64,000 bases of DNA from an uncultured bacterium (GCA_965368975.1 CBDUPA010000003.1:64001-128000), one strand, 5' to 3'; shown: positions 1 through 64,000, counted from the first letter of the stretch. Numbers and translations are program-made. The notes: generated by a model not told the origin, from the sequence alone.

Positions 1-1
1 C

Positions 2-2875
2 GTCGGTCTGCTGGAGGTGCCGCCGGGTACCGAGTGTCCGGACAACCCGCAGGCATGGATCGACCTCACCGCACCGCCCGCCGGCCGCCTGCGCGCCCGC
101 ACGCGTCCCGACGACGCCGGCGCCGACCCTTGCATCGTGCCGCCGGGTGCCGGCTACACGCGCTTGGAGAACCAGTTCTACCGCGTCGAAGTACACGAGG
201 GGGGCGCCCTCGGAGCTGGAAATGCTGCGGCGACTTTCAAGTGGTCGCGCGAGAACGGCTCGGTGGTCACCGAATGGCTGGCGCAAGATGCCGGCGACCC
301 GGACCGCCTGACCGTTGCCGACACCGGTCGCGACGAGCTGCTCGGCTTCGCCGCCGACCAGTGGATCGAGCTGCTCGACACGCCGCGCGAGCTGGCCGGT
401 GAGCCGGGCCTACTGGTGCGCATCGCGGCGGTCGAGGGTGACGTGCTGGTGATCGACCCGAACGGCCAAGTGGTCGACTTCAACGACTTCGAAGCACCGC
501 GCAAGGTGCGGCGCTGGGAGTCGGCCGGCGCGGTGACGGTGGAACAGCCGGCGGCCAACCAGGGCTACCTACGGCTCGAAGGCGGCCTCGAAGTGCGCTT
601 CGAAGGCGGCCCCTTCCGCACCGGCGACTGGTGGTGGGTGCCGGCACGTACTTTCGTCGGCGAGCTGGCCGGCGACATCGAGTGGCCCTGGGACGACGCG
701 ACCAACCAGCCCGCGGCCCTGCCGCCCGAGGGCGTCGACCACCACTACTGCAAGCTGGCGGTGGTGCCTTGGGACGGCGCCGCCTTCGGTCAGCCCGAGG
801 ACTGCCGTCCCGAATTCCCGCCGCTCACCGACCCCCGCGCCGAGGGCTGCTGCACCTTCGTGGTGCGGCCTGGTGAGTCGATCCAGCAAGCGCTCGACGA
901 CCTACCCGACGCCGGTGGCTGTGTTTGCCTCAAGGTGGGCGACCATTTCATCGAGCAGCCGCTGGTCCTGCGTCGACCGCGCGTCACCCTGCACGGTGAG
1001 ACCATTGGCGCGCGCCTGATCCGCCGCGGCGGTGTGCACGCGATCAACGTCGTGCAAGCCGCGGACGTCACGATTGCCGACCTTGCCGTACGTGGGGAGG
1101 TGGCGGTGCAGGTCAATGCGGCCGAAGAACTGGCGCTGATCACCGGCCGCTTTGCCAGCGGCCTGCACGTCGAGCGGTGCCGGCTCTTCGTGCCGCCCGA
1201 AGCCCTGCTGGCGGTCGGCGTCGACCTGGCCTTCAGTGCGTACGCGCAGCTGCAGCACAGCGAGATCGACGGCTGCATGGTCGCCGTACTGACGGCGGCC
1301 TGCGATCGCTTCGAAGCGCGGGCCAATCGCTTGCTCGGGCCTGTCGCCACGCTCGAGGGCGCTGCCGTCCAGGGCGAGACCGGCATCCTCAGCGGCGAGG
1401 CCGTCGGCCACGTCATCGCCGACAACGAATTCGGCAGCTACGCGACCGCGGTCCGGCTCCTTGAAGCCGTCAATGCCGCGCCTGCTGATCGCGTACGGCT
1501 GGTCAGCCGGATCTCCGGTAACCGCATCGAGAGGCCCAGCGGCCTGGACGATCCTGCCAGCGGGAACCCTCGCTTCGCCATCGATGTCGAGGCGACCGGC
1601 ACCGAGATCGCGGACAACCGCCTCAGCTTGCCGACGCCGTTCTCCGGGGGCATTCAGGTCGCGGGTACAGGTGCCGTCATCTCGACCAATACCATCACCA
1701 GTATCGTCGCCGGCAACGCTGCCAGCCTGGCGGAAGCTGTCCCGGTGGGTATTCGCTTGCGGCATCGACCAGGGCTCCTGGCCAGCTGCGTGCGCGACAA
1801 CCAGCTGAGCGGCATCCAGGACGCCATCGACATCGTCGAGTGCCGGCAAGTGCTGGTGGCTGACAACCGCATCACCGGCCGGCGCGTGGTGGTCGCCGCT
1901 GACGATCCGGTCGTCGCCATCCGGCTGTTCGAGTGTCGCGATTGCCGCGTCAGCGGTAATCGGCTGCAGGATGTGCCCGTCGGCATCTTCCTGGAGGATG
2001 GCCGCGACAATCAGCTCGAGGGCAATCGCATCGTGGCCGTGCAGGTCGGCTGCGGTGCCTTGGCCGAGACTCGCCTGCAAAGCCGAGACAATCGTGTCAC
2101 CGGCGCCGCCCTCGGCTTCGGCGGCGTCAACCTCGCCGGTCTCACCGGCCTGCACGGCGATCGTTACGAGAACTGTGGCTACTTGCCGCTGCCGAATGTC
2201 GGTGTCGGTAGCAGTATCACCGTCGCTGGCATCGCCGGTGATCTGCACATCGAAGGCTGCGAGGTGCGCAACACCGGTCTGTCACCGGGCAGCGAGGTGG
2301 TGATCGGCGGTCCCGCTATCGGTATCAGCGGCGCCGGCATTTTGCAGTGTCGTCTGCAGGACAACTACGTCGGCTACGATGCCGAGATTCTCACCGGTAC
2401 CGATGTCGAGTTCTTCGGTCGCGAGCATCGCGCCGTGTGGTTGCTGGGCCTCGTCGAATACCAGATTCAGGATGACTTTGTGATCGGCTACGGCGCACAA
2501 CTGCTCGGCAACCGCCTGCTCGGGCCCGGCCTGTCGGCCCTTGTCGAGCTGCCTCAGCAGCCAGTCTCGCAGAACTTCAACATTCGCTTTGAACGCGTCC
2601 AGTTCAGCGACAACCATGTCTGGCACTGGACGGTGCTGGGACCTGATGTCGCCGGCGGTGCTGGCGTACTCATCCCCGAAGATGCCACCACCGTACGCCT
2701 GGGAACTGGCTCCGCCATCGTCATGGGCAACCACATCAAGACCAACTCCCCGCGGGCTTCATCTGTCGACTTCCAGGGCGCGCAGAGCGTCTTCGTCGGC
2801 AACGTCACAGCCGCGGGTGCCGTGGGTGCGGCAGATTTCCCGGCCCCCGAGAACAACTTCAACCGCTTGCGCTAG
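2..2875 (+). CDS. DUF6519-domain protein with right-handed beta-helix (NosD/pectin-lyase-like) repeats; 5' truncated by window edge
   Basis: Frame open from position 2. Motifs GYTRLENQFYRVEVH, ATFKWSRENGSV, FRTGDWWWVPART and GVDHHYCKLA typical of DUF6519, followed by many xxxGNxI beta-helix repeats. Confidence 0.8.
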   Translation, partial: VGLLEVPPGTECPDNPQAWIDLTAPPAGRLRARTRPDDAGADPCIVPPGAGYTRLENQFYRVEVHEGGALGAGNAAATFKWSRENGSVVTEWLAQDAGDPDRLTVADTGRDELLGFAADQWIELLDTPRELAGEPGLLVRIAAVEGDVLVIDPNGQVVDFNDFEAPRKVRRWESAGAVTVEQPAANQGYLRLEGGLEVRFEGGPFRTGDWWWVPARTFVGELAGDIEWPWDDATNQPAALPPEGVDHHYCKLAVVPWDGAAFGQPEDCRPEFPPLTDPRAEGCCTFVVRPGESIQQALDDLPDAGGCVCLKVGDHFIEQPLVLRRPRVTLHGETIGARLIRRGGVHAINVVQAADVTIADLAVRGEVAVQVNAAEELALITGRFASGLHVERCRLFVPPEALLAVGVDLAFSAYAQLQHSEIDGCMVAVLTAACDRFEARANRLLGPVATLEGAAVQGETGILSGEAVGHVIADNEFGSYATAVRLLEAVNAAPADRVRLVSRISGNRIERPSGLDDPASGNPRFAIDVEATGTEIADNRLSLPTPFSGGIQVAGTGAVISTNTITSIVAGNAASLAEAVPVGIRLRHRPGLLASCVRDNQLSGIQDAIDIVECRQVLVADNRITGRRVVVAADDPVVAIRLFECRDCRVSGNRLQDVPVGIFLEDGRDNQLEGNRIVAVQVGCGALAETRLQSRDNRVTGAALGFGGVNLAGLTGLHGDRYENCGYLPLPNVGVGSSITVAGIAGDLHIEGCEVRNTGLSPGSEVVIGGPAIGISGAGILQCRLQDNYVGYDAEILTGTDVEFFGREHRAVWLLGLVEYQIQDDFVIGYGAQLLGNRLLGPGLSALVELPQQPVSQNFNIRFERVQFSDNHVWHWTVLGPDVAGGAGVLIPEDATTVRLGTGSAIVMGNHIKTNSPRASSVDFQGAQSVFVGNVTAAGAVGAADFPAPENNFNRLR

Positions 2876-2914
2876 TTCCATCCACTGCGCCTCTCACACT
2901 CAGGAGATTCCGTC

Positions 2915-3268
2915 ATGGCCAAGAAGTCCTCCAGCGCCGCCGAGGCCCCTACCTTCGAGCTCCAGCGCACCGCCTTCCTCGGGCGACTCGGCGAGCGTCT
3001 GCAAGCGGCCCAAGCCGGTAGACTGCCCGCTGACTCCGGCCTGCGCGACAAACAAGGCCACCTGCAGCGCCTGCGCGACCGGCTTGAAGGTGCCCGTCAA
3101 GCGCGTGACGAAGCAGTACAGCGCTTCGAGCGCGAAATCGAGACCTACCGCGGCGAGATCACGCGCCTGGAGCGCGAGATCTACCAGGAACAGGCGCAGT
3201 TGAAGAAGGCACAGAAGGGGAGCAAGAAGAGCAGCGGCAAGACGACGCGGAAGATCGCGCGGAAGTAG
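2915..3268 (+). CDS. Small coiled-coil hypothetical protein with basic C-tail
   Basis: AGGAG RBS upstream of ATG; heptad-rich E/R/Q/L helix; K-rich C-terminus; directly follows the DUF6519 gene. Confidence 0.7.
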   Translation: MAKKSSSAAEAPTFELQRTAFLGRLGERLQAAQAGRLPADSGLRDKQGHLQRLRDRLEGARQARDEAVQRFEREIETYRGEITRLEREIYQEQAQLKKAQKGSKKSSGKTTRKIARK

Positions 3269-3280
3269 GAATCCGATTCC

Positions 3281-4480
3281 TTAGCGCATCCATCCCCGCT
3301 GCAACCCCAGCGTCGCCTGCCAATGGGCGGCCAACTCCGCCATCGAGTCGCCGCCCAGTTTCTCCTGCAACGCGTCCGCCAGCACCAACGCCACCATCGC
3401 CTCGGCGATCACCCCGGCTGCCGGCAGCGCCGTGACGTCTGAGCGCTCGTACTGCGACGCGTGCGCCTCGCCGGTGTCCAGGTCGACGCTCGGCAATCCC
3501 TTGCGCAGCGTCGCGATCGGCTTCTTGTAGGCGGTGATCACCAGGTCCATGCCGTTGGTCACGCCCCCCTCCAGGCCTCCAGCTCGGTTCGTCGTCCGCG
3601 GCCAGGTGACGCTCGCTTCCGCAGAACCGTCCGGCCCGCGCGGCTCGATCGCGTCGTGCGCATCCGTGCCCCAGCCACTGGCCGCCGTCACTCCATGCCC
3701 GATCTCCACCGCCTTCACCGCCGGCACCGACATCACCGCCTGCGCCAGCCGGCCGTCCAGCTTCTCGCTCCACTGCACGTGCGAACCCAGGCCCACCGGC
3801 ACGTTGTGCGCGATCACCGTCACCGCTCCGCCCAGGGTCTCGCCCTTCTCCTTGGCCTCGTCCACCAGGCGCAGCATCTCCGGCTCTAGCGACGTGTCGA
3901 TGGCGCGCAGCGGCGACGTATCGTCCATCGCTTGCAGGTCGTCCCAGGTCGGTGGGGGAGCGTCGGCACCGATCGGCCCGAGCGAGCGCACACCGCTGTG
4001 CACCTCGACGCCGAAGTGCGCCAGCAACATCCGTGCAAAGGCCCCGCCCGCCACCCGCGCTGCCGTCTCGCGCGCCGAAGCCCGCTCCAGAATGTCACGC
4101 AGATCGGAACGCAAATACTTCTGTCCACCCGCCAGGTCCGTATGCCCCGGCCGTGGCTGGTGCACCCGCCGCTGCTCGGCCCGCCGCGCGTCCACTTCCA
4201 CCGGGTCCATCATCGGCTGCCAGTTCTTGAAGTCCCGGTTCTCGATCCACAGCACGATCGGCGACCCCAGCGTTTCCCCCCCGCGCACCCCCCCGCGAAT
4301 CTCCGCCGTGTCCTGCTCGATCTGCATCCGTCGCCCCCGCCCGTATCCATGCTGGCGCCGTCGTAGCTGTGTCCGCAGCACTTCGAAGTCCACGGACATG
4401 CCCGCCGGCATGCCTGTCAGTATCGCGGTCAAACCGGGGCCGTGACTCTCCCCGCCGGTCGTGAAACTCAGTTTGCGCAT
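3281..4480 (-). CDS. aroC: Chorismate synthase
   Basis: TGGESHG, RRQHGYGRGRRM, PRPGHTD, ERASARETAARVA, GGLEGG and ERSDV signatures. Confidence 0.97.
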   Translation of the reverse strand: MRKLSFTTGGESHGPGLTAILTGMPAGMSVDFEVLRTQLRRRQHGYGRGRRMQIEQDTAEIRGGVRGGETLGSPIVLWIENRDFKNWQPMMDPVEVDARRAEQRRVHQPRPGHTDLAGGQKYLRSDLRDILERASARETAARVAGGAFARMLLAHFGVEVHSGVRSLGPIGADAPPPTWDDLQAMDDTSPLRAIDTSLEPEMLRLVDEAKEKGETLGGAVTVIAHNVPVGLGSHVQWSEKLDGRLAQAVMSVPAVKAVEIGHGVTAASGWGTDAHDAIEPRGPDGSAEASVTWPRTTNRAGGLEGGVTNGMDLVITAYKKPIATLRKGLPSVDLDTGEAHASQYERSDVTALPAAGVIAEAMVALVLADALQEKLGGDSMAELAAHWQATLGLQRGWMR

Positions 4481-4597
4481 GGCCGCGGAGTTTATCAGTC
4501 CTAGGGGCACGTCTCTTTCGCCAGGTTACAGAAAATGAAGGAATGCAGATGGAGCGTTACAACAGAAAATATATGTGCCAAGAGAGAAAAATAGGGC

Positions 4598-4626
4598 TTG
4601 CAAAGAGATATCACGTCTGCTACTAT
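4598..4626 (+). promoter_or_regulatory. Sigma70-type promoter (TTGCAA-17 bp-TACTAT, extended -10 TGn) with AT-rich upstream tract
   Basis: TTGCAA at 4598-4603, 17-nt spacer ending TGC, TACTAT at 4621-4626; A-rich upstream sequence in a GC-rich genome. Confidence 0.75.
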
Positions 4627-4631
4627 CTCCT

Positions 4632-4803
4632 CGCTGCTTCTGTGGAAACGTTTCCACCCCTTTCTTTCCTCCGCAACAGAAGCCCTCTTCTAGAGGAACA
4701 CGGAGGGAAGACTAGAACGACACAAGTTGTACCGGGCGTCTGACGCCGTTGGCCGTTCTCCCTCTCGGAGGCGGTGCTTTGCTGTGTCTGGAGTTCTTTT
4801 TTG
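4632..4803 (+). ncRNA. Candidate structured sRNA or leader RNA
   Basis: Follows the strong promoter; several complementary segments; ends in an imperfect hairpin plus T-run at about 4764-4802; no convincing ORF. Confidence 0.4.
4642..4657. promoter_or_regulatory. Perfect 16-bp palindrome GTGGAAACGTTTCCAC, LacI-family operator-like
   Basis: Perfect inverted repeat with central CG just downstream of the predicted TSS; resembles LacI/CcpA-type operators. Confidence 0.55.
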
Positions 4804-4992
4804 GGCGTGGCTGGGATGCCGTGTCGACTTCCTGGACCTGTTCGCGACTTGTTGGTCGTGAGGTGCAGTCCGCCTGTTTCGAGGTCCAACCGGCAGCCGG
4901 CGAGAGTTCGAACCTGCAACCTGTCGCCCATTCTCCCCGTACCAAACTCGCTCCGTTTCCACACCCAGCGCGTCAAGATCGAGGAGAGATGC

Positions 4993-6276
4993 ATGCCGCC
5001 TACCCGAATCTGTCCGCCCTTCCGATCCGCCCTTCTCCTACTGCTGTCCCTGCTCCTGCTCCTTGCACCGTCCCGGGTCACCGCTTCCGAGCCCAGGTCC
5101 GAGCCCAGCCCCGCGCCCTCTGGCCAAGATGGTCACCGTTTCGATCCCGGCATCAGCATGGCTACACGCGCGCCGAGCGCTCCGCCGGAACTGGACCAGG
5201 CTCGCTTCCTTCTCGGTACCTGGCAGGTCCAGCAAACAGTCGGGTCGGGTGAGCAGGCACAGACCTCCAGCTGCGAAGCAGAGATCACGTATCTCAACCG
5301 CGGCCACGGCTTGGCCGAGCGCTTGCACTGCGACACCTTCCTCTCGGAGCAGCCCTTCGACGCGCTGGCCTTCCTGGTCTACAACTCGGCAGGACAAGTC
5401 TGGATGCTCGGGGAGGCGGATAGCTTCACGGAAAGCGCGCGGCTGTTGCACGGCTCTCTAGACGGCGAAGGGGCCTCTGCTGCGCTGACGCTGACGCATG
5501 CGGTAAGGCGTGGTGGGGGGCCGCAGCTGCGGCACTACCGTTTGACCTGGCGACCGACTCCGGTGTCTGGGGACGCTGAGGCCCCGGCGGGCCTCGAACA
5601 GGTCGTGGAAGCCTCGACAGACGATGGTAGCTCTTGGCAGCCAGTGCGAACGCGGCGCTATGTGCCGAGCGACGCTGTGCCGAGCGACGCTGTGCCGAGC
5701 GACGCCCCCGAGCCGGCGACGACCAGCGCCATGAACTTCGGCGCTCCGTCACCGAACCGTGCTCCGGAGGGCGGACAATTCGACTTCCTGATCGGCCGCT
5801 GGAACAAGCAGCAGGAGATCACGCTGCCGAACGGTCAGGTCGCCAAGTTCTCGGCGAACGGGACGGCGGTGCATGCGCTGGGTGGGCACGCGATCCTGGA
5901 GTTTCTCTCGTACGACATCGACCCCAACCTGCCCGACGCGGCGAATACGGTGCTGCGGGTCTACAATCGGGCGTTACGGCGCTGGGAGAATCTCTTCCTG
6001 AGCAACCGCAACAACAGCGTTCTGCACTTCGGCGGTGCGCAGGAAGGCGAAGGCGTGGATCGTGAGATCGTGCTACATCCGTTCGATGTCGACGCCAGCG
6101 GCAATCTGAGCTTCTACATCTTTCACGATATCCGCGACGGTGCCTACGAGTGGCACTCGAAAACGAGCACGGACCGCGGAGCGACGTTCAACAAGACGTG
6201 GATCATCTCGGCGCGTCGCGTCGAGCCGCCTGTACCGGAAGCCTCGACGCCCACCTCAGGCGCGACAGCGCCCTGA
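4993..6276 (+). CDS. Secreted hypothetical protein with two DUF1579-like beta-barrel domains
   Basis: GAGGAG RBS, signal peptide, two repeats starting ARFLLGTW and QFDFLIGRW and ending STDDGSSW and STDRGATF. Confidence 0.7.
   Translation: MPPTRICPPFRSALLLLLSLLLLLAPSRVTASEPRSEPSPAPSGQDGHRFDPGISMATRAPSAPPELDQARFLLGTWQVQQTVGSGEQAQTSSCEAEITYLNRGHGLAERLHCDTFLSEQPFDALAFLVYNSAGQVWMLGEADSFTESARLLHGSLDGEGASAALTLTHAVRRGGGPQLRHYRLTWRPTPVSGDAEAPAGLEQVVEASTDDGSSWQPVRTRRYVPSDAVPSDAVPSDAPEPATTSAMNFGAPSPNRAPEGGQFDFLIGRWNKQQEITLPNGQVAKFSANGTAVHALGGHAILEFLSYDIDPNLPDAANTVLRVYNRALRRWENLFLSNRNNSVLHFGGAQEGEGVDREIVLHPFDVDASGNLSFYIFHDIRDGAYEWHSKTSTDRGATFNKTWIISARRVEPPVPEASTPTSGATAP
5661..5705 (+). repeat. 15-bp tandem repeat x3 (VPSDA linker)
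   Basis: tgtgccgagcgacgc repeated three times in frame. Confidence 0.9.
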
Positions 6277-6279
6277 CGG

Positions 6280-6708
6280 CTACTCGGCCGGTGCCGCCAG
6301 CTTGGCAAACGGTTCCTTGAGCACCGGCGGCGTCTGGCACACCTTGCCGCCTTCACCGATCCACACGTGCTCCGTCGCTCCACGCACCAGGCGTTGCCCG
6401 TCGTGCGTCACTTCGTAGCGGAAGCGCAATCCGCGGCTCGACATGTGGTCGAGCCAGCACACCACCTTGACCGTCTGCCCGTACTTGGCCGAGGCCCCAT
6501 AGCGCACCTCGACCTTGGTGACGGCGAGTTGATACCCCAACTTCTCGATGTCGGCGTAGTGATAGCCGCTCTGGCTGCACAGCGCGGTGCGCGCCAGCTC
6601 GAACCAGACGATGTAGTTCGAATGATGGACCACGCCCATCTGGTCGGTTTCGGCGTAGCGGACTTCGACGTCGATTTCCGCGAGGGTGGCGGTGTTGGGT
6701 TTCGGCAT
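6280..6708 (-). CDS. Acyl-CoA thioesterase, YbgC/FadM (4HBT) family
   Basis: VRYAETDQMGVVHHSNYIVWFELAR hotdog-fold motif. Confidence 0.92.
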   Translation of the reverse strand: MPKPNTATLAEIDVEVRYAETDQMGVVHHSNYIVWFELARTALCSQSGYHYADIEKLGYQLAVTKVEVRYGASAKYGQTVKVVCWLDHMSSRGLRFRYEVTHDGQRLVRGATEHVWIGEGGKVCQTPPVLKEPFAKLAAPAE

Positions 6709-6726
6709 GGCCGGGGATTGTACCCG

Positions 6727-7473
6727 CTAGGACTCGGCTTGAGGAGGGCGTGACTTGCCGAAGCTGTAGCGGACGACCGTCCACAGGATCTTGTAGCCGG
6801 CGAGCACGGTGCCCTTGATCGTGCCCGTGATCTTCGAGACGCCAACCCGCTTGCGGTAGCGCACCGGGACCTCGGTCACCTTCAGCCCGTGCCGCAGTGC
6901 CTTGACTTGCATCTCGGCGGTCCAGCCGAAGTTCGGGTCTTCCATACGCAGCCGTTCGAGCGCTTGCCAGCGGATGGCACGGAAGGGGCCGAGGTCGGTG
7001 TAGCGGTGGCCGTAGAGTAGCCGGATGAGTAGGCAGGCGACCAGATTGCCGGCGCGCGCTTGCGGCAGCAGGGCACCGCGTTCGCGCTGGCCGAGGGTGC
7101 GCGAGCCAATGACCATATCCGCCTTGCCGTCGAGAATGGGGGCGATGACGTCGGGGAGTTCTTCCGGGTGGTCCGAATAGTCGGCGTCGAGGAAGACGAC
7201 GATGTCGGGTGGATCGTGGGCGCGCAGATGGGCGAGCCCAGCCAGGCAGGCGCTACCGTAGCCCTGGACGGGTGCCGGCACGACCACGGCGCCAGCGTCG
7301 CGGGCGACTTCGGCGGTGCGGTCGCGCGAGTTGTTGTCGGCGACCACGACGCGGCGTACCGGTGGGCGGGGGATGTCGGCGAGCACCTGGGGGAGCGAGG
7401 CTTCCTCGTTATAGGCGGGGATGACGACGTCGACGGTGGGCAAGTTGACTTGAGGTGAGGTCGGGGCAGGCAC
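6727..7473 (-). CDS. Glycosyltransferase family 2 (DPM1-like)
   Basis: VVIPAYNEE, VVADNNSRD, FLDADYSD and TDLGPFRAI motifs; GTG start inferred. Confidence 0.9.
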   Translation of the reverse strand: MPAPTSPQVNLPTVDVVIPAYNEEASLPQVLADIPRPPVRRVVVADNNSRDRTAEVARDAGAVVVPAPVQGYGSACLAGLAHLRAHDPPDIVVFLDADYSDHPEELPDVIAPILDGKADMVIGSRTLGQRERGALLPQARAGNLVACLLIRLLYGHRYTDLGPFRAIRWQALERLRMEDPNFGWTAEMQVKALRHGLKVTEVPVRYRKRVGVSKITGTIKGTVLAGYKILWTVVRYSFGKSRPPQAES

Positions 7474-7626
7474 GGCCGGATTGTACGGTATTCCGGCTGA
7501 AATGCACTCCACCTGACAGCGACGGTCGCCCCTTGGTAGTTGGTCGCCCCTTGCCTTGCAGGAACTGCCCGGCGGAGATACGGTAGGTGTACGCACAACG
7601 ACAGTACAGAACGGAGTGAGAGCACT

Positions 7627-8343
7627 ATGGACATTGCAAAAAAAGCTCTGGAAGTCGCTGAGGATGTGGCGGTCAAGGTGCACAAGGCGCCAGCGGGGTA
7701 CGACGAGGCATCGCTGCCCACGCTGGACGAGATCGGACCGAGCATTCCGACGGGATCCGTCTTGCTGTGCAGCGGCACGGCTGCCGAGAGTCGGTTGATC
7801 GAGGAGGTCGACGGGACGGATTTCAGCCACTCCGCGATCATTGTTCGCTTCCATGGGCAGGAACTGATGGTCTGGACGGCGGATACGGTCGACAAGTTGC
7901 CGGACCAGATTCACAAGATGGCCGATACCGATCATCCTGGGACGCATCTGCTGGTGCTGGCAGACTATCTCCGTGATCTCGACAAGCTGTACCCGTCACC
8001 GGATGGGTCGAACTACCGCTTCGCCGTGGCGCGACTGTTAGGGGTCCAGGTCGACGAGACGAGGCTCTGGAAGACGATGTACCAATACGACGGCACGCCG
8101 TTTCCGCCCACCGCGCAGGAGTTCAAGCATTTCCTCGAGGGCCAGCTCGATGTCGACTCGGGCATGACCAACTCCTTTTGCGCTCAGATGGTGGCGGCCA
8201 CGTATCAGAAGATGGGCTGGTTGAGCACCGAGCATCCGCCCAACTACTACAGCCCAGGATCGTGGGCCAAGACCGACAAGATCAACGAGGACATGCTTGG
8301 TGACGCGCGCTTGGATGAACCCCAATACTTCAAGCTGGGCTGA
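7627..8343 (+). CDS. Permuted papain-like amidase (YiiX/YebB, NlpC/P60-related) family protein
   Basis: GSVLL...FSHSAII (His), later FCAQMVAATYQKMG (Cys) and YSPG: the permuted His-before-Cys order. Confidence 0.65.
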   Translation: MDIAKKALEVAEDVAVKVHKAPAGYDEASLPTLDEIGPSIPTGSVLLCSGTAAESRLIEEVDGTDFSHSAIIVRFHGQELMVWTADTVDKLPDQIHKMADTDHPGTHLLVLADYLRDLDKLYPSPDGSNYRFAVARLLGVQVDETRLWKTMYQYDGTPFPPTAQEFKHFLEGQLDVDSGMTNSFCAQMVAATYQKMGWLSTEHPPNYYSPGSWAKTDKINEDMLGDARLDEPQYFKLG

Positions 8344-8400
8344 CTTCGAGCTGGGCTGATTTCGAGCTGGGCTGACTTCAAGCTGGGCTGCCCTCGAGCT
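8328..8400 (+). repeat. 16-bp tandem repeat x4 plus partial (cttcragctgggctga) spanning a stop codon
   Basis: cttcaagctgggctga, cttcgagctgggctga, tttcgagctgggctga, cttcaagctgggctgc, cctcgagct. Confidence 0.9.
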
Positions 8401-8560
8401 TGCGGGGAGGTTCGGAGGGACTCGCGGTGCGTGGCTAGCTCTCCGTGGTACTCTTGCGCCCCCTGAAGCACGCACGGACCCGGTGTGTGGCCCAAACCCT
8501 CCGACGCTTGACTCTCGATACGAACGCTTGACGCCCCAACCTTCGACGTACCAGTCCCCT

Positions 8561-9079
8561 ATGCCCATCTACCCCTACCACGACCGGGTGCCCCGCATCG
8601 GCGAGCGCGTGTTCATCGCGCCGACGGCGATTGTGGCGGGCGACGTGGAACTGGGGGACGATGTGTCGATCTGGTTCGGTACGGTGGCCCGCGGCGATGT
8701 CCACTACATCCGTGTCGGGGCCGAGACGAATATTCAAGACGGCTGTATGCTGCACGTGAGCTACAAGACGCATCCGCTGGTCATCGGCGAGCGAGTGGTG
8801 GTCGGGCACCATGCGGTGCTGCACGGCTGTACCGTCGAGGACGGAGCGCTGATCGGGATCGGTGCCCGCGTGCTCGATGGGGCGGTGGTGGAGGCCGGAG
8901 CGCAAGTGGCGGCCGGGGCGCTGGTGGCACCGGGCAAGGTGGTGCCGGCGGGGCAGCTGGTGATGGGGGTGCCGGCCAAGCCAGTGCGGGCGTTGAGCGA
9001 CGACGAGAAGGCCGCGATCGGCACCAACTGCGACCGCTATCTACAAGTCAAAGACGAGTATCTGCGCAACCTGGGCTAA
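8561..9079 (+). CDS. Gamma-carbonic anhydrase family (YrdA/PaaY-like) hexapeptide protein
   Basis: RGDVHYIRVGAETNIQDGCMLH, VGHHAVLHGC. Confidence 0.93.
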   Translation: MPIYPYHDRVPRIGERVFIAPTAIVAGDVELGDDVSIWFGTVARGDVHYIRVGAETNIQDGCMLHVSYKTHPLVIGERVVVGHHAVLHGCTVEDGALIGIGARVLDGAVVEAGAQVAAGALVAPGKVVPAGQLVMGVPAKPVRALSDDEKAAIGTNCDRYLQVKDEYLRNLG

Positions 9080-9141
9080 TCCCGGCTGCGTTCGGCGGTG
9101 CCTGCGGGGCAGGTACCGTGTATGGATGGAGAAAGAGCTGT

Positions 9142-11016
<1,875 letters not shown>

Positions 11017-11017
11017 C

Positions 11018-12148
11018 GTGCCGAGCCGCAATGGATCGGTCGAGGAATTGCGGCTGTGCCAGCCGCAGGGCGAGACGACCGTGCTCGCCGGTGCCGGGGC
11101 GCTGCCTGCGGCACGGCCAAGGCTGGAGCCGTGGCTGGATGGGCGCACCGTCTTCGTGGTCACCACGCCGCACGTCTGGCAGTTGCATGGCGCTGGCCTC
11201 GAACCATTCCTGAGCCGCGCCGCGCGCACCGTGGTGCTGGAGGTGGCGGAGGGTGAGGCCGCCAAGACGCTGGAGGTGGCCGGCGACCTGTGGCAGCGGC
11301 TGCTGGCCGAGGGCGGCAAGCGCGACAGCCGGCTCGTCACCTTCGGGGGCGGTAGCGTTGGGGACCTCGGCGGTTTCGTCGCCGGTTGTTTTCTGCGCGG
11401 CATCGAGTACGCGCAGCTGCCGACGACGCTGCTGGCGCAGGTCGACGCGGCGCTGGGCGGCAAGACGGCGGTGGATTTGCCGGGGGCCAAGAACAGCGTC
11501 GGGTTGTTTCACCATCCAAAGCTGGTGATCGAGGATGCTGACTGGCTGGTGACGCTGCCGCGCGCCGAGATCCGGGCTGCTCTGGCCGAGGTGGTCAAGA
11601 TGGCGGCGCTGCTCGATCTCGAGCTATTGGTGCGCGTCGAACGTGACCTGGCGGCTCTGCTGGCGGGGGAGCCGGAGCCGCTCGGGCCGGTGGTCGTCGC
11701 CGCCGCGCGCGCCAAGCTGGGGGTCGTCGAGCGCGATCCGGATGAGCAGGACGAGCGGCGGTTGCTCAACTTCGGCCACACGCTGGCGCATGCCCTGGAG
11801 GCGCAGCTCGGCTATCAGGGACTGCGTCATGGCGATGCGGTGGCCTACGGCATGCTGTTCGCTCTGCGCTTGGCGGTCGAGCGCGGTCTCGACGCGGATT
11901 TTGCGGCTCGCCTGCGTGCGCTCTTGCGCCGCTTCGAGTTGCCCCAACTGGTGACCCCGGAGACACGCGAGCGGCTGCGACCGGCAGATCTGCTGGTGGC
12001 CATGGCGCGCGACAAGAAGGCGCGCGAGAGTGGGTTGGTGTGGGTGTTGCCGGCGGCGTCTGGGCGAGGAGAGATGGTGTCGGGGATCGACCAGGATACG
12101 GTAGACCTGCACCTGCAGGCGTTTCTCGCTGATCCTCTCGGGGCCTGA
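11018..12148 (+). CDS. aroB: 3-dehydroquinate synthase
   Basis: GGGSVGDLGGF, PTTLLAQVD, GGKTAVD, LNFGHT, HGDAV. Confidence 0.95.
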   Translation: MPSRNGSVEELRLCQPQGETTVLAGAGALPAARPRLEPWLDGRTVFVVTTPHVWQLHGAGLEPFLSRAARTVVLEVAEGEAAKTLEVAGDLWQRLLAEGGKRDSRLVTFGGGSVGDLGGFVAGCFLRGIEYAQLPTTLLAQVDAALGGKTAVDLPGAKNSVGLFHHPKLVIEDADWLVTLPRAEIRAALAEVVKMAALLDLELLVRVERDLAALLAGEPEPLGPVVVAAARAKLGVVERDPDEQDERRLLNFGHTLAHALEAQLGYQGLRHGDAVAYGMLFALRLAVERGLDADFAARLRALLRRFELPQLVTPETRERLRPADLLVAMARDKKARESGLVWVLPAASGRGEMVSGIDQDTVDLHLQAFLADPLGA

Positions 12149-12369
12149 GATACTGGCACGGCCCGCTAGGCCGGTGCTGGAGAGCAGGGAAGGCGACTTG
12201 CCAGCACCCCCCGCCTTGGGGGAAGATGCGGCTTTCATGGCTGGCTGGTTTTCATGCCTGAGTTTCTTGACTGAACCTCATTATCTTGGCTGATCTGGCC
12301 AAACTGGTGTAGCAACCGCCGTATAATGCGCAACAGGCCTGTCACTCGCCGTGGCCAGGCCGGGAATCC

Positions 12370-14139
12370 ATGACGCGCCGACTGAAGCTCCGCCACTTCC
12401 TGCTGATCCTCATCTTGTTCGCCGGGGTCGTCCCTCTGGCGATCAACGTTGCCGTGCTCTATGGGCCCAACCTGGAGATCCTGCAGAAGAAGGAAGAGAT
12501 CGACCTGACGCGCTTGGCGTCGGGGATTTCGCAGGAATTCAACGGCTACCTGGTCAATGCTCGCCGCGAACTCGAGATGGTGGGCAAGACGCTGGTCATG
12601 GCACCGGGGCCGAGCTTGATCGAGGACCGCCTGCGCCAGGATTGGGTGATCAACTACCTGGAGAACGTGCACAGGGAAAACTCCGGTAGTGGCTGGTCGG
12701 CGCTGTCGGTGCGCGATGTCGTCGGCGAAGGACCGCGTTTTGCCGATCAGCTCTCCGGCGCCCAGAACCAGGCACTCGAGGGTGGTTTCCAGCAGAGTCT
12801 GAGCGAGAACAAGCCCAACTACCGGCTGGTCGGGGCGCGCGACGATGGCGGCGAGCTTTCGGTGGTGGTGTCGGTGCCGCTGTGGCTGCAAGGAACGCAG
12901 CCGCTACTGGTGCTGCAGGCGGTGGTGCAGCCGCAGCGTCTGCGCGAGCTGGCGACCAGTGAGGATCGCCAGGAACAGGCGTTCTTGATCGATGCCGGCG
13001 GCAATGTCGTGTGGTCGCGCGGTGCCTCGCCGGAGACCGAGCGTGCGATGGTCAGTTCACCGCCGGTCCAGAGCTTTGTCGACATGCCGCTGCCGCAGAC
13101 CACCAAGTACGACCTGGTGGTGGATGGCAAGGACCCGGAAGGCATGATCGGCATCGTCAGCCCGATCACGGAAGCCGGCTGGGGCGTGGTCGTGCACAAG
13201 CCGGAAGCAGCCGCCTACCGCACCCTCAACCGCATGGTGGCGCGCACGACGCTGTCGAGCGGCATCTTGGTGCTGCTGGCTCTGGTGATCGCGTTCCTGG
13301 CGTCGAAGTGGATCGGCCAACCGATCCAGCGTCTGGCCGAAGGTACCCACGCCATCGCCCAGGGTAACTTCAAGAGCCGCGTCGACACCGGCGGGCTGCG
13401 CTTCGAGCTAGCGGATCTGGCGCAGGACTTCAACGCCATGGGCGGTCACGTCGAGCGCTACGTCGAGCAGCTCAAGCAGGCCGCGCAGGCCAATCGCGAT
13501 CTGTTCATCGGCTCGCTGCGCGCGTTTACCGCCGCCATCGATGCCAAGGACCCGTACACGCGCGGTCACTCCGAGCGCGTCGCCGCCTTCAGCCGCGTCA
13601 TCGCGCGCCAGCTGGGGCAGCCGGACGACTTCCAGAATCGCTTGTGGATCGCCGCCCTGATGCATGACGTCGGCAAGATCGGCATCGAGGATCACGTGCT
13701 CAAGAAGGGTGGCGTGCTGACGCCCGAGGAGTACGAGCAAATGAAGCTGCACACCGTCATCGGCGCCGAGATCATTGGGCCGATCGAGCAGCTCAAGGAA
13801 GCTGTGCCGGTGGTGCGCTGGCACCACGAAGCGTGGAACGGCCGCGGCTATCCGGACGGCATCAAGGGTGAGCAGATTCCGTTGATGGCCCGCATCGTTG
13901 GCGTCGCCGACACCTTCGACGCCATCACCACCAACCGGCCCTACCAGAAGGCCTACACCATCGACTACGCGGTCGAGACCATCACCAAGCTGACCGGTGC
14001 CCGCTTCGACGCCAAGGTCGTCACCGCCTTCCTGCGCGCCGTCGACAAAGGCGAGATCCAACGTCACATGCAGCGGCCGGAGAGCAGCCCCGCACACAAG
14101 GCGGCGCAGGTGCAGGTGCAGGCGGCGGCCGGGCGCTAA
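12370..14139 (+). CDS. Membrane-bound HD-GYP c-di-GMP phosphodiesterase with extracytoplasmic (Cache-like) and HAMP domains
   Basis: Two TM helices, HAMP, AKDPYTRGHSERV, HDVGK, HHEAWNGRGYP. Confidence 0.93.
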   Translation: MTRRLKLRHFLLILILFAGVVPLAINVAVLYGPNLEILQKKEEIDLTRLASGISQEFNGYLVNARRELEMVGKTLVMAPGPSLIEDRLRQDWVINYLENVHRENSGSGWSALSVRDVVGEGPRFADQLSGAQNQALEGGFQQSLSENKPNYRLVGARDDGGELSVVVSVPLWLQGTQPLLVLQAVVQPQRLRELATSEDRQEQAFLIDAGGNVVWSRGASPETERAMVSSPPVQSFVDMPLPQTTKYDLVVDGKDPEGMIGIVSPITEAGWGVVVHKPEAAAYRTLNRMVARTTLSSGILVLLALVIAFLASKWIGQPIQRLAEGTHAIAQGNFKSRVDTGGLRFELADLAQDFNAMGGHVERYVEQLKQAAQANRDLFIGSLRAFTAAIDAKDPYTRGHSERVAAFSRVIARQLGQPDDFQNRLWIAALMHDVGKIGIEDHVLKKGGVLTPEEYEQMKLHTVIGAEIIGPIEQLKEAVPVVRWHHEAWNGRGYPDGIKGEQIPLMARIVGVADTFDAITTNRPYQKAYTIDYAVETITKLTGARFDAKVVTAFLRAVDKGEIQRHMQRPESSPAHKAAQVQVQAAAGR

Positions 14140-14154
14140 GGGAGGGAGAGTGAG

Positions 14155-14526
14155 ATGAAAGAGATGCCGTTCCAAAAGACGCTGCGGCGCTTGCTGAAGA
14201 ACAATGAGGGCGGCCTCGGTGTGCTCTTCCTCGACGAAACAGGCGAAGCGGTCGACTACGCGTGCGACGACTTCACCGCCTACGAGCTGCGGGTGGTTGG
14301 GGCTTACGTGCGCATCTACCTGCGCCAGATCGAGAAGTTCCTCGAAGACACCCAGCTCGGGGACCCTCGGGTCATCCACATCACCAAGGACAACCTCTAC
14401 ATCTACGCCGTGCCCTTGCCGGAAGAGTATGCCCTGGCTTTCGTGCAGCGCCGGCCGGCGCTGGTGGCCAAGGCGATCGACGGTCTCGCCGAGGCCAGCG
14501 CCGCGCTACGCGCCGAGCTGTTCTAG
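14155..14526 (+). CDS. Roadblock/LC7-like small protein
   Basis: GGAG RBS; 123 aa; GVLFLDETGEAV pattern of the roadblock fold. Confidence 0.6.
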   Translation: MKEMPFQKTLRRLLKNNEGGLGVLFLDETGEAVDYACDDFTAYELRVVGAYVRIYLRQIEKFLEDTQLGDPRVIHITKDNLYIYAVPLPEEYALAFVQRRPALVAKAIDGLAEASAALRAELF

Positions 14527-14593
14527 GCGATCCCCTCGGGTAGGACGTGTACGGACTTGCCTTGCGGACAACCATCGTCCGCGCCGAGACTCC

Positions 14594-15568
14594 ATGACTG
14601 AACAATCTGACGAATACCTGGACCTGGCGCCGGAAGCCCGGCTGCCGGAGGCTGAGAAGAAGGGGTTCTGGGGCAAGCTCAAGCGCGGCTTGCTGATGAC
14701 CCACACGGAGCTGATCGACAAGGTCAGCGCCGCCGTCGAGGGCCGCACGACGCTCGACGAGGAGACCTTGGAGCACCTGGAAGAGGTGCTGATCGGTGCC
14801 GACATCGGCGTCGAGACCGCGCTCGAGCTGGTCGAGAGCATCAAGGGCCAGGTCAAACCCGGCCAGGCTGGCGACGTGCTGTTGCTGCGCCAGCTGCTGG
14901 TCGACGAGATCGCCGTCTTGCTGCTCGACGCTCCGCAGCCCCAGCCACGCGGCGAGCAACCGATGGTGACGCTGGTGGTGGGGGTCAATGGTGTCGGCAA
15001 GACGACCTCGATCGCCAAGCTCGGGCGTCTATACGGCCTGCGCGGCGAGAAAGTGCTGCTGGCCGCGGGCGATACCTTTCGCGCTGCCGCGATCGAACAG
15101 CTCGAAACCTGGGGTGACCGTCTGGGTGTCCAGGTGGTGCGGCAGAAGGCGGGTTCCGATCCGGCGGCCGTGGTCTACGATGCGCTGCAGGCGGCGAAGG
15201 CGCGCAAGGTCGATCACCTGGTCGTCGATACCGCCGGCCGACTGCACACCAAAGAGAATCTGATGCAGGAGCTGGCCAAGATCCGCCGCGTGGTCGGGCG
15301 CGAGGCCGAGGGCTGGCGCTGCCGCACCGTCCTGGTGCTCGACGCCACGACCGGCCAGAACGCCATCACGCAGGCGCGCCAGTTCCAGCAGATCGCCGAG
15401 GCCGACGGCGTCATCCTGACCAAGATGGATGGCACCGCCAAGGGGGGCATGGCGGTCGCGGTGGCGCGCGAGCTGCGCTTGCCGGTACTCTTCCTCGGCG
15501 TCGGTGAAGGCATGGACGACCTGGTGGAGTTCCGGCCTCGCGAGTTCGCCGCCGCGCTGATCGGCTGA
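14594..15568 (+). CDS. ftsY: Signal recognition particle receptor FtsY
   Basis: GVNGVGKTTSIAKL, DTFRAAA, DTAGR, TKMDGTAKGG. Confidence 0.97.
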   Translation: MTEQSDEYLDLAPEARLPEAEKKGFWGKLKRGLLMTHTELIDKVSAAVEGRTTLDEETLEHLEEVLIGADIGVETALELVESIKGQVKPGQAGDVLLLRQLLVDEIAVLLLDAPQPQPRGEQPMVTLVVGVNGVGKTTSIAKLGRLYGLRGEKVLLAAGDTFRAAAIEQLETWGDRLGVQVVRQKAGSDPAAVVYDALQAAKARKVDHLVVDTAGRLHTKENLMQELAKIRRVVGREAEGWRCRTVLVLDATTGQNAITQARQFQQIAEADGVILTKMDGTAKGGMAVAVARELRLPVLFLGVGEGMDDLVEFRPREFAAALIG

Positions 15569-15594
15569 GCCGCTTGGCAGGAGGACGGTACGCC

Positions 15595-16824
15595 ATGTCT
15601 CTCGACGCCGACACGCGGTTCCTCCGCCGGGCTCTCGAGCTGGCGGCCCGTGGTCGCACGTCGGCGTCGCCCAATCCGTGCGTCGGCGCGGTGATCGTCC
15701 AGGGGGGGCAGGTCGTGGGGGAAGGCTGGCACCGACGTGCCGGGGAGCCGCACGCCGAGGTCGAAGCACTGCGCGCTGCTCGCGACACCAGTCTTGACCC
15801 GCAGCGCCAAGGTGAGCAGCTCCGAGGTGCCACCCTCTTCGTCAATCTGGAGCCGTGCAGCCACCATGGACGCACGCCGCCTTGCGCCGAAGCGGTGATC
15901 GAGGCCGGGATCGGCCGCGTGGTCGGCTGCCTGCAGGACCCCAACCCGGCGGTTGCTGGTCGTGGTTACGAGCGCCTGCGGCAGGCGGGGATCGAGGTCG
16001 AGGTGGGGTTGCTGGCGCGCGAGGCGGCAGCCCTGAATCTGCCCTTCCTGACCTCGAATCTGCACCAGCGGCCGGCGGTCACGCTCAAGTGGGCGATGAG
16101 CCTGGACGGCCGCATCGCCACGGTGAGCGGTGAGAGCCAGTGGATTTCGTCGCCCGAGGGTCGGCAGTGGGCGCTCGACCTGCGCCGGGAGCACGATGCG
16201 ATCCTGGTTGGCAGCGGCACCGTGCTGGCCGACGGCCCGCGCCTGAACCGCCGGAATTCTGGTGCCGACGCCGAGGCGTCGAGGCCGCCGATCCTGCGCG
16301 CCGTGCTCGACCGTCGTCTGCGCACGCCGCCGAACGCCCGGCTGCTCGACGTCGAGGGACCGCTGCTGATCTACACCGAGGTGCCCGCTGAGTCTCAGGC
16401 GTTCCAGGATCTCATCGCCGCCGGGGAAACCGCCGCCGCGCAGCTGCACCTCGTATGCTTGCCGCGGGTGACGCCGCCGGCTGTACTCGCCGACCTGCAC
16501 GCCCGCGCCGTCGACGGCCAACCGCGCGCGCGAACCGGCGGGGATCCGGTGCGCAGCTTGCTGGTCGAGGGCGGTGGAGAAGTCGCTGCGGCGTTCGTCG
16601 CGGCCGACCTGTTCGACCGCGTCGAGGTATGCTGTGCTCCACGGCTGCTCAGTGGGCGCAGCGCTCCCGGCCCGCTGGGCGGCGCCGGCATCGGCCTGCT
16701 GGCGTCGGCGCCGCGGCTGGACGCACTGAGCGCGACCGCGTGTGGCGTCGACGTGATCCTCTCGTCTCACCGTCAAGGTTGTTTGGAGGCACTGACGTCC
16801 TCATGTTCACCGGTATCATCGTAG
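15595..16824 (+). CDS. ribD: Bifunctional riboflavin deaminase/reductase
   Basis: PNPCVGAV, HAEVEAL, LEPCSHHGRTPPC, SLDGRIA, LLVEGG. Confidence 0.96.
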   Translation: MSLDADTRFLRRALELAARGRTSASPNPCVGAVIVQGGQVVGEGWHRRAGEPHAEVEALRAARDTSLDPQRQGEQLRGATLFVNLEPCSHHGRTPPCAEAVIEAGIGRVVGCLQDPNPAVAGRGYERLRQAGIEVEVGLLAREAAALNLPFLTSNLHQRPAVTLKWAMSLDGRIATVSGESQWISSPEGRQWALDLRREHDAILVGSGTVLADGPRLNRRNSGADAEASRPPILRAVLDRRLRTPPNARLLDVEGPLLIYTEVPAESQAFQDLIAAGETAAAQLHLVCLPRVTPPAVLADLHARAVDGQPRARTGGDPVRSLLVEGGGEVAAAFVAADLFDRVEVCCAPRLLSGRSAPGPLGGAGIGLLASAPRLDALSATACGVDVILSSHRQGCLEALTSSCSPVSS

Positions 16825-17564
16825 AAAAGGGCATCCTGGCCGCCGACCCTCAGCCCTCCGGGCAAGGGGGCGTGCGCTTCGAGGTCGAGCACAGTCGTGA
16901 GCTGGCCGCGAAGCTGCAAATCGGCGCCAGCCTGGCGGTCAACGGCGTCTGTCTGACGCTCACCGCTCAGGACGCAGGCCGGGATGCCGGACGGGGGCTC
17001 TCGCGGATGGAGCTGGCGCCCGAGACCCTGCGTCGTACGACGCTCGGCAGTCTCCGAGCCGGGGACCGGGTCAACCTGGAGCCGGCCTTGGAGGTCGGCA
17101 AGACGCTGGACGGTCACATGGTGCAGGGGCACGTCGACACGACGGTCGAGGTGCTGGAGCGTCGCGACCTCGGCGAGCATGCGGAGATCAGCTTCCGGCT
17201 GCCCGCGGCGCAGGCTCAGTACCTGGTGGAGAAGGGCTCGGTGGCGCTTGACGGGGTCAGCCTCACCGTCGCGACGCTGGGTGCCGATCGCTTCGGTGTC
17301 GCCCTGATCCCGCACACGCTGCAGGTCACCAACCTGGGTACCCTGCAGCCGGGCCGCAAAGTCAACCTGGAGGCTGATTTCATGGCCAAGCAGGTGGTAC
17401 GTCTCCTGGAGGGATATCTCGAGAGCTACCTCGAGAGCTATGTCGAGAGCTATGTCGAGAGCTACGTCGAGCCCCACGTCGAGCGCCTGCTCGCGGCGCG
17501 CGGCTTGGAGACGGCTTCCAGCAGGGGCAACACCCTAGCCGGCGGGCCGGCCGAGGAGGACTGA
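16803..17564 (+). CDS. ribE: Riboflavin synthase (alpha chain)
   Basis: MFTGII N-terminus, SLAVNGVCLT, GHMVQGHVD, KGSVALDGVSLT. Confidence 0.95.
   Translation: MFTGIIVEKGILAADPQPSGQGGVRFEVEHSRELAAKLQIGASLAVNGVCLTLTAQDAGRDAGRGLSRMELAPETLRRTTLGSLRAGDRVNLEPALEVGKTLDGHMVQGHVDTTVEVLERRDLGEHAEISFRLPAAQAQYLVEKGSVALDGVSLTVATLGADRFGVALIPHTLQVTNLGTLQPGRKVNLEADFMAKQVVRLLEGYLESYLESYVESYVESYVEPHVERLLAARGLETASSRGNTLAGGPAEED
17415..17486 (+). repeat. 12-bp tandem repeat x6 (YLES/YVES) in the ribE C-terminal helix
   Basis: tatctcgagagc, tacctcgagagc, tatgtcgagagc x2, tacgtcgagccc, cacgtcgagcgc. Confidence 0.9.
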
Positions 17565-17569
17565 GCACC

Positions 17570-18694
17570 ATGCCTGCAGCCCGCGGCGGCACGCCGTCGA
17601 CGCCGGGTCTCAAGTGGCAGACGCAGCGTCCGGAACCGGGACGCGCGTGGGTTCGCTATGTGCCGAGACCTTGGAGCGCTCCGGCATGCCCGTGGGTCGA
17701 TGTCGCGCACGGTGCGCTGGGCACGCCGTCGACGGTCGTCGAGGAGCTACCGGCGGCTCCGAGCGTGGTCAGCTTGGACCCCCTGAGCTTCGACGATGCA
17801 GTCTACCTGCCACCGGTGGCGCCCGAGCAGCGAAGCGCCCGCGACGCCTGGCTGAACGCTCTGCGCGTCGCCGGTTCGCCGGTGGTGTTGCAGTTGCTGC
17901 CGGGAGAGCCGCTTCCGGAGAGTCTCCGGTCAGCCGGGTCCGAAGGGGATCTCTTGAGCGGCACACGTGGCGACGAGCTCAGTGGAGAGGCGGGCGTCCT
18001 CGTTCTCGTCGACTTGTTGCCGCTGCTACTGGACTCGACATCGTTGGACCTGCCCGGTCGGCTGCGCGCCACACTGACCGCCGCACTGACCGCCGAGGCC
18101 TCCACTGGTGCGACCGTGCTTTGGCCGCTGCTGCCGGGTCTCACCGATGGCCCCGATCTCTGGCGCGCCGCTGCGTTGCCACTGCGTGATAGCGGCGCCG
18201 CTCACCTGCTGCCGCAGGTCGTCGAGCTGACGCCCAGCGACCGCCGGCAGCTGGCCGAACAGCACCCCGCCGCCTACGACGCTCTCTTTCACCGCCGCCT
18301 CGACGCCACCGCCGAGCGTGCCTTCGCTGCCAGCGTGCGTGCCGCCCTCGCCGGCAGCGCCGGTCCGCAACCGCTGCCGCCTCGGCCACTGCCTGCCGGA
18401 CCACCGCGCCTGCGTCGCAACCGCTGGCTGAGTGGCGAGCTGATCCGCATCGCCGAGCTGTGGCTGCGCCTGGGACGTGCCGTCGGCCGTGGCGACGCCT
18501 GTTTCCGTGCCGCCCGCTGGGTCGATAGCAGCGCGCTCGACGTCGCGGCCCTGGTCAATGAGGGCAATCTCGATATCATCGAGCCTATCGACGCCGCCAG
18601 CCGTGCTCTGCTCGAAGAGCTGGTGCGGGAAGGTCATTGTGGCCTGCTCGACGAATTGCTGCGGCAGTATCTCTCGCCCCCGGAGGAACGCTGA
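17570..18694 (+). CDS. Hypothetical protein: degenerate SplB/Rv2578c-like segment plus PolX N-terminal (HHH_8)-like helical domain
   Basis: PLLPGLTD...AALPLRDSGA resembles the SplB-family core. The C-terminus RNRWLSGELIRIAELW...FRAARWV...EGNLDIIEPI...EELVREG resembles the PolX 8-kDa domain. No CxxxCxxC. Confidence 0.5.
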   Translation: MPAARGGTPSTPGLKWQTQRPEPGRAWVRYVPRPWSAPACPWVDVAHGALGTPSTVVEELPAAPSVVSLDPLSFDDAVYLPPVAPEQRSARDAWLNALRVAGSPVVLQLLPGEPLPESLRSAGSEGDLLSGTRGDELSGEAGVLVLVDLLPLLLDSTSLDLPGRLRATLTAALTAEASTGATVLWPLLPGLTDGPDLWRAAALPLRDSGAAHLLPQVVELTPSDRRQLAEQHPAAYDALFHRRLDATAERAFAASVRAALAGSAGPQPLPPRPLPAGPPRLRRNRWLSGELIRIAELWLRLGRAVGRGDACFRAARWVDSSALDVAALVNEGNLDIIEPIDAASRALLEELVREGHCGLLDELLRQYLSPPEER

Positions 18695-19467
18695 TGACCC
18701 CCCGCCCTTGCCCGTCCCGTCCCCGCCCGTTCCGTCTCTCGCTGCCGCTGCTCGCGGTCCTGAGCACTCTGGCCGTCAGTACCGCCTGGACGCCCACTGC
18801 CGCGGCCTGGGATCTGCGCGACGATGCCTCGGCCGGCCAGTTCCGCCTCTTCCACGAGGCCTTTGCTACCGGCCTCTACGCACCGCCTCGGCACAGCGCG
18901 GTGCCGCTTGGCTGGGTCGGGTTCGACGTCTATGCCGATGTCTCGGTGCTGCCCGACTTCGGCGATGGCGACTTCGCGGACGCCGTGCTGCGTGGCAGCT
19001 TGCCCGGCGACGCCCTTGCCGTCACCCGTGTCGGTGCACGCAAGGGCCTGCCGCTCGGCTTTAATGTCGGCCTGTCCTACGGCCAGCTGGTCGACAGCGA
19101 CCTCGAAGTGCTGACCGCCGACGTTCAGTGGTCGTTGCTCGAGGGGAGCGTGGTGCTGCCGGCGGTGGCGGTGCGCGCCAGCTACAGCGATCTTTCGGGC
19201 AGTGACGTCTTCGACATCCAGCAGCTCGGCCTCGACCTCTACGTCAGCAAAGGCTTCGCCGTCGTCAGTGCTTTTGGTGGCGCTTCGCTGGTCCGCAGCG
19301 AGAGCACGCTCAACCGGCGCTTCGGCGACACCCTGAGCGAGGAGACCACGGAGGAGATGCTCTTTGCTGGTGTCGCCTTCAACCTGCTAGCCGCCAAGCT
19401 GACTGCTACGGTAGAGCAGGGAGATGACCTCAAGGGCGTCTTCCGGGTTAGCCTCGGCCTGAACTGA
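18694..19467 (+). CDS. Secreted/outer-membrane beta-barrel hypothetical protein
   Basis: Signal peptide; amphipathic beta strands; C-terminal FRVSLGL; TGATG coupling to the upstream gene. Confidence 0.65.
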   Translation: MTPRPCPSRPRPFRLSLPLLAVLSTLAVSTAWTPTAAAWDLRDDASAGQFRLFHEAFATGLYAPPRHSAVPLGWVGFDVYADVSVLPDFGDGDFADAVLRGSLPGDALAVTRVGARKGLPLGFNVGLSYGQLVDSDLEVLTADVQWSLLEGSVVLPAVAVRASYSDLSGSDVFDIQQLGLDLYVSKGFAVVSAFGGASLVRSESTLNRRFGDTLSEETTEEMLFAGVAFNLLAAKLTATVEQGDDLKGVFRVSLGLN

Positions 19468-19491
19468 TGGTTCGGTAGAGATAGTTCCGTC

Positions 19492-20532
<1,041 letters not shown>

Positions 20533-20581
20533 GGGCAGGCCGATGTGTCTGCCCTGGAGTGCCTGCCCTGGATGCTGGCGC

Positions 20582-21523
20582 CTACTGTGGCTTGCGCCGG
20601 TACCAAAGCGATCCGAAGTGCGTGTCGAAATCCTCGGCCACGGTCGGTCGGTAGTCGGGCAGCACATCACGTAGCACCTCTTCCCGATGATGCCGCAGCA
20701 GCGGCGCCGACAGGACGATCTCGAACTCCGGGTTCCAGCTGAGGAACGCCTGCAGCAGCATCGCCTCGTTCCAGAAGCGCGGCCACTTGGCGTCGAAGAG
20801 GTAGGCCTGCGCGGGATGGGGGACGTTGTAGGGGAAGTGGATGTCGTGGCTGTGGACCACCACGCCGGGGTTCACGCGCGGCACGATCTCGAGATACAGG
20901 TGCGCGACGTCTCCGTCGACGCGCAAGATGTGTGTCGAGTCGATGAACAAGATGTCACCGTCGCTCAGCTGGTGGAAGAACTCGGGCTCGACGTCCTGCA
21001 CTTCGCGGCGCACGCGCTCGACTCCAGTCAGGCGGTCGAGAGCGTCGCCGGAGTAAGGATCGATGCAGGTCAGCCTGCAGGCGGAGCCTTCTTCGGCGTT
21101 GCGGTTGCTGGCCAGCCAGGCGTAGTAGGTCGAGAGGCCGGAGCCCACTTCGATGTAGCGTGCTGGCTTGAGGTCGCGCAGCATGCAGTAGAGGAGCAGC
21201 GCGTCGACCTCGGTGAAGCCGGGGCCGTAGCCCATCTTCTTGGCATCCTTGTAGCCGGGGAGCGCTTGGTACTCGGCGCCGTACCGACCCACGATCTGGC
21301 GCAGACGTTGTTCAAGGGTGTCGAGGTCGACGTGCAGGCCCGGCAGCTCACTCGGACGATCCCAGCGCTGGCGGCTGCGCGCCAGTGCGTCGACCACCGG
21401 CAGGGGAGAGTAGTAGTCGTCGGCGCGGGCGACTGTGAAGCCGAGGCGGTTCACGGCGCGCACAGCGGCGCGCAAGCAGGCACGATACACCCTGCGCGGC
21501 AGCGACCGGGAAGGGGCGGTCAT
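20582..21523 (-). CDS. Class I SAM-dependent methyltransferase (Methyltransf_24-like)
   Basis: YIEVGSGLST, CIDPY, LFIDSTH, VHSHDI. Confidence 0.88.
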   Translation of the reverse strand: MTAPSRSLPRRVYRACLRAAVRAVNRLGFTVARADDYYSPLPVVDALARSRQRWDRPSELPGLHVDLDTLEQRLRQIVGRYGAEYQALPGYKDAKKMGYGPGFTEVDALLLYCMLRDLKPARYIEVGSGLSTYYAWLASNRNAEEGSACRLTCIDPYSGDALDRLTGVERVRREVQDVEPEFFHQLSDGDILFIDSTHILRVDGDVAHLYLEIVPRVNPGVVVHSHDIHFPYNVPHPAQAYLFDAKWPRFWNEAMLLQAFLSWNPEFEIVLSAPLLRHHREEVLRDVLPDYRPTVAEDFDTHFGSLWYRRKPQ

Positions 21524-21531
21524 TGCGGACC

Positions 21532-22614
21532 TCAGGGCACTGCCGGGCGCAGGTTCGTGTCCAGGCTGCCGGCGTCGAGGCGACGGCGAATGTGCTGCAG
21601 GCGGCTGTAGCGTGGACCCTCGAGGTCTTCGAGTGTGAGACCGGCTCGCTGATAGGCCTCGTAGAGTTCTATCGCACCTCGGCGAGCGTCCCATCGCGGT
21701 TGGAACTCCGGCAACTGGCGCGCGATCTTGGTGCAGTCGACGCGGTAGCAGCGGGTGTCCGGTCCGGCGCCTTCGGCGATCTCGATGCGCGAGCCCGGGA
21801 CCGTATCCCGCACGATCTCGGCCAGCTCCCGGATGCGGTAGTTCTCTTCCTGGCGGCCGACGTTGAAAGCTTGGTCGTGAACCCGCTCGCGCGGTGCTTC
21901 GAGGACGGCGATGAAGGCGCGGCAAATGTCCTCGGCGTGCACAACCGGTCGCCAAGGGGTGCCGTCGCTGAGCAGCTTGACGACGCCGGTGGTCAGGGCC
22001 CAGGCCACCAGGTTGTTGAGCACCAGGTCGAGGCGCAGGCGCGGGGACGAGCCATAAGCGGTGGCGTTGCGCAGGTAGCTCGGGCTGAAGTGCTCGTCCG
22101 CCAGGGCGGAGAGTTCTTGCTCGACCCTGACCTTTGACTTGGCATAGGGCGTCACCGGGTTCAGGGTGGCGTTTTCGTCCAGGAAGTCATCACCGGCGGC
22201 GCCGTAGTTGCTGCACGATGACGAGAACACGAAGCGCTCGACCCCGGCCTGCTTGGCGCAGCGCGCCAGGTGGATCGAGGCGTCGAGGTTGATGTCGTAG
22301 GTCAGGTTGGCGTTGAGGTTGCCCAGCGGGTCGTTGGACAGGCCGGCGAGGTGGGCGACGGCGTCGAAACCTTCGAGCTGTGCGGGTGTGACGTCGCGCA
22401 GGTCGACCTCGAGCGTCTCGACATCGAGCGTTTCGACATCGAACCTGTCGCCCGGGGCCTGGTTGGCGCAGCCGCTCTTGAAGTCGAAACCCGTGAAGTC
22501 GCAACCTGCGAAGAGGTCCGTGTCCAGGCCCACTGCTTCGTGTCCTGCTCGGCGGAGCAGAGGTGGTAGGAGCACGCCGATGTAGCCGCGGTGTCCGGTG
22601 ATCAATACGCGCAT
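21532..22614 (-). CDS. NAD-dependent epimerase/dehydratase
   Basis: TGHRGYIG, HLAGLSNDP, SSSCSNYG, YAKSK; includes a 15-bp duplication encoding DVETL x2. Confidence 0.93.
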   Translation of the reverse strand: MRVLITGHRGYIGVLLPPLLRRAGHEAVGLDTDLFAGCDFTGFDFKSGCANQAPGDRFDVETLDVETLEVDLRDVTPAQLEGFDAVAHLAGLSNDPLGNLNANLTYDINLDASIHLARCAKQAGVERFVFSSSCSNYGAAGDDFLDENATLNPVTPYAKSKVRVEQELSALADEHFSPSYLRNATAYGSSPRLRLDLVLNNLVAWALTTGVVKLLSDGTPWRPVVHAEDICRAFIAVLEAPRERVHDQAFNVGRQEENYRIRELAEIVRDTVPGSRIEIAEGAGPDTRCYRVDCTKIARQLPEFQPRWDARRGAIELYEAYQRAGLTLEDLEGPRYSRLQHIRRRLDAGSLDTNLRPAVP

Positions 22615-22723
22615 GGCGATGCAGGCTAGCGCACTTTGCAGGCCCGGACAAGTTGACCGCGACGCCGTCACCGGATCGTCGGCACGGTGGTCCGCCCAGC
22701 TGCGACGGGGCGACGGAGAGCCG

Positions 22724-23608
22724 TTACTCGGCGCGCGGCAAGTGCGCGTGCCGGCGCTGCGCCTCGGCCAGATTCTCGGGCGTTCCGATGTCCAGAAAAC
22801 CGCCGTGCGGAAAGGGCACGCCACGCACGTCCATGCGCCTGTGCAGTGCGCGCGCGAACAGAGTACCGAGCTGGAATTCGAGGTTGCGCTCGGCCGCAGG
22901 CTTGGCACCGGCTGCCGCTTCTTTGGTCAGCTGCTGGTGCAGTTCATCGTGCAAGAAGCGCGTGAAGGTCGGCGTCCAGACGGCGAGCAACCAGTTGAAG
23001 GCCAGATCGCTGGTACGCGGTCGCACCTCGATACGCCGCACGCGGCCTTCGTCGTCCAGCTCTACCATGTCGGTGATGCGGCAGTCGGGGGCCGGAAAGA
23101 GGCCGAGCACGACATCGGCTCCGGTGCTCTCTTGGTGCTCCAGCAGGCGCCGGAAAGCGCCTTTGGGCTCAAACAGGACGTCGGGGAAGCCGAAGGCCAC
23201 GCGCGCCTCCGCAACAAAGGGAAAGGCGCGGTCGATCGTCTCGGGCACACTTCCCGTGGGTTCCCCCGTCAGGTAGGCGAGCGGCAGACCAGCCTCGTCG
23301 CCACTGCCGAAGTAGGTGGGCACATCCCACTTGCCCTGGCGCAGCAGAACGTAGGCGCTCTCGACCTCGGCGTCGGCCATGTGGTCCAGCAAATGCTGCA
23401 GCGCAACGCTCGGACTGATGTCGCCGTCTCGGGTGCGCCGGAAGCCGACTGGCAGCAGCTCCTTGGAGCCCGGCAGCCGTCCCAGACGGCTCGCCTGTCC
23501 GCCCGCGGGGATGAGTCCCACGGTCGGCATCGGCCGTCCTTCCTCACCGATTTCCGCGGCGATCTCGGCCGCCAGTGAGAGTGTCTCGCCTTCGTTTGCC
23601 GTAGTCAC
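22724..23608 (-). CDS. Sugar-phosphate nucleotidyltransferase (RmlA-like)
   Basis: GLIPAGGQASRL...KELLPVG, FLDIGTP; alternative start at 23530. Confidence 0.88.
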   Translation of the reverse strand: MTTANEGETLSLAAEIAAEIGEEGRPMPTVGLIPAGGQASRLGRLPGSKELLPVGFRRTRDGDISPSVALQHLLDHMADAEVESAYVLLRQGKWDVPTYFGSGDEAGLPLAYLTGEPTGSVPETIDRAFPFVAEARVAFGFPDVLFEPKGAFRRLLEHQESTGADVVLGLFPAPDCRITDMVELDDEGRVRRIEVRPRTSDLAFNWLLAVWTPTFTRFLHDELHQQLTKEAAAGAKPAAERNLEFQLGTLFARALHRRMDVRGVPFPHGGFLDIGTPENLAEAQRRHAHLPRAE

Positions 23609-23617
23609 GCGCGGCTC

Positions 23618-25120
23618 CTAGTGCTGGCCACCACCGGCGTAGCCGAGGGAGCGCATTTCGGCCTCGTCCTCCGGCGTCAGAACGGGCTTGCCGTCGGACC
23701 CCAGCTGGGCGGGCAAAAGCTCGTCACCATTGAGGTCGAGCCAGGTGTTTCGTAGCCGGCGAGCCAGGCGCCGGCGCTCCTTGTCGTCGTCCAGGGGTTG
23801 GCTAGTGCCGTCGGCATTCCAGCGCAGGAGTTGCAGCTCTGGTGTCTCGCCTGGCTGTCCACTCAGCGGCAGCTGCTGCAGGTAGGCATCCGCCAGGCGT
23901 TGGAAGATCACCTCGGGATCCTCCTGCAGCTCGGACTGCGGTGAGCCGAGAATTTGCAGCCGGGCTTTGAAGTACTGAGGTTCCGGTGTGGTGAAGCTGC
24001 TGGTCCAGATCAGCTGATGATCGCCGGTGACCAGCGAAAACGTGTTGATCCCATTGCCCATGTAGAGCTCGGACAGCACCTCTGACGGTGCTTCGTCGAA
24101 CAAACTCGGTGCGGCATAGCTCGGCACGCTGGCACCGGCCGCCGCCAGCAGCGTCGCGAACAGCCGATGCTGAGCGACGGGTGCCGGCGCTTCCGGGGTC
24201 ACTGCCAGCGAGCGCTCGAAGCCTCGCGGTAGTTTGACCAGCAGGGGTACCTCCAGCAAGGCGCGATTGAGATTGCCCCCGTGCGTGATCTGGTGGGCTT
24301 CGCCGAATTCTTCGCCATGATCGGCGGTGATCGCTAGCAGGGTCCGGTCCCAGAGTCCCGATTCACGTAGTGCGGTGGTCAGTTTGCCGACCAGCTCGTC
24401 CGCCCAGGCGACGTTGGACAGGTACAGGGTCCAGAACTCGCGGCGTGCCGCGTCTGGGAGCGCTACCGACGGGTCGTAGAAGTGCTCCAGGTCCAGAGGT
24501 CGTACCTTGTCCGGCAGCGACGCGGCATTCTCCTGCAACTCCTCCGGGAGCTGACCGAGCAGATGGTCGTAGCGCACATAGGGCGCGTGCGGCGGCAAGA
24601 TGTGAATCCACACGAACTGGCGCTCGTCGGGGAGCTCTCGCAGAGTGTTCTGGGCTCGCTGTCCATAGGCGAGATCACGGAAGGTCTCGAAACCCTGCGC
24701 ATACCCATACTTGGCTTGCAGCCAGTGATTCGAGCGAAAGCCGGTGGTCACATACCCTTGTGTCTGTAGCGCCTCCGGTAGCGTCAAGTGTTCGGCCGAC
24801 AGCACGGTCCGCTCGCCGTGCTGATTGCCGTGGCGCCAGGGCTGCATGCCTGTGAACAAGGATGCCATCGACGGCACGGTCCAACTCGATGTCGAGATGG
24901 CGTGGCCCGCGAAGTCTGCTTCCGCGGCCAGTGCGTCGAGGTTGGGGGTCAACCCGTGCGGGCCACCCAGACTCCCCAGCACGTCGGCGCGCAGAGAGTC
25001 GATGGTGATCAGGACGATAGGGCCGTCGTGAGCTGGCGGAGGGGGGGGAGCAGGGCAGGCCAGAAGCAGGCTGAGGAGGGGTAGGAGGAGCCAGGCTGTG
25101 GGGCGGGAAAGGTCGCGCAT
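23618..25120 (-). CDS. Sulfatase-like hydrolase/transferase, probable lipoprotein
   Basis: LLLAC lipobox, LITIDSLRAD, WTVPSMASLFTG, PPHAPY, TADHGEEF, MRSLGY tail. Confidence 0.88.
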   Translation of the reverse strand: MRDLSRPTAWLLLPLLSLLLACPAPPPPPAHDGPIVLITIDSLRADVLGSLGGPHGLTPNLDALAAEADFAGHAISTSSWTVPSMASLFTGMQPWRHGNQHGERTVLSAEHLTLPEALQTQGYVTTGFRSNHWLQAKYGYAQGFETFRDLAYGQRAQNTLRELPDERQFVWIHILPPHAPYVRYDHLLGQLPEELQENAASLPDKVRPLDLEHFYDPSVALPDAARREFWTLYLSNVAWADELVGKLTTALRESGLWDRTLLAITADHGEEFGEAHQITHGGNLNRALLEVPLLVKLPRGFERSLAVTPEAPAPVAQHRLFATLLAAAGASVPSYAAPSLFDEAPSEVLSELYMGNGINTFSLVTGDHQLIWTSSFTTPEPQYFKARLQILGSPQSELQEDPEVIFQRLADAYLQQLPLSGQPGETPELQLLRWNADGTSQPLDDDKERRRLARRLRNTWLDLNGDELLPAQLGSDGKPVLTPEDEAEMRSLGYAGGGQH

Positions 25121-25253
25121 GACCGGCGTATGGTAGCAGACGGGAGCGCTTGGCGAGGCCGAAAGCAGAGACCGCCAGCTCTCGCACTCACCAGGGCAGA
25201 AGACTGCTCCCGGTTGATGCTCGAGCCGGCGGTTCGGCAGACGGCGGCGTGCC

Positions 25254-25499
25254 TCAGGTACGAGGGCGCGCTTCGTTGACGTTGAGGCTCCTGCCGTCCA
25301 TGTCCTTCTGGTGCAGAGCCCGGATGGCTTCGTCGGCACCGCTCGACATTTCCACGAAGCCGAAGCCTCGCGGCCGGCCGGTCTCGCGGTCGGTGATCAG
25401 GTTCACCGACTCGACGGTGCCGTGCTCGCCGAAGAGGCTGCGGATCTGGTCGTCGGAGGCGCTGAAGGGCAGGTTACCTACGTAGATTCGTTTCGACAT
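25254..25499 (-). CDS. RNA recognition motif (RRM) RNA-binding protein
   Basis: IYVGNL (RNP2), RGFGFVEM (RNP1), VNEARPR. Confidence 0.96.
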   Translation of the reverse strand: MSKRIYVGNLPFSASDDQIRSLFGEHGTVESVNLITDRETGRPRGFGFVEMSSGADEAIRALHQKDMDGRSLNVNEARPRT

Positions 25500-25855
25500 A
25501 ACTCACTTCTCCTTGTCCCGCGGTCGTGACGGGTTGGGTTGATTAAGCCTCGGTCCATGTGACCGAAGCCCTCGGGGCGACCTCCAAGGGGGATAATAGG
25601 TACTCGACTGCGGGAAGGAACGGGTGTGAGCGGTCGCTTCTGGCGGGCGGAGTAGCGTGTGGTCCGTTGGACGAACCCGAGTGCATTACTGTACCAGGCT
25701 CGATCGTGGGGAGCAAGCCCCTTTGGTCGATCTTTGTCGATCTTCGTTCAACACTGCCGATGGTTGCTGCTCAAACCCATCCGGCGCCGCTCCGAAGCGC
25801 TAACGTTCTCCTCGCTGATTGCCGCAGTTCCGACGGCGCTGGTAGGATAGCGGCC

Positions 25856-27127
25856 ATGTCGAATCCCTGCTGCTCCGTCTCGTTTCTGCTTCGAAATCTC
25901 TTCTTCGGCTGTCTCTTGACCCTCGGCAGCGCTGCCGCCTATCCCGCGCAGGGTGAGTCTCTGCAGGCCCGGACGGGAGGTGCTCTGGCCCTGGGCGAAG
26001 CGCTGGCGGTACAGGAGCAAGAGCTGCAGGCGAGTGGTGGTGTCTCTCGGCAGCCGTCGAGCTTGAGCGTCCGCTTGCAGCTGCCCGGCGACGCGCAGCG
26101 TGATCTGCAGCTTCCCGCGACGAGTCATCTGTCGGATCTGGCGGCGGTCGAGCAAGGATGGCTGCTGGCAGCGACAGTGGAGGCGGCGGACGGTCGGCGC
26201 CAGCTGTTCCTGCTCGGGGCGCCCGAGCGGCAGCCGGAGAGTGTCGAGTTGCGGCTGCCGGCGCCGGGGGGGCAACGGGCTGCTGTGCGGTGGCAGCCGG
26301 TGCTGCTGACGAAGCCGGACGGCGACCTGGCGGGGTTGGCCTGGCTCGAGGGGGATGGCTTGCGCTCGCTCTCGGTGCGGGCTGCGGCGTTCGAGGGAAC
26401 CTCGCCCTGGAGCCACGGAGCCGCTTGGAGCCTGCCGCAGGATGTAGCGCCGGCGGGGCCCGGCAGTCAGCTGGCGCTTGCTGGCGCGGTCTTGACCGAC
26501 GGCTCTTGGCTGCTGGTCTGGAGTGGCTTCGATGGGGAGGACGACGAGATCCTGTTTGCCCACCGATCGCCGAGCGGCGTCTGGAGCGGTCCAAGCGTGT
26601 TGCGGCTGCCGGGGGAGGGCGACAATCAGGTGCCGGACATCACGCCGACGGTGGCGGCGCTGGCGGGCGGCGGGGCGATGGTGGCTTGGAGCCGCTTCCA
26701 CCGGCTGGCCGATGGAACCTCGGGCTACCGCTTGCATCGGGCCGTGCTAGAAGTGACTGGACGTGACCAGGCACTGCCGTCTGCAGGCTCCGAGGCAGAG
26801 CGCTGGCAATGGCGCTCGCTCGCTACCGAGGAGGTAGGGACCGGCTTTCCGCACTTCATATCCGAGGGCGCGCAGCCGCGGCTGTTGTTCCAGACGGCTT
26901 GGCCCCGCTCGTGGACACTGCTCGAGCTGACGGTGCAGGGCGACGAGGTACGGCGTGCTCGCGGGGCTGCCGGAGCGCAGGTGGTACCAGTCCTCGAGGC
27001 GGCAAGAGGAGGGGCTGGACGCGACGAGGTTTTGCTGTGGCACTGGCCGGACGGAGAGCGGACGCGTGTCGAGACGGTGACCTGGGAAGCGGTGACGCGG
27101 GATGAGGGCGCGGAGGTCGAGCGATGA
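25856..27127 (+). CDS. Secreted hypothetical protein (beta-rich, possibly propeller-like)
   Basis: Signal peptide; repeated LAW/LVW/VAW strands and DGEDDEI; GC3-biased codons; overlaps the next gene (ATGA). Confidence 0.6.
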   Translation: MSNPCCSVSFLLRNLFFGCLLTLGSAAAYPAQGESLQARTGGALALGEALAVQEQELQASGGVSRQPSSLSVRLQLPGDAQRDLQLPATSHLSDLAAVEQGWLLAATVEAADGRRQLFLLGAPERQPESVELRLPAPGGQRAAVRWQPVLLTKPDGDLAGLAWLEGDGLRSLSVRAAAFEGTSPWSHGAAWSLPQDVAPAGPGSQLALAGAVLTDGSWLLVWSGFDGEDDEILFAHRSPSGVWSGPSVLRLPGEGDNQVPDITPTVAALAGGGAMVAWSRFHRLADGTSGYRLHRAVLEVTGRDQALPSAGSEAERWQWRSLATEEVGTGFPHFISEGAQPRLLFQTAWPRSWTLLELTVQGDEVRRARGAAGAQVVPVLEAARGGAGRDEVLLWHWPDGERTRVETVTWEAVTRDEGAEVER

Positions 27128-28335
27128 GCGCGACCAGGGGGGACGATGCGGTTTTCGTCCGGCGAAGCTCTCTCGGGTTGACCCAGAGGGCAGGACTTTG
27201 CAGTGCGCTTGTGCTCTGGGGGGCACTTCTGTCTTGGGGTTCACATCCCGTGGCAGCGCAGACGACAGTCTTCGTGGGCTTCGGCGACAGCATCACGGCG
27301 GGCACCGGTGACGATCCCGAGCGCGAGGAGACCGGGTACCCGCCGCGGCTGGAGGTGCTACTGGTCAGCGCTGGCGTCGATGCCCAGGTGATCAATGAGG
27401 GTGTCGGGGCCGAGCGCACGCCGGAGGGCCTGGCGCGACTGCCGGATGTCCTGGCCGGGCCAGGCAACGTGCTGCTGCTAATGGAAGGCACCAACGATAT
27501 TTCGCGGTCGATCTCCCCCGAGACGACGCTGTTCAATCTGAACGAGATGGCACGCCAGGCATCCTCGGCCGGCTGGCAGACGATCCACGCGACGTTGATT
27601 CCGCGTCTGCTGAACGCGCGCTTCGATCCCTCGAACACGGAGAATCAGCGCCTGTGCCAGCGCATCCGCAACCTGGCGGGGAACAACGGCCGGCAGTTGG
27701 TCGACCCGTTCGAGATCTACAGCAATTTGCCCGATCTCTATGGAACCTACTATTGGGACGATCCCATCGACCCCGTGGGGCATCCAAATCCGGCCGGCTA
27801 CGACGTGCTGGCGCGGGCCTTCTTCAACGTCATCACCGGGGTCGATGCGGTGGCTCCGGTCGCTGGCCTGGTGATTCCGGCGGATGGTGACTCGGGCGTG
27901 GCGCCGGATGTCGAGATTGAGGTCGACGTGTGGGATTTTGGCGACGGCATCGATCTCGCGGGCACCAGCGTGCTGGTCGATGGTGTGCCGGTGTCGGTGC
28001 AGGCGACGTCGAGCGCGGGACTGGCCCAGCTGCGGTATCGGCCGCCGCAGACGCTGTCGGGTGCCGTGACGCTCGTGTTGCAGAGTCGGGACGTTGCCGG
28101 CAACACCACGCAACGAGAGATTTCGCGCTTCACGATCACGGGCAGCGTGTCGCTGAACGGTGATCTCGACAGCGATGGCCGTGTCGACGGGCAGGATCTG
28201 ATTGCCTTCGCGCGTCGCTTCGGTGCCGTCCAGGGGCAGGCGCGCTATGCCGCTGCCGCGGATTTCAATCGCGACGGAACGATCAACGGCACGGATCTGG
28301 CGGTGCTGGCGGACAACTTCGGGCGTTCGCTCTGA
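27124..28335 (+). CDS. SGNH/GDSL hydrolase with Ig-like and C-terminal dockerin-like domains
   Basis: FGDSIT, EGTND, GHPNPAGY; duplicated GDLDSDGRVDGQD and DFNRDGTINGTD Ca-binding loops. Confidence 0.88.
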   Translation: MSATRGDDAVFVRRSSLGLTQRAGLCSALVLWGALLSWGSHPVAAQTTVFVGFGDSITAGTGDDPEREETGYPPRLEVLLVSAGVDAQVINEGVGAERTPEGLARLPDVLAGPGNVLLLMEGTNDISRSISPETTLFNLNEMARQASSAGWQTIHATLIPRLLNARFDPSNTENQRLCQRIRNLAGNNGRQLVDPFEIYSNLPDLYGTYYWDDPIDPVGHPNPAGYDVLARAFFNVITGVDAVAPVAGLVIPADGDSGVAPDVEIEVDVWDFGDGIDLAGTSVLVDGVPVSVQATSSAGLAQLRYRPPQTLSGAVTLVLQSRDVAGNTTQREISRFTITGSVSLNGDLDSDGRVDGQDLIAFARRFGAVQGQARYAAAADFNRDGTINGTDLAVLADNFGRSL

Positions 28336-28401
28336 CGAAGTCTCTCAGGGGTCTTCGCCCGGAGGCTGTGTGAGACTGCCGCCTTGGAACCCCGCAAGTC
28401 T

Positions 28402-29511
28402 CTACGCCGCGTTGATCTCCGCTTCCAAGTGGGCCGCTGCGATCTGGGCTCCTGACTGGACTGGCGGAGGCACGGAACTACGTTCTAGGAGTTCCGGTAG
28501 GTAGCGCGTCCAGCTGCCGTCCAGGAAACTGGCTTGCGGGATCTCGACGCCGCGCAAGTGCTGCCGCGCGAAGCCTGCGAGCACCGCGGATTCGGGGAAG
28601 CGTTCTCGCGGGACGTAGCCGAGCGGGCGGCCGGCTTGGTGGACCTCGGCGAGCGTGCTGTAGCCGAGCTTGCCGACCACAGCGTCGCAAGCGTTGACCA
28701 GATCCGGGTGAAAGAAGCCGGAGCGGTGGGGCAGCCGCCGCAGGCCGGGTCGTCGTACCGGCTGGTCGCTGGTACCGGGTACGACGAGGGTGAACCCGGA
28801 GGCGCACAACGCGTCGAGATCTTGGTAGTGCCACTGGATACCGCCCATGGTCACCAGCAGGAGCGGGCTGTCCGTGTCGACCTGCAGCCGCGCACGTACC
28901 GTGGCCCGGTCTTGACGGCAGGCACGGCTGATCGGGGGCACCTGAATGGCCTTCGAACTGGCACCCGGAGTGCAGCAAGGTGTTGCCTGGAAGTGTAGGT
29001 CGGCCTGGCCGAAGATGTCTTCGAGTTGGTCAGCGTACGGCCCGAGTCTCGGTTCGACGTCGAGGTAGGCGCGATAGATCCAGTCCCAGGTGAAGTTCTC
29101 GATCAGGACGGAAGGCAGGCCGGCTTGTTGGGCTATGGCCAGACCCAGCGGGGCGATGTCGCAGAGGACGGCGGAGCAGCCCAGCTCTGCCACCTGCGCT
29201 GCCAGTCGCCGCACGCGCTCGGGACGCAGGGGCAGCAACTCGGACAACCGTTCGACGGTCGCCGCGGGATCTTCCGTCAGCGCATCACGTTGCACCAGGC
29301 CTACGTCGCAGGCCTCTTGGTGGTAGCCGAAGGCGAAGGGGAGTGCGTCCTCGAAGAACCAGCGAGGCACAGTGGTGAAGAGCTCCGGGCGCAGTTCCGA
29401 GAGCCCCTGCTCTTGCCGCTGCTCTCTCCAGGCTTCGAGGATGGCGCAGGTGCGCGAGGAATGGCCGAAGCCGTGGGGTGTCAGGAAGCACGCGATGCGC
29501 AGAGGTACCAT
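28402..29511 (-). CDS. GT-B glycosyltransferase-like protein (arabinokinase N-terminal-like)
   Basis: HGFGH, ENFTWDWIY, VVGKLGYSTLAE, RERFPE. Confidence 0.78.
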   Translation of the reverse strand: MVPLRIACFLTPHGFGHSSRTCAILEAWREQRQEQGLSELRPELFTTVPRWFFEDALPFAFGYHQEACDVGLVQRDALTEDPAATVERLSELLPLRPERVRRLAAQVAELGCSAVLCDIAPLGLAIAQQAGLPSVLIENFTWDWIYRAYLDVEPRLGPYADQLEDIFGQADLHFQATPCCTPGASSKAIQVPPISRACRQDRATVRARLQVDTDSPLLLVTMGGIQWHYQDLDALCASGFTLVVPGTSDQPVRRPGLRRLPHRSGFFHPDLVNACDAVVGKLGYSTLAEVHQAGRPLGYVPRERFPESAVLAGFARQHLRGVEIPQASFLDGSWTRYLPELLERSSVPPPVQSGAQIAAAHLEAEINAA

Positions 29512-29561
29512 GGCTGTTCATCTTACTCTTGCTGCGAGTCGCGGTGGTAGGCTGCGCTGCC

Positions 29562-30374
29562 ATGGAAACGCTACCCATCCTCGACGGCGAGACCGCGGTC
29601 TCACACCTGGCGATCACGTACGAGCGTCCTGCCACCGAAGCCGACGCTGGCCTGGCGGTGCTGTACTTGCACGGCTTCGGCTCTAGTCAGAGTGGCGAGA
29701 AAGCGCAGTTCTTTCGTGCACGCTGCGTGGACGCCGGGTTGACGTTCTGCTCCTTCGACTTCCAGGGCCATGGTGCCAGCGGAGGTGGCATGTACGGGCT
29801 GTCGTTGTCCCGCAATCTGGAGGACACGCGCCGGGTCCATGACGAACTACGGCGGCGCGGGCACGGGCGGGTGATCGTGATGGGATCGTCGATGGGGGGC
29901 TGGACCGGGTTGTGGTACCTGGCGCGCCAGGTGCGCGAGGAGCCCGCAGAGGCAGCGCTTGCAGGGCTGTTTCTGGCGCCGGCAGTCGAGCTGGTCGACA
30001 AGTTTCTGCGCCTGCTCGGGCCGGACGGCGTCGCGGACTGGCAGCGCAAAGGGCAGCTGCGGGTGGAGAATGACTTGGTGCAGTGCGACCTCGGCTGGGG
30101 CCTGGTCGAGGATTACCAGCAACGGTACTCGAGGCAGGAGCTGCACGCTGGCGTGCGGGTGCCGTGTCTGCTCCTGCAGGGGCAGCAGGACGAGCAGGTC
30201 GACTGGCGCGCTGTCGCCGCCTTCGCCGAGGCGTGCGCACCGGCGGGTACGGAACTGCATCTCTTCGCTGAAGGGGATCATCGGCTGATCGACCGCAAGG
30301 AGCAGCTGTGGCGCTTGATGTTCGACTTCTTGCGCAGCCGCGGCTTGCTCTCCCGCCGAGGACCTACCGCCTAG
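29562..30374 (+). CDS. Alpha/beta hydrolase
   Basis: YLHGF, GSSMGG nucleophile elbow, QGQQD, GDHRL. Confidence 0.9.
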   Translation: METLPILDGETAVSHLAITYERPATEADAGLAVLYLHGFGSSQSGEKAQFFRARCVDAGLTFCSFDFQGHGASGGGMYGLSLSRNLEDTRRVHDELRRRGHGRVIVMGSSMGGWTGLWYLARQVREEPAEAALAGLFLAPAVELVDKFLRLLGPDGVADWQRKGQLRVENDLVQCDLGWGLVEDYQQRYSRQELHAGVRVPCLLLQGQQDEQVDWRAVAAFAEACAPAGTELHLFAEGDHRLIDRKEQLWRLMFDFLRSRGLLSRRGPTA

Positions 30375-30392
30375 AGCCCGCTCGCCTTCCGT

Positions 30393-31205
30393 TCAGGTGC
30401 TGTCGCTAGCTTCTTGGCTGTCACGGTCCTTCAGCCGCGCGCCGCCCAGCGCTCCCACGACACCGCGCAGCGTCCGCACTTCGCTGTCGGTCAAGCCGGC
30501 TCGCTGCAGCAAGTTACGCAGGGTGCGCTGCATGATCGGCCGTTTCTCGGCGGGGTAGAAGTAGTTGGCGGCTTCGAGTTCGCTTTCCAGGTGCTCGAAC
30601 AGGGCGTAGAGTTCTTCTTTGTTCGCCGGACTCTCGTTGTGCTCGCGCACGGCGCTGGCCTTGCCGGGTGTCGAGGGCAGCTGGGGGTCGCCGGTCTGGT
30701 ACCACTCGTAGCCCAGCAGCAGTACGGCTTGCGCCAGGTTGAGCGAGCGAAAGGCAGGGTTGAGCGGCACCGCGACGACCGCGTCGGCGAGCACGATGTG
30801 GTCGTTGATCAGGCCGGCGCGCTCGGGGCCGAAGAGCAGGCCGCAGCGCTCGCCGGCGTCGTGATGGGTGCGCAGCTCGGCGGCAGTTTCCCGCGGTGTG
30901 AGTACTGGTTTGTTCATGTCGCGCGGGCGGGCGGTGGTCGCGTAGAGGTGCTGCAGGTCGGCAACGGCGCTCTCGACATCGTCGAACACGCGTGCGCTGT
31001 CGAGTACCGCGTCGGCACCGGAGGCGGCGGCGATGGCGTTGGGATTGGGCCAGCCGTCGCGAGGCGCTACCAGGCGCAGGTCGGTGAGCCCGCAGTTGAG
31101 CATGGCACGCGCGGTGGTGCCGATGTTCTGTCCCAGTTGCGGTGCGACCAGGATGATCGCCGGGCCGCCGAGGGTGGAGGTCAAGGAAGTGTCGGTGCCT
31201 GCCAT
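30393..31205 (-). CDS. trmJ: tRNA/rRNA 2'-O-methyltransferase, TrmJ/LasT (SPOUT)
   Basis: PQLGQNIGTTARAM, ATTAR, LFGPERAGL, SLNLAQAV. Confidence 0.9.
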   Translation of the reverse strand: MAGTDTSLTSTLGGPAIILVAPQLGQNIGTTARAMLNCGLTDLRLVAPRDGWPNPNAIAAASGADAVLDSARVFDDVESAVADLQHLYATTARPRDMNKPVLTPRETAAELRTHHDAGERCGLLFGPERAGLINDHIVLADAVVAVPLNPAFRSLNLAQAVLLLGYEWYQTGDPQLPSTPGKASAVREHNESPANKEELYALFEHLESELEAANYFYPAEKRPIMQRTLRNLLQRAGLTDSEVRTLRGVVGALGGARLKDRDSQEASDST

Positions 31206-31307
31206 GGCCGCAGAGTCTATGCCATCTGGTCGCCAGGTACAGGCCACCTGGGCTGCTTCGGCTGAACGGGCGAGGCGGGTGTACCGCAAGGAGTCCGGGA
31301 GAAGCCC

Positions 31308-32348
31308 TCAGGACGACTGGCGCGGGCGTTCGCGAACGGGTACCGGCTGTGGGTTGTCGAGGCCGAGGCGGGCGAGCGCGGCGCCGGGATCCAGACGCCA
31401 CTGACGGCGGCCGTAGGGCAGAGCACCGCGTAGCAGGGCCTCGCGTACCGCCAGCGGGTCCGCGTGGCGGCGGTGTTGGAGTTGCAGGCCAAGGAGCAGG
31501 GCGGCGATCCCGGCGACGACCGCGGCGGCCAGCGCCGAGCTACCGTAGAGTTCGGGTCCCCCGGTCGTGTCCGTCAGCAGGGCTTCACCGGGGGCAAGCA
31601 GGTCTGTGTGCGCCGCCGGTTGGCCAGCGTCGTCCGCGCTCAGGGGGCGACCCAGGTGATCGAGCCCGTGCACGCGCAGGAGGGCTGGGGCGCGCCGTGG
31701 CGTTTCTCCGAGCAGCGGTGCCGGACACACGACCAAGACGTTCTGCTCGGCGCAGCGCTGCAGTGCTTCTTCTAGGAGTTGGGCATCCGTGTGTTGCAGC
31801 GCAGGTTCACAGCCACCGACGCAGATGACCTGGGCGCCGTGGTCGAGAGCCTGGCGGATCGCGGTGGCCAGTCGCAGTGGACGGCAGGCGGTGAGACCAC
31901 CGTTGCTGGCAGCGGCGTAGACCGGCAAGATCAACCCGCGGCACACGGGGGCCAAGCCGCGAACGCCGGGCTCTGTGCGACCGAACAGGATGCGGGCCAG
32001 GTGCGAGCCGGCGTCGACGTGCGGTCGTCGCGTGGGTGGTGCCAGTTTCGGGAAGGTCAAGCCCAGCGGTACCAGTTCGTCCAGGTGGGCGTGCAACAGA
32101 CTGGGGTGATGGAGGTCCACCGTGGATGCGAGAAGGGCGATCCGGATCAGGGGATGTCCCCAGGTGCAGGCGAGCAACGGGCGCAGGCCGGGCCAGTCAC
32201 GGACCGCGTCCGGCAGCTCGGAAAAGGGCGTCGGCGTCAACCAGTCGAGAAGCGTTCGTTCGCCGGGCTGCGTCGGCACGGCGGACCGAACTCGGGGCGG
32301 TCGGATGTCCTGCTGGTGAAGCCACTGCCGGTGGGCGGTCTGGGGCAT
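31308..32348 (-). CDS. PatA/PatG-like subtilase domain, apparently catalytically inactive
   Basis: AAGGAGG RBS; PGL...GHPLIRIALLASTVDLHHPSL, GVRGLAPVCRGL, LLAPGE, VAGIAALLLGLQ...DPLAVREALL; the triad residues appear substituted. Confidence 0.7.
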   Translation of the reverse strand: MPQTAHRQWLHQQDIRPPRVRSAVPTQPGERTLLDWLTPTPFSELPDAVRDWPGLRPLLACTWGHPLIRIALLASTVDLHHPSLLHAHLDELVPLGLTFPKLAPPTRRPHVDAGSHLARILFGRTEPGVRGLAPVCRGLILPVYAAASNGGLTACRPLRLATAIRQALDHGAQVICVGGCEPALQHTDAQLLEEALQRCAEQNVLVVCPAPLLGETPRRAPALLRVHGLDHLGRPLSADDAGQPAAHTDLLAPGEALLTDTTGGPELYGSSALAAAVVAGIAALLLGLQLQHRRHADPLAVREALLRGALPYGRRQWRLDPGAALARLGLDNPQPVPVRERPRQSS

Positions 32349-32478
32349 GGTTGGGGGTCCTCCTTGAATCCCAAGACGCTGGTCGCGGTTCGGGAGTGAA
32401 TTTGTCGCGGCACTGAAGTGATCCATGCAGCTGCTCGGAGGCGTGGATCCGATCCGCTGCACTGATAGGCTCCGCGCC

Positions 32479-33474
32479 ATGGAAATCCACGTTTGGTATC
32501 ACTGTCATCAATGTCAGGCACAGCCGATCGAAGGTGTCCGCTGGCATTGCACGACTTGTCCGGATGGACCCGAAAACGACCTCTGTGAGGGGTGTTACCG
32601 GCAATATCAGGCAGGCCAGGTCGAGCACCCGCCGCGCACCAGTCCCGGGTTCGGCATCCGCGGCGAGCACCGGTTCGAGCCTCTGCCTGGAAAGCCAGCC
32701 GCGGGTTTCCAGGCATGGGCGCAGGTGCCGGATGCCCCGGGCCTGGTTTCTGGAGCCGCCACGTCGCCGGCCGTCGCCAACGCCTTGGTGGTTCGGCCGG
32801 AATTCCGTGCCGGACTGGCATCGGCTTTCGGAGGCCACGCTTTCGCGGCACGCTTCGAAGGGAAGACCTTGGTCCTCACCGCGTTGCACGTGATGGACGA
32901 ACTGATCAAGAAGCAGGGTGTCGACACGACCGCTGCCAACGCCGGCTACCGCGGGTGTGAGCTGCCGGCGGTGCTGACCAAGCTCGTGCTCTACGATCTG
33001 TTCGCCGACAACTGGATGCTCGCGGAGCTGGGCACGCTGGAGGGCCACGGGGGAACCGGTCCGATGCTGGAGCTTCCCGACGCGCGCACCGGAGAAGAGG
33101 AACCGTATTCGAATCTCGACCTGGCGGCCTTCGACGCCACTGGCGCCACGTTTCTACGTCCGGCGCCGCTGGCAGCCGAGGTGCCCTCGATTGGCCAACC
33201 GGTGTGGCTGGCGGCGTCGATTCCCGGCCGCACCTCTGGCGGCGGAGACCGGACGCTCGCAGCCACGATTGTCGAGCACACGGAGCGGACCTTGATCTTC
33301 CGGTACTCCGAGCGCGATCTCAGCGGTCCGCTCTATACCAGCGGAGCACCGCTTCTCAATGCCGCGGGCGAAGTGGTGGGAGTCAACGTCGGCGGCGGCC
33401 GGCTGGACGGCGCGCGCGTCGGGCACGCCAACCATGTGGTCAGCGTGCGCCGACATCTGAGCGGGCCTGCCTGA
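32479..33474 (+). CDS. ZZ-type zinc finger fused to a trypsin-like serine protease
   Basis: CHQC..PIEGVRWHCTTC..NDLCEGCY..H..H; protease triad LTALHV, NLDLAAF, TSGAPL. Confidence 0.8.
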   Translation: MEIHVWYHCHQCQAQPIEGVRWHCTTCPDGPENDLCEGCYRQYQAGQVEHPPRTSPGFGIRGEHRFEPLPGKPAAGFQAWAQVPDAPGLVSGAATSPAVANALVVRPEFRAGLASAFGGHAFAARFEGKTLVLTALHVMDELIKKQGVDTTAANAGYRGCELPAVLTKLVLYDLFADNWMLAELGTLEGHGGTGPMLELPDARTGEEEPYSNLDLAAFDATGATFLRPAPLAAEVPSIGQPVWLAASIPGRTSGGGDRTLAATIVEHTERTLIFRYSERDLSGPLYTSGAPLLNAAGEVVGVNVGGGRLDGARVGHANHVVSVRRHLSGPA

Positions 33475-33522
33475 AGAGCTTCGCTGCAGGCCTGCGACTG
33501 CGCTTCGACTCCGAGGCTGAGA

Positions 33523-34452
33523 TCAGTCCGCGTCAGAGTCGGTGTACGGGATCCTCCCCGGAATCAGCTGCTCCGTACCCAGGCCGTCCTCGTCCTTGCC
33601 TTCCCACTCGGCCATGAGGCCGTCGTCGAGGCGGTAGGCGAGGATGTGCATCTGCTGGTCGATGTCGCCCCAGGCGCTGGCCATGTGCCGGTCGTCCAGT
33701 TGCATGCCGACACCGACGAGTGCTGGAGCGTTGCTGGTGCGCTCACCACAGACGTGCTCGTGAGGCTCGACGGTCCACCACTCCAGCGCGAACTGTGTGT
33801 GGTTTGGCGAGCTGTCGGCCTGGTTGATGACCAGCTGCATGGACGGGAAGGTTGTACCATCTGCATGCGTGTAGGTGATGCAGTAGGTGCCGGCGAAGCC
33901 AGCACCGTCCCCGTCTCGTACAGCACTGCCGCCACCGGGACGGTCGTCCTCGAGTAGCTTGCTGCGGTACCAGGACGCCTGCAGACCAGCGTCCTCCTGC
34001 AGCGTGTAGACGACGATGCCGACCGGAGCCCGCAGGTCAGTCAGGTCGACCGGCGAGCGGGCCACGCACAGCCGATTTTCTCCCTCGTGCAGGCAGGGCA
34101 GGCCCGGGCCGCCCCAGGCAGCGAAGCCGTCGAGGGAGGGCTCGGTTTGCCAGCCCGCGTGGATGACGGTGCCAGGACTCTCCTGTTCGAGCCCTACGGT
34201 GCCCCCGTAGGGGGCCCCGGCGGGGGTGACGCCTCGCTCGATGCGGAACGGCGTGACCACGTCCGACAGGTCGCTCAAGGCGAACGGCTGCGTGCTGGCC
34301 GGCGAGGTCTCAGTGACTTCCGGGGCCTTGGTGCTGCCGGAGTCGCTACCGGAGTCATTGCCACAGGCGGTGATCAGGAAGGCACCCAGGACGCTACACA
34401 GGAGTGCGGGAAGCAGGGGCATGAGTCGGAGCTGCCGACGAGGGTCGAACAT
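33523..34452 (-). CDS. Hypothetical lipoprotein
   Basis: GGAGG RBS, LITAC lipobox, Ser-rich linker, beta-rich body. Confidence 0.7.
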   Translation of the reverse strand: MFDPRRQLRLMPLLPALLCSVLGAFLITACGNDSGSDSGSTKAPEVTETSPASTQPFALSDLSDVVTPFRIERGVTPAGAPYGGTVGLEQESPGTVIHAGWQTEPSLDGFAAWGGPGLPCLHEGENRLCVARSPVDLTDLRAPVGIVVYTLQEDAGLQASWYRSKLLEDDRPGGGSAVRDGDGAGFAGTYCITYTHADGTTFPSMQLVINQADSSPNHTQFALEWWTVEPHEHVCGERTSNAPALVGVGMQLDDRHMASAWGDIDQQMHILAYRLDDGLMAEWEGKDEDGLGTEQLIPGRIPYTDSDAD

Positions 34453-34510
34453 GGTCGTCCTCCAAATCGGAGTGGTTATTTAGCTTGCTATCGCAACTAT
34501 CGTACAACAG

Positions 34511-34536
34511 AAAAAGGCGGCCCAAAGGCCGCCTCC
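34511..34536 (-). terminator. Rho-independent terminator after the DUF2911 gene
   Basis: Minus strand reads aggcggcc-tttg-ggccgcct followed by a T-run. Confidence 0.8.
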
Positions 34537-34591
34537 TGAAGCGATCGCCTGATCGCGACGAGTCGCAGGGTGTGTCCGTCAGCTGGCCGAT

Positions 34592-35185
34592 TCAGCTCGC
34601 GGCTGAGACGGGAACCCGCACCTCGGTGTTGATCCACTGCAGCACGATGTCGGTGCCATCTTCATTGGCATCGAGGGTGATGGTCAGCTGGTCGACCTCT
34701 TCCTCCAGCGTGCTCGGCTTGACTTCGACCACCAGCACGTCGTGCTCGGCCTTGTAGCCCTGCTCCCACTTCTGCTCGGCGCGGTTGAAGCGGAAGGTGC
34801 CCCACAAGCCAAGATCGGAGTTGAAGTGGATCTTCCAGCTGTTGGCGCCCGGCGTGGTGAACACGGAGTAGGTGCCGGCCGGCAGTGTCTGACCTGCGAC
34901 CTGCACGTCCTTGGTGACGGTGATCTCGGTGGCTTCGTTGGCGCCGGTACGCCAGACCTGGCCGAATTGCACGAGTGAGTCTTCACCGGCACCGAAGATG
35001 TTGTCGCGATCGCGCTTGTAGGGGCGGCCGTAGGTGATCTTGAGGTAGGCGTCACCGACGTGGGTCTGGGCGATGCCGACCGGGCTGGTGCGGCGCGACG
35101 GGTGGAGATCCTGGGCTTCGGCGGCCAGGGGCAGCAGCAGCGCCGCGGCGATGGCGGCGAAGAGGTATGAACGAAGGTATCGCAT
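34592..35185 (-). CDS. DUF2911 domain secreted protein
   Basis: Signal peptide; SP...ITYGRP, VWRTGANEAT, LPAGTYSVFT. Confidence 0.9.
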   Translation of the reverse strand: MRYLRSYLFAAIAAALLLPLAAEAQDLHPSRRTSPVGIAQTHVGDAYLKITYGRPYKRDRDNIFGAGEDSLVQFGQVWRTGANEATEITVTKDVQVAGQTLPAGTYSVFTTPGANSWKIHFNSDLGLWGTFRFNRAEQKWEQGYKAEHDVLVVEVKPSTLEEEVDQLTITLDANEDGTDIVLQWINTEVRVPVSAAS

Positions 35186-35220
35186 GGAGCAGTCTCCTTG
35201 GGTCTCTGTAGAGAGGATAG

Positions 35221-35871
35221 TCATGGGTTGAGGCGCTGATCCAGCCACTGGGCGACCGTGCGCAGCGCCTCGGGCTTGATCTCGTGGGCCATTGGAAATT
35301 CGTGGTAGTCCGGCTCGATGCTCATCGCTCGCAGTTGCTCACGACTGGCGCGGGCCTTGTCGATGTCGACCAGCGGGTCCTGGGTGCCGTGAATCACGAG
35401 GGTTGGCAGCTCGGCCAGATTCGGGGTCTTCGGGATGGCATCTGCCAGCGGCTGTGGCAGCCAGCTGGAGAGGGCGATCAGGCCACGGAAGCGTTCGGGC
35501 TGACGCAATGCCAGATCATAGGCCATGCCGCCGCCCTGGCTGAAACCTGCGACGATCAGCCGCTCGCGGTCGACCGGGTAGTGCTCGACCGCCTGGTCGA
35601 GGAAACCACGCAGGTTCAGCGATGCCTGGGCGAATTCGACCGGATTCGGCGGCTGCCCGGGGATCAGTGGGAACCAGCCGAAGCCTTCCATCCCTGGACC
35701 GATGGGCACCGAGACGGGGCCCTGCGGGCACAGGGTCAGCAGACGCCCGCCGTTGAGCAGCGGCGCCAGACCGAGCAGGTCGAGGGCGTTGGCGCCCCAA
35801 CCGTGCAGGCAGAGCAGCGTGGGGAAAGGGCCTTCGCCCTCGGGAACGTAGCTGGCGTGGATCAGCTTCAT
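35221..35871 (-). CDS. Phospholipase/carboxylesterase family hydrolase
   Basis: LHGWG, GFSQGG, HGTQD, MAHEI. Confidence 0.92.
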   Translation of the reverse strand: MKLIHASYVPEGEGPFPTLLCLHGWGANALDLLGLAPLLNGGRLLTLCPQGPVSVPIGPGMEGFGWFPLIPGQPPNPVEFAQASLNLRGFLDQAVEHYPVDRERLIVAGFSQGGGMAYDLALRQPERFRGLIALSSWLPQPLADAIPKTPNLAELPTLVIHGTQDPLVDIDKARASREQLRAMSIEPDYHEFPMAHEIKPEALRTVAQWLDQRLNP

Positions 35872-35960
35872 GGCGCAAGGATAGCGCAAAGCGCTGGGCA
35901 AAAATTTCTTGGTCCTTTTCGCTGCTGACCTTCGCGTATACCTACAGAGAACAATTCAGC

Positions 35961-36199
35961 CCGGCGATTGCGGTCTCACCAAGACCGGCCGCGCTCGACA
36001 CAGACGGAGCGCAACGACCGGTCAGCCGAGGGTGGGGGACAGATTACGGGGCCTGGTGAGGCGGATCGCTGGACAAGAACTGGTGTTTGGAAGCACGGTT
36101 TTCGAAGCTTTTGCAGATGGCAGAGAGAGTGCCTGGTGGTTCGCGACAACTCGTCTCGAGGTGTCGCGACCGCCAGGCGAGACTTATGGGTTCTCGCCT
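35961..36199 (+). ncRNA. Candidate highly structured ncRNA
   Basis: Long stem 35961-35981/36054-36072 enclosing inner stems; hairpin 36131-36178 (~22 bp); G-U pairs favour the + strand. Confidence 0.4.
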
Positions 36200-36201
36200 G
36201 C

Positions 36202-37659
36202 CTAGTTGAAGCTCGGGACGGAGCCGAGCAGGTACTTCAAGTCGTCGTCTTGCCAGCTGACCCCGGCTCCGACGAACAGCGAGTCGCCCTCGTCGAGCAA
36301 GAAGTCGTCGTAACCACCGAGCAGGTAGAAATTGGGGTTTAGGTGGTAGCGGGTGGTGAAGCGCAGGTGTGGGTCGAGGTCGTTCTCGCGCGAGAAGTCG
36401 AAGGCCTCGAGCGACAGTGTCAACCGCCGGCGTAGCATGTGGTAGTCGATCGCCGCGCCACCGGACGACTCGAACAAGCCGACGCGCAAGTCGGCGTCGT
36501 CGAAGTGGAAGCCGAACTGAGCCGACAGGGTGAAGCGGTCTTCTTCCGTGACGCGCTCGACCAAGGTCGTTTCGACCGTGCCGTCGGGCAGAGTGGTGGT
36601 GATGCGGTCGCTGCGCGTGCGCACGCGGCCGTTGGCGTCATCGACCAGCTGCACCTGGTAGAAGCGATTGTTGGGTGGTTGCAGGCGCAGGCCGATGGCG
36701 GCGCGTCCATCCTCGTGGTTGTCATAATAGACACCTTCGAGGCCGAGGTGGAACTCGATCTCGCGTACCTTGCCCAGCGTTTCGCTGAGCTGCGAGACGC
36801 CCTCCTCGACGCTGCCCAGGGTCGACACAAGGGTGTCGTGGGCCGCATCGTCGTAGATCAACTTGCCGAGCGTGCCTTCGCCACTGGCGATCTGGCCCGA
36901 GATGGCATTGAGGTTGTCGACCGAGGTCTCGAGGCGCTCGGAGAGTTCACGGATGTTGCTCAGGCTGCCGCGCAAGTCGCCTCGGTTCTCGCGCACCACT
37001 GCATCGACCTCGCCGATCAGACCGCGGATTTGCTGGCTGATGCGTGGCAGCTCGTCGGCCAGAGTGCCGCTGAAGCGCTCGAAGTTGCCTACCGTGGCGT
37101 CGACCTGGGCACGGTTGGCGGCCAGGAGCGCCCGTAGCTCGACGCTCGCCGCTTCCAGGTTGCGTACCAGACCGGCCAGGTGGCTGGCGGTGTCTTGCTG
37201 TACCAGCTCGCCGGTCAGTTCGGACAGCGAGCCGCCCAGGTTGCTCAGCTGACTCAGGGCTTCGTCGAAGCTCGGTGGTGCCGAGCCGGGCAGCACGCTG
37301 CCGGCAGAGAGCTTTGGAGCCCCTGGCGGTCCGGGGATCAATTCGATGTACTTGTCGCCGAGCAAGCCGGCGTTGGCGATCGCCGCGTGGCTGCCCTCCG
37401 GGAGCTGTACGTCCTGTTCCAGCAGCAGGGTGACCACCGCTCGACCGTCGCGCAACTCGATGCCGTCGACACGTCCGATGCGCACGCCCGCGACGCGCAC
37501 GGGCGCCTTGTCGTTGAGGCCGGCGACCGACTCGAACTCGGCCTCGATGCGTGCCGGCTCGCCTCCGAACAAGGAGATGTCCTCGACTTTGAGGATCAGG
37601 TAGGCGAGCACGGCGAGGCACAGGCTGACGAAGATGCCGACTTTGACGGTGGACGACAT
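36202..37659 (-). CDS. MlaD/MCE family protein
   Basis: N-terminal TM; FESVAGL...VRVAGVRIGRV, GLLGDKYIEL; coiled coil; GEGTLGKLI; C-terminal beta domain. Confidence 0.92.
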   Translation of the reverse strand: MSSTVKVGIFVSLCLAVLAYLILKVEDISLFGGEPARIEAEFESVAGLNDKAPVRVAGVRIGRVDGIELRDGRAVVTLLLEQDVQLPEGSHAAIANAGLLGDKYIELIPGPPGAPKLSAGSVLPGSAPPSFDEALSQLSNLGGSLSELTGELVQQDTASHLAGLVRNLEAASVELRALLAANRAQVDATVGNFERFSGTLADELPRISQQIRGLIGEVDAVVRENRGDLRGSLSNIRELSERLETSVDNLNAISGQIASGEGTLGKLIYDDAAHDTLVSTLGSVEEGVSQLSETLGKVREIEFHLGLEGVYYDNHEDGRAAIGLRLQPPNNRFYQVQLVDDANGRVRTRSDRITTTLPDGTVETTLVERVTEEDRFTLSAQFGFHFDDADLRVGLFESSGGAAIDYHMLRRRLTLSLEAFDFSRENDLDPHLRFTTRYHLNPNFYLLGGYDDFLLDEGDSLFVGAGVSWQDDDLKYLLGSVPSFN

Positions 37660-37699
37660 GGTGTTTCTCCTTGGTTGCGGCGGCGTTCCCGGGAGACGC

Positions 37700-38524
37700 T
37701 CAGCCCGCCTCGTCTATGGCTGCTTCTTCACTGAGCGGACCGTCGGCGCGACCTTCCAGGAACTGCCGCACGCGCGGGTCGTCGGAGGCCTGCAGTTCGT
37801 TCGGTGTCGCGGCGGCGATGATCTTGCCCCGGTGCAACATGGCGATACGGTCGCCGATGCGGAAGGCGCTGGGCAGATCGTGACTGATCGTGACGGTCGT
37901 CGGCTGCAAGGTCGCGCGGAGGTCGAGGATGACGTTGTCGAGGTTGGCCTTCATCACCGGGTCGAGGCCGGTGGTCGGTTCGTCGAAGAGCAGGATGCGC
38001 GGTTCGAGTGCGATGGCACGTGCAAAGCCAATGCGCCGGCGCATACCGCCGGAGAGCTCCGACGGCATCTTGCCGCCGGCGCCGCTCAGACGCACCAGCC
38101 GCAGGCATTCCTCGACCCGCGCCTCGATCTCGGCCCGGCGCAGCGAGCCCATGCGGCGCAGCGGGAAGGCAATGTTGTCGTGCACACTCATCGAGTCGAA
38201 GAGCGCACCTTCCTGGAAGGCCATGCCGAAGCGGCGGCGAAAGGCGGTCAGCTTGGGGCCGCTGAGGCCCGCCAGGTCGACGCCGTCCACTTCGACAGTA
38301 CCGGAATCCGGCTGCAGCAAGCCGATCATGTGCTTGAGTAGCACACTCTTGCCGGTGCCCGAGCCGCCGATGATGACCAGCGATTCGCCTTCGTAGATGT
38401 CGAGATCCGTGCCGTCGAGCACCTGCTTGCTGCCGAACGCCTTGCTGACGTCGCACAGGCGGATGGCGACGGTGCGCGTCGCGCTAGCAGTCGAGGCAGA
38501 TGTCGAGGCAGAAGGTGTGGGCAT
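37700..38524 (-). CDS. mlaF: MlaF/Mkl-type ABC transporter ATP-binding protein
   Basis: GGSGTGKS, FQEGALFDS, LSGGMRRR, FDEPTTGLDP. Confidence 0.9.
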   Translation of the reverse strand: MPTPSASTSASTASATRTVAIRLCDVSKAFGSKQVLDGTDLDIYEGESLVIIGGSGTGKSVLLKHMIGLLQPDSGTVEVDGVDLAGLSGPKLTAFRRRFGMAFQEGALFDSMSVHDNIAFPLRRMGSLRRAEIEARVEECLRLVRLSGAGGKMPSELSGGMRRRIGFARAIALEPRILLFDEPTTGLDPVMKANLDNVILDLRATLQPTTVTISHDLPSAFRIGDRIAMLHRGKIIAAATPNELQASDDPRVRQFLEGRADGPLSEEAAIDEAG

Positions 38525-38533
38525 CGGCTGGGC

Positions 38534-39280
38534 TCAGAACAGGATCTTGGTGAGAAAGAAGTCGGAGATCAGCACCGCGATGCTGGCCAGGACGACGGCG
38601 CGAGTGGTGGCCCGGCCGACGCCTTCGGCGCCGCCGCCGGTGTCGAGGCCCTTCTGGCAGCTGATCAGCGCCACCAGAAAGCCAAAGACAGCGGCCTTGA
38701 TCAGGCCGGAGGTGACATCGGACAGCTCCATGAACTGGAAGCTACTCTCGATGTAGGTGACCGGGTTGGCGCCGAACAGCCCGACCGCCACCAGGTAGCC
38801 GCCCGCGATACCCAAGGCATCCGCCAGGACGATCAGCAGCGGCATCATCAGCGTGGTGGCCCACACACGCGGTACCACCAGGTAGTGCACGGGGTTGGTG
38901 GCCAGCACCTCCAGTGCGTCGATCTGCTCGGTGACCCGCATGGCGCCGAGTTCGGCCCCCATAGCCGAGCCGCAGCGGCCGGCGATCATCAGGGCGCCGA
39001 GCACCGGCGCCAGCTCGCGCACCATCGACAGCGCGACGATGGAGCCGACATAGCCTTCAGCGTTGAAGCGTGCCAGCACGCTGAACGTCTGGAGGGCCAT
39101 CACCATACCGGTGAACATGGCGGTCAGCAACACGACAGGAACCGAGTGGATGCCCACGCGCTGCATCTGTAGAAAGAGCTGGCCGCCGTCGTAGGGTGGC
39201 CGTGGTGTCCACAGAAAGACCTGCCCGACCAGCTGCGCCAGTCGGCCCATTTGCTGGAAGAAGGTCTCGAGCAGTCTCAC
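38534..39280 (-). CDS. mlaE: MlaE-type ABC permease
   Basis: RELAPVL, AELGAMRVTEQIDAL, GGAEGVGRATT. Confidence 0.93.
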   Translation of the reverse strand: MRLLETFFQQMGRLAQLVGQVFLWTPRPPYDGGQLFLQMQRVGIHSVPVVLLTAMFTGMVMALQTFSVLARFNAEGYVGSIVALSMVRELAPVLGALMIAGRCGSAMGAELGAMRVTEQIDALEVLATNPVHYLVVPRVWATTLMMPLLIVLADALGIAGGYLVAVGLFGANPVTYIESSFQFMELSDVTSGLIKAAVFGFLVALISCQKGLDTGGGAEGVGRATTRAVVLASIAVLISDFFLTKILF

Positions 39281-39289
39281 CGTGGATTC

Positions 39290-41647
39290 TCAGGCCAACA
39301 AGGCCGTGAGTTCCGCCTGGGCGGTGTCACGGTAGGCTTGCAGCGTTGTACGCAGTTTCCCGTGTTCCGGCGTCAGCCTGCCGCTGCCGGGGGCATCCTC
39401 GCTCTCTTCGATGTGCGCTAACGCCTCGAGAGCCAGATCGAGCAGTTCGACGCAGCGGTCCGGCGTCAAGGTCTCGAGCGCTTCCTCGGCGGCGCGTTGC
39501 AGGTAGGGAAGGGCTTTGTGCCAGCGTGCACCGCGGAACCAGTGGTACGCCAGCGCCTCGACCGGTGCGCTGCTACCCCGGTTGCCGGGAGTCGGGGAAC
39601 TGCTCAGCTCCAGTGCTTCGGCGACATCCCGGTGCATTACCTGGCGCCGCTCCTCGCTGACGTAGTCGTAAATCGCCTGGCGAAGTGTCGAGTTGAGGAA
39701 TTCGAACGTCTCGTGCGCCTGCGGCCGTGACTCGTCGGGCAGCTCGGTGAAATCGGCTTGGCGGTGCGGCAGGGCGAGCCGCTGCTCGCGCCAGGTTCCG
39801 ATGTTGGCTAGGACCACCTCGATCTGCTCGTCGGCGGCGCGGAGCAACAGCTGCGGGTCGAAGTGTTGACCAGCGATGGCAGCCAGGGTCAGCAAGCGGC
39901 GCGCCGATGTCGGCAGGTTGCGCAAGCGTCGCACCGCAATCTCGCGCAGCAAGGCGTCACGATCCTCGGGTAGCGTCGGCAACGGAGCCACCAGGTGCCA
40001 GCTCCAATCGCCCTTTTTGGCCAGTACGCCTTCCTCGAACAACAGCTGCGTCAGCTCGCCGAGCAGGTTTGGTCGTGCACCGCCGTAGCGCTCGAAGAAG
40101 GCCGCTAGTTCCTGCGGCTTCTTGGCTTTGCCCAGCAGCGAGCTGGCGAAGCTCTCGACGGTGGCGCTGTCGAACGGTTCGAGCTGCGTCCTGTACAGGC
40201 GCCGCTCGGTCTCGAGCCGGCGAGTCAGTCGCTCCTGGTGTGGGTCGTCGCCGGTGGGAGAGCGTGCCGCGAGGAGCCAGACCGGTGCGTCCTCGAGGTG
40301 GTGCACGAGCTGGTACAACACTTCCAAGCTGGTGGCATCGGCCAGGTGGAGGTCGTCGATGAACAGGACGAGTGGACCGCCGTTGTCCTCGACCCAGGCG
40401 CGCGCCAAAGCACGCAGGAAGTCGGCCATGTGCGCAGGGCAGCGCCGCCGCAGTTCCTCGCGAGTGAGGGTACTCGGCGGTGGCAAGTCGGGTCGTAGGT
40501 GCTGGATCTCGGGCAGCATTCGCGTCAGCTCGGTGAGTTGCTCGATGTCCAGGCTGCCGAGTGCGTTCTGCACCCGCATCGGTTGATCGAGCAGCGCTCG
40601 GTGCAGCAACTCAGCGGCCGGTCGGTAGCCGCTGACGTTGGCGAAGGGGGCCCAGCGGCTGCGCAGGACGAGGGGTAGCGGAGGTGACACGATCTCGCGC
40701 AGGATGCGGTCGACCAGTGCTGTCTTGCCGGTGCCGGAATCGCCTTCGAGCAGCACCAAGCAGCCGCTGCGCCGCTGTTGCCACCAGCGCATGAGCTGTC
40801 CGAGCTCTACTTGGCGACCGGAGAAGGGAAGCATGGGACGCTTCGGCGCCCAGCTCTCGATCTCCCAAGTGCGTGCTTCTTCGAGTGGCTTCTGCGCCAG
40901 GATCAGGCGGTAGAGCGAGACGGTGTCCTCGCTCGGCGCGACCCCCAATTCGGCGTCCAACAGCTGGCGGCAGAGGTCGAACTGCTGGATCGCCTCGCCG
41001 CGTTTGCCTGCCAACGAGTAGAGCCGGATCAGGCTGGCGTGCGCCGGCTCGGAAAGCGGCTCGATGTCGATCAGGCGGCGCGCGTAGCGAATGCCCGAGC
41101 TGTACTCGTGGTGCTCCAAGCAGTAGTCGACCAGCGTGCGCAGCGAGTCGCCTGCCGCTTCGCGGTACTTCTCCTGCTCGCCTGCCATCCAATTCTCGAA
41201 CTCGGGCGCGTCGCGCACGGCGAAGCCCTTGAGCAGATCGCCGCGAAAGAGTTCCACAGCTCCTGCGAGGTGGTGGATGCGGTCGGCACCGCGCGCCATT
41301 ATGCCTCGCGAGCGCGTGCGTTCGAAGGCCTCGAGGTCGAGCCAGTACTCGACTTCCGGCGTCATGCGGACGCTCTGCCGAGTCGTCGAAATCGGAGAGG
41401 CCGCGCCGACTTTCTGAAACGCCGCGCGCAGATTGTAGAGCGATTGACGCAGGCTGCGCCGGGCGCTGTCGCCATCGGCGTCTGCCCACAGCAGCCCCAT
41501 CAGGTCGTCGCGGCTGTGTCCGCGATCCCGCAGCACAGTCAGGTAGGCGAACAGGGCGCGTACCTTCTGGGACTCGAAACCTGTGACCGGCTCGCCGCCA
41601 TAACGGACATCGAAGCCGCCGAGCAGGCGGATCTCCAATCGGCTCAT
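39290..41647 (-). CDS. SARP/AfsR-like transcriptional regulator (wHTH + BTAD + AAA ATPase)
   Basis: IRLLGGF...KVRALFAYL, LW...SLRQSLYNLR, BTAD (EPLSEPAH...ELGVAPS), P-loop GDSGTGKT, Walker B LFIDDLH. Confidence 0.92.
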   Translation of the reverse strand: MSRLEIRLLGGFDVRYGGEPVTGFESQKVRALFAYLTVLRDRGHSRDDLMGLLWADADGDSARRSLRQSLYNLRAAFQKVGAASPISTTRQSVRMTPEVEYWLDLEAFERTRSRGIMARGADRIHHLAGAVELFRGDLLKGFAVRDAPEFENWMAGEQEKYREAAGDSLRTLVDYCLEHHEYSSGIRYARRLIDIEPLSEPAHASLIRLYSLAGKRGEAIQQFDLCRQLLDAELGVAPSEDTVSLYRLILAQKPLEEARTWEIESWAPKRPMLPFSGRQVELGQLMRWWQQRRSGCLVLLEGDSGTGKTALVDRILREIVSPPLPLVLRSRWAPFANVSGYRPAAELLHRALLDQPMRVQNALGSLDIEQLTELTRMLPEIQHLRPDLPPPSTLTREELRRRCPAHMADFLRALARAWVEDNGGPLVLFIDDLHLADATSLEVLYQLVHHLEDAPVWLLAARSPTGDDPHQERLTRRLETERRLYRTQLEPFDSATVESFASSLLGKAKKPQELAAFFERYGGARPNLLGELTQLLFEEGVLAKKGDWSWHLVAPLPTLPEDRDALLREIAVRRLRNLPTSARRLLTLAAIAGQHFDPQLLLRAADEQIEVVLANIGTWREQRLALPHRQADFTELPDESRPQAHETFEFLNSTLRQAIYDYVSEERRQVMHRDVAEALELSSSPTPGNRGSSAPVEALAYHWFRGARWHKALPYLQRAAEEALETLTPDRCVELLDLALEALAHIEESEDAPGSGRLTPEHGKLRTTLQAYRDTAQAELTALLA

Positions 41648-41758
41648 GCGAAATCTCCCTGGCGATATGTCGGCATCCCCGGGGGTTGGCGTCCAACGAG
41701 ATGCTGGGAGCATTCCATCACGAACGGCGGGGCGGTTCAATGAAAGTGTTTTCGGTCT

Positions 41759-41779
41759 CCTGATGCTCTCCTGACGAAG
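41759..41779 (+). promoter_or_regulatory. Direct-repeat box 1 (CCTGAT-N5-CCTGAC)
   Basis: cctgatgctctcctgacgaag; 19/21 identical to box 2; 11-bp period. Confidence 0.65.
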
Positions 41780-41950
41780 AATGTGGAAACTCAAGATCGA
41801 TGACAGCGAAAGGACTGCAATCGAGCCTTGCTAAGCAGGTCGAGAACCGCGGTCCGGCAGCATGCTCAGAAGGGTTTGTGTTCTGTTTTTGCAATGCGCA
41901 AGTGGCTATGAGTCCGGAGTTTCGGTCCCAACCTGGCCTCCGGGCGGCCG

Positions 41951-41983
41951 CCTGACGCTTTCCTGACGAAGGCTCTGCAGAAT
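41951..41983 (+). promoter_or_regulatory. Direct-repeat box 2 (CCTGAC-N5-CCTGAC) with downstream -10-like CAGAAT
   Basis: cctgacgctttcctgacgaag, then CAGAAT at 41978-41983. Confidence 0.65.
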
Positions 41984-42187
41984 CACACTCGCCGCCCTTG
42001 GATGGGCGTTCTTGACAGATAGAAAACCGACTAAAAGCAACAGTCGAATTCCACTGAGATGATTATCATTCACCGTTTCTTCGATGCCATCCGCGATCGC
42101 CGGCCCACGCGCCGGCTGAACGCAGTGCAGAGAGATTCCGTCCGGCGAGCCATCCCAGGTCGTCGGGATTTTGGGGGGAAGTCAGCC

Positions 42188-45100
42188 ATGAGCACAGTGC
42201 AGCACACTTACAACAAGCGCCGGACCGGGGAGTTACTGCTGATCGCGATCAGCCTGACGTTCTTGGGGTTCAGCGCGCCGGCCCAGGCGCAGGTCAATTG
42301 CCTGCCCTCCTGCGACGCCAACGACGGCCGTTTCCTGGCCATCGCTGGCTCCGGCCTCAACACGCTGAGCGACGCCGCCTTCGATATCTCGCTCGCCGTT
42401 CCGGCGGACGCCACCTCGTTCTCCATCGGCTTCTTCGATGGTGATTCGGGCAAAGTCGACGCTGTCACTGGCGCTCGCTACTGGGATACGGGAGTCCTGG
42501 CGACTTTCCGCTACGACATCTACGCTGATCCCGAAGCCGACGGTACGGGCTCTGTGCTGGTGTATAGCGAGCTGAGTGATGTGATGCCGGACAACGGCTG
42601 GCACGATCTGGTTCTGCCGACCGACCCGGCCGCGTTGACGCCAAGTGGTAACTTCTTCTACCGCCTGGAGATTACGCTCTTGGATCCGGCGCTGGTCACT
42701 TCCAACGCCTTCAAGGTTCGCACCAGTGGCGTTGCGACCATCGAGGTCTTCGAGCAGCCCTTCGGATTCATCGCCGCGCTCGCTAGCCTGCAAGATGCGC
42801 AGACCATCTTTCCCAGCTTCCCTTCGATGGTGCCGACGACCTACGATGGCTCGTTCAGCTTCTTCCTCGACGTGCCGGTCAGTCAGTCCGAGCTACTGAT
42901 GTGGGACGGTGATTTGGACTACGGCAGCTACGATGGCGTCACCGCTGATACCAACGATCCAAACACCCCCGATGCGCCGTACCTGCCGCCCTTCGCGGTG
43001 CCGGGCACGGCTTCCGAGGGTGTCGCTGTAGGGAGCGCCGGTAGCACCGGTCAGCCGGCGGACGATCGCAACCCGGCTGGGCTGGGAGGCTACCTGTTGC
43101 GTTCGCCGTCCATCGCATACAACGTGTTTGCTCCCGACGGGGCCATCTATAGCAACAGCAACCCCTCCGGCAACATCGAGTGGGAGAAGTTCCTGATCTC
43201 GACCGCGCCTTTCGATCCCACGGTGAGCGACGCACAGGCGGCGCAGTTGCCTGCTGGAATCTACGAAGTGCGCGCCGAAGGCGTGGACATGGCGAACCTC
43301 AATGCCTGGTTCTTCTCGCGTCCGGTCGTTTGCGTTGGCTCGGACGGAACGCCTTGTGATCCCCTGCGTCCCTACCTGATCGGGGATCGGGTTTGGCTGG
43401 ACGCCAATGGGGATGGCATCCAGGACGTTGGCGAACTCGGTATCGCGGGTGTCGAGCTCGAAATGCTCGACGCGGACGGTTTGCTCGTGCGGACGACCAC
43501 CACGGACGTCAGCGGCGAGTACAGCTTCGGTGTCCTCGGCAACCTCGTGTACACCGTGCGCGTCGCGGCCTCGAACTTCGGCCCCGGCGGTGCGCTGGAA
43601 GACCTCGAAGCGACCACCCTCGACGAGCTGAGCACCTCGGTGACTGACTCCAACGACATGGGGCTCGACTTCGGCTACACCGGCAACGGCTCGATCGGTG
43701 ATCTGGTGTGGTACGACGCCAACGGCGACGGCATCTTCAACGAGGACGCCGGTTCCGGCATCGGCGGCGTCCAGGTGACACTCACCTCGGCTGGTGAAGA
43801 TGGCCTGCTGGGAACCGCTGACGACGTCTTCGTAACTTCGACGACCACTGCCGACGACGGCAGCTACCTGTTCGACGGCCTGTCGCCAGCTAACTACCGT
43901 GTCGAGCTCGACGTCGCGACCCTGCCGACCGGGCAGGTCCTGACCACGAGCGGCTCGGTGGACGTGCTGCTGGCGAGCGGTGACGAGATCACCGACGCCG
44001 ACTTCGGCGCTCGCGTCGCGACCGGCCAGGGCGGCAGCATCGGTGACTTGGTGTGGCTGGACTTTGACGCTGACGGTCTCTTGGATGGTGGCGAGAGTGG
44101 CCTCAACGGTGTTGCCGTTGTACTGGCTCTCGACGTCGATGGTGACGGTGAGGCAGAGCTGACTGCGGCCACGATCACCAGTACGCTGAATGGCCAGGCC
44201 GGTTCGTACCTCTTCGGCGACCTACCCGCTGGCGTCGCGACGGTGACCGTCGACGGTGCCACGCTGCCGGCGGGCGCCATCCAGACGTACGACGCCGACG
44301 GAACCGCGAGCGCCAACAAGGCGACCGCCTCGGTGCCAGACAAGGCGAACGTTCTGACCTTCGACTTCGGCTACCGCGGAACCGCCAGTCTCAACGGTCT
44401 GGTGTGGTACGACGTGGACGCCAACGGCAGCATCGACGCCGGTGAGCCGGGCTTCGAGAACGTCACCGTCGACCTGCTCGACGACAACGGCGAAGTGGTT
44501 GCCTCGACCACGACGGATGGTACCGGAGCCTACAGCTTCGCCAACCTGCTGCCGGGCACCTACACGGTACGGATCGATACCACGACGCTGCCGGACAACG
44601 TCTCCCAGACGTTCGAGCAGGACGGTACCCTGACGGGCACGATCACCGTGTCTTTGGGTATCGGTCAGAGTGCCGGCAACTTGACCTTCGGCTACACCCG
44701 CATCTTCCCGCTGGGCAATAGCTGCATGGGCAGTGCCGAAACCGATGCGTATGGCGGCAGCGGCGGCCACTCTGTGTGGATGCCGGGCATCGCCACGGAC
44801 CTAGTGTTCGAGCCCTTCGCCGGCTCCCTGATCGAGCATGGAGACGGTACCGCGACGCTCAGCGGTGTGGCGCGCAGCGCCGATGACGCAGACAAGGCAT
44901 TCGAGGTCACGGTGACCCTCAGCGACTACCGCCAGACGGCGCCCGCGGGCAGCCCGAAGAAGGAGCTGAGTGCCTCGGCCTACGTCGAGAACGGTGGTCC
45001 GGTCGATCCCTCGACCTGGTACTACTACAACGCCTTCAGCGGTACCTTCGTCGGTGTCGGTGACTGGCAGGGTGCCGTGGTCGAGATCCAGCTGGTCGGT

Positions 45101-46114
45101 GCCGCCTTCCAGGTCGGTGTCGGTGCCAACGGCAAGAATGTCAACGATGGTGCCTCTGCCTGGTTCACCTGGCAGGTCACCCAGCAGCCGGAGCACGGAC
45201 CGTCGCTGAAGACCAGCGGTCAGGGCGACTTCAATCTCGACTTCGTCGGCTGCCTCGGCTTCTGCGAGCGCTCCACCGGCTACTGGCGCAACCACACGGA
45301 CGCCTGGCCCACGTACTCGCTGGAGATCGGCGGCGTCGTCTACGGCTTCGATGACCTCTATGAGTTCGTCACCTACGGCGGGCCCGATGCCACGATGAAG
45401 CTGGCGCGCCAGTTGGTGGGTGCCAAATTGAACCTGGTAGCCGGGGCCGACGCCTCGATCCTGTCAGTCGTCACCGAGGCCGACGTCTTCCTGGCGCAGT
45501 ACCCGCCGGGCAGCAACCCCAAGGGTTCGGCCAAGAACGAAGGCAACGCGATCAAGGATCAGCTGGATGCCTACAACACGGGGGCGACCTGCGAAGGGTT
45601 CTACGAACTCGATCCGGCCGACAATGGCGGCGATGGTGGCTCGGAGACTCCGGGCAGCACCCCCGTCGGTGGCGACCCCGTCGGTGGCGACCCCGTCGGT
45701 GGCGACCCCGTACAGATCGTCCTCGACACCGATGACGAGGGCGTTGAGCTGGTCGGTACCTGGCAGTCGAGCACTCACGTCTCCGGGTACCACGGTGCGC
45801 ACTACCGTCACGACCAGAAGAAGTACAAAGGACACAAGAGCGTCCGCTACACCCCGGACCTGCCGGAAGCCGGTGAGTATCAGGTGTACATGTGGTGGAC
45901 CTCCAACAGCAGCCGTGCCGACAACGTACCGGTCGACATCCACCATGCTGGTGGTACCGCTACGGTGACGGTGAACCAAGAATCGAACGGCGGCGAGTGG
46001 GTTCTGTTGGGTACCTACTCGTTCAACGCGGGCACTGCCGGTAGCGTCGTCATCCGGACGGATGGCACCAACGGCTATGTGGTCGCGGATGCCGTCAAAA
46101 TTTCCAAGCCCTAG
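42188..46114 (+). CDS. Large secreted protein with four SdrD B-like repeats and a C-terminal golvesin/xanthan-lyase CBM-like domain
   Basis: Signal peptide; repeats IGDRVWLDANGDG, IGDLVWYDANGDG, IGDLVWLDFDADG, LNGLVWYDVDANG ending DFGY-like; C-terminal YTPDLPEAGEYQVY...VVADAVK. Confidence 0.88.
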   Translation: MSTVQHTYNKRRTGELLLIAISLTFLGFSAPAQAQVNCLPSCDANDGRFLAIAGSGLNTLSDAAFDISLAVPADATSFSIGFFDGDSGKVDAVTGARYWDTGVLATFRYDIYADPEADGTGSVLVYSELSDVMPDNGWHDLVLPTDPAALTPSGNFFYRLEITLLDPALVTSNAFKVRTSGVATIEVFEQPFGFIAALASLQDAQTIFPSFPSMVPTTYDGSFSFFLDVPVSQSELLMWDGDLDYGSYDGVTADTNDPNTPDAPYLPPFAVPGTASEGVAVGSAGSTGQPADDRNPAGLGGYLLRSPSIAYNVFAPDGAIYSNSNPSGNIEWEKFLISTAPFDPTVSDAQAAQLPAGIYEVRAEGVDMANLNAWFFSRPVVCVGSDGTPCDPLRPYLIGDRVWLDANGDGIQDVGELGIAGVELEMLDADGLLVRTTTTDVSGEYSFGVLGNLVYTVRVAASNFGPGGALEDLEATTLDELSTSVTDSNDMGLDFGYTGNGSIGDLVWYDANGDGIFNEDAGSGIGGVQVTLTSAGEDGLLGTADDVFVTSTTTADDGSYLFDGLSPANYRVELDVATLPTGQVLTTSGSVDVLLASGDEITDADFGARVATGQGGSIGDLVWLDFDADGLLDGGESGLNGVAVVLALDVDGDGEAELTAATITSTLNGQAGSYLFGDLPAGVATVTVDGATLPAGAIQTYDADGTASANKATASVPDKANVLTFDFGYRGTASLNGLVWYDVDANGSIDAGEPGFENVTVDLLDDNGEVVASTTTDGTGAYSFANLLPGTYTVRIDTTTLPDNVSQTFEQDGTLTGTITVSLGIGQSAGNLTFGYTRIFPLGNSCMGSAETDAYGGSGGHSVWMPGIATDLVFEPFAGSLIEHGDGTATLSGVARSADDADKAFEVTVTLSDYRQTAPAGSPKKELSASAYVENGGPVDPSTWYYYNAFSGTFVGVGDWQGAVVEIQLVGAAFQVGVGANGKNVNDGASAWFTWQVTQQPEHGPSLKTSGQGDFNLDFVGCLGFCERSTGYWRNHTDAWPTYSLEIGGVVYGFDDLYEFVTYGGPDATMKLARQLVGAKLNLVAGADASILSVVTEADVFLAQYPPGSNPKGSAKNEGNAIKDQLDAYNTGATCEGFYELDPADNGGDGGSETPGSTPVGGDPVGGDPVGGDPVQIVLDTDDEGVELVGTWQSSTHVSGYHGAHYRHDQKKYKGHKSVRYTPDLPEAGEYQVYMWWTSNSSRADNVPVDIHHAGGTATVTVNQESNGGEWVLLGTYSFNAGTAGSVVIRTDGTNGYVVADAVKISKP
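45661..45711 (+). repeat. 15-bp tandem repeat x3 (PVGGD linker)
   Basis: ccccgtcggtggcga repeated three times. Confidence 0.9.
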
Positions 46115-46209
46115 AGCCTCCCTCCAGAGGGCGCGGGGATGTTCCCCGCACCCTCTCAGCTCTGGGATTGGGAACCGTGGCAAAACCCATGGGGCTAGCT
46201 ATCTTCGCC

Positions 46210-46246
46210 AGGTCGCTGTGGCAAGCAGCGGCCTCTTTTTTGTTTT
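46210..46246 (+). terminator. Rho-independent terminator after the SdrD-B gene
   Basis: aggtcgctg-tggcaag-cagcggcct followed by cttttttgtttt; another hairpin lies at about 46126-46156. Confidence 0.7.
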
Positions 46247-46278
46247 CAGATCTTTTTTTCTGCCAGAAACAAAGATCC

Positions 46279-46312
46279 CCTGACAAACCCCTGACTCTGT
46301 GGTTTGTACAGT
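46279..46312 (+). promoter_or_regulatory. Direct-repeat box 3 (CCTGAC-N5-CCTGAC) with -10-like TACAGT upstream of the lasso cyclase
   Basis: cctgacaaacccctgac at 46279-46295; TACAGT at 46307-46312; ATG at 46321 without an SD sequence (near-leaderless). Confidence 0.65.
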
Positions 46313-46320
46313 AGTCTTCT

Positions 46321-48228
46321 ATGGGACTCATCTGCTGCATCGCCCACTTCGACGAGCAGCCAGTCAGCGAGCAGATCCTCGCCGACCTACTGGCTGGCGC
46401 ACGGCATCGGACGCCCTACGGTGTCGAGACCCTGCCCGCAGCTGCGGCGTGCCTGGCGGTCGCGACCGTACCCGCGAGCCAGCAGAGCCTAGGAAACGGC
46501 ATCGCGCGCGCAGCGCTGGCTCGCTTCGCAGATGTTTCTCTGTGCGCCGATGTGCGCCTGGATGCGCGCGATGAACTGATCGATCGGATGGCGGGTGCTG
46601 GCCAGGAGATCGACGCTTGTCTCGCCCGTGGGCGAGACGCAGACTTGCTGCTGGCTGCCTGGTTGCGTTGGGGAGAAGACTGCGTCCACCACCTGCTCGG
46701 TGATTTCGCGTTCGTCGTTTGGGACGCTCGTGCCCGGCGACTGTTTGCAGCGCGAGATGTCGCCGGGGTCAAGCCGCTGTGTTTCGCGCTCCTGCCGTCC
46801 GGTGTCACTGTGGCCTCTGAAGCCCAACAACTACTGCGACATCCTGGGGTCCGGCGCGAATTCGACGAGTTGGCGATCGCACTGCATCTGGTCAACCGGG
46901 GCGGCGACGACGAGCGCACCTTCTTCCGCGCGATCCGGCAACTGGTGCCCGGCCACGCTCTCAGCGTCGCGGCTGGAGAACCGCCGCGGACCTGGCGCTA
47001 TTGGCATCCAGAAGACTTGCCGCTGCTGCGCTTCGAGCGCGAGGAAGAGTACGCTCTCCACTTTCGCCAGCAATTCGATCGCGCCGTGTCGGACCGTCTG
47101 CGGGGCGCGGAGGCCGGCGCGGCAGTCCTGATGAGTGGAGGTCTGGACTCGACTTCGGTGGCGGCAGTGGCCAGCCAGCAGTTGGGGGCCGCGCGACTGC
47201 GCGTCTTCAGCTACCGCTTCGACCGCTACCGCCAGTGCGACGAAGGCGAGTACATCGAGGCTATGGCCTCGACCTTTGGCCTCCGCGTCGAGAATCTGGC
47301 GGCAGAGAAGTTTCCGCTCTTCGGTGGTCGCGAGGGTGTTCGGTGTGATCGGGAGACGCCTTTTCGAGGCTGGGAGCCACCACTTCGCTACGTATTGGAG
47401 CAGTTACGAGCCTCGGGAACCCGCATCTTGCTGACGGGCCATGGGGGAGACAACGCACCGCGCGGCAGTGCCCATCTCTATGCCGATCTGCTGTGGCGGC
47501 GCCCGTGGCGTGCTCTTGGCGACATGTGGCGCCATGCTCGTGCTTTTGGGGTCTCTATCGGGCGCCTGCTGCGCGTCTGTGTACTCAGTCCGCTGCTACG
47601 ACGAATGCCGGGAGCCTACTGGTGGCGGCGCCTGAGCGATCGTTTGCCACACTTACCGCCATGGTTGCATCCGGAGCTGGCTCGGCGCACCGAGTTGCAG
47701 CGGCGCTTGTGCGAGTCGTCGCCAGGTCTGGCCGTCAGCGGTGGTTGTGCGCGTCGTCAGATCCTGGGGCTGGTCTTGCCCTGGGGACCGGTGGCCCGTG
47801 CCGTCAGTGCCTACGACCGGATGGCTTGCCGCTTCGGTGTCGAGCCCCGTCATCCCTTCCTCGACCGCCGCGTGGTCGAGGCAGCTGTGCGCTGTCCACC
47901 GGAGCAGCTGTTTCACCAGGGCTGGTTCAAGTCTCTGGTCCGCCGTGCCCTGCCGGAGTTGCCCGCAGCCGTTCGCCAGCGGCACTGGAAAACCAGCTTT
48001 CGCCCCTACCTGAACGCCGCGATGCGGGTCGAAACCTGGATGGGGGAGTTGCTCGACGGTCCGCTGCTCTCCGCGCAGCTCGGATTCATCGAGCCGCAGC
48101 CGTTGCGGTTGGCGATGAAAAGCTTTCTTCAAGGGGCGGTGACACCGATGGATCATCCATCCTTTGCGGTAACTCTCGAGTTGTGGTTGCAACAAATGGC
48201 ACCTGAAAGCGATCACAAATTCTGCTAA
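46321..48228 (+). CDS. Lasso peptide cyclase (asparagine-synthetase-like, C protein)
   Basis: GDFAFVVWD, ARDVAGVKPL, MSGGLDSTS, LTGHGGD, RHPFLDRRVVE; lacks the AsnB Cys2; adjacent to a lasso precursor. Confidence 0.85.
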   Translation: MGLICCIAHFDEQPVSEQILADLLAGARHRTPYGVETLPAAAACLAVATVPASQQSLGNGIARAALARFADVSLCADVRLDARDELIDRMAGAGQEIDACLARGRDADLLLAAWLRWGEDCVHHLLGDFAFVVWDARARRLFAARDVAGVKPLCFALLPSGVTVASEAQQLLRHPGVRREFDELAIALHLVNRGGDDERTFFRAIRQLVPGHALSVAAGEPPRTWRYWHPEDLPLLRFEREEEYALHFRQQFDRAVSDRLRGAEAGAAVLMSGGLDSTSVAAVASQQLGAARLRVFSYRFDRYRQCDEGEYIEAMASTFGLRVENLAAEKFPLFGGREGVRCDRETPFRGWEPPLRYVLEQLRASGTRILLTGHGGDNAPRGSAHLYADLLWRRPWRALGDMWRHARAFGVSIGRLLRVCVLSPLLRRMPGAYWWRRLSDRLPHLPPWLHPELARRTELQRRLCESSPGLAVSGGCARRQILGLVLPWGPVARAVSAYDRMACRFGVEPRHPFLDRRVVEAAVRCPPEQLFHQGWFKSLVRRALPELPAAVRQRHWKTSFRPYLNAAMRVETWMGELLDGPLLSAQLGFIEPQPLRLAMKSFLQGAVTPMDHPSFAVTLELWLQQMAPESDHKFC

Positions 48229-48336
48229 AGTGTAGCGGTTGCACCATTCAGCTCGAACCGACGACAAGTACTCACGGCCGACTGGTGGAACCATGGAACT
48301 TAACTTCACATCAGGGTTTTTCAGGGAGAGACGAGA

Positions 48337-48522
48337 ATGACTGAGACGAGCGAGGAGAAGCTGGACTTGACGCCGTCCAGGCGTCCCTACCGCTGTCCGC
48401 GATTGATCGAGTACGGCTCTTTGGAGCAGCGGACGCTGGGTTCCATTGCTGCTTTCGACGATGATTTCGTCACCGGGACCAGTGCTCAGATCATCGCGCC
48501 ACCACCGCCACCGGTCGATTGA
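48337..48522 (+). CDS. Lasso peptide precursor; predicted core GSIAAFDDDFVTGTSAQIIAPPPPPVD
   Basis: GGAG RBS; leader YRCPRL..YG..(T at -2); core starts with Gly and has Asp at positions 7, 8 and 9. Confidence 0.85.
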   Translation: MTETSEEKLDLTPSRRPYRCPRLIEYGSLEQRTLGSIAAFDDDFVTGTSAQIIAPPPPPVD

Positions 48523-48542
48523 CCTTCTGAGGCTCGCGGACG

Positions 48543-49571
48543 GTGCCGCTGTTCGGGTACGTCTGTCGGGGAGCGATGCTGCCCGGTGGCCGTCTGACTG
48601 CGGCTGAACTAGGTGCTGTCGAAGCTGGAATTCCCGCTTCGATCACCTCCCCGCTTTCCGTGTGCTACCTCGACCTCGAGTCCTCCTGTGATGACCTGCC
48701 ATGGACGTGGACGCAGCGCCTGCTCTTTGAGAGTCCTCACGTCGATCCCTATGACCAGCAGCCCGTGCTGCGTATCTTCGAGCTGCCGGACGGCTTCGGC
48801 TTGTGCTGCCACCGCATCGCCGATTTCCAGCTGAAGCCCGGAGGGCTACTGCGCTACCGTCTGCACCGACCGGAGTGGGGTTACCTGGCAGAGATCTGTC
48901 TGCTCGGCACGGTGATGGCGTTTGTGCTGGAAGCCGACGCGCATCTGGCGCTGCATGCGTCCGCTCTGGTTCCGCCTGGGCACGACACTGCCGTCGGGTT
49001 CTTGGCCGCCCAGGGCAGCGGCAAGAGCGTGCTGGCAGCGTCTTGGGCCTTGCGCGGTGCTCGCTTGCTCAGCGACGACATCGTGGCCGTGGAACTCGCC
49101 ACAGCGTCGGTGGGTGGTACGGTACGTCCGAGCTATCCTCGCCTGCGTCTGTGGCCCGAGGGAGCAAGAGGGTTGGGGCTGGAGGGAGCGCCTGACCAGG
49201 GGACTGGCGCTGGCTCGGCGCAGCTACTGCGCCCGGACAGCGAGAAGTTGCTGATCGACGCCGGGCCGCATGGTCTCGACATCTTCGACGCCAACCTGGC
49301 ACCGCTGCGCTGCCTCTATGTACCCCAACGCTTGGACGACTCCAGCGAGTCCATCCAGATCGAGCCCCTTGCCCCTCGGGAGGCGTTGTTCGAGTTGCTC
49401 CGCTGCAGCTTTCTGCCACCGGATCTGCTGGCCGCTGTCGGCTTCCAGGCCGCACGCTTGGATCTGCTGGCACGGCTGGTGCGCGACGTGCCGGTCAAGA
49501 GGCTGAGCTATCCCAGCGGCTACCAGCATCTTCCGCGCGTCCACGACACCGTGCTCAGCGACCTGTGTTAG
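48543..49571 (+). CDS. HPr-kinase-like protein (lasso-associated kinase family)
   Basis: LHASAL, P-loop [24 protein letters not shown]; start uncertain. Confidence 0.82.
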
Positions 49572-49614
49572 CGTCCACCGCACATCCGTGAACGGCCACC
49601 GAGGAGTCCCCCCC

Positions 49615-49905
49615 ATGAGCCGACCGAAGAAGCTGAGCGATGCCGAGATCCAGCAGCGCCTGGGCGCCAGACCCGCCTGGAAACTAGACGGCGACAAGTT
49701 GTACCGAGAGTTCCAGTTCGACGACTTCGTCGCCGCCTTCGGCTTCATGGCGCGCGTGGCGCTGGTCGCAGAACGTAGGAACCATCACCCGGAGTGGTTC
49801 AACGTCTACAACCGGGTGCAGGTGCACCTGGCGACGCACGATGCCGGCGGCATCACCGAGCTGGACTTCCAACTGGCCGAAGACATGGATCGGCTGGCTG
49901 GCTAG
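49615..49905 (+). CDS. phhB: Pterin-4-alpha-carbinolamine dehydratase
   Basis: [29 protein letters not shown]. Confidence 0.95.
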
Positions 49906-50864
49906 CCTGCCGCCTTGACGTAGGACTCCAGGTCCGCCTGGCTGACCAGCGGTTCGCCGGGGCTGACGTTGTACAGTTTGCCGTCGAACAGCCAGCGCTC
50001 GAGTTCCTCGACCTGACTGTAGAGGTGATCGAAGGAATCGACGACGAAGAGAAGCGGTTGGTAGGAGTCGATCTCGAAGTACTGGTTGATCACCCAGCCG
50101 AGATGGAAGTCGTAGCGCTGCACCTCGGGTGAGTCGACGGCATGCGCGATCTCGCCGTAGGAACTGAGCAGACCGCTGCCGTAGACCTTCAGTTCGTCTT
50201 TCTTGCCGCCACTCCTCATCAAGCCGAACTCGACGGTGAACCAGAAGAAGCGCGCCAGCGCTTTGATGGCGCTATCCAGGCGTCGCAGTGAGTCGTCGTC
50301 CTTGGTCAGGATCTCGGCCGTCCGCAGCGCGGTCTGATGGGCGACTTCACCGAAGCGCACGAGGACTTCCGCGAAGTCCTTGTCGGTATGCATCGGCACG
50401 TGACCAGCGACATCATGGAAGAGGTCCGGTTCCTGCAAGTAGTCGAGCGAATCGAGGTTGCGCACCGTGATGGTGGTCGGGAATTCGCGCCGGCGCAGGC
50501 AGTCGAAGAACAGGTACGACGGGATGTAGCCGCTGACCGCTTTGGCCTTGAAGCCCGTGAGCGGTGCCAAGAATTGGTTCACGTCCTCCAATCGTGGCAC
50601 GGCCTCTGGATCCATGGCCAAGCAGTCGATCCCTTCGATGAACTTGTCGTGCGCGTACTGACGCCAGCGCGGCAGCATGCGCGAGTAGAGGCGCCGCCAG
50701 GCTTCGTGGTTGTGCTCGCTGTAGAGCTCGTAGGGCTGACGGATGAACAGGTCGCCGCGGTCGCGCGCGCCTTCGATGAAGGGTGCCCGGTTGGTCGTCA
50801 AATCGTTGCCCGGAGTCGCCGTTGCGGAGGCTGTCTCGGCTGCGATGGTAGTTGTGGTGCTCAT
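49902..50864 (-). CDS. phhA: Phenylalanine 4-monooxygenase (aromatic amino acid hydroxylase)
   Basis: [39 protein letters not shown]. Confidence 0.92.
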
Positions 50865-50979
50865 GGCTCGATCTCCCTGGTGCAATGCAAGTCGACGCGA
50901 GAGTAGCGTCGCAGATCATCGTCGGAGCAGGCTCTGCAGCCCTTCCGGCTTTGACTTTATCGGCATCGGACTGCCGGGT

Positions 50980-51837
50980 CTACCAGGCCTGTCGCCGCTC
51001 CTGGAGTACGTCAGGGTTGAACAAGGCGAAGCGGTGGCGCACACCGATGTGCGTCTCGTAGCCATCGGCGTCGGCGCCGGAGCCGATGCCGACGGCACCG
51101 TACAAGGCCCAAGCATCGCGGATCTCGCGCGCCAGCAGCAGCCGGAAGTAGCTCGGGTCATCGCCGTCTTTCGGTCCATGCTGCAGCAGCCACTCCAGGC
51201 CGAGTAGCGCGGAGTCCGAGAAGCGGTACTCCCAGGCCAAGCGGAGCTGGTAGACGTCGTTCTGCACCGAATTGGCGTTGGGGTTGCCAAGGACAGCGAA
51301 GCCGGCGTTGGCGTGCAGAAAGTGCCTCGGGGCGAGCTGCTTGCTGAGTAGGAAGTGGCCGAAGACGTCGGTCTCGTCGGTCGAAGCCCCGAGCGCGTCG
51401 TCGCCGTTGGGTAGCTTGACCGCCACCAGGAGCGACAGCGATGGCAGATGCTCGCGCTCGTGCAGCAGCCAGATCTTGGTGCCGATCGTCCAGTCGGCAT
51501 TGTCGGTCTCGTCGTTGGGCCCCGGGAAGTCGATTCGGCGTGCCAGGGCCCCGCTGACTTGGAATTCCGCAAAACGCCCGAGTCCGAAACTGAGACGGGT
51601 CTCGCCGAGGTCCCATTGGCTCTTCCTCAACGGTAGCGCCCAATCGCGCGCCTGGTCGCGGTAGCCGACACCGAAGTCGATACTCATCATCCCGGGTTCG
51701 AGCGTTTCGGCCTCCTCTGTGACGAACGGCAACTCGGCACGCACGGGAGGCGCGAGGACCAGGGCCGGCAGCAGAGCAGCAGGCAGGAAGACCAGGGTGA
51801 TGAACAGGGAAGAAAAGCACGAGCGGGGGGGCGTCAT
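50980..51837 (-). CDS. Outer-membrane beta-barrel/transporter-like hypothetical protein
   Basis: Signal peptide; PFVTEEAETL N-motif; amphipathic strands, VKLPNG, LHANAGF. Confidence 0.65.
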   Translation of the reverse strand: MTPPRSCFSSLFITLVFLPAALLPALVLAPPVRAELPFVTEEAETLEPGMMSIDFGVGYRDQARDWALPLRKSQWDLGETRLSFGLGRFAEFQVSGALARRIDFPGPNDETDNADWTIGTKIWLLHEREHLPSLSLLVAVKLPNGDDALGASTDETDVFGHFLLSKQLAPRHFLHANAGFAVLGNPNANSVQNDVYQLRLAWEYRFSDSALLGLEWLLQHGPKDGDDPSYFRLLLAREIRDAWALYGAVGIGSGADADGYETHIGVRHRFALFNPDVLQERRQAW

Positions 51838-52065
51838 GGGGCGAGATCCTCTACGGCGGCGGGTTTCGACTGAGCTTACGTTACAGACTGTCCCACGGAT
51901 GTACCGTGGCTGCTCGGATTCTGCGGATCCTATCGAAAAAGCCAGTAGAGTAGTCCACATCTCGGCTGTGCCAGTCCGGTTGCGATTGTCCGCGGGCGTG
52001 CAGTCCGGTGGCGGAAACTCTGTGAAGACCTCGCCGTACCAGCTTCTCGGAGGGATGAAGACATC

Positions 52066-54333
52066 ATGAAAACGACAACTCGCCGTGCCTTCGAGCATGG
52101 CCGACACCTTGGACTGCCCGCGATGGTCGCGAGCCTGGTTCTGGTGTGTCTCACAGCCATGAGTGCGCCTTTGGCAGCCGCTGAGGCGGCACACCAGATT
52201 CGCCGCGCCACGGGGCCGATCACCATCGATGGCCGTCTGGATGAAGCTGTCTGGCATGATGCCTTGATGGTCGAGATCGACGTCGAGACCTTCCCTGCGC
52301 ACAATGTGCCCGCGCCGGTTCGCACCGAGTTGCGCATGACCTTCGACCACGTGAATCTCTACCTCGGCTATCACGCCTTCGATCCCGAGCCAGAGAAGAT
52401 CCGCGCCCGCGTCACCGACCGGGACGATGCGTACCAGGACGACTACGTCGCGATCAGCATCGATACCTTCAACGATGGCCGGCGGGCGTACGAGTTCGTG
52501 GTCAATCCGATCGGTGTCCAGATGGACATGTTCTACGATGATGTCGAGGACAACGAGGACGACGCCTGGGACGCTATCTGGAAGAGCGCGGGACGCCTGG
52601 TCGCGGACGGCTATGTCGTCGAGATGGCGATTCCGTTCGCGGCGCTCAGCTTTCCGCGGGGCGCAGGGGTCCAGACCTGGGGCTTCGACGGCTATCGCAA
52701 CTGGCCCCGCGGGCAACGCTACCGCTTCCGCACCCAGCCGCAGGACCGCAACATCAACTGTTATGTATGCCAGTTCTCCAAGGTCACCGGTATCGAGGAC
52801 GTGCGCCGCGGCCGCGATCTCGAGATTGTGCCGACCTTGACGGGCCGGCGTACCGATGCCCGCTCGGAGCTGAGTGACGCGCGGCTCGAGGCCGGCGACG
52901 AGGATACCGACCTGGGATTGACGGCGTCCTGGGGCATCACGCCCAACTGGACGCTCAACGCCACGATCAACCCCGACTTCTCGCAGGTCGAGGCCGATGC
53001 CGCGCAACTCGACGTCAACAACCAGTTCGCCCTCTTTTTTCCGGAGAAGCGACCGTTCTTCCTCGAAGATGCCGATGTGCTCGAAACCAACATCAACGCC
53101 GTCAATACGCGCCAGATCGCGGATCCGGACTGGGGGCTGCGCCTGACCGGCAAGCAGGGGGTTCACGCTTTCGGCGGTTTCGTCGCTCGCGACACGGTCA
53201 CCAATCTGATCTTTCCCGGCAACCAGGGCTCGCGCCAGACGTCGCTGGCGCAGGACAACGATGCCGCCGTCTTGCGCTACCGCCGCGACCTCGGCGCCGG
53301 CAGCAATCTCGGCGGCCTGGTGACACTGCGCGAGGGGGGGGACGGTTACTCCAATCGCGTTGCCGGCATTGATGGCTTGGTGACGTTGAGCGAAGCGGAC
53401 ATCCTGCGCTTCCAGCTGCTGTCGTCGCGCACCACGTATTCCAATGCCCTTGCCACGGCCTTTGGTCAGCCCACCGAGACGCTCGACGATCTGGCCTGGC
53501 GCCTCGCCTACCAGCACAAGACGCGCAATCTGAACGTCTACTCCCGTGCCGAAAGCCTGGGCGATGACTTCCGAGCGGATCTCGGCTTCTTGCCCCGGGT
53601 CGGCTACCGCTTCTACTTGCTGGGCACGGTCTACTCGTTCTGGGGCGAGCCGGACGATTGGTGGACACAGATCAACGTGGGTAGTGACTATGACTACTCC
53701 GAAGACCAGGACGGACAGCGCTTGGAGTGGGAGCGCGAGGCATGGGTCTGGATGTCTGGGCCGCGCGAGAGCGAGGCGATGGCTTTCTTCGGCCGTCGCA
53801 CGCGCATCTTCGGGGGACGCACATTCAAGGAGTCTTATCGTCTCTTCAACTTCAGCATGCGGCCCGGGGCCGACTTCGCCTTTGAGCTCGAGCTCTTCGA
53901 CGGAGATACCATCGACTTCGCCAATGTGCAGCCGGGCGAGCAGCTAGAGTTGGAGCTGGAATTGTCCGTGAATCTCGGCCGCCGCCTGCGCCTGGATGTT
54001 GAGCACACGATCCAGACCTTGGATGTCGAAGGAGGCGAGTTGTTTAGCGCCGACCTCACCGAGATGCGACTGGTGTACCACTTCAGTGCCAAGAGCTTCC
54101 TGCGCCTGATCACGCAGTACCTGGACCTGAGCCGCGATCCTGCACTGTACCGCGGGCCCGTCGAGGCGAGCAGCGAAGATCTGTTCAACCAGGTGCTGTT
54201 CAGCTACAAGCTCAACCCGCGTACGGTGCTCTTCGTCGGGTATTCCGACACCTACCTTGGCAATGAATCGATCGACCTGACGCAGAAGGACCGAACAGTC
54301 TTCGTCAAGCTCGGGTACGCCTGGGTTCTGTAG
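52066..54333 (+). CDS. CBM9-like + DUF5916 outer-membrane protein
   Basis: ITIDGRLDEAVW, EMAIPF, NPDFSQVEAD, FPEKRPFFLE, C-terminal FVKLGYAW. Confidence 0.9.
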   Translation: MKTTTRRAFEHGRHLGLPAMVASLVLVCLTAMSAPLAAAEAAHQIRRATGPITIDGRLDEAVWHDALMVEIDVETFPAHNVPAPVRTELRMTFDHVNLYLGYHAFDPEPEKIRARVTDRDDAYQDDYVAISIDTFNDGRRAYEFVVNPIGVQMDMFYDDVEDNEDDAWDAIWKSAGRLVADGYVVEMAIPFAALSFPRGAGVQTWGFDGYRNWPRGQRYRFRTQPQDRNINCYVCQFSKVTGIEDVRRGRDLEIVPTLTGRRTDARSELSDARLEAGDEDTDLGLTASWGITPNWTLNATINPDFSQVEADAAQLDVNNQFALFFPEKRPFFLEDADVLETNINAVNTRQIADPDWGLRLTGKQGVHAFGGFVARDTVTNLIFPGNQGSRQTSLAQDNDAAVLRYRRDLGAGSNLGGLVTLREGGDGYSNRVAGIDGLVTLSEADILRFQLLSSRTTYSNALATAFGQPTETLDDLAWRLAYQHKTRNLNVYSRAESLGDDFRADLGFLPRVGYRFYLLGTVYSFWGEPDDWWTQINVGSDYDYSEDQDGQRLEWEREAWVWMSGPRESEAMAFFGRRTRIFGGRTFKESYRLFNFSMRPGADFAFELELFDGDTIDFANVQPGEQLELELELSVNLGRRLRLDVEHTIQTLDVEGGELFSADLTEMRLVYHFSAKSFLRLITQYLDLSRDPALYRGPVEASSEDLFNQVLFSYKLNPRTVLFVGYSDTYLGNESIDLTQKDRTVFVKLGYAWVL

Positions 54334-54417
54334 CAATCTTGCCTCTCGGGGCGGATCCGTGGCCGATTTTGGGGTACGCTTGGAATCCGCTCGTGAATCG
54401 GAGGAGGCCTCGGACCT

Positions 54418-56652
54418 TTGGCCAAGAAATCGGCATTTTGGGCGCGCCTCCAGCGCGACTACGTGCGCGCAGGAGATGCCTACTATGAGCAGGGAAAGCT
54501 GTCCCAGGCGGCGGAAATGTACCGCCGCGGCGGCAGCCTGCGTCAAGCTGCCGAGGTGTATACGCGGCTGGGGGATCTCGACGCGGCCGTCGAGGCCTAT
54601 AGCGAGGCGGGTGAAGACCGCAAAGCAGGGCAGCTGCTAGCGTCTCACGGAAAGCTCCAGGAAGCGGTGAGCTATCTGGAGGAAGGCGGTGCCTTTTGGG
54701 AAGCCGCGGAAGTCGCGGTCAAGCTCAAGCAGTTCAGCCGTGCCGGCCGCTTGTTCGAGCGCGTCGACTCGTGGGAGAAGGCCGTCCGCTGCTACGAGCA
54801 AGCCGGCGACTTCGAAGACGCGCTGCGCGTGATCAGTGCTGAGGTGGACCGCCTGGAGGCCGAATCCGGCGAAGGTATCCAGGGCGCGGGCTCGATCGAA
54901 GCCACACGCGTGGCGACCACGTGGAAGGCCGAACTCTTGGTGCGAGTCGGCCGGGCTCGCGATGCCGGGAAGCTGCACTTGCAGCACGATCGCCCCGAGG
55001 CTGCCGGTCCTCTGTTCGAGCAGGCTGGCCAGTATGAACGTGCCGTGCGGGCTTACCTGGACGCCAACCTGGCCCGCAAGGCACTACCGTTGCTGTCCAA
55101 GGCGATCGGGCTCGATCCCAAGACGCAGGCGCAGGTCTACTTTGCCTGCGGTGAGTACGACAAGGCGGCCGAGAACTTCCGTGACGCCGCCGCCGAGCAC
55201 GGGCTCGACCCGCACGAGGAAGCGGCGCTGAAGGCCGAGGCGGCGAACGCGTTCGAGCAGGCCAAGCAGCTGGATCAGGCGGCGTCGCTGTGGCGCGAGC
55301 TAGAGAATTGGGATCGTGCCGCCGACTTGTACTTCCGTATCGAGCGCTGGCGTGAAGCCGGTGCTTGCTATGAAAAGGGCCGCAAGTGGAAGCAGGCCGC
55401 CGAGAGCTATGCGGCTGCCGGCGAAGCCAAGAAGGCGGCGCTGTGCTACGAACGCTCCAAGGATACGCTGCGCGCGGCGGAGCAGTGGTACCAGGCGGGT
55501 GACGTCAACCGTGCCGCCGATGCGCTCCAGGGGCTGGAGGTCGACGATCCAGAGTTCAACCAGGGGTCCTTGCTGCTTGCCGAGTTGCTCATTGAGTTGG
55601 GCAACTACCACGGTGCCGAGCATCGCCTGGAGATGATCGACGATCACGAAGATCATTTCACCGGCACGATGCGTGTCGACCGTCTTTACTGGCAGGCGCG
55701 AGCGCTCGAAGGGCGTGGTGAACGCGAGAAGGCTCTCAGCAATTACCAGCGCGTTAGCTCGATGAAGCGCACGCACCGTGATGTCGTCGAGCGGTTGCAG
55801 ACCTTGCAGCAACGCCAGCGTCCCGAGTCTCGCCGCTACCGCAAGGGTGACGTGCTGAAGAGCCGATACCGCGTGCTGGACGAACTCGGGCACGGTGGCA
55901 TGAGCCGCGTCTACCGTGTGTTCGACATGGAATTGGACGAGGAGGTGGCGATCAAGGTGCTGCGCGCCAATGACGAGGATGGCGTTGCTGAAGATCGTCT
56001 ACGCGCCGAAGTTCGCATCACCCGCCGCATCACGCACCCGAACGTCGTGCGCGTGTTCGACGTGTCACGCTTCGAAGACGGCCTGCTGATCTCGATGGAA
56101 TTGGTCCGTGGCCAGACACTGGAGAAGGTCATCCGCGGCCCCGAACGGTTGCCGCTGCCCAAGGTCAAGGACTACCTGCGCCAGATCCTGCTGGGTCTCA
56201 CGGCGGCCCACGACCTGAAGGTGGTCCACCGGGATCTCAAGCCCGGCAATGTGATGCTGGAGGGAGACGTGATCAAGCTGCTCGACTTCGGCATCGCACG
56301 CGCCGAGGAAACCGACGTGCGCCTGACCCAGGCCGGCCAGCTCCTGGGCTCGCCGCACTACATGTCGCCGGAACAGCTGCGCGGTAAGGAACTCGACGCG
56401 CGCTCCGACCTCTATGCGCTCGGCGTCCTCACCTTCACCATGCTCACCGGCTCCGAGCCCTTCCATGGTGACAAGCCCGCCGTCATTGCCGTCAAGCACC
56501 TGGATGAATCCCCTCCCGACCTGCGCAAGCTACGTCCCGAACTGATGATGTGGCCCGGCTTCGTCGCCCAGCTGCTGCACAAGGATCGCGATCATCGCTA
56601 CGGCAGTGCTGCTGAAGTGCTGCAAGACCTCGCGGATCTACCAGTGGAGTGA
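54418..56652 (+). CDS. TPR/SNAP-like repeat protein with a C-terminal Ser/Thr protein kinase
   Basis: Many AAxxYExAG repeats; LGHGGMS, VAIK, HRDLKPGN, DFG, YMSPE; TTG start after GGAGG. Confidence 0.9.
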   Translation: MAKKSAFWARLQRDYVRAGDAYYEQGKLSQAAEMYRRGGSLRQAAEVYTRLGDLDAAVEAYSEAGEDRKAGQLLASHGKLQEAVSYLEEGGAFWEAAEVAVKLKQFSRAGRLFERVDSWEKAVRCYEQAGDFEDALRVISAEVDRLEAESGEGIQGAGSIEATRVATTWKAELLVRVGRARDAGKLHLQHDRPEAAGPLFEQAGQYERAVRAYLDANLARKALPLLSKAIGLDPKTQAQVYFACGEYDKAAENFRDAAAEHGLDPHEEAALKAEAANAFEQAKQLDQAASLWRELENWDRAADLYFRIERWREAGACYEKGRKWKQAAESYAAAGEAKKAALCYERSKDTLRAAEQWYQAGDVNRAADALQGLEVDDPEFNQGSLLLAELLIELGNYHGAEHRLEMIDDHEDHFTGTMRVDRLYWQARALEGRGEREKALSNYQRVSSMKRTHRDVVERLQTLQQRQRPESRRYRKGDVLKSRYRVLDELGHGGMSRVYRVFDMELDEEVAIKVLRANDEDGVAEDRLRAEVRITRRITHPNVVRVFDVSRFEDGLLISMELVRGQTLEKVIRGPERLPLPKVKDYLRQILLGLTAAHDLKVVHRDLKPGNVMLEGDVIKLLDFGIARAEETDVRLTQAGQLLGSPHYMSPEQLRGKELDARSDLYALGVLTFTMLTGSEPFHGDKPAVIAVKHLDESPPDLRKLRPELMMWPGFVAQLLHKDRDHRYGSAAEVLQDLADLPVE

Positions 56653-56669
56653 TCCAGCTAGAGGCAGGG

Positions 56670-58571
56670 TTAGGGCAGTGGCCCCGGCAGCTGGAAGGCT
56701 TCTGGATCAACTGCGATGACCCGCCAGTCGACTTCGTTCGCGGTCGACGTACGTCGTTCGGCGAGCGTCACGGTCAGTTGCAGGGCGCCGCTGTTGGCTC
56801 GACGGACATTTGCTGGCAGTTCGTAGACGGCCGGCAGGCTGGCGGAAGCTGGCACGTCGATCGTCAGGTGCAGAATCGGCAAGTCGCCACGCTGCAACAC
56901 TGCGTGTAACTGCGCTGGGTGCTCGACGGCGCGGCTGGGATCGACAGAACTCAGCTCGATCTTGCCCAGCTTCAGGTGGAGTTGCAAGCCGAGGGCCTCG
57001 ATGCTGGGAGCACCCAGAGCGCGCACACGAGCGAGTTCGAAGCGCGTCAGCTGACCATAGAGGAAGGGGTCGGGTTCGTCGTCCTGCGCCAGCGCGTGGC
57101 GCTGCGTCTCGACGGCGCGGCCGTGCTCTCCGAGACGGTGGTAGAGGGTAGCCAAGGTATCCAGGTAATGGGTCAGCGGCTCGTCCGCGACCACTGCTTC
57201 CATGGCATCGCGCGCGGCTTCCAGAGACTCGCGGGGTGCTCCTGGATAGATGCCGATGATCCAGGCTTCCTCGTTGGTCAGCTCGCTGCCGGTCACCTCA
57301 CCGAGGATCGGCGCCTGGCGCCAGAGCGTCCAGGCAGGGGTGATCAGGAAGAGGAGCGCCAGCAGAACGCCCAGTGGTCGCCAGAGACCCGCGGGTCGGC
57401 GAGCTAGCTGATCGAGGGGGACACCGCGGCTGAACAGTGCGGCGAGGGCGACCCCGGTGGCGGCACCGCCAGCGTGACCGAGGTGGTCGATGTTGGGCAC
57501 GATGAGTGCCGGCGCCAGCACCAGCAAGGCGAGGATGATCCAGAAGGCGCGGCTGGGTGCCGGCATCGGGAGGTCGGCACGGAAGCGCTGGCGCAGCAGT
57601 GCATAGGCGGCGAAAGTGCCGGCCAAGCCGGTCGAGGCGCCGAGCGAGACGGCGGCATCGGGGCGCAGAGGTAGCGCCGAGGCGATGGCGCCGCCGAGAC
57701 AGGAGAGCAGCAGCAGGCACAGGTACCGCCAGCGTCCCAGCAGCGGTTCGACGAAACGGCCGATGACGATCAGACCGACGGTGTTGAGTGCGAAGTGGCC
57801 GAAGCCGCCGTGCAGGAGACTGCTGGTGACCAGGCGGTAGACCTCGCCTTCCTGCCACACCAGCGCGGGCACGTTGGCGCCCATCAACACCAGCAGCGTG
57901 ATGCTGTTGAAGCCATCGAAGCCACCGGCCGCGTACAGCTGTAGACCGAACAGAAGGGTCAGCAGAACGGCGAAGCCCCAGCTCAAGGGTGCGCGGCCAT
58001 GGTGCAGTAGCTGGTCGATGGTGGCGCGGCGGTCGAGGCTGGCCAGCCTGCCGACCGTTCGTGCGCCGATGCCGAAGGGCTCGACGGCTGTAGGCGTTGC
58101 GACCTGCTGACGGATGATGCCGACGATCTGCTCGGCAGCTCCCGGGTCTTGGAAGTCGTCGCGCCGGAAGCGTTCCGGGAAGTAGCCGCGTATCCCCAGC
58201 ACGAGCTCGCTGGCGTTGGTGTAGGCGACTCCGAGTCGGTCGTAGTCGACGAAAGCTTGCCGCTCATGCCCACGAAGAGGCAAGCTGAGGCCGCGGTCAC
58301 CCAAAAGGATCGCGGGGTGAGCCGGCGAGCGGCTGGCCTGGAAGGCGAGATAGCCGAAGAAGGCGCCCAAGCCGAGCGAGATCAGCCAGATGCGCAGGGC
58401 TCCAGGGCCCACCAGGACGTCCAGGCTGTTGACCGCGAAGAGCAGGGCGACGACGAACGCGATATACAGACCTTGACCAATGCCAAGGCGTAGCGCGCGG
58501 CGTCGAGCCCGTGTCCCGGGAGGTCGCAGCGGGAAGTGGAGGCTCAACGCAGGCGGCGGTAGGTCAACCAT
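56670..58571 (-). CDS. Rhomboid family intramembrane serine protease with extra N- and C-terminal domains
   Basis: YRLVTSSLLHGGFGHFALN, GASTG (Ser), HLGHAGG (His); TPR-like LDTLATLYHRLG. Confidence 0.88.
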   Translation of the reverse strand: MVDLPPPALSLHFPLRPPGTRARRRALRLGIGQGLYIAFVVALLFAVNSLDVLVGPGALRIWLISLGLGAFFGYLAFQASRSPAHPAILLGDRGLSLPLRGHERQAFVDYDRLGVAYTNASELVLGIRGYFPERFRRDDFQDPGAAEQIVGIIRQQVATPTAVEPFGIGARTVGRLASLDRRATIDQLLHHGRAPLSWGFAVLLTLLFGLQLYAAGGFDGFNSITLLVLMGANVPALVWQEGEVYRLVTSSLLHGGFGHFALNTVGLIVIGRFVEPLLGRWRYLCLLLLSCLGGAIASALPLRPDAAVSLGASTGLAGTFAAYALLRQRFRADLPMPAPSRAFWIILALLVLAPALIVPNIDHLGHAGGAATGVALAALFSRGVPLDQLARRPAGLWRPLGVLLALLFLITPAWTLWRQAPILGEVTGSELTNEEAWIIGIYPGAPRESLEAARDAMEAVVADEPLTHYLDTLATLYHRLGEHGRAVETQRHALAQDDEPDPFLYGQLTRFELARVRALGAPSIEALGLQLHLKLGKIELSSVDPSRAVEHPAQLHAVLQRGDLPILHLTIDVPASASLPAVYELPANVRRANSGALQLTVTLAERRTSTANEVDWRVIAVDPEAFQLPGPLP

Positions 58572-59389
58572 AGAAGGACGAAGAAGAAGGCAGAAATCAG
58601 CAGATTGCGCGCCAAGGTGTTGGAAAACCGTGGAGTCTGTGCGCTGTCGAATTCGAGTATTGGCTCTTCGGGCGGTCGAGCCAGCAGCTGGTGGACCTCG
58701 CGCACGGGGATGGCGAAATTCAGGTTCTGCGATAGGTAATACTGGCTGACTACCACGCCGACCACCGCACCGCGGCGGTCGAGCACGGGGGAACCGCTGG
58801 AGCCGGGGGAGATGCCCGCGGTGATCTGCAGCAGCACGGCATCCGGTACCGCGGAGGCCAGGCTGGTGTCGTCGAAGCCTTCTGCGAGCTCGGTCAGTGG
58901 CCGTTGCGCGGCGACGATCCCGGTAGAGACGCTACCGCCGAGTCCCAGGGGGCTTCCGATGACGAGGATCGGTTCGCCTTGCTCGGCGAGCGACGGAGCG
59001 GCCAACGCCAGGCCGGGGGGGCGGCTCGGCCCTGAGGCTGGAGCCGATTCCTGGTCCTCTTGCTGGCGCAGTTCGAGCACGGCCAAGTCGTATTCGCGGT
59101 CCGCAGCCACAATACGCTCGATGGCAGCCTCGCTGCCGTCGGCCAGCACCGCGCGGAGGTTGCGCACCCCGGAGACGACATGCCAGTTGGTGATGACGCG
59201 CCCGTCTTGCAGAAAGAAGCCGGTACCGGTGCTCTCACCGCCAAGGTCCGTCTGACCACGCAGCAATACGACAGAATCTCGGTGCTCGCGCACCAGCTGC
59301 TTGAGCAAGTCGGGGTCGAAAGTCTGAGCCCCGGCGGTGGCGCTCACAGTCAACAGCAGGCAGCCGGCGAGCCAGCGCAACGCTCTCAT
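58544..59389 (-). CDS. Trypsin-like (S1C) serine protease with signal peptide and C-terminal membrane anchor
   Basis: GTGF, ITNWHVV, DLAVL, GSSGSP, NFAIP; C-terminal LLISAFFFVLLWLTYRRLR; ORF extends to 59413. Confidence 0.88.
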   Translation of the reverse strand: MRALRWLAGCLLLTVSATAGAQTFDPDLLKQLVREHRDSVVLLRGQTDLGGESTGTGFFLQDGRVITNWHVVSGVRNLRAVLADGSEAAIERIVAADREYDLAVLELRQQEDQESAPASGPSRPPGLALAAPSLAEQGEPILVIGSPLGLGGSVSTGIVAAQRPLTELAEGFDDTSLASAVPDAVLLQITAGISPGSSGSPVLDRRGAVVGVVVSQYYLSQNLNFAIPVREVHQLLARPPEEPILEFDSAQTPRFSNTLARNLLISAFFFVLLWLTYRRLR

Positions 59390-59522
59390 GGTCCAGAGCA
59401 TCTCACGATTCACGGCACTTTGGCAGATGATCCAGAATTGTTCTAAGGTAGACGGTTGTCCCCCTCCTCTTGGGTTGGCGAGAAGCAGTAATGCCGGTGT
59501 CGTAACCGGTCAATGAGATGAA

Positions 59523-62500
59523 ATGCAAAGGGTCCTGGTAGACGTACGGTTGATGGGCGCCCGGCAGCCGGCGGCCATTGCGGTGGCGGCGGGACGGCGT
59601 GTCCTCAGCTATGGCGAGTTGATCCGGCGTGCCGCGCTCCTGGCCGCCTACCTACGCCAGCGCGGAGCCGGCGCGGAGAAGCTGGTGGCTGTGCGCATGG
59701 AGCGGGGCTGTGATCTGGCGGTGGCGCTGCTCGCGGTCGACCAGGCCGGCGCTTGCTGGCTGCCGCTACCACCCGAGATTCCACTGCCTCGCGCACGGCA
59801 GCTGGCTCGGCGAGCGCGCGCCGGGTTGGTGCTCGTCGCGGAGGCCAGCGCGGCTCGTGGCCTGGAGTTGCCGGTGGTTTGCCTGCGCTGCCACGCGCAC
59901 GGGATCGCGGCTTCCTCGCCGGCCGAGCCGGTCGAGGTGCACCCGCAGGCCGCCGCCTATGTGCTGGCCACCTCGGGTACTGGCGGTCGTGCCAAGCTGG
60001 TCGAAGTCAGTCACGGCGCGCGCTCCTTCCACGCCCGCCGGGTCGCCGAAGCGTTTCGCCTGCGTCCTGACGATCGGGTCGCGCAGCTGGCATCCCCGGC
60101 CTTCGACGTATCCCTGGAAGAGATGCTACCGACGTGGGTCAGCGGTGGCTGCGTCGTGGCTTGGAGCGGAGCAGCTGCGATCACGGCACGCGCGCTGGAT
60201 CGCTGGACACGGGCGCGGCAGGTGACGGTCTGCAACCCGGCAGCTTCGCTGTGGCACGCGTGGGTGCACCTGGGCCGCGACGTGCCGGCGCTCGCCGCAT
60301 CGCTGCGGCTGGTGGTGACGGGTAGTGAGGCGGTCGAGACGGCGGCGCTGTCGATCTGGCGCCAGCAGCAGGTGTCGCCCGAACATCCTCGCTGGCTCAA
60401 TGCTTTTGGCACGACCGAGACGGCCGTCACCAGCCTTCTCTTCGAAGCACCTCCGCGACTGCCGCCAGCGGCCGTGACGGATCTTCACGTGCCGATCGGA
60501 TCGCCGCTCGACGGGGTCGAGGTCAGGATCTGCGACCGCCGGGGCGAGCAGGTCGAGCCCGGCGGCGAAGGCGAGCTATGGCTGAGCGGACCAGGGCTGG
60601 CACGCGGCTACCGCGGAGATCCGGCGCGCACCGCCGACGCGTTCCGCCCCCACCCGAAGGGCGATGGCGAACGTTTCTATCGGACCGGGGATCGCGTGTG
60701 CCGCCGGATCGACGGCGGACCCCTGCAGTGGCTCGGCCGCTTCGACGCGCAGGTCAAGATCCGTGGGGTCCGCGTCCAGCCCGGCGAGGTGGCTGCTTGC
60801 CTGGCCGAGCACCCAGGTGTGGCCGAAGCTTTCGTCGTACCGGCGGGGCAGGGTGGGCTGGGAACCGAGCCACGGTTGGTTGCCTACGTCGTGCCGCGGC
60901 GGATAGAGGTCCGGGTGGAGCGTCGCGTCGCACAGCACCTGGAGCGTCAACGACAGGTCTATGAAGCCCTGCACGAGGCGGCCACACCGCAGCACGACGA
61001 CGACTTCGCGGGCTGGAACAGTAGCTTCACCGGCGAGGCGATCGCGCCCGAGTCCATGCGGGCCTGGCAGGCGCTGGCGCTAGCACGAATCCGCCGGCTG
61101 CATCCGCGCCGGCTGCTCGACGTGGGCTGCGGTGAGGGGCTCCTGTTGCGACCGTTGTTGGCCGACGGCATCGAGGCCGTCGGCGTCGACGCTTCGGCAG
61201 CGGCGCTGGGGCGCCTTCGACGCCGGCTGGAGCAGGATCGGAGGCCCGTCTTGGTCGAGGCCGCCGCGCACGACCTGGGAGATCTCGACGGCCAGCGCCC
61301 CTTCGACACCATCGTGCTCAACTCCGTGGTTCAACACTTCCCGAGTGTCGAGTACCTGTTGCGCGTGCTCGACGCTACGGTGGAGCGGCTGGCAGCCGGC
61401 GGCTGCCTGTTCGTCGGGGATGTGCGGAGCTTGCCTCTGCAACCACTGTTGGCCGTCGCGATCGAACTGCAGCGCTCCGGTGCCTCGACATCACTGGCGG
61501 AGCTTCGGCGGCGCGTCGACGACCGCTGCCGCGGCGAGCGCGAGCTGCTGGTCGACCCACGCTGGTTCCCGCAGCTGCGCCGACGCTGGCCACGCCTGAC
61601 TTGGTGGCGCATCGAACCGAAGGTTGCGCGACCGGAAGATCGGACCTTCGCTGCCGGAGCGGCATTGGATCGAGAGCTGGCCGATTTCCGTTATGACGTC
61701 ACTCTCGGTTTCGACACCCCTCCACCGGTGCACCTCGCCGTGCCGCAAGCCGCCGCGAGTGCAGCGCGCGGCGGTGAAGCTCCTGCTGGAATCGAGGCGC
61801 GATTGCGGCAGGAACCCGGTGATTGGGTGGTGCTGCAGGCCTTGATCCATCGACGCCTGGAGCCTGAAGTCGCGGCGTTGCGCTGGCTTCGCCTGTCCGG
61901 CGCAGACCCGGGTGCGGAGATCGAGGTTCCAGCGACCGTTGGTGACCTGCGCGCACGTCTGGCGGCGCTGCCGCGGGTCGGTGTCGACCCCGACGACGTC
62001 GCCGAGCTGGCCGCGCGGCTGGGTTGGCAACATGCCTTCAGCTGGCAGTGCGGCGGCCAGGAGGGAGCCTTCGATGCGGTCTTCTGGCGTGCAGGCCACT
62101 CGGTGCCCGTCGAATCTCGGAAGGACCGGGCTGACGGGTATGGCGACGGGCCCGACCGGCTCGAGCCAGATCCTTGGCTCGACGGGCAGGTCTTGACCAA
62201 CGATCCGCGACTCCCGGAGCTGGCGGAGAGTCTGCCGCCGCTTCTACAGGCGCACGCCGCGGCGCACTTGCCAGCAGCCTTGCGGCCCGCGGCCTACGTC
62301 GTCCTGGCGGCGCTACCACGCACCGTCTCGGGCAAGCCGGATCGGGCCGCCCTGCCCGCGGCCCGATCCGAGCGGCCCGGCTGGTTGGGTCCCTGGCAAG
62401 CACCACGGCCGGGACTGGAGACCGAACTGGCACGGCGCTGGAGTGACCTGTTGGCGATTGAGCCGATCGGGCGCCTGGACGGTTTCTTTGAACTCGGTGG

Positions 62501-64000
62501 TCATTCGCTGAGCGCGGCTCGACTGCTCGAACGGGTCCAGCTGGACTTCGGTGTCGAACTCTCGCTGGCGGCACTCTTCGCCGCGCCGCGTTTGTGTGAC
62601 GTCGCGGCACGTCTCAGCGAGGCAGAGCAAGCCGCGGGCAGTCCTTCGAAAGGTTCCTCGGAAACGAGTCGCAGTCGCAGTCGCCGGCAGGGTCTGTCGT
62701 GGCCGCAGCGGGAGCTGTGGCTGGCCTGGCGACGTGCCCCGGACAGCACTGCCTTCTCGGTCCCGTCATCCTGCCGGGTCGAGGCGGCGCTGGCGTCCGT
62801 CCTGGTAGCCTGGCAGCGGTTGCAGCTGGAGCATCCAGTCCTCCGCTGCCGCGTCGAGAGAGGCGCTGGCAGTGGTGCCGGCAGTGGTGCCGGAAGTGGT
62901 GAGCCGAGGCTGGTGGCCGGGCCCTTCTTGCCGCTTCGTGTGCTCGATCTACAGGGGCTGCCCGTGGCTCGGCGCGCCGAAGAATGTCGGCGCCTGGCCC
63001 GCCATCTCGTGGCACTGCCGTTCGATCTGGAAGCCGGGCCGTGTGGCCGAGCCGTCCTGGTTGGAGAAGGCCGAAGCGCGACCTTGTTGACGGTCTTCCA
63101 TCACCTGATCTTCGACGGCCGTTCCGCCGACGTTCTACCCGACATGCTCTCCAACCTGATGGCACGGCAAAGCGCCGGGCCGGGTGCGGTCGGTTTCGAC
63201 CAGGACGAGCCCGTGGAACTCTCCGAGGCGGTTCAGGACTACTGGCGACCTCGGTTGCGGCCTGTGGCTGCGGCCTTGACTCCGGATCGACCGGGTTCGG
63301 ACACGGATTCGACGGCGTCCGTGGCCTGGGGGCTACGCTTGCCGGCGGCGGTGACCGCCGAGCTGCGAGAGCAAGGGCGGCAGGCGGGAGACCCGCCGCT
63401 TGGTACCTGGTTGAGCTGGCTCCTGGTGACGCTGCGGCGCTGGGCAGGTCGGGAGGTTGCAGCCACCATCGCCGTCGACGGCCGTCCGAGGGTTCCTCCG
63501 ACGGCTTCCTCGACTTTGGGGATGTTCGTGCGTACGCTGCTGGTCCGTCCATGGTTCGCAGCAGCGTCAGCCCTGGCGGATGAGGCCTTGGTCGACGTCC
63601 GGGCCGAAGTCGGCGCCGAGTTGCGCCGCGTCTTCGACGGACTCGACATTCCCCTGGAGCACCTTCGGCACGCGTTCGGCGGTGGCGAGGAAAGCGGGGC
63701 TCTGTCCGCCGTCAGCGTGGTGCTGCACGATGCCGGGGGGCGACCAGGCGCGGACGGGGAATCACCGCCGGCAGGCAGTCACCGTGCGTCCGCGGGGATT
63801 CGCGCCGTGCCCTGGCCCGGGCCGTGGCCAGCGACGGCACCGCCCGGACCGTCGATCCCCTGGTGGACGGTACGCGCGGACCTGGAGATTCACCTGTGGC
63901 CGCTGCCTGCCGCGGCTGGAGCTGGGACCTCGGAAGGACTCGGAGGGCTGGTGCTCGGTCGTCGCGCGCTGTATGACTGGACGACCATCCAGCGCCTGAC
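59523..64000 (+). CDS. Non-ribosomal peptide synthetase: A domain with embedded methyltransferase, T, C; runs off the window
   Basis: Read by hand; all motifs fall in one frame: LSYGEL, YVLATSGTGGRAK, FDVS, NAFGTTE, YRTGD, QVKIRG, GWNSSFTG/LDVGCGEG (MT), SGKPDR, FFELGGHSL, HHLIFDG, GMFVRTL. Confidence 0.92.
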   Translation, partial: MQRVLVDVRLMGARQPAAIAVAAGRRVLSYGELIRRAALLAAYLRQRGAGAEKLVAVRMERGCDLAVALLAVDQAGACWLPLPPEIPLPRARQLARRARAGLVLVAEASAARGLELPVVCLRCHAHGIAASSPAEPVEVHPQAAAYVLATSGTGGRAKLVEVSHGARSFHARRVAEAFRLRPDDRVAQLASPAFDVSLEEMLPTWVSGGCVVAWSGAAAITARALDRWTRARQVTVCNPAASLWHAWVHLGRDVPALAASLRLVVTGSEAVETAALSIWRQQQVSPEHPRWLNAFGTTETAVTSLLFEAPPRLPPAAVTDLHVPIGSPLDGVEVRICDRRGEQVEPGGEGELWLSGPGLARGYRGDPARTADAFRPHPKGDGERFYRTGDRVCRRIDGGPLQWLGRFDAQVKIRGVRVQPGEVAACLAEHPGVAEAFVVPAGQGGLGTEPRLVAYVVPRRIEVRVERRVAQHLERQRQVYEALHEAATPQHDDDFAGWNSSFTGEAIAPESMRAWQALALARIRRLHPRRLLDVGCGEGLLLRPLLADGIEAVGVDASAAALGRLRRRLEQDRRPVLVEAAAHDLGDLDGQRPFDTIVLNSVVQHFPSVEYLLRVLDATVERLAAGGCLFVGDVRSLPLQPLLAVAIELQRSGASTSLAELRRRVDDRCRGERELLVDPRWFPQLRRRWPRLTWWRIEPKVARPEDRTFAAGAALDRELADFRYDVTLGFDTPPPVHLAVPQAAASAARGGEAPAGIEARLRQEPGDWVVLQALIHRRLEPEVAALRWLRLSGADPGAEIEVPATVGDLRARLAALPRVGVDPDDVAELAARLGWQHAFSWQCGGQEGAFDAVFWRAGHSVPVESRKDRADGYGDGPDRLEPDPWLDGQVLTNDPRLPELAESLPPLLQAHAAAHLPAALRPAAYVVLAALPRTVSGKPDRAALPAARSERPGWLGPWQAPRPGLETELARRWSDLLAIEPIGRLDGFFELGGHSLSAARLLERVQLDFGVELSLAALFAAPRLCDVAARLSEAEQAAGSPSKGSSETSRSRSRRQGLSWPQRELWLAWRRAPDSTAFSVPSSCRVEAALASVLVAWQRLQLEHPVLRCRVERGAGSGAGSGAGSGEPRLVAGPFLPLRVLDLQGLPVARRAEECRRLARHLVALPFDLEAGPCGRAVLVGEGRSATLLTVFHHLIFDGRSADVLPDMLSNLMARQSAGPGAVGFDQDEPVELSEAVQDYWRPRLRPVAAALTPDRPGSDTDSTASVAWGLRLPAAVTAELREQGRQAGDPPLGTWLSWLLVTLRRWAGREVAATIAVDGRPRVPPTASSTLGMFVRTLLVRPWFAAASALADEALVDVRAEVGAELRRVFDGLDIPLEHLRHAFGGGEESGALSAVSVVLHDAGGRPGADGESPPAGSHRASAGIRAVPWPGPWPATAPPGPSIPWWTVRADLEIHLWPLPAAAGAGTSEGLGGLVLGRRALYDWTTIQRL

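Follow-up and report, generated by a model that had tools for sequence, protein, structure and literature searches.

A ZZ zinc finger joined to a predicted cytoplasmic S1 peptidase in a rare bacterial family that recurs among non-ribosomal peptide synthetase genes

Eukaryotic proteins with a ZZ zinc finger include p62/SQSTM1, PRT1, BIG/UBR4, ZZZ3, HERC2, and p300. In these, the finger is known from textbooks for reading the free N-termini of proteins, and it is joined to ubiquitin-ligase, autophagy, or chromatin modules. Zinc ligands of the ZZ type follow a CCCCCCHH pattern, with eight ligands, according to a 2015 analysis whose account places ZZ fingers in eukaryotes only (PMC4506424). The latter claim is outdated, because bacterial ‘ZZ histones’ have since been described (PMC11390915). 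As characterised there, these proteins have an N-terminal ZZ domain with C4 and C2H2 zinc sites, similar to the ZZ domains of HERC2, p300, and ZZZ3. The partner is a histone fold and, in the same account, the eukaryotic pocket residues are reported as not conserved. For p62, the binding site described has D129 and D149 gripping the alpha-NH3+ group and D147 binding the first peptide nitrogen (PMC6098011). Similarly, D824 and D848 of ZZZ3 are described as holding the alpha-amino group, and the H3-binding ZZ domains discussed alongside have an invariable Asp plus a further Asp or Asn (PMC6138639).

Three groups of hydrolase are also relevant. First, HtrA, DegS, MarP, and V8-type S1 enzymes have a double beta-barrel, catalytic residues in the order His-Asp-Ser, and a GxSGxP-like motif. 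Second, the S46 dipeptidyl peptidases show how an endopeptidase fold can be made into an N-terminus-dependent exopeptidase by an added domain. Third, there are peptidases that mature non-ribosomal peptides. Of these, ClbP-type prodrug peptidases are periplasmic and have an S12 beta-lactamase fold. For nocardicin, an ‘unknown cellular protease’ is invoked to trim a pro-peptide made by a non-ribosomal peptide synthetase (NRPS), with N-terminal residues removed (PMC6711958).

Here, we describe a gene from an uncultured bacterium that combines features of these systems. It lies in a stretch of 64,000 nucleotides (GCA_965368975.1 CBDUPA010000003.1:64001-128000), referred to throughout as the window. 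The product, which we call ZZ-S1, shares Pfam family and fold with the eukaryotic ZZ domains, as well as the CxxC/CxxC/CxxC/H/H ligands, the GxR[FYW]xC motif, and the DxDLC loop. In contrast, it is bacterial and its finger is fused directly to a protease. Furthermore, the CxxC-loop residue that is Asp in p62 (D129) and ZZZ3 (D824) is His in ZZ-S1. Compared to the ‘ZZ histones’, the finger has a protease as its partner, and there is conservation of two of the pocket acids. The protease half has the fold, triad order, and motif (here TSGAP) of the HtrA and V8-type enzymes. Unlike HtrA, DegS, and MarP, the protein lacks a signal peptide, a membrane anchor, and any PDZ domain, and the N-terminal partner is a ZZ finger. 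It differs too from S46 enzymes, which are periplasmic, about 700 amino acids long, and have a helical insert, not a zinc finger, as the added domain. Nocardicin biosynthesis calls for a hydrolase that takes N-terminal residues off an NRPS product. As with the peptidases of this third group, members of the ZZ-S1 family can be encoded among NRPS genes, but the window copy sits outside any such cluster. In this family, the ZZ finger of a bacterium keeps half of the N-terminus cage and is attached to an active-looking protease that is found repeatedly among NRPS genes.

The features of the locus are as follows (positions are those of the window).

31308..32348, minus strand: PatA/PatG-like subtilisin (S8) homologue, 346 amino acids from the likely start; divergent neighbour
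32349..32478, no strand: divergent intergenic region of 130 bp between the PatA-like and ZZ-S1 genes; presumed promoter
32479..33474, plus strand: ZZ-S1 peptidase gene, 331 amino acids plus stop (ORF calling and Pfam)
32482..32676, plus strand: ZZ zinc finger, residues 2-66 (Pfam, sequence and structure matches)
32677..32748, plus strand: structured linker, residues 67-90, with helices at 74-82 and 87-91 (pLDDT 92-94)
32749..33471, plus strand: chymotrypsin-fold (S1, Trypsin_2) peptidase domain, residues 91-331 (Pfam, VIA-align, Foldseek)
32887-32889, 33118-33120, and 33340-33342, plus strand: catalytic codons for His137, Asp214, and Ser288, respectively

The stop-to-stop frame runs from 32425 to 33474 on the plus strand. 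Translation from the ATG at 32479 gives a protein of 331 residues that starts MEIHVW and has the N-terminus MEIHVWYHCHQC. Starting from an alternative in-frame ATG, at 32425, would lengthen the protein by 18 residues, and ribosome-binding sites are weak at both positions. We prefer the start at 32479 because the closest relative (P0002, 81% identity) also begins MEIHVW and N-termini across the family are short. A scan of positions 31000-34800 found no sigma-70 consensus.

Two domains are recognised by Pfam. The ZZ model (PF00569) matches residues 4-46 with an E-value of 6.9e-10 (39 bits, cut-off 21.4). The Trypsin_2 model (PF13365) matches residues 130-302 at 3.3e-6, and is a marginal pass (28.3 bits, cut-off 27.6). 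Both scores exceed their cut-offs in the scan that the preliminary description had proposed. That description had also claimed a full ZZ pattern, an intact triad, and no signal peptide, and all three points are borne out by Pfam, by checking codons, and by reading of the sequence. Briefly, the zinc-ligand pattern consists of C9/C12, C24/C27, C36/C39, H50, and H64, with the characteristic DLC motif at D34-L35-C36. The triad comprises His137 (in LTALHV), Asp214 (DLAAF), and Ser288 (TSGAP). Codons were verified for both sets of residues. Direct reading of the N-terminus revealed no signal-like hydrophobic stretch. Similarly, Pfam detected no PDZ domain, and no signal peptide for periplasmic targeting is present in the sequence. 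Hence, ZZ-S1 is apparently an active, cytoplasmic serine peptidase, as far as can be predicted from these features.

To place the protein, we searched for relatives in several ways. Of 8000 candidates scored in a word-indexed search, 173 are relatives at E<=1e-3. The best 120 of these 173 are 311-354 amino acids long and 44-81% identical to the query, with 95-100% query cover; both Pfam matches are precomputed for 96 of them. When 1.84 billion representatives were searched exhaustively, 417 matched at E<=1e-3, including 36 at E<=1e-30. In the ESM Atlas, a bacterial cluster of 95 members has ZZ in 86% and Trypsin_2 in 83%. Among the 120 aligned members, the zinc ligands are nearly invariant. 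Each triad residue (H137, D214, and S288) is kept in all 120, as are C24, C36, and the linker residue W80. For the remaining ligands, C39 is kept in 119, and C27, H50, and H64 in 117. Leaving gaps aside, C9 is found in all 117 rows, and C12 in 116 of 117. Since the whole pattern is conserved across 120 members, and a model of the finger alone matches solved ZZ domains (below), the ZZ-S1 pattern is far beyond chance.

Automatic names in databases, ‘ZZ-type protein’ and ‘trypsin-like peptidase/ZZ type zinc finger protein’ among them, are attached to a few relatives. No NCBIfam model covers the family, and a full-text literature search returned no paper on the ZZ-protease architecture. A search for longer or fused forms, between 581 and 2000 amino acids, gave no match, which is weak evidence. 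Searching with the ZZ region only (residues 1-75), where 3 candidates were scored, returned just ZZ-S1 itself and P0002.

Distribution of the family is uneven. The gene is single-copy in its 7.1-Mb host genome and was not found in any of 40 relatives of the host (5 from the same family and 35 from the same order; 38 at least 90% complete). Named loci are nonetheless found in Acidobacteriota (Bryobacteraceae, Acidobacteriaceae, and Acanthopleuribacteraceae), Candidatus Aminicenantes, Alpha-, Beta-, and Gammaproteobacteria, and Opitutaceae. A cultured gammaproteobacterial carrier is Aliikangiella marina (locus L019). Metagenomes provided 76 further loci. In a quick IQ-TREE analysis of 75 rows, made after dropping 5 duplicates, the window protein grouped only with P0002 and P0003. 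We conclude that the family is rare, patchy, and scattered across phyla, as expected of an accessory gene that moves horizontally. The preliminary description had missed that the fusion belongs to a conserved family, that NRPS genes accompany it repeatedly, and that ZZ domains of bacteria are already in the literature.

We then considered the zinc sites and the binding groove. By homology to p62, the first zinc would be held by C9, C12, C36, and C39, and the second by C24 and C27. The second site would probably be completed by H50 and H64. Note that these His residues are 14 positions apart, which we take to be a wider spacing than that of the corresponding residues in p62. Candidate pocket residues are H10, E32, and D34. 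These were mapped by their spacing to the zinc cysteines, in the manner set out for p62 in the structural description (PMC6098011). Thus, D34 is equivalent to p62 D149 and ZZZ3 D848, E32 to p62 D147, and H10 to p62 D129 and ZZZ3 D824. The same assignments, with His replacing D129, had been made in the preliminary description and are correct by this spacing. Across the family, 112 of 120 members have Asp at position 34, and 116 of 120 have Asp or Glu at position 32. At position 10, His is found in 103 of 117 members and Asn in 4. Of the two sequence features that mark the N-terminus-reading subgroup, ZZ-S1 therefore has the invariable Asp (D34), but has H10 in place of the Asp or Asn of the first CxxC loop. 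Judging from this conservation, the groove is under selection, yet is not the canonical acidic cage.

Structure prediction was consistent with the domain assignments. For the whole chain, AlphaFold2 gave a pLDDT of 92.4 and a pTM of 0.91, using an alignment of 28 sequences. No segment falls below a pLDDT of 50, and so finger, linker, and protease are predicted as one body. In the model, then, the ZZ finger is a fixed and integral part of the enzyme, not a loosely tethered module. The protease part (model residues ~90-331) was compared to solved structures using VIA-align. Matches include MarP/Rv3671c (3k6z; Z 15.9, rmsd 3.7, 181 residues aligned), DegS (2qf0; Z 15.3), and HtrA3, Deg1, Glu-endopeptidase, and V8-type enzymes (Z 14-16). 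The chymotrypsin cores of the S46 enzymes DPP11 and DAP BII match at Z 14.1 and 13.5, scores no higher than those for generic S1 proteases. Foldseek agrees on a chymotrypsin fold (E 1e-8 to 1e-7). Identity to solved proteases is 10-22%. As modelled, the protease half is a generic chymotrypsin fold, from which no nearer subfamily stands out.

Residues 1-75 were also modelled alone (pLDDT 90). Among the matches listed for this model there were only ZZ domains (HERC2, BIG, PRT1, p62, MIB1, and ZZZ3), with target-normalised TM scores of 0.70-0.78; the small size of the domain keeps the Foldseek E-values at just 4e-3 to 1e-1. The leading matches are HERC2, BIG, PRT1, and p62, most of which were solved with N-terminal peptides. 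By sequence, the closest finger is that of BIG (3e-8), then ZZZ3 (1.3e-7), with HERC2, PRT1, and p62 also detected. On the basis of sequence and model together, the ZZ-S1 finger appears to belong with the N-terminus-reading ZZ domains of BIG, ZZZ3, HERC2, PRT1, and p62.

Such a grouping brings to mind an N-degron-like protease, as raised in the preliminary description, whose interpretation is partly supported here. In this scheme, the ZZ finger would read destabilising protein N-termini, for degradation or activation by the protease, in parallel to ClpS-ClpAP. The nearest solved domains are indeed N-degron or N-tail readers (BIG, PRT1, p62, ZZZ3, and HERC2), the D/E32-x-D34-L-C motif is conserved, and the protein, with no signal peptide, is cytoplasmic. 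Conversely, the Asp that grips the alpha-amine is replaced by His, and absence from all 40 host relatives, along with overall rarity, is a poor fit to core proteostasis. We consider this scheme unlikely, and the gene neighbourhoods described next also count against it.

Next, we inspected the genes surrounding family members. ORFs were called in 101 loci, neighbours were clustered by BLAST, and Pfam was run on sampled loci. The target ORF was present in 92 loci, which collapse to 78 groups at 95% identity. The counts below distinguish loci with an NRPS-type megasynthase ORF from those with either a megasynthase or an accessory gene, the latter meaning MbtH, a CmlA-like hydroxylase, a thioesterase, or a PPTase.

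All non-redundant loci (n = 78): NRPS-type megasynthase ORF in 20; megasynthase or accessory gene in 26
Loci with a flank of at least 6 kb (n = 34): NRPS-type megasynthase ORF in 11; megasynthase or accessory gene in 13
Loci with a flank of at least 12 kb (n = 23): NRPS-type megasynthase ORF in 8; megasynthase or accessory gene in 9

Of the 34 non-redundant loci in the 6-kb set, 21 show no NRPS-type gene. If the background frequency were 5-10%, the chance of finding at least 13 such loci in 33 would be between ~3e-9 and 8e-6; the background is assumed, so this is a rough guide only. Note that the value of 33 was counted by hand and a later count of the same set gave 34. Pfam confirmed condensation, adenylation, carrier, thioesterase, and MbtH domains in the sampled loci, together with PhyH, CmlA_N, an AprA-type loading module, an ABC exporter, PPTase, and HSP90.

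MbtH is encoded immediately upstream of ZZ-S1 in 7 loci. An operon-like order of NRPS gene, 13 bp gap, MbtH gene, 42 bp gap, and ZZ-S1 is found in L012/L099, L061, and L064, and L013 has the same order with near-identical gaps (12 and 31 bp). In L019 and L051-L053, an S51 peptidase gene precedes ZZ-S1 by 75-84 bp; in L007, one follows it after 3 bp. The HtpG gene is just downstream in L051-L053 and L092, while genes for a CmlA-like hydroxylase and a PPTase adjoin ZZ-S1 elsewhere. At the genome level, all 11 condensation-domain matches in the 7.0-Mb genome of L010 are in one cluster, which starts beside ZZ-S1. The genome of L012 has two NRPS contigs, with ZZ-S1 on one, and in A. marina the gene is at the edge of an NRPS island of ~180 kb. 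Some NRPS-positive genomes hold 50 and 54 condensation domains, and adjacency is less surprising in those. Several clades of the tree, to either side of its midpoint, include members with NRPS context; in the 18-row clade to which the Aminicenantes rows belong, no NRPS-type neighbour is present. It is NRPS genes that recur as partners, rather than genes for chaperones or Clp components, which further weakens the case for an N-degron role. The NRPS genes instead point to small peptides, rather than proteins, as ZZ-S1 substrates.

Our preferred reading, to which we assign a probability of roughly 0.45, is that ZZ-S1 is a cytoplasmic peptidase of a rare, NRPS-linked family that hydrolyses small peptides anchored by the ZZ finger. 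The substrates would be peptides of secondary metabolism, whether non-ribosomal or of another kind, or the carrier-bound precursors of such peptides. The groove formed by H10, D/E32, and D34 would anchor the substrate, probably by its free amino terminus. The S1 domain could then cut at a set distance, so that the spacing between groove and active site would define the cutting register. The outcome may be pro-peptide trimming, editing, or self-protection. By analogy to nocardicin, N-terminal trimming of a pro-peptide would be the most attractive concrete mechanism. In its specific form, with the ZZ finger capturing the free N-terminus of a small pro-peptide and the fused S1 domain clipping off a defined N-terminal piece, we hold this to be doubtful. 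Were it true, ZZ-S1 would be the first enzyme class for the trimming of a ‘non-ribosomal pro-peptide’, and a bacterial counterpart, or possibly the source, of the eukaryotic ZZ N-recognin module. More generally, if the finger reads peptide N-termini, the protein would be a compact recognise-and-cut enzyme. As such, it might serve as a tool for N-terminus-specific proteolysis, and it would be among the candidates for trimming proteases that have yet to be assigned in pathways to non-ribosomal peptides.

Proteins that are related to the protease half but have no ZZ finger are informative here. Below the full-length family, the exhaustive search detected stand-alone proteins of ~230-280 amino acids. 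These share RPxF, LTALH, D[IV]AAF, and TSGAP, from query residue ~91 onwards, and several have signal peptides. In 2 of the 28 proteins scanned (P0261 and P0207), a phosphopantetheine carrier domain precedes the protease. The start of P0261 is presumably the end of an adenylation domain. So, members of this protease lineage have been put to use in carrier-protein chemistry on more than one occasion. Comparison with 44 ZZ-less relatives also identified D140, E141, W179, E208, P209, H316, H319, and H326 as invariants of the ZZ-S1 family that are absent from the other group. By their conservation, these residues are candidates for an inter-domain interface or an extended binding site.

The carrier-domain fusions are also compatible with a role as helper of the assembly line. 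In this case, the ZZ finger would have a docking or structural role, towards synthetase, MbtH, or HtpG, without reading a free N-terminus. The Ser-His-Asp domain would edit or release carrier thioesters, like a type II thioesterase, or clear damaged synthetases. The genes that adjoin ZZ-S1, encoding MbtH, PPTase, and HtpG, fit such a role, and the family-specific invariants could mark the interface between finger and protease, not a ligand site. However, clusters like that of L012 already have a terminal thioesterase domain and a separate thioesterase, and many ZZ-S1 loci are without any synthetase. Moreover, a purely structural finger would leave the conservation of D/E32 and D34 unexplained. 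We regard this role as improbable, and favour hydrolysis of small anchored peptides.

The window copy itself is not part of a cluster. Condensation-domain matches number 119 in the host genome, and the contig of the window carries none of them. So, this copy of ZZ-S1 is free-standing in a very NRPS-rich organism. Genes in the flanks encode a SpoU methylase, alpha/beta hydrolases, a GDSL lipase with dockerin, a DUF2911 protein, and MlaDEF of the Mla transporter.

These housekeeping and envelope genes bear on a further possibility, that of defence. Here, ZZ-S1 would be an anti-phage or conflict protease, either activated by an invader-derived N-terminus or cutting one. A few observations lean this way: the sporadic distribution resembles horizontal transfer, L003 has AbiEi and an AAA_14 ATPase, L018 has an integrase, and the S8 neighbour in the window is weakly similar to the PADLOC ‘subtilase’ model (30 bits). 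Yet the flanks of the window copy are of the housekeeping and envelope type, and PADLOC has no match for ZZ-S1 itself. Furthermore, relatives are encoded in none of 40 pattern-matched viral-contig stretches, tblastn against plasmids gave no match, and no defence, sensor, or NTPase partner recurs across 100 loci. The preliminary description had suggested a defence protease; with the PADLOC, viral-contig, plasmid, and neighbourhood searches all empty, that suggestion fails to gain ground and we judge it very improbable.

Finally, we looked at the genes on either side of ZZ-S1. A PatA-like gene beside ZZ-S1 was not seen in the BLAST neighbour clusters of the 100 other loci. Among the 40 host relatives, the S8 gene has partial matches, within other and mostly longer frames, in 6, and the 309-aa gene downstream of ZZ-S1 is found in none. 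Because these two genes, like ZZ-S1, are scarce or absent in kin, no conserved local module can be defined for this copy. The S8 homologue resembles a cyanobactin protease (4h6w; E 4.5e-34), and we considered whether it belongs to a cyanobactin cluster. We rejected this idea; the sole YcaO gene is on another contig and the score against the PatA model TIGR03895, at 120.7 bits, is far under the 421-bit cut-off. The likely start of the S8 gene, the minus-strand ATG at 32348, has the ribosome-binding site AAGGAGG in front of it. In its product, the catalytic His and Ser are kept, and the catalytic Asp position is occupied by Ala (LLAS opposite VLDG).

Eight residues of P0001, the ZZ-S1 product, are invariant across the ZZ-bearing family (positions 140, 141, 179, 208, 209, 316, 319 and 326). 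In 44 relatives that share the protease half only, the same positions are changed or absent. Three of the eight are histidines close to the C-terminus, and these could form an interface or an extra metal site. Note that, in two ZZ-less protease-domain relatives, P0261 (410 aa) and P0207 (457 aa), a phosphopantetheine carrier domain is fused N-terminally to the protease. Hence, an S1-fold domain occupies the usual thioesterase position.

The gene upstream of ZZ-S1 in the window is transcribed divergently, with 130 bp between the two.

31308..32348 (-), PatA/PatG-like subtilisin homologue (4h6w match, E 4.5e-34)

Here, the catalytic Asp position is Ala, while His and Ser are retained. The protein may be a pseudo-protease, or use another acid in catalysis.

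Genes beside ZZ-S1 were also noted at loci of family members elsewhere. In L017, a second "eukaryote-type" zinc finger is encoded 57 bp 5' of the ZZ-S1 gene.

L017:7653-7925 (+), zf-UBP protein, 90 aa (PF02148, E 3e-11)

Fingers of the zf-UBP type are known as readers of free C-termini, and this one adjoins ZZ-S1, a putative N-terminus reader. At eight loci (L007, L015, L017, L019, L023 and L051-L053), a Peptidase_S51-like gene of the cyanophycinase/dipeptidase E family, encoding ~240 aa, adjoins or is near ZZ-S1; some of these have no NRPS gene in view. In the NRPS-linked loci L051-L053 and L092, an HSP90/HtpG gene is directly 3' of ZZ-S1.

The host genome is exceptionally rich in NRPS, with 119 condensation-domain matches and open frames of up to 14,804 aa. 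Contigs C1, C2, C5, C6, C12, C19, C25 and others carry these matches; C3, the window's own contig, has none of the 119.

Four further genes in the window are listed below.

27124..28335 (+), GDSL lipase carrying a dockerin type I domain at its C-terminus
33523..34452 (-), predicted lipoprotein, 309 aa, lipobox ITAC
39290..41794 (-), BTAD and AAA_16 regulator, 834 aa
42059..46114 (+), protein containing SdrD_B repeats plus a Golvesin_C domain, 1351 aa

The predicted lipoprotein had no Pfam or NCBIfam match, and its gene was found in none of the 40 relatives searched. The regulator gene adjoins that for the SdrD_B/Golvesin_C protein.
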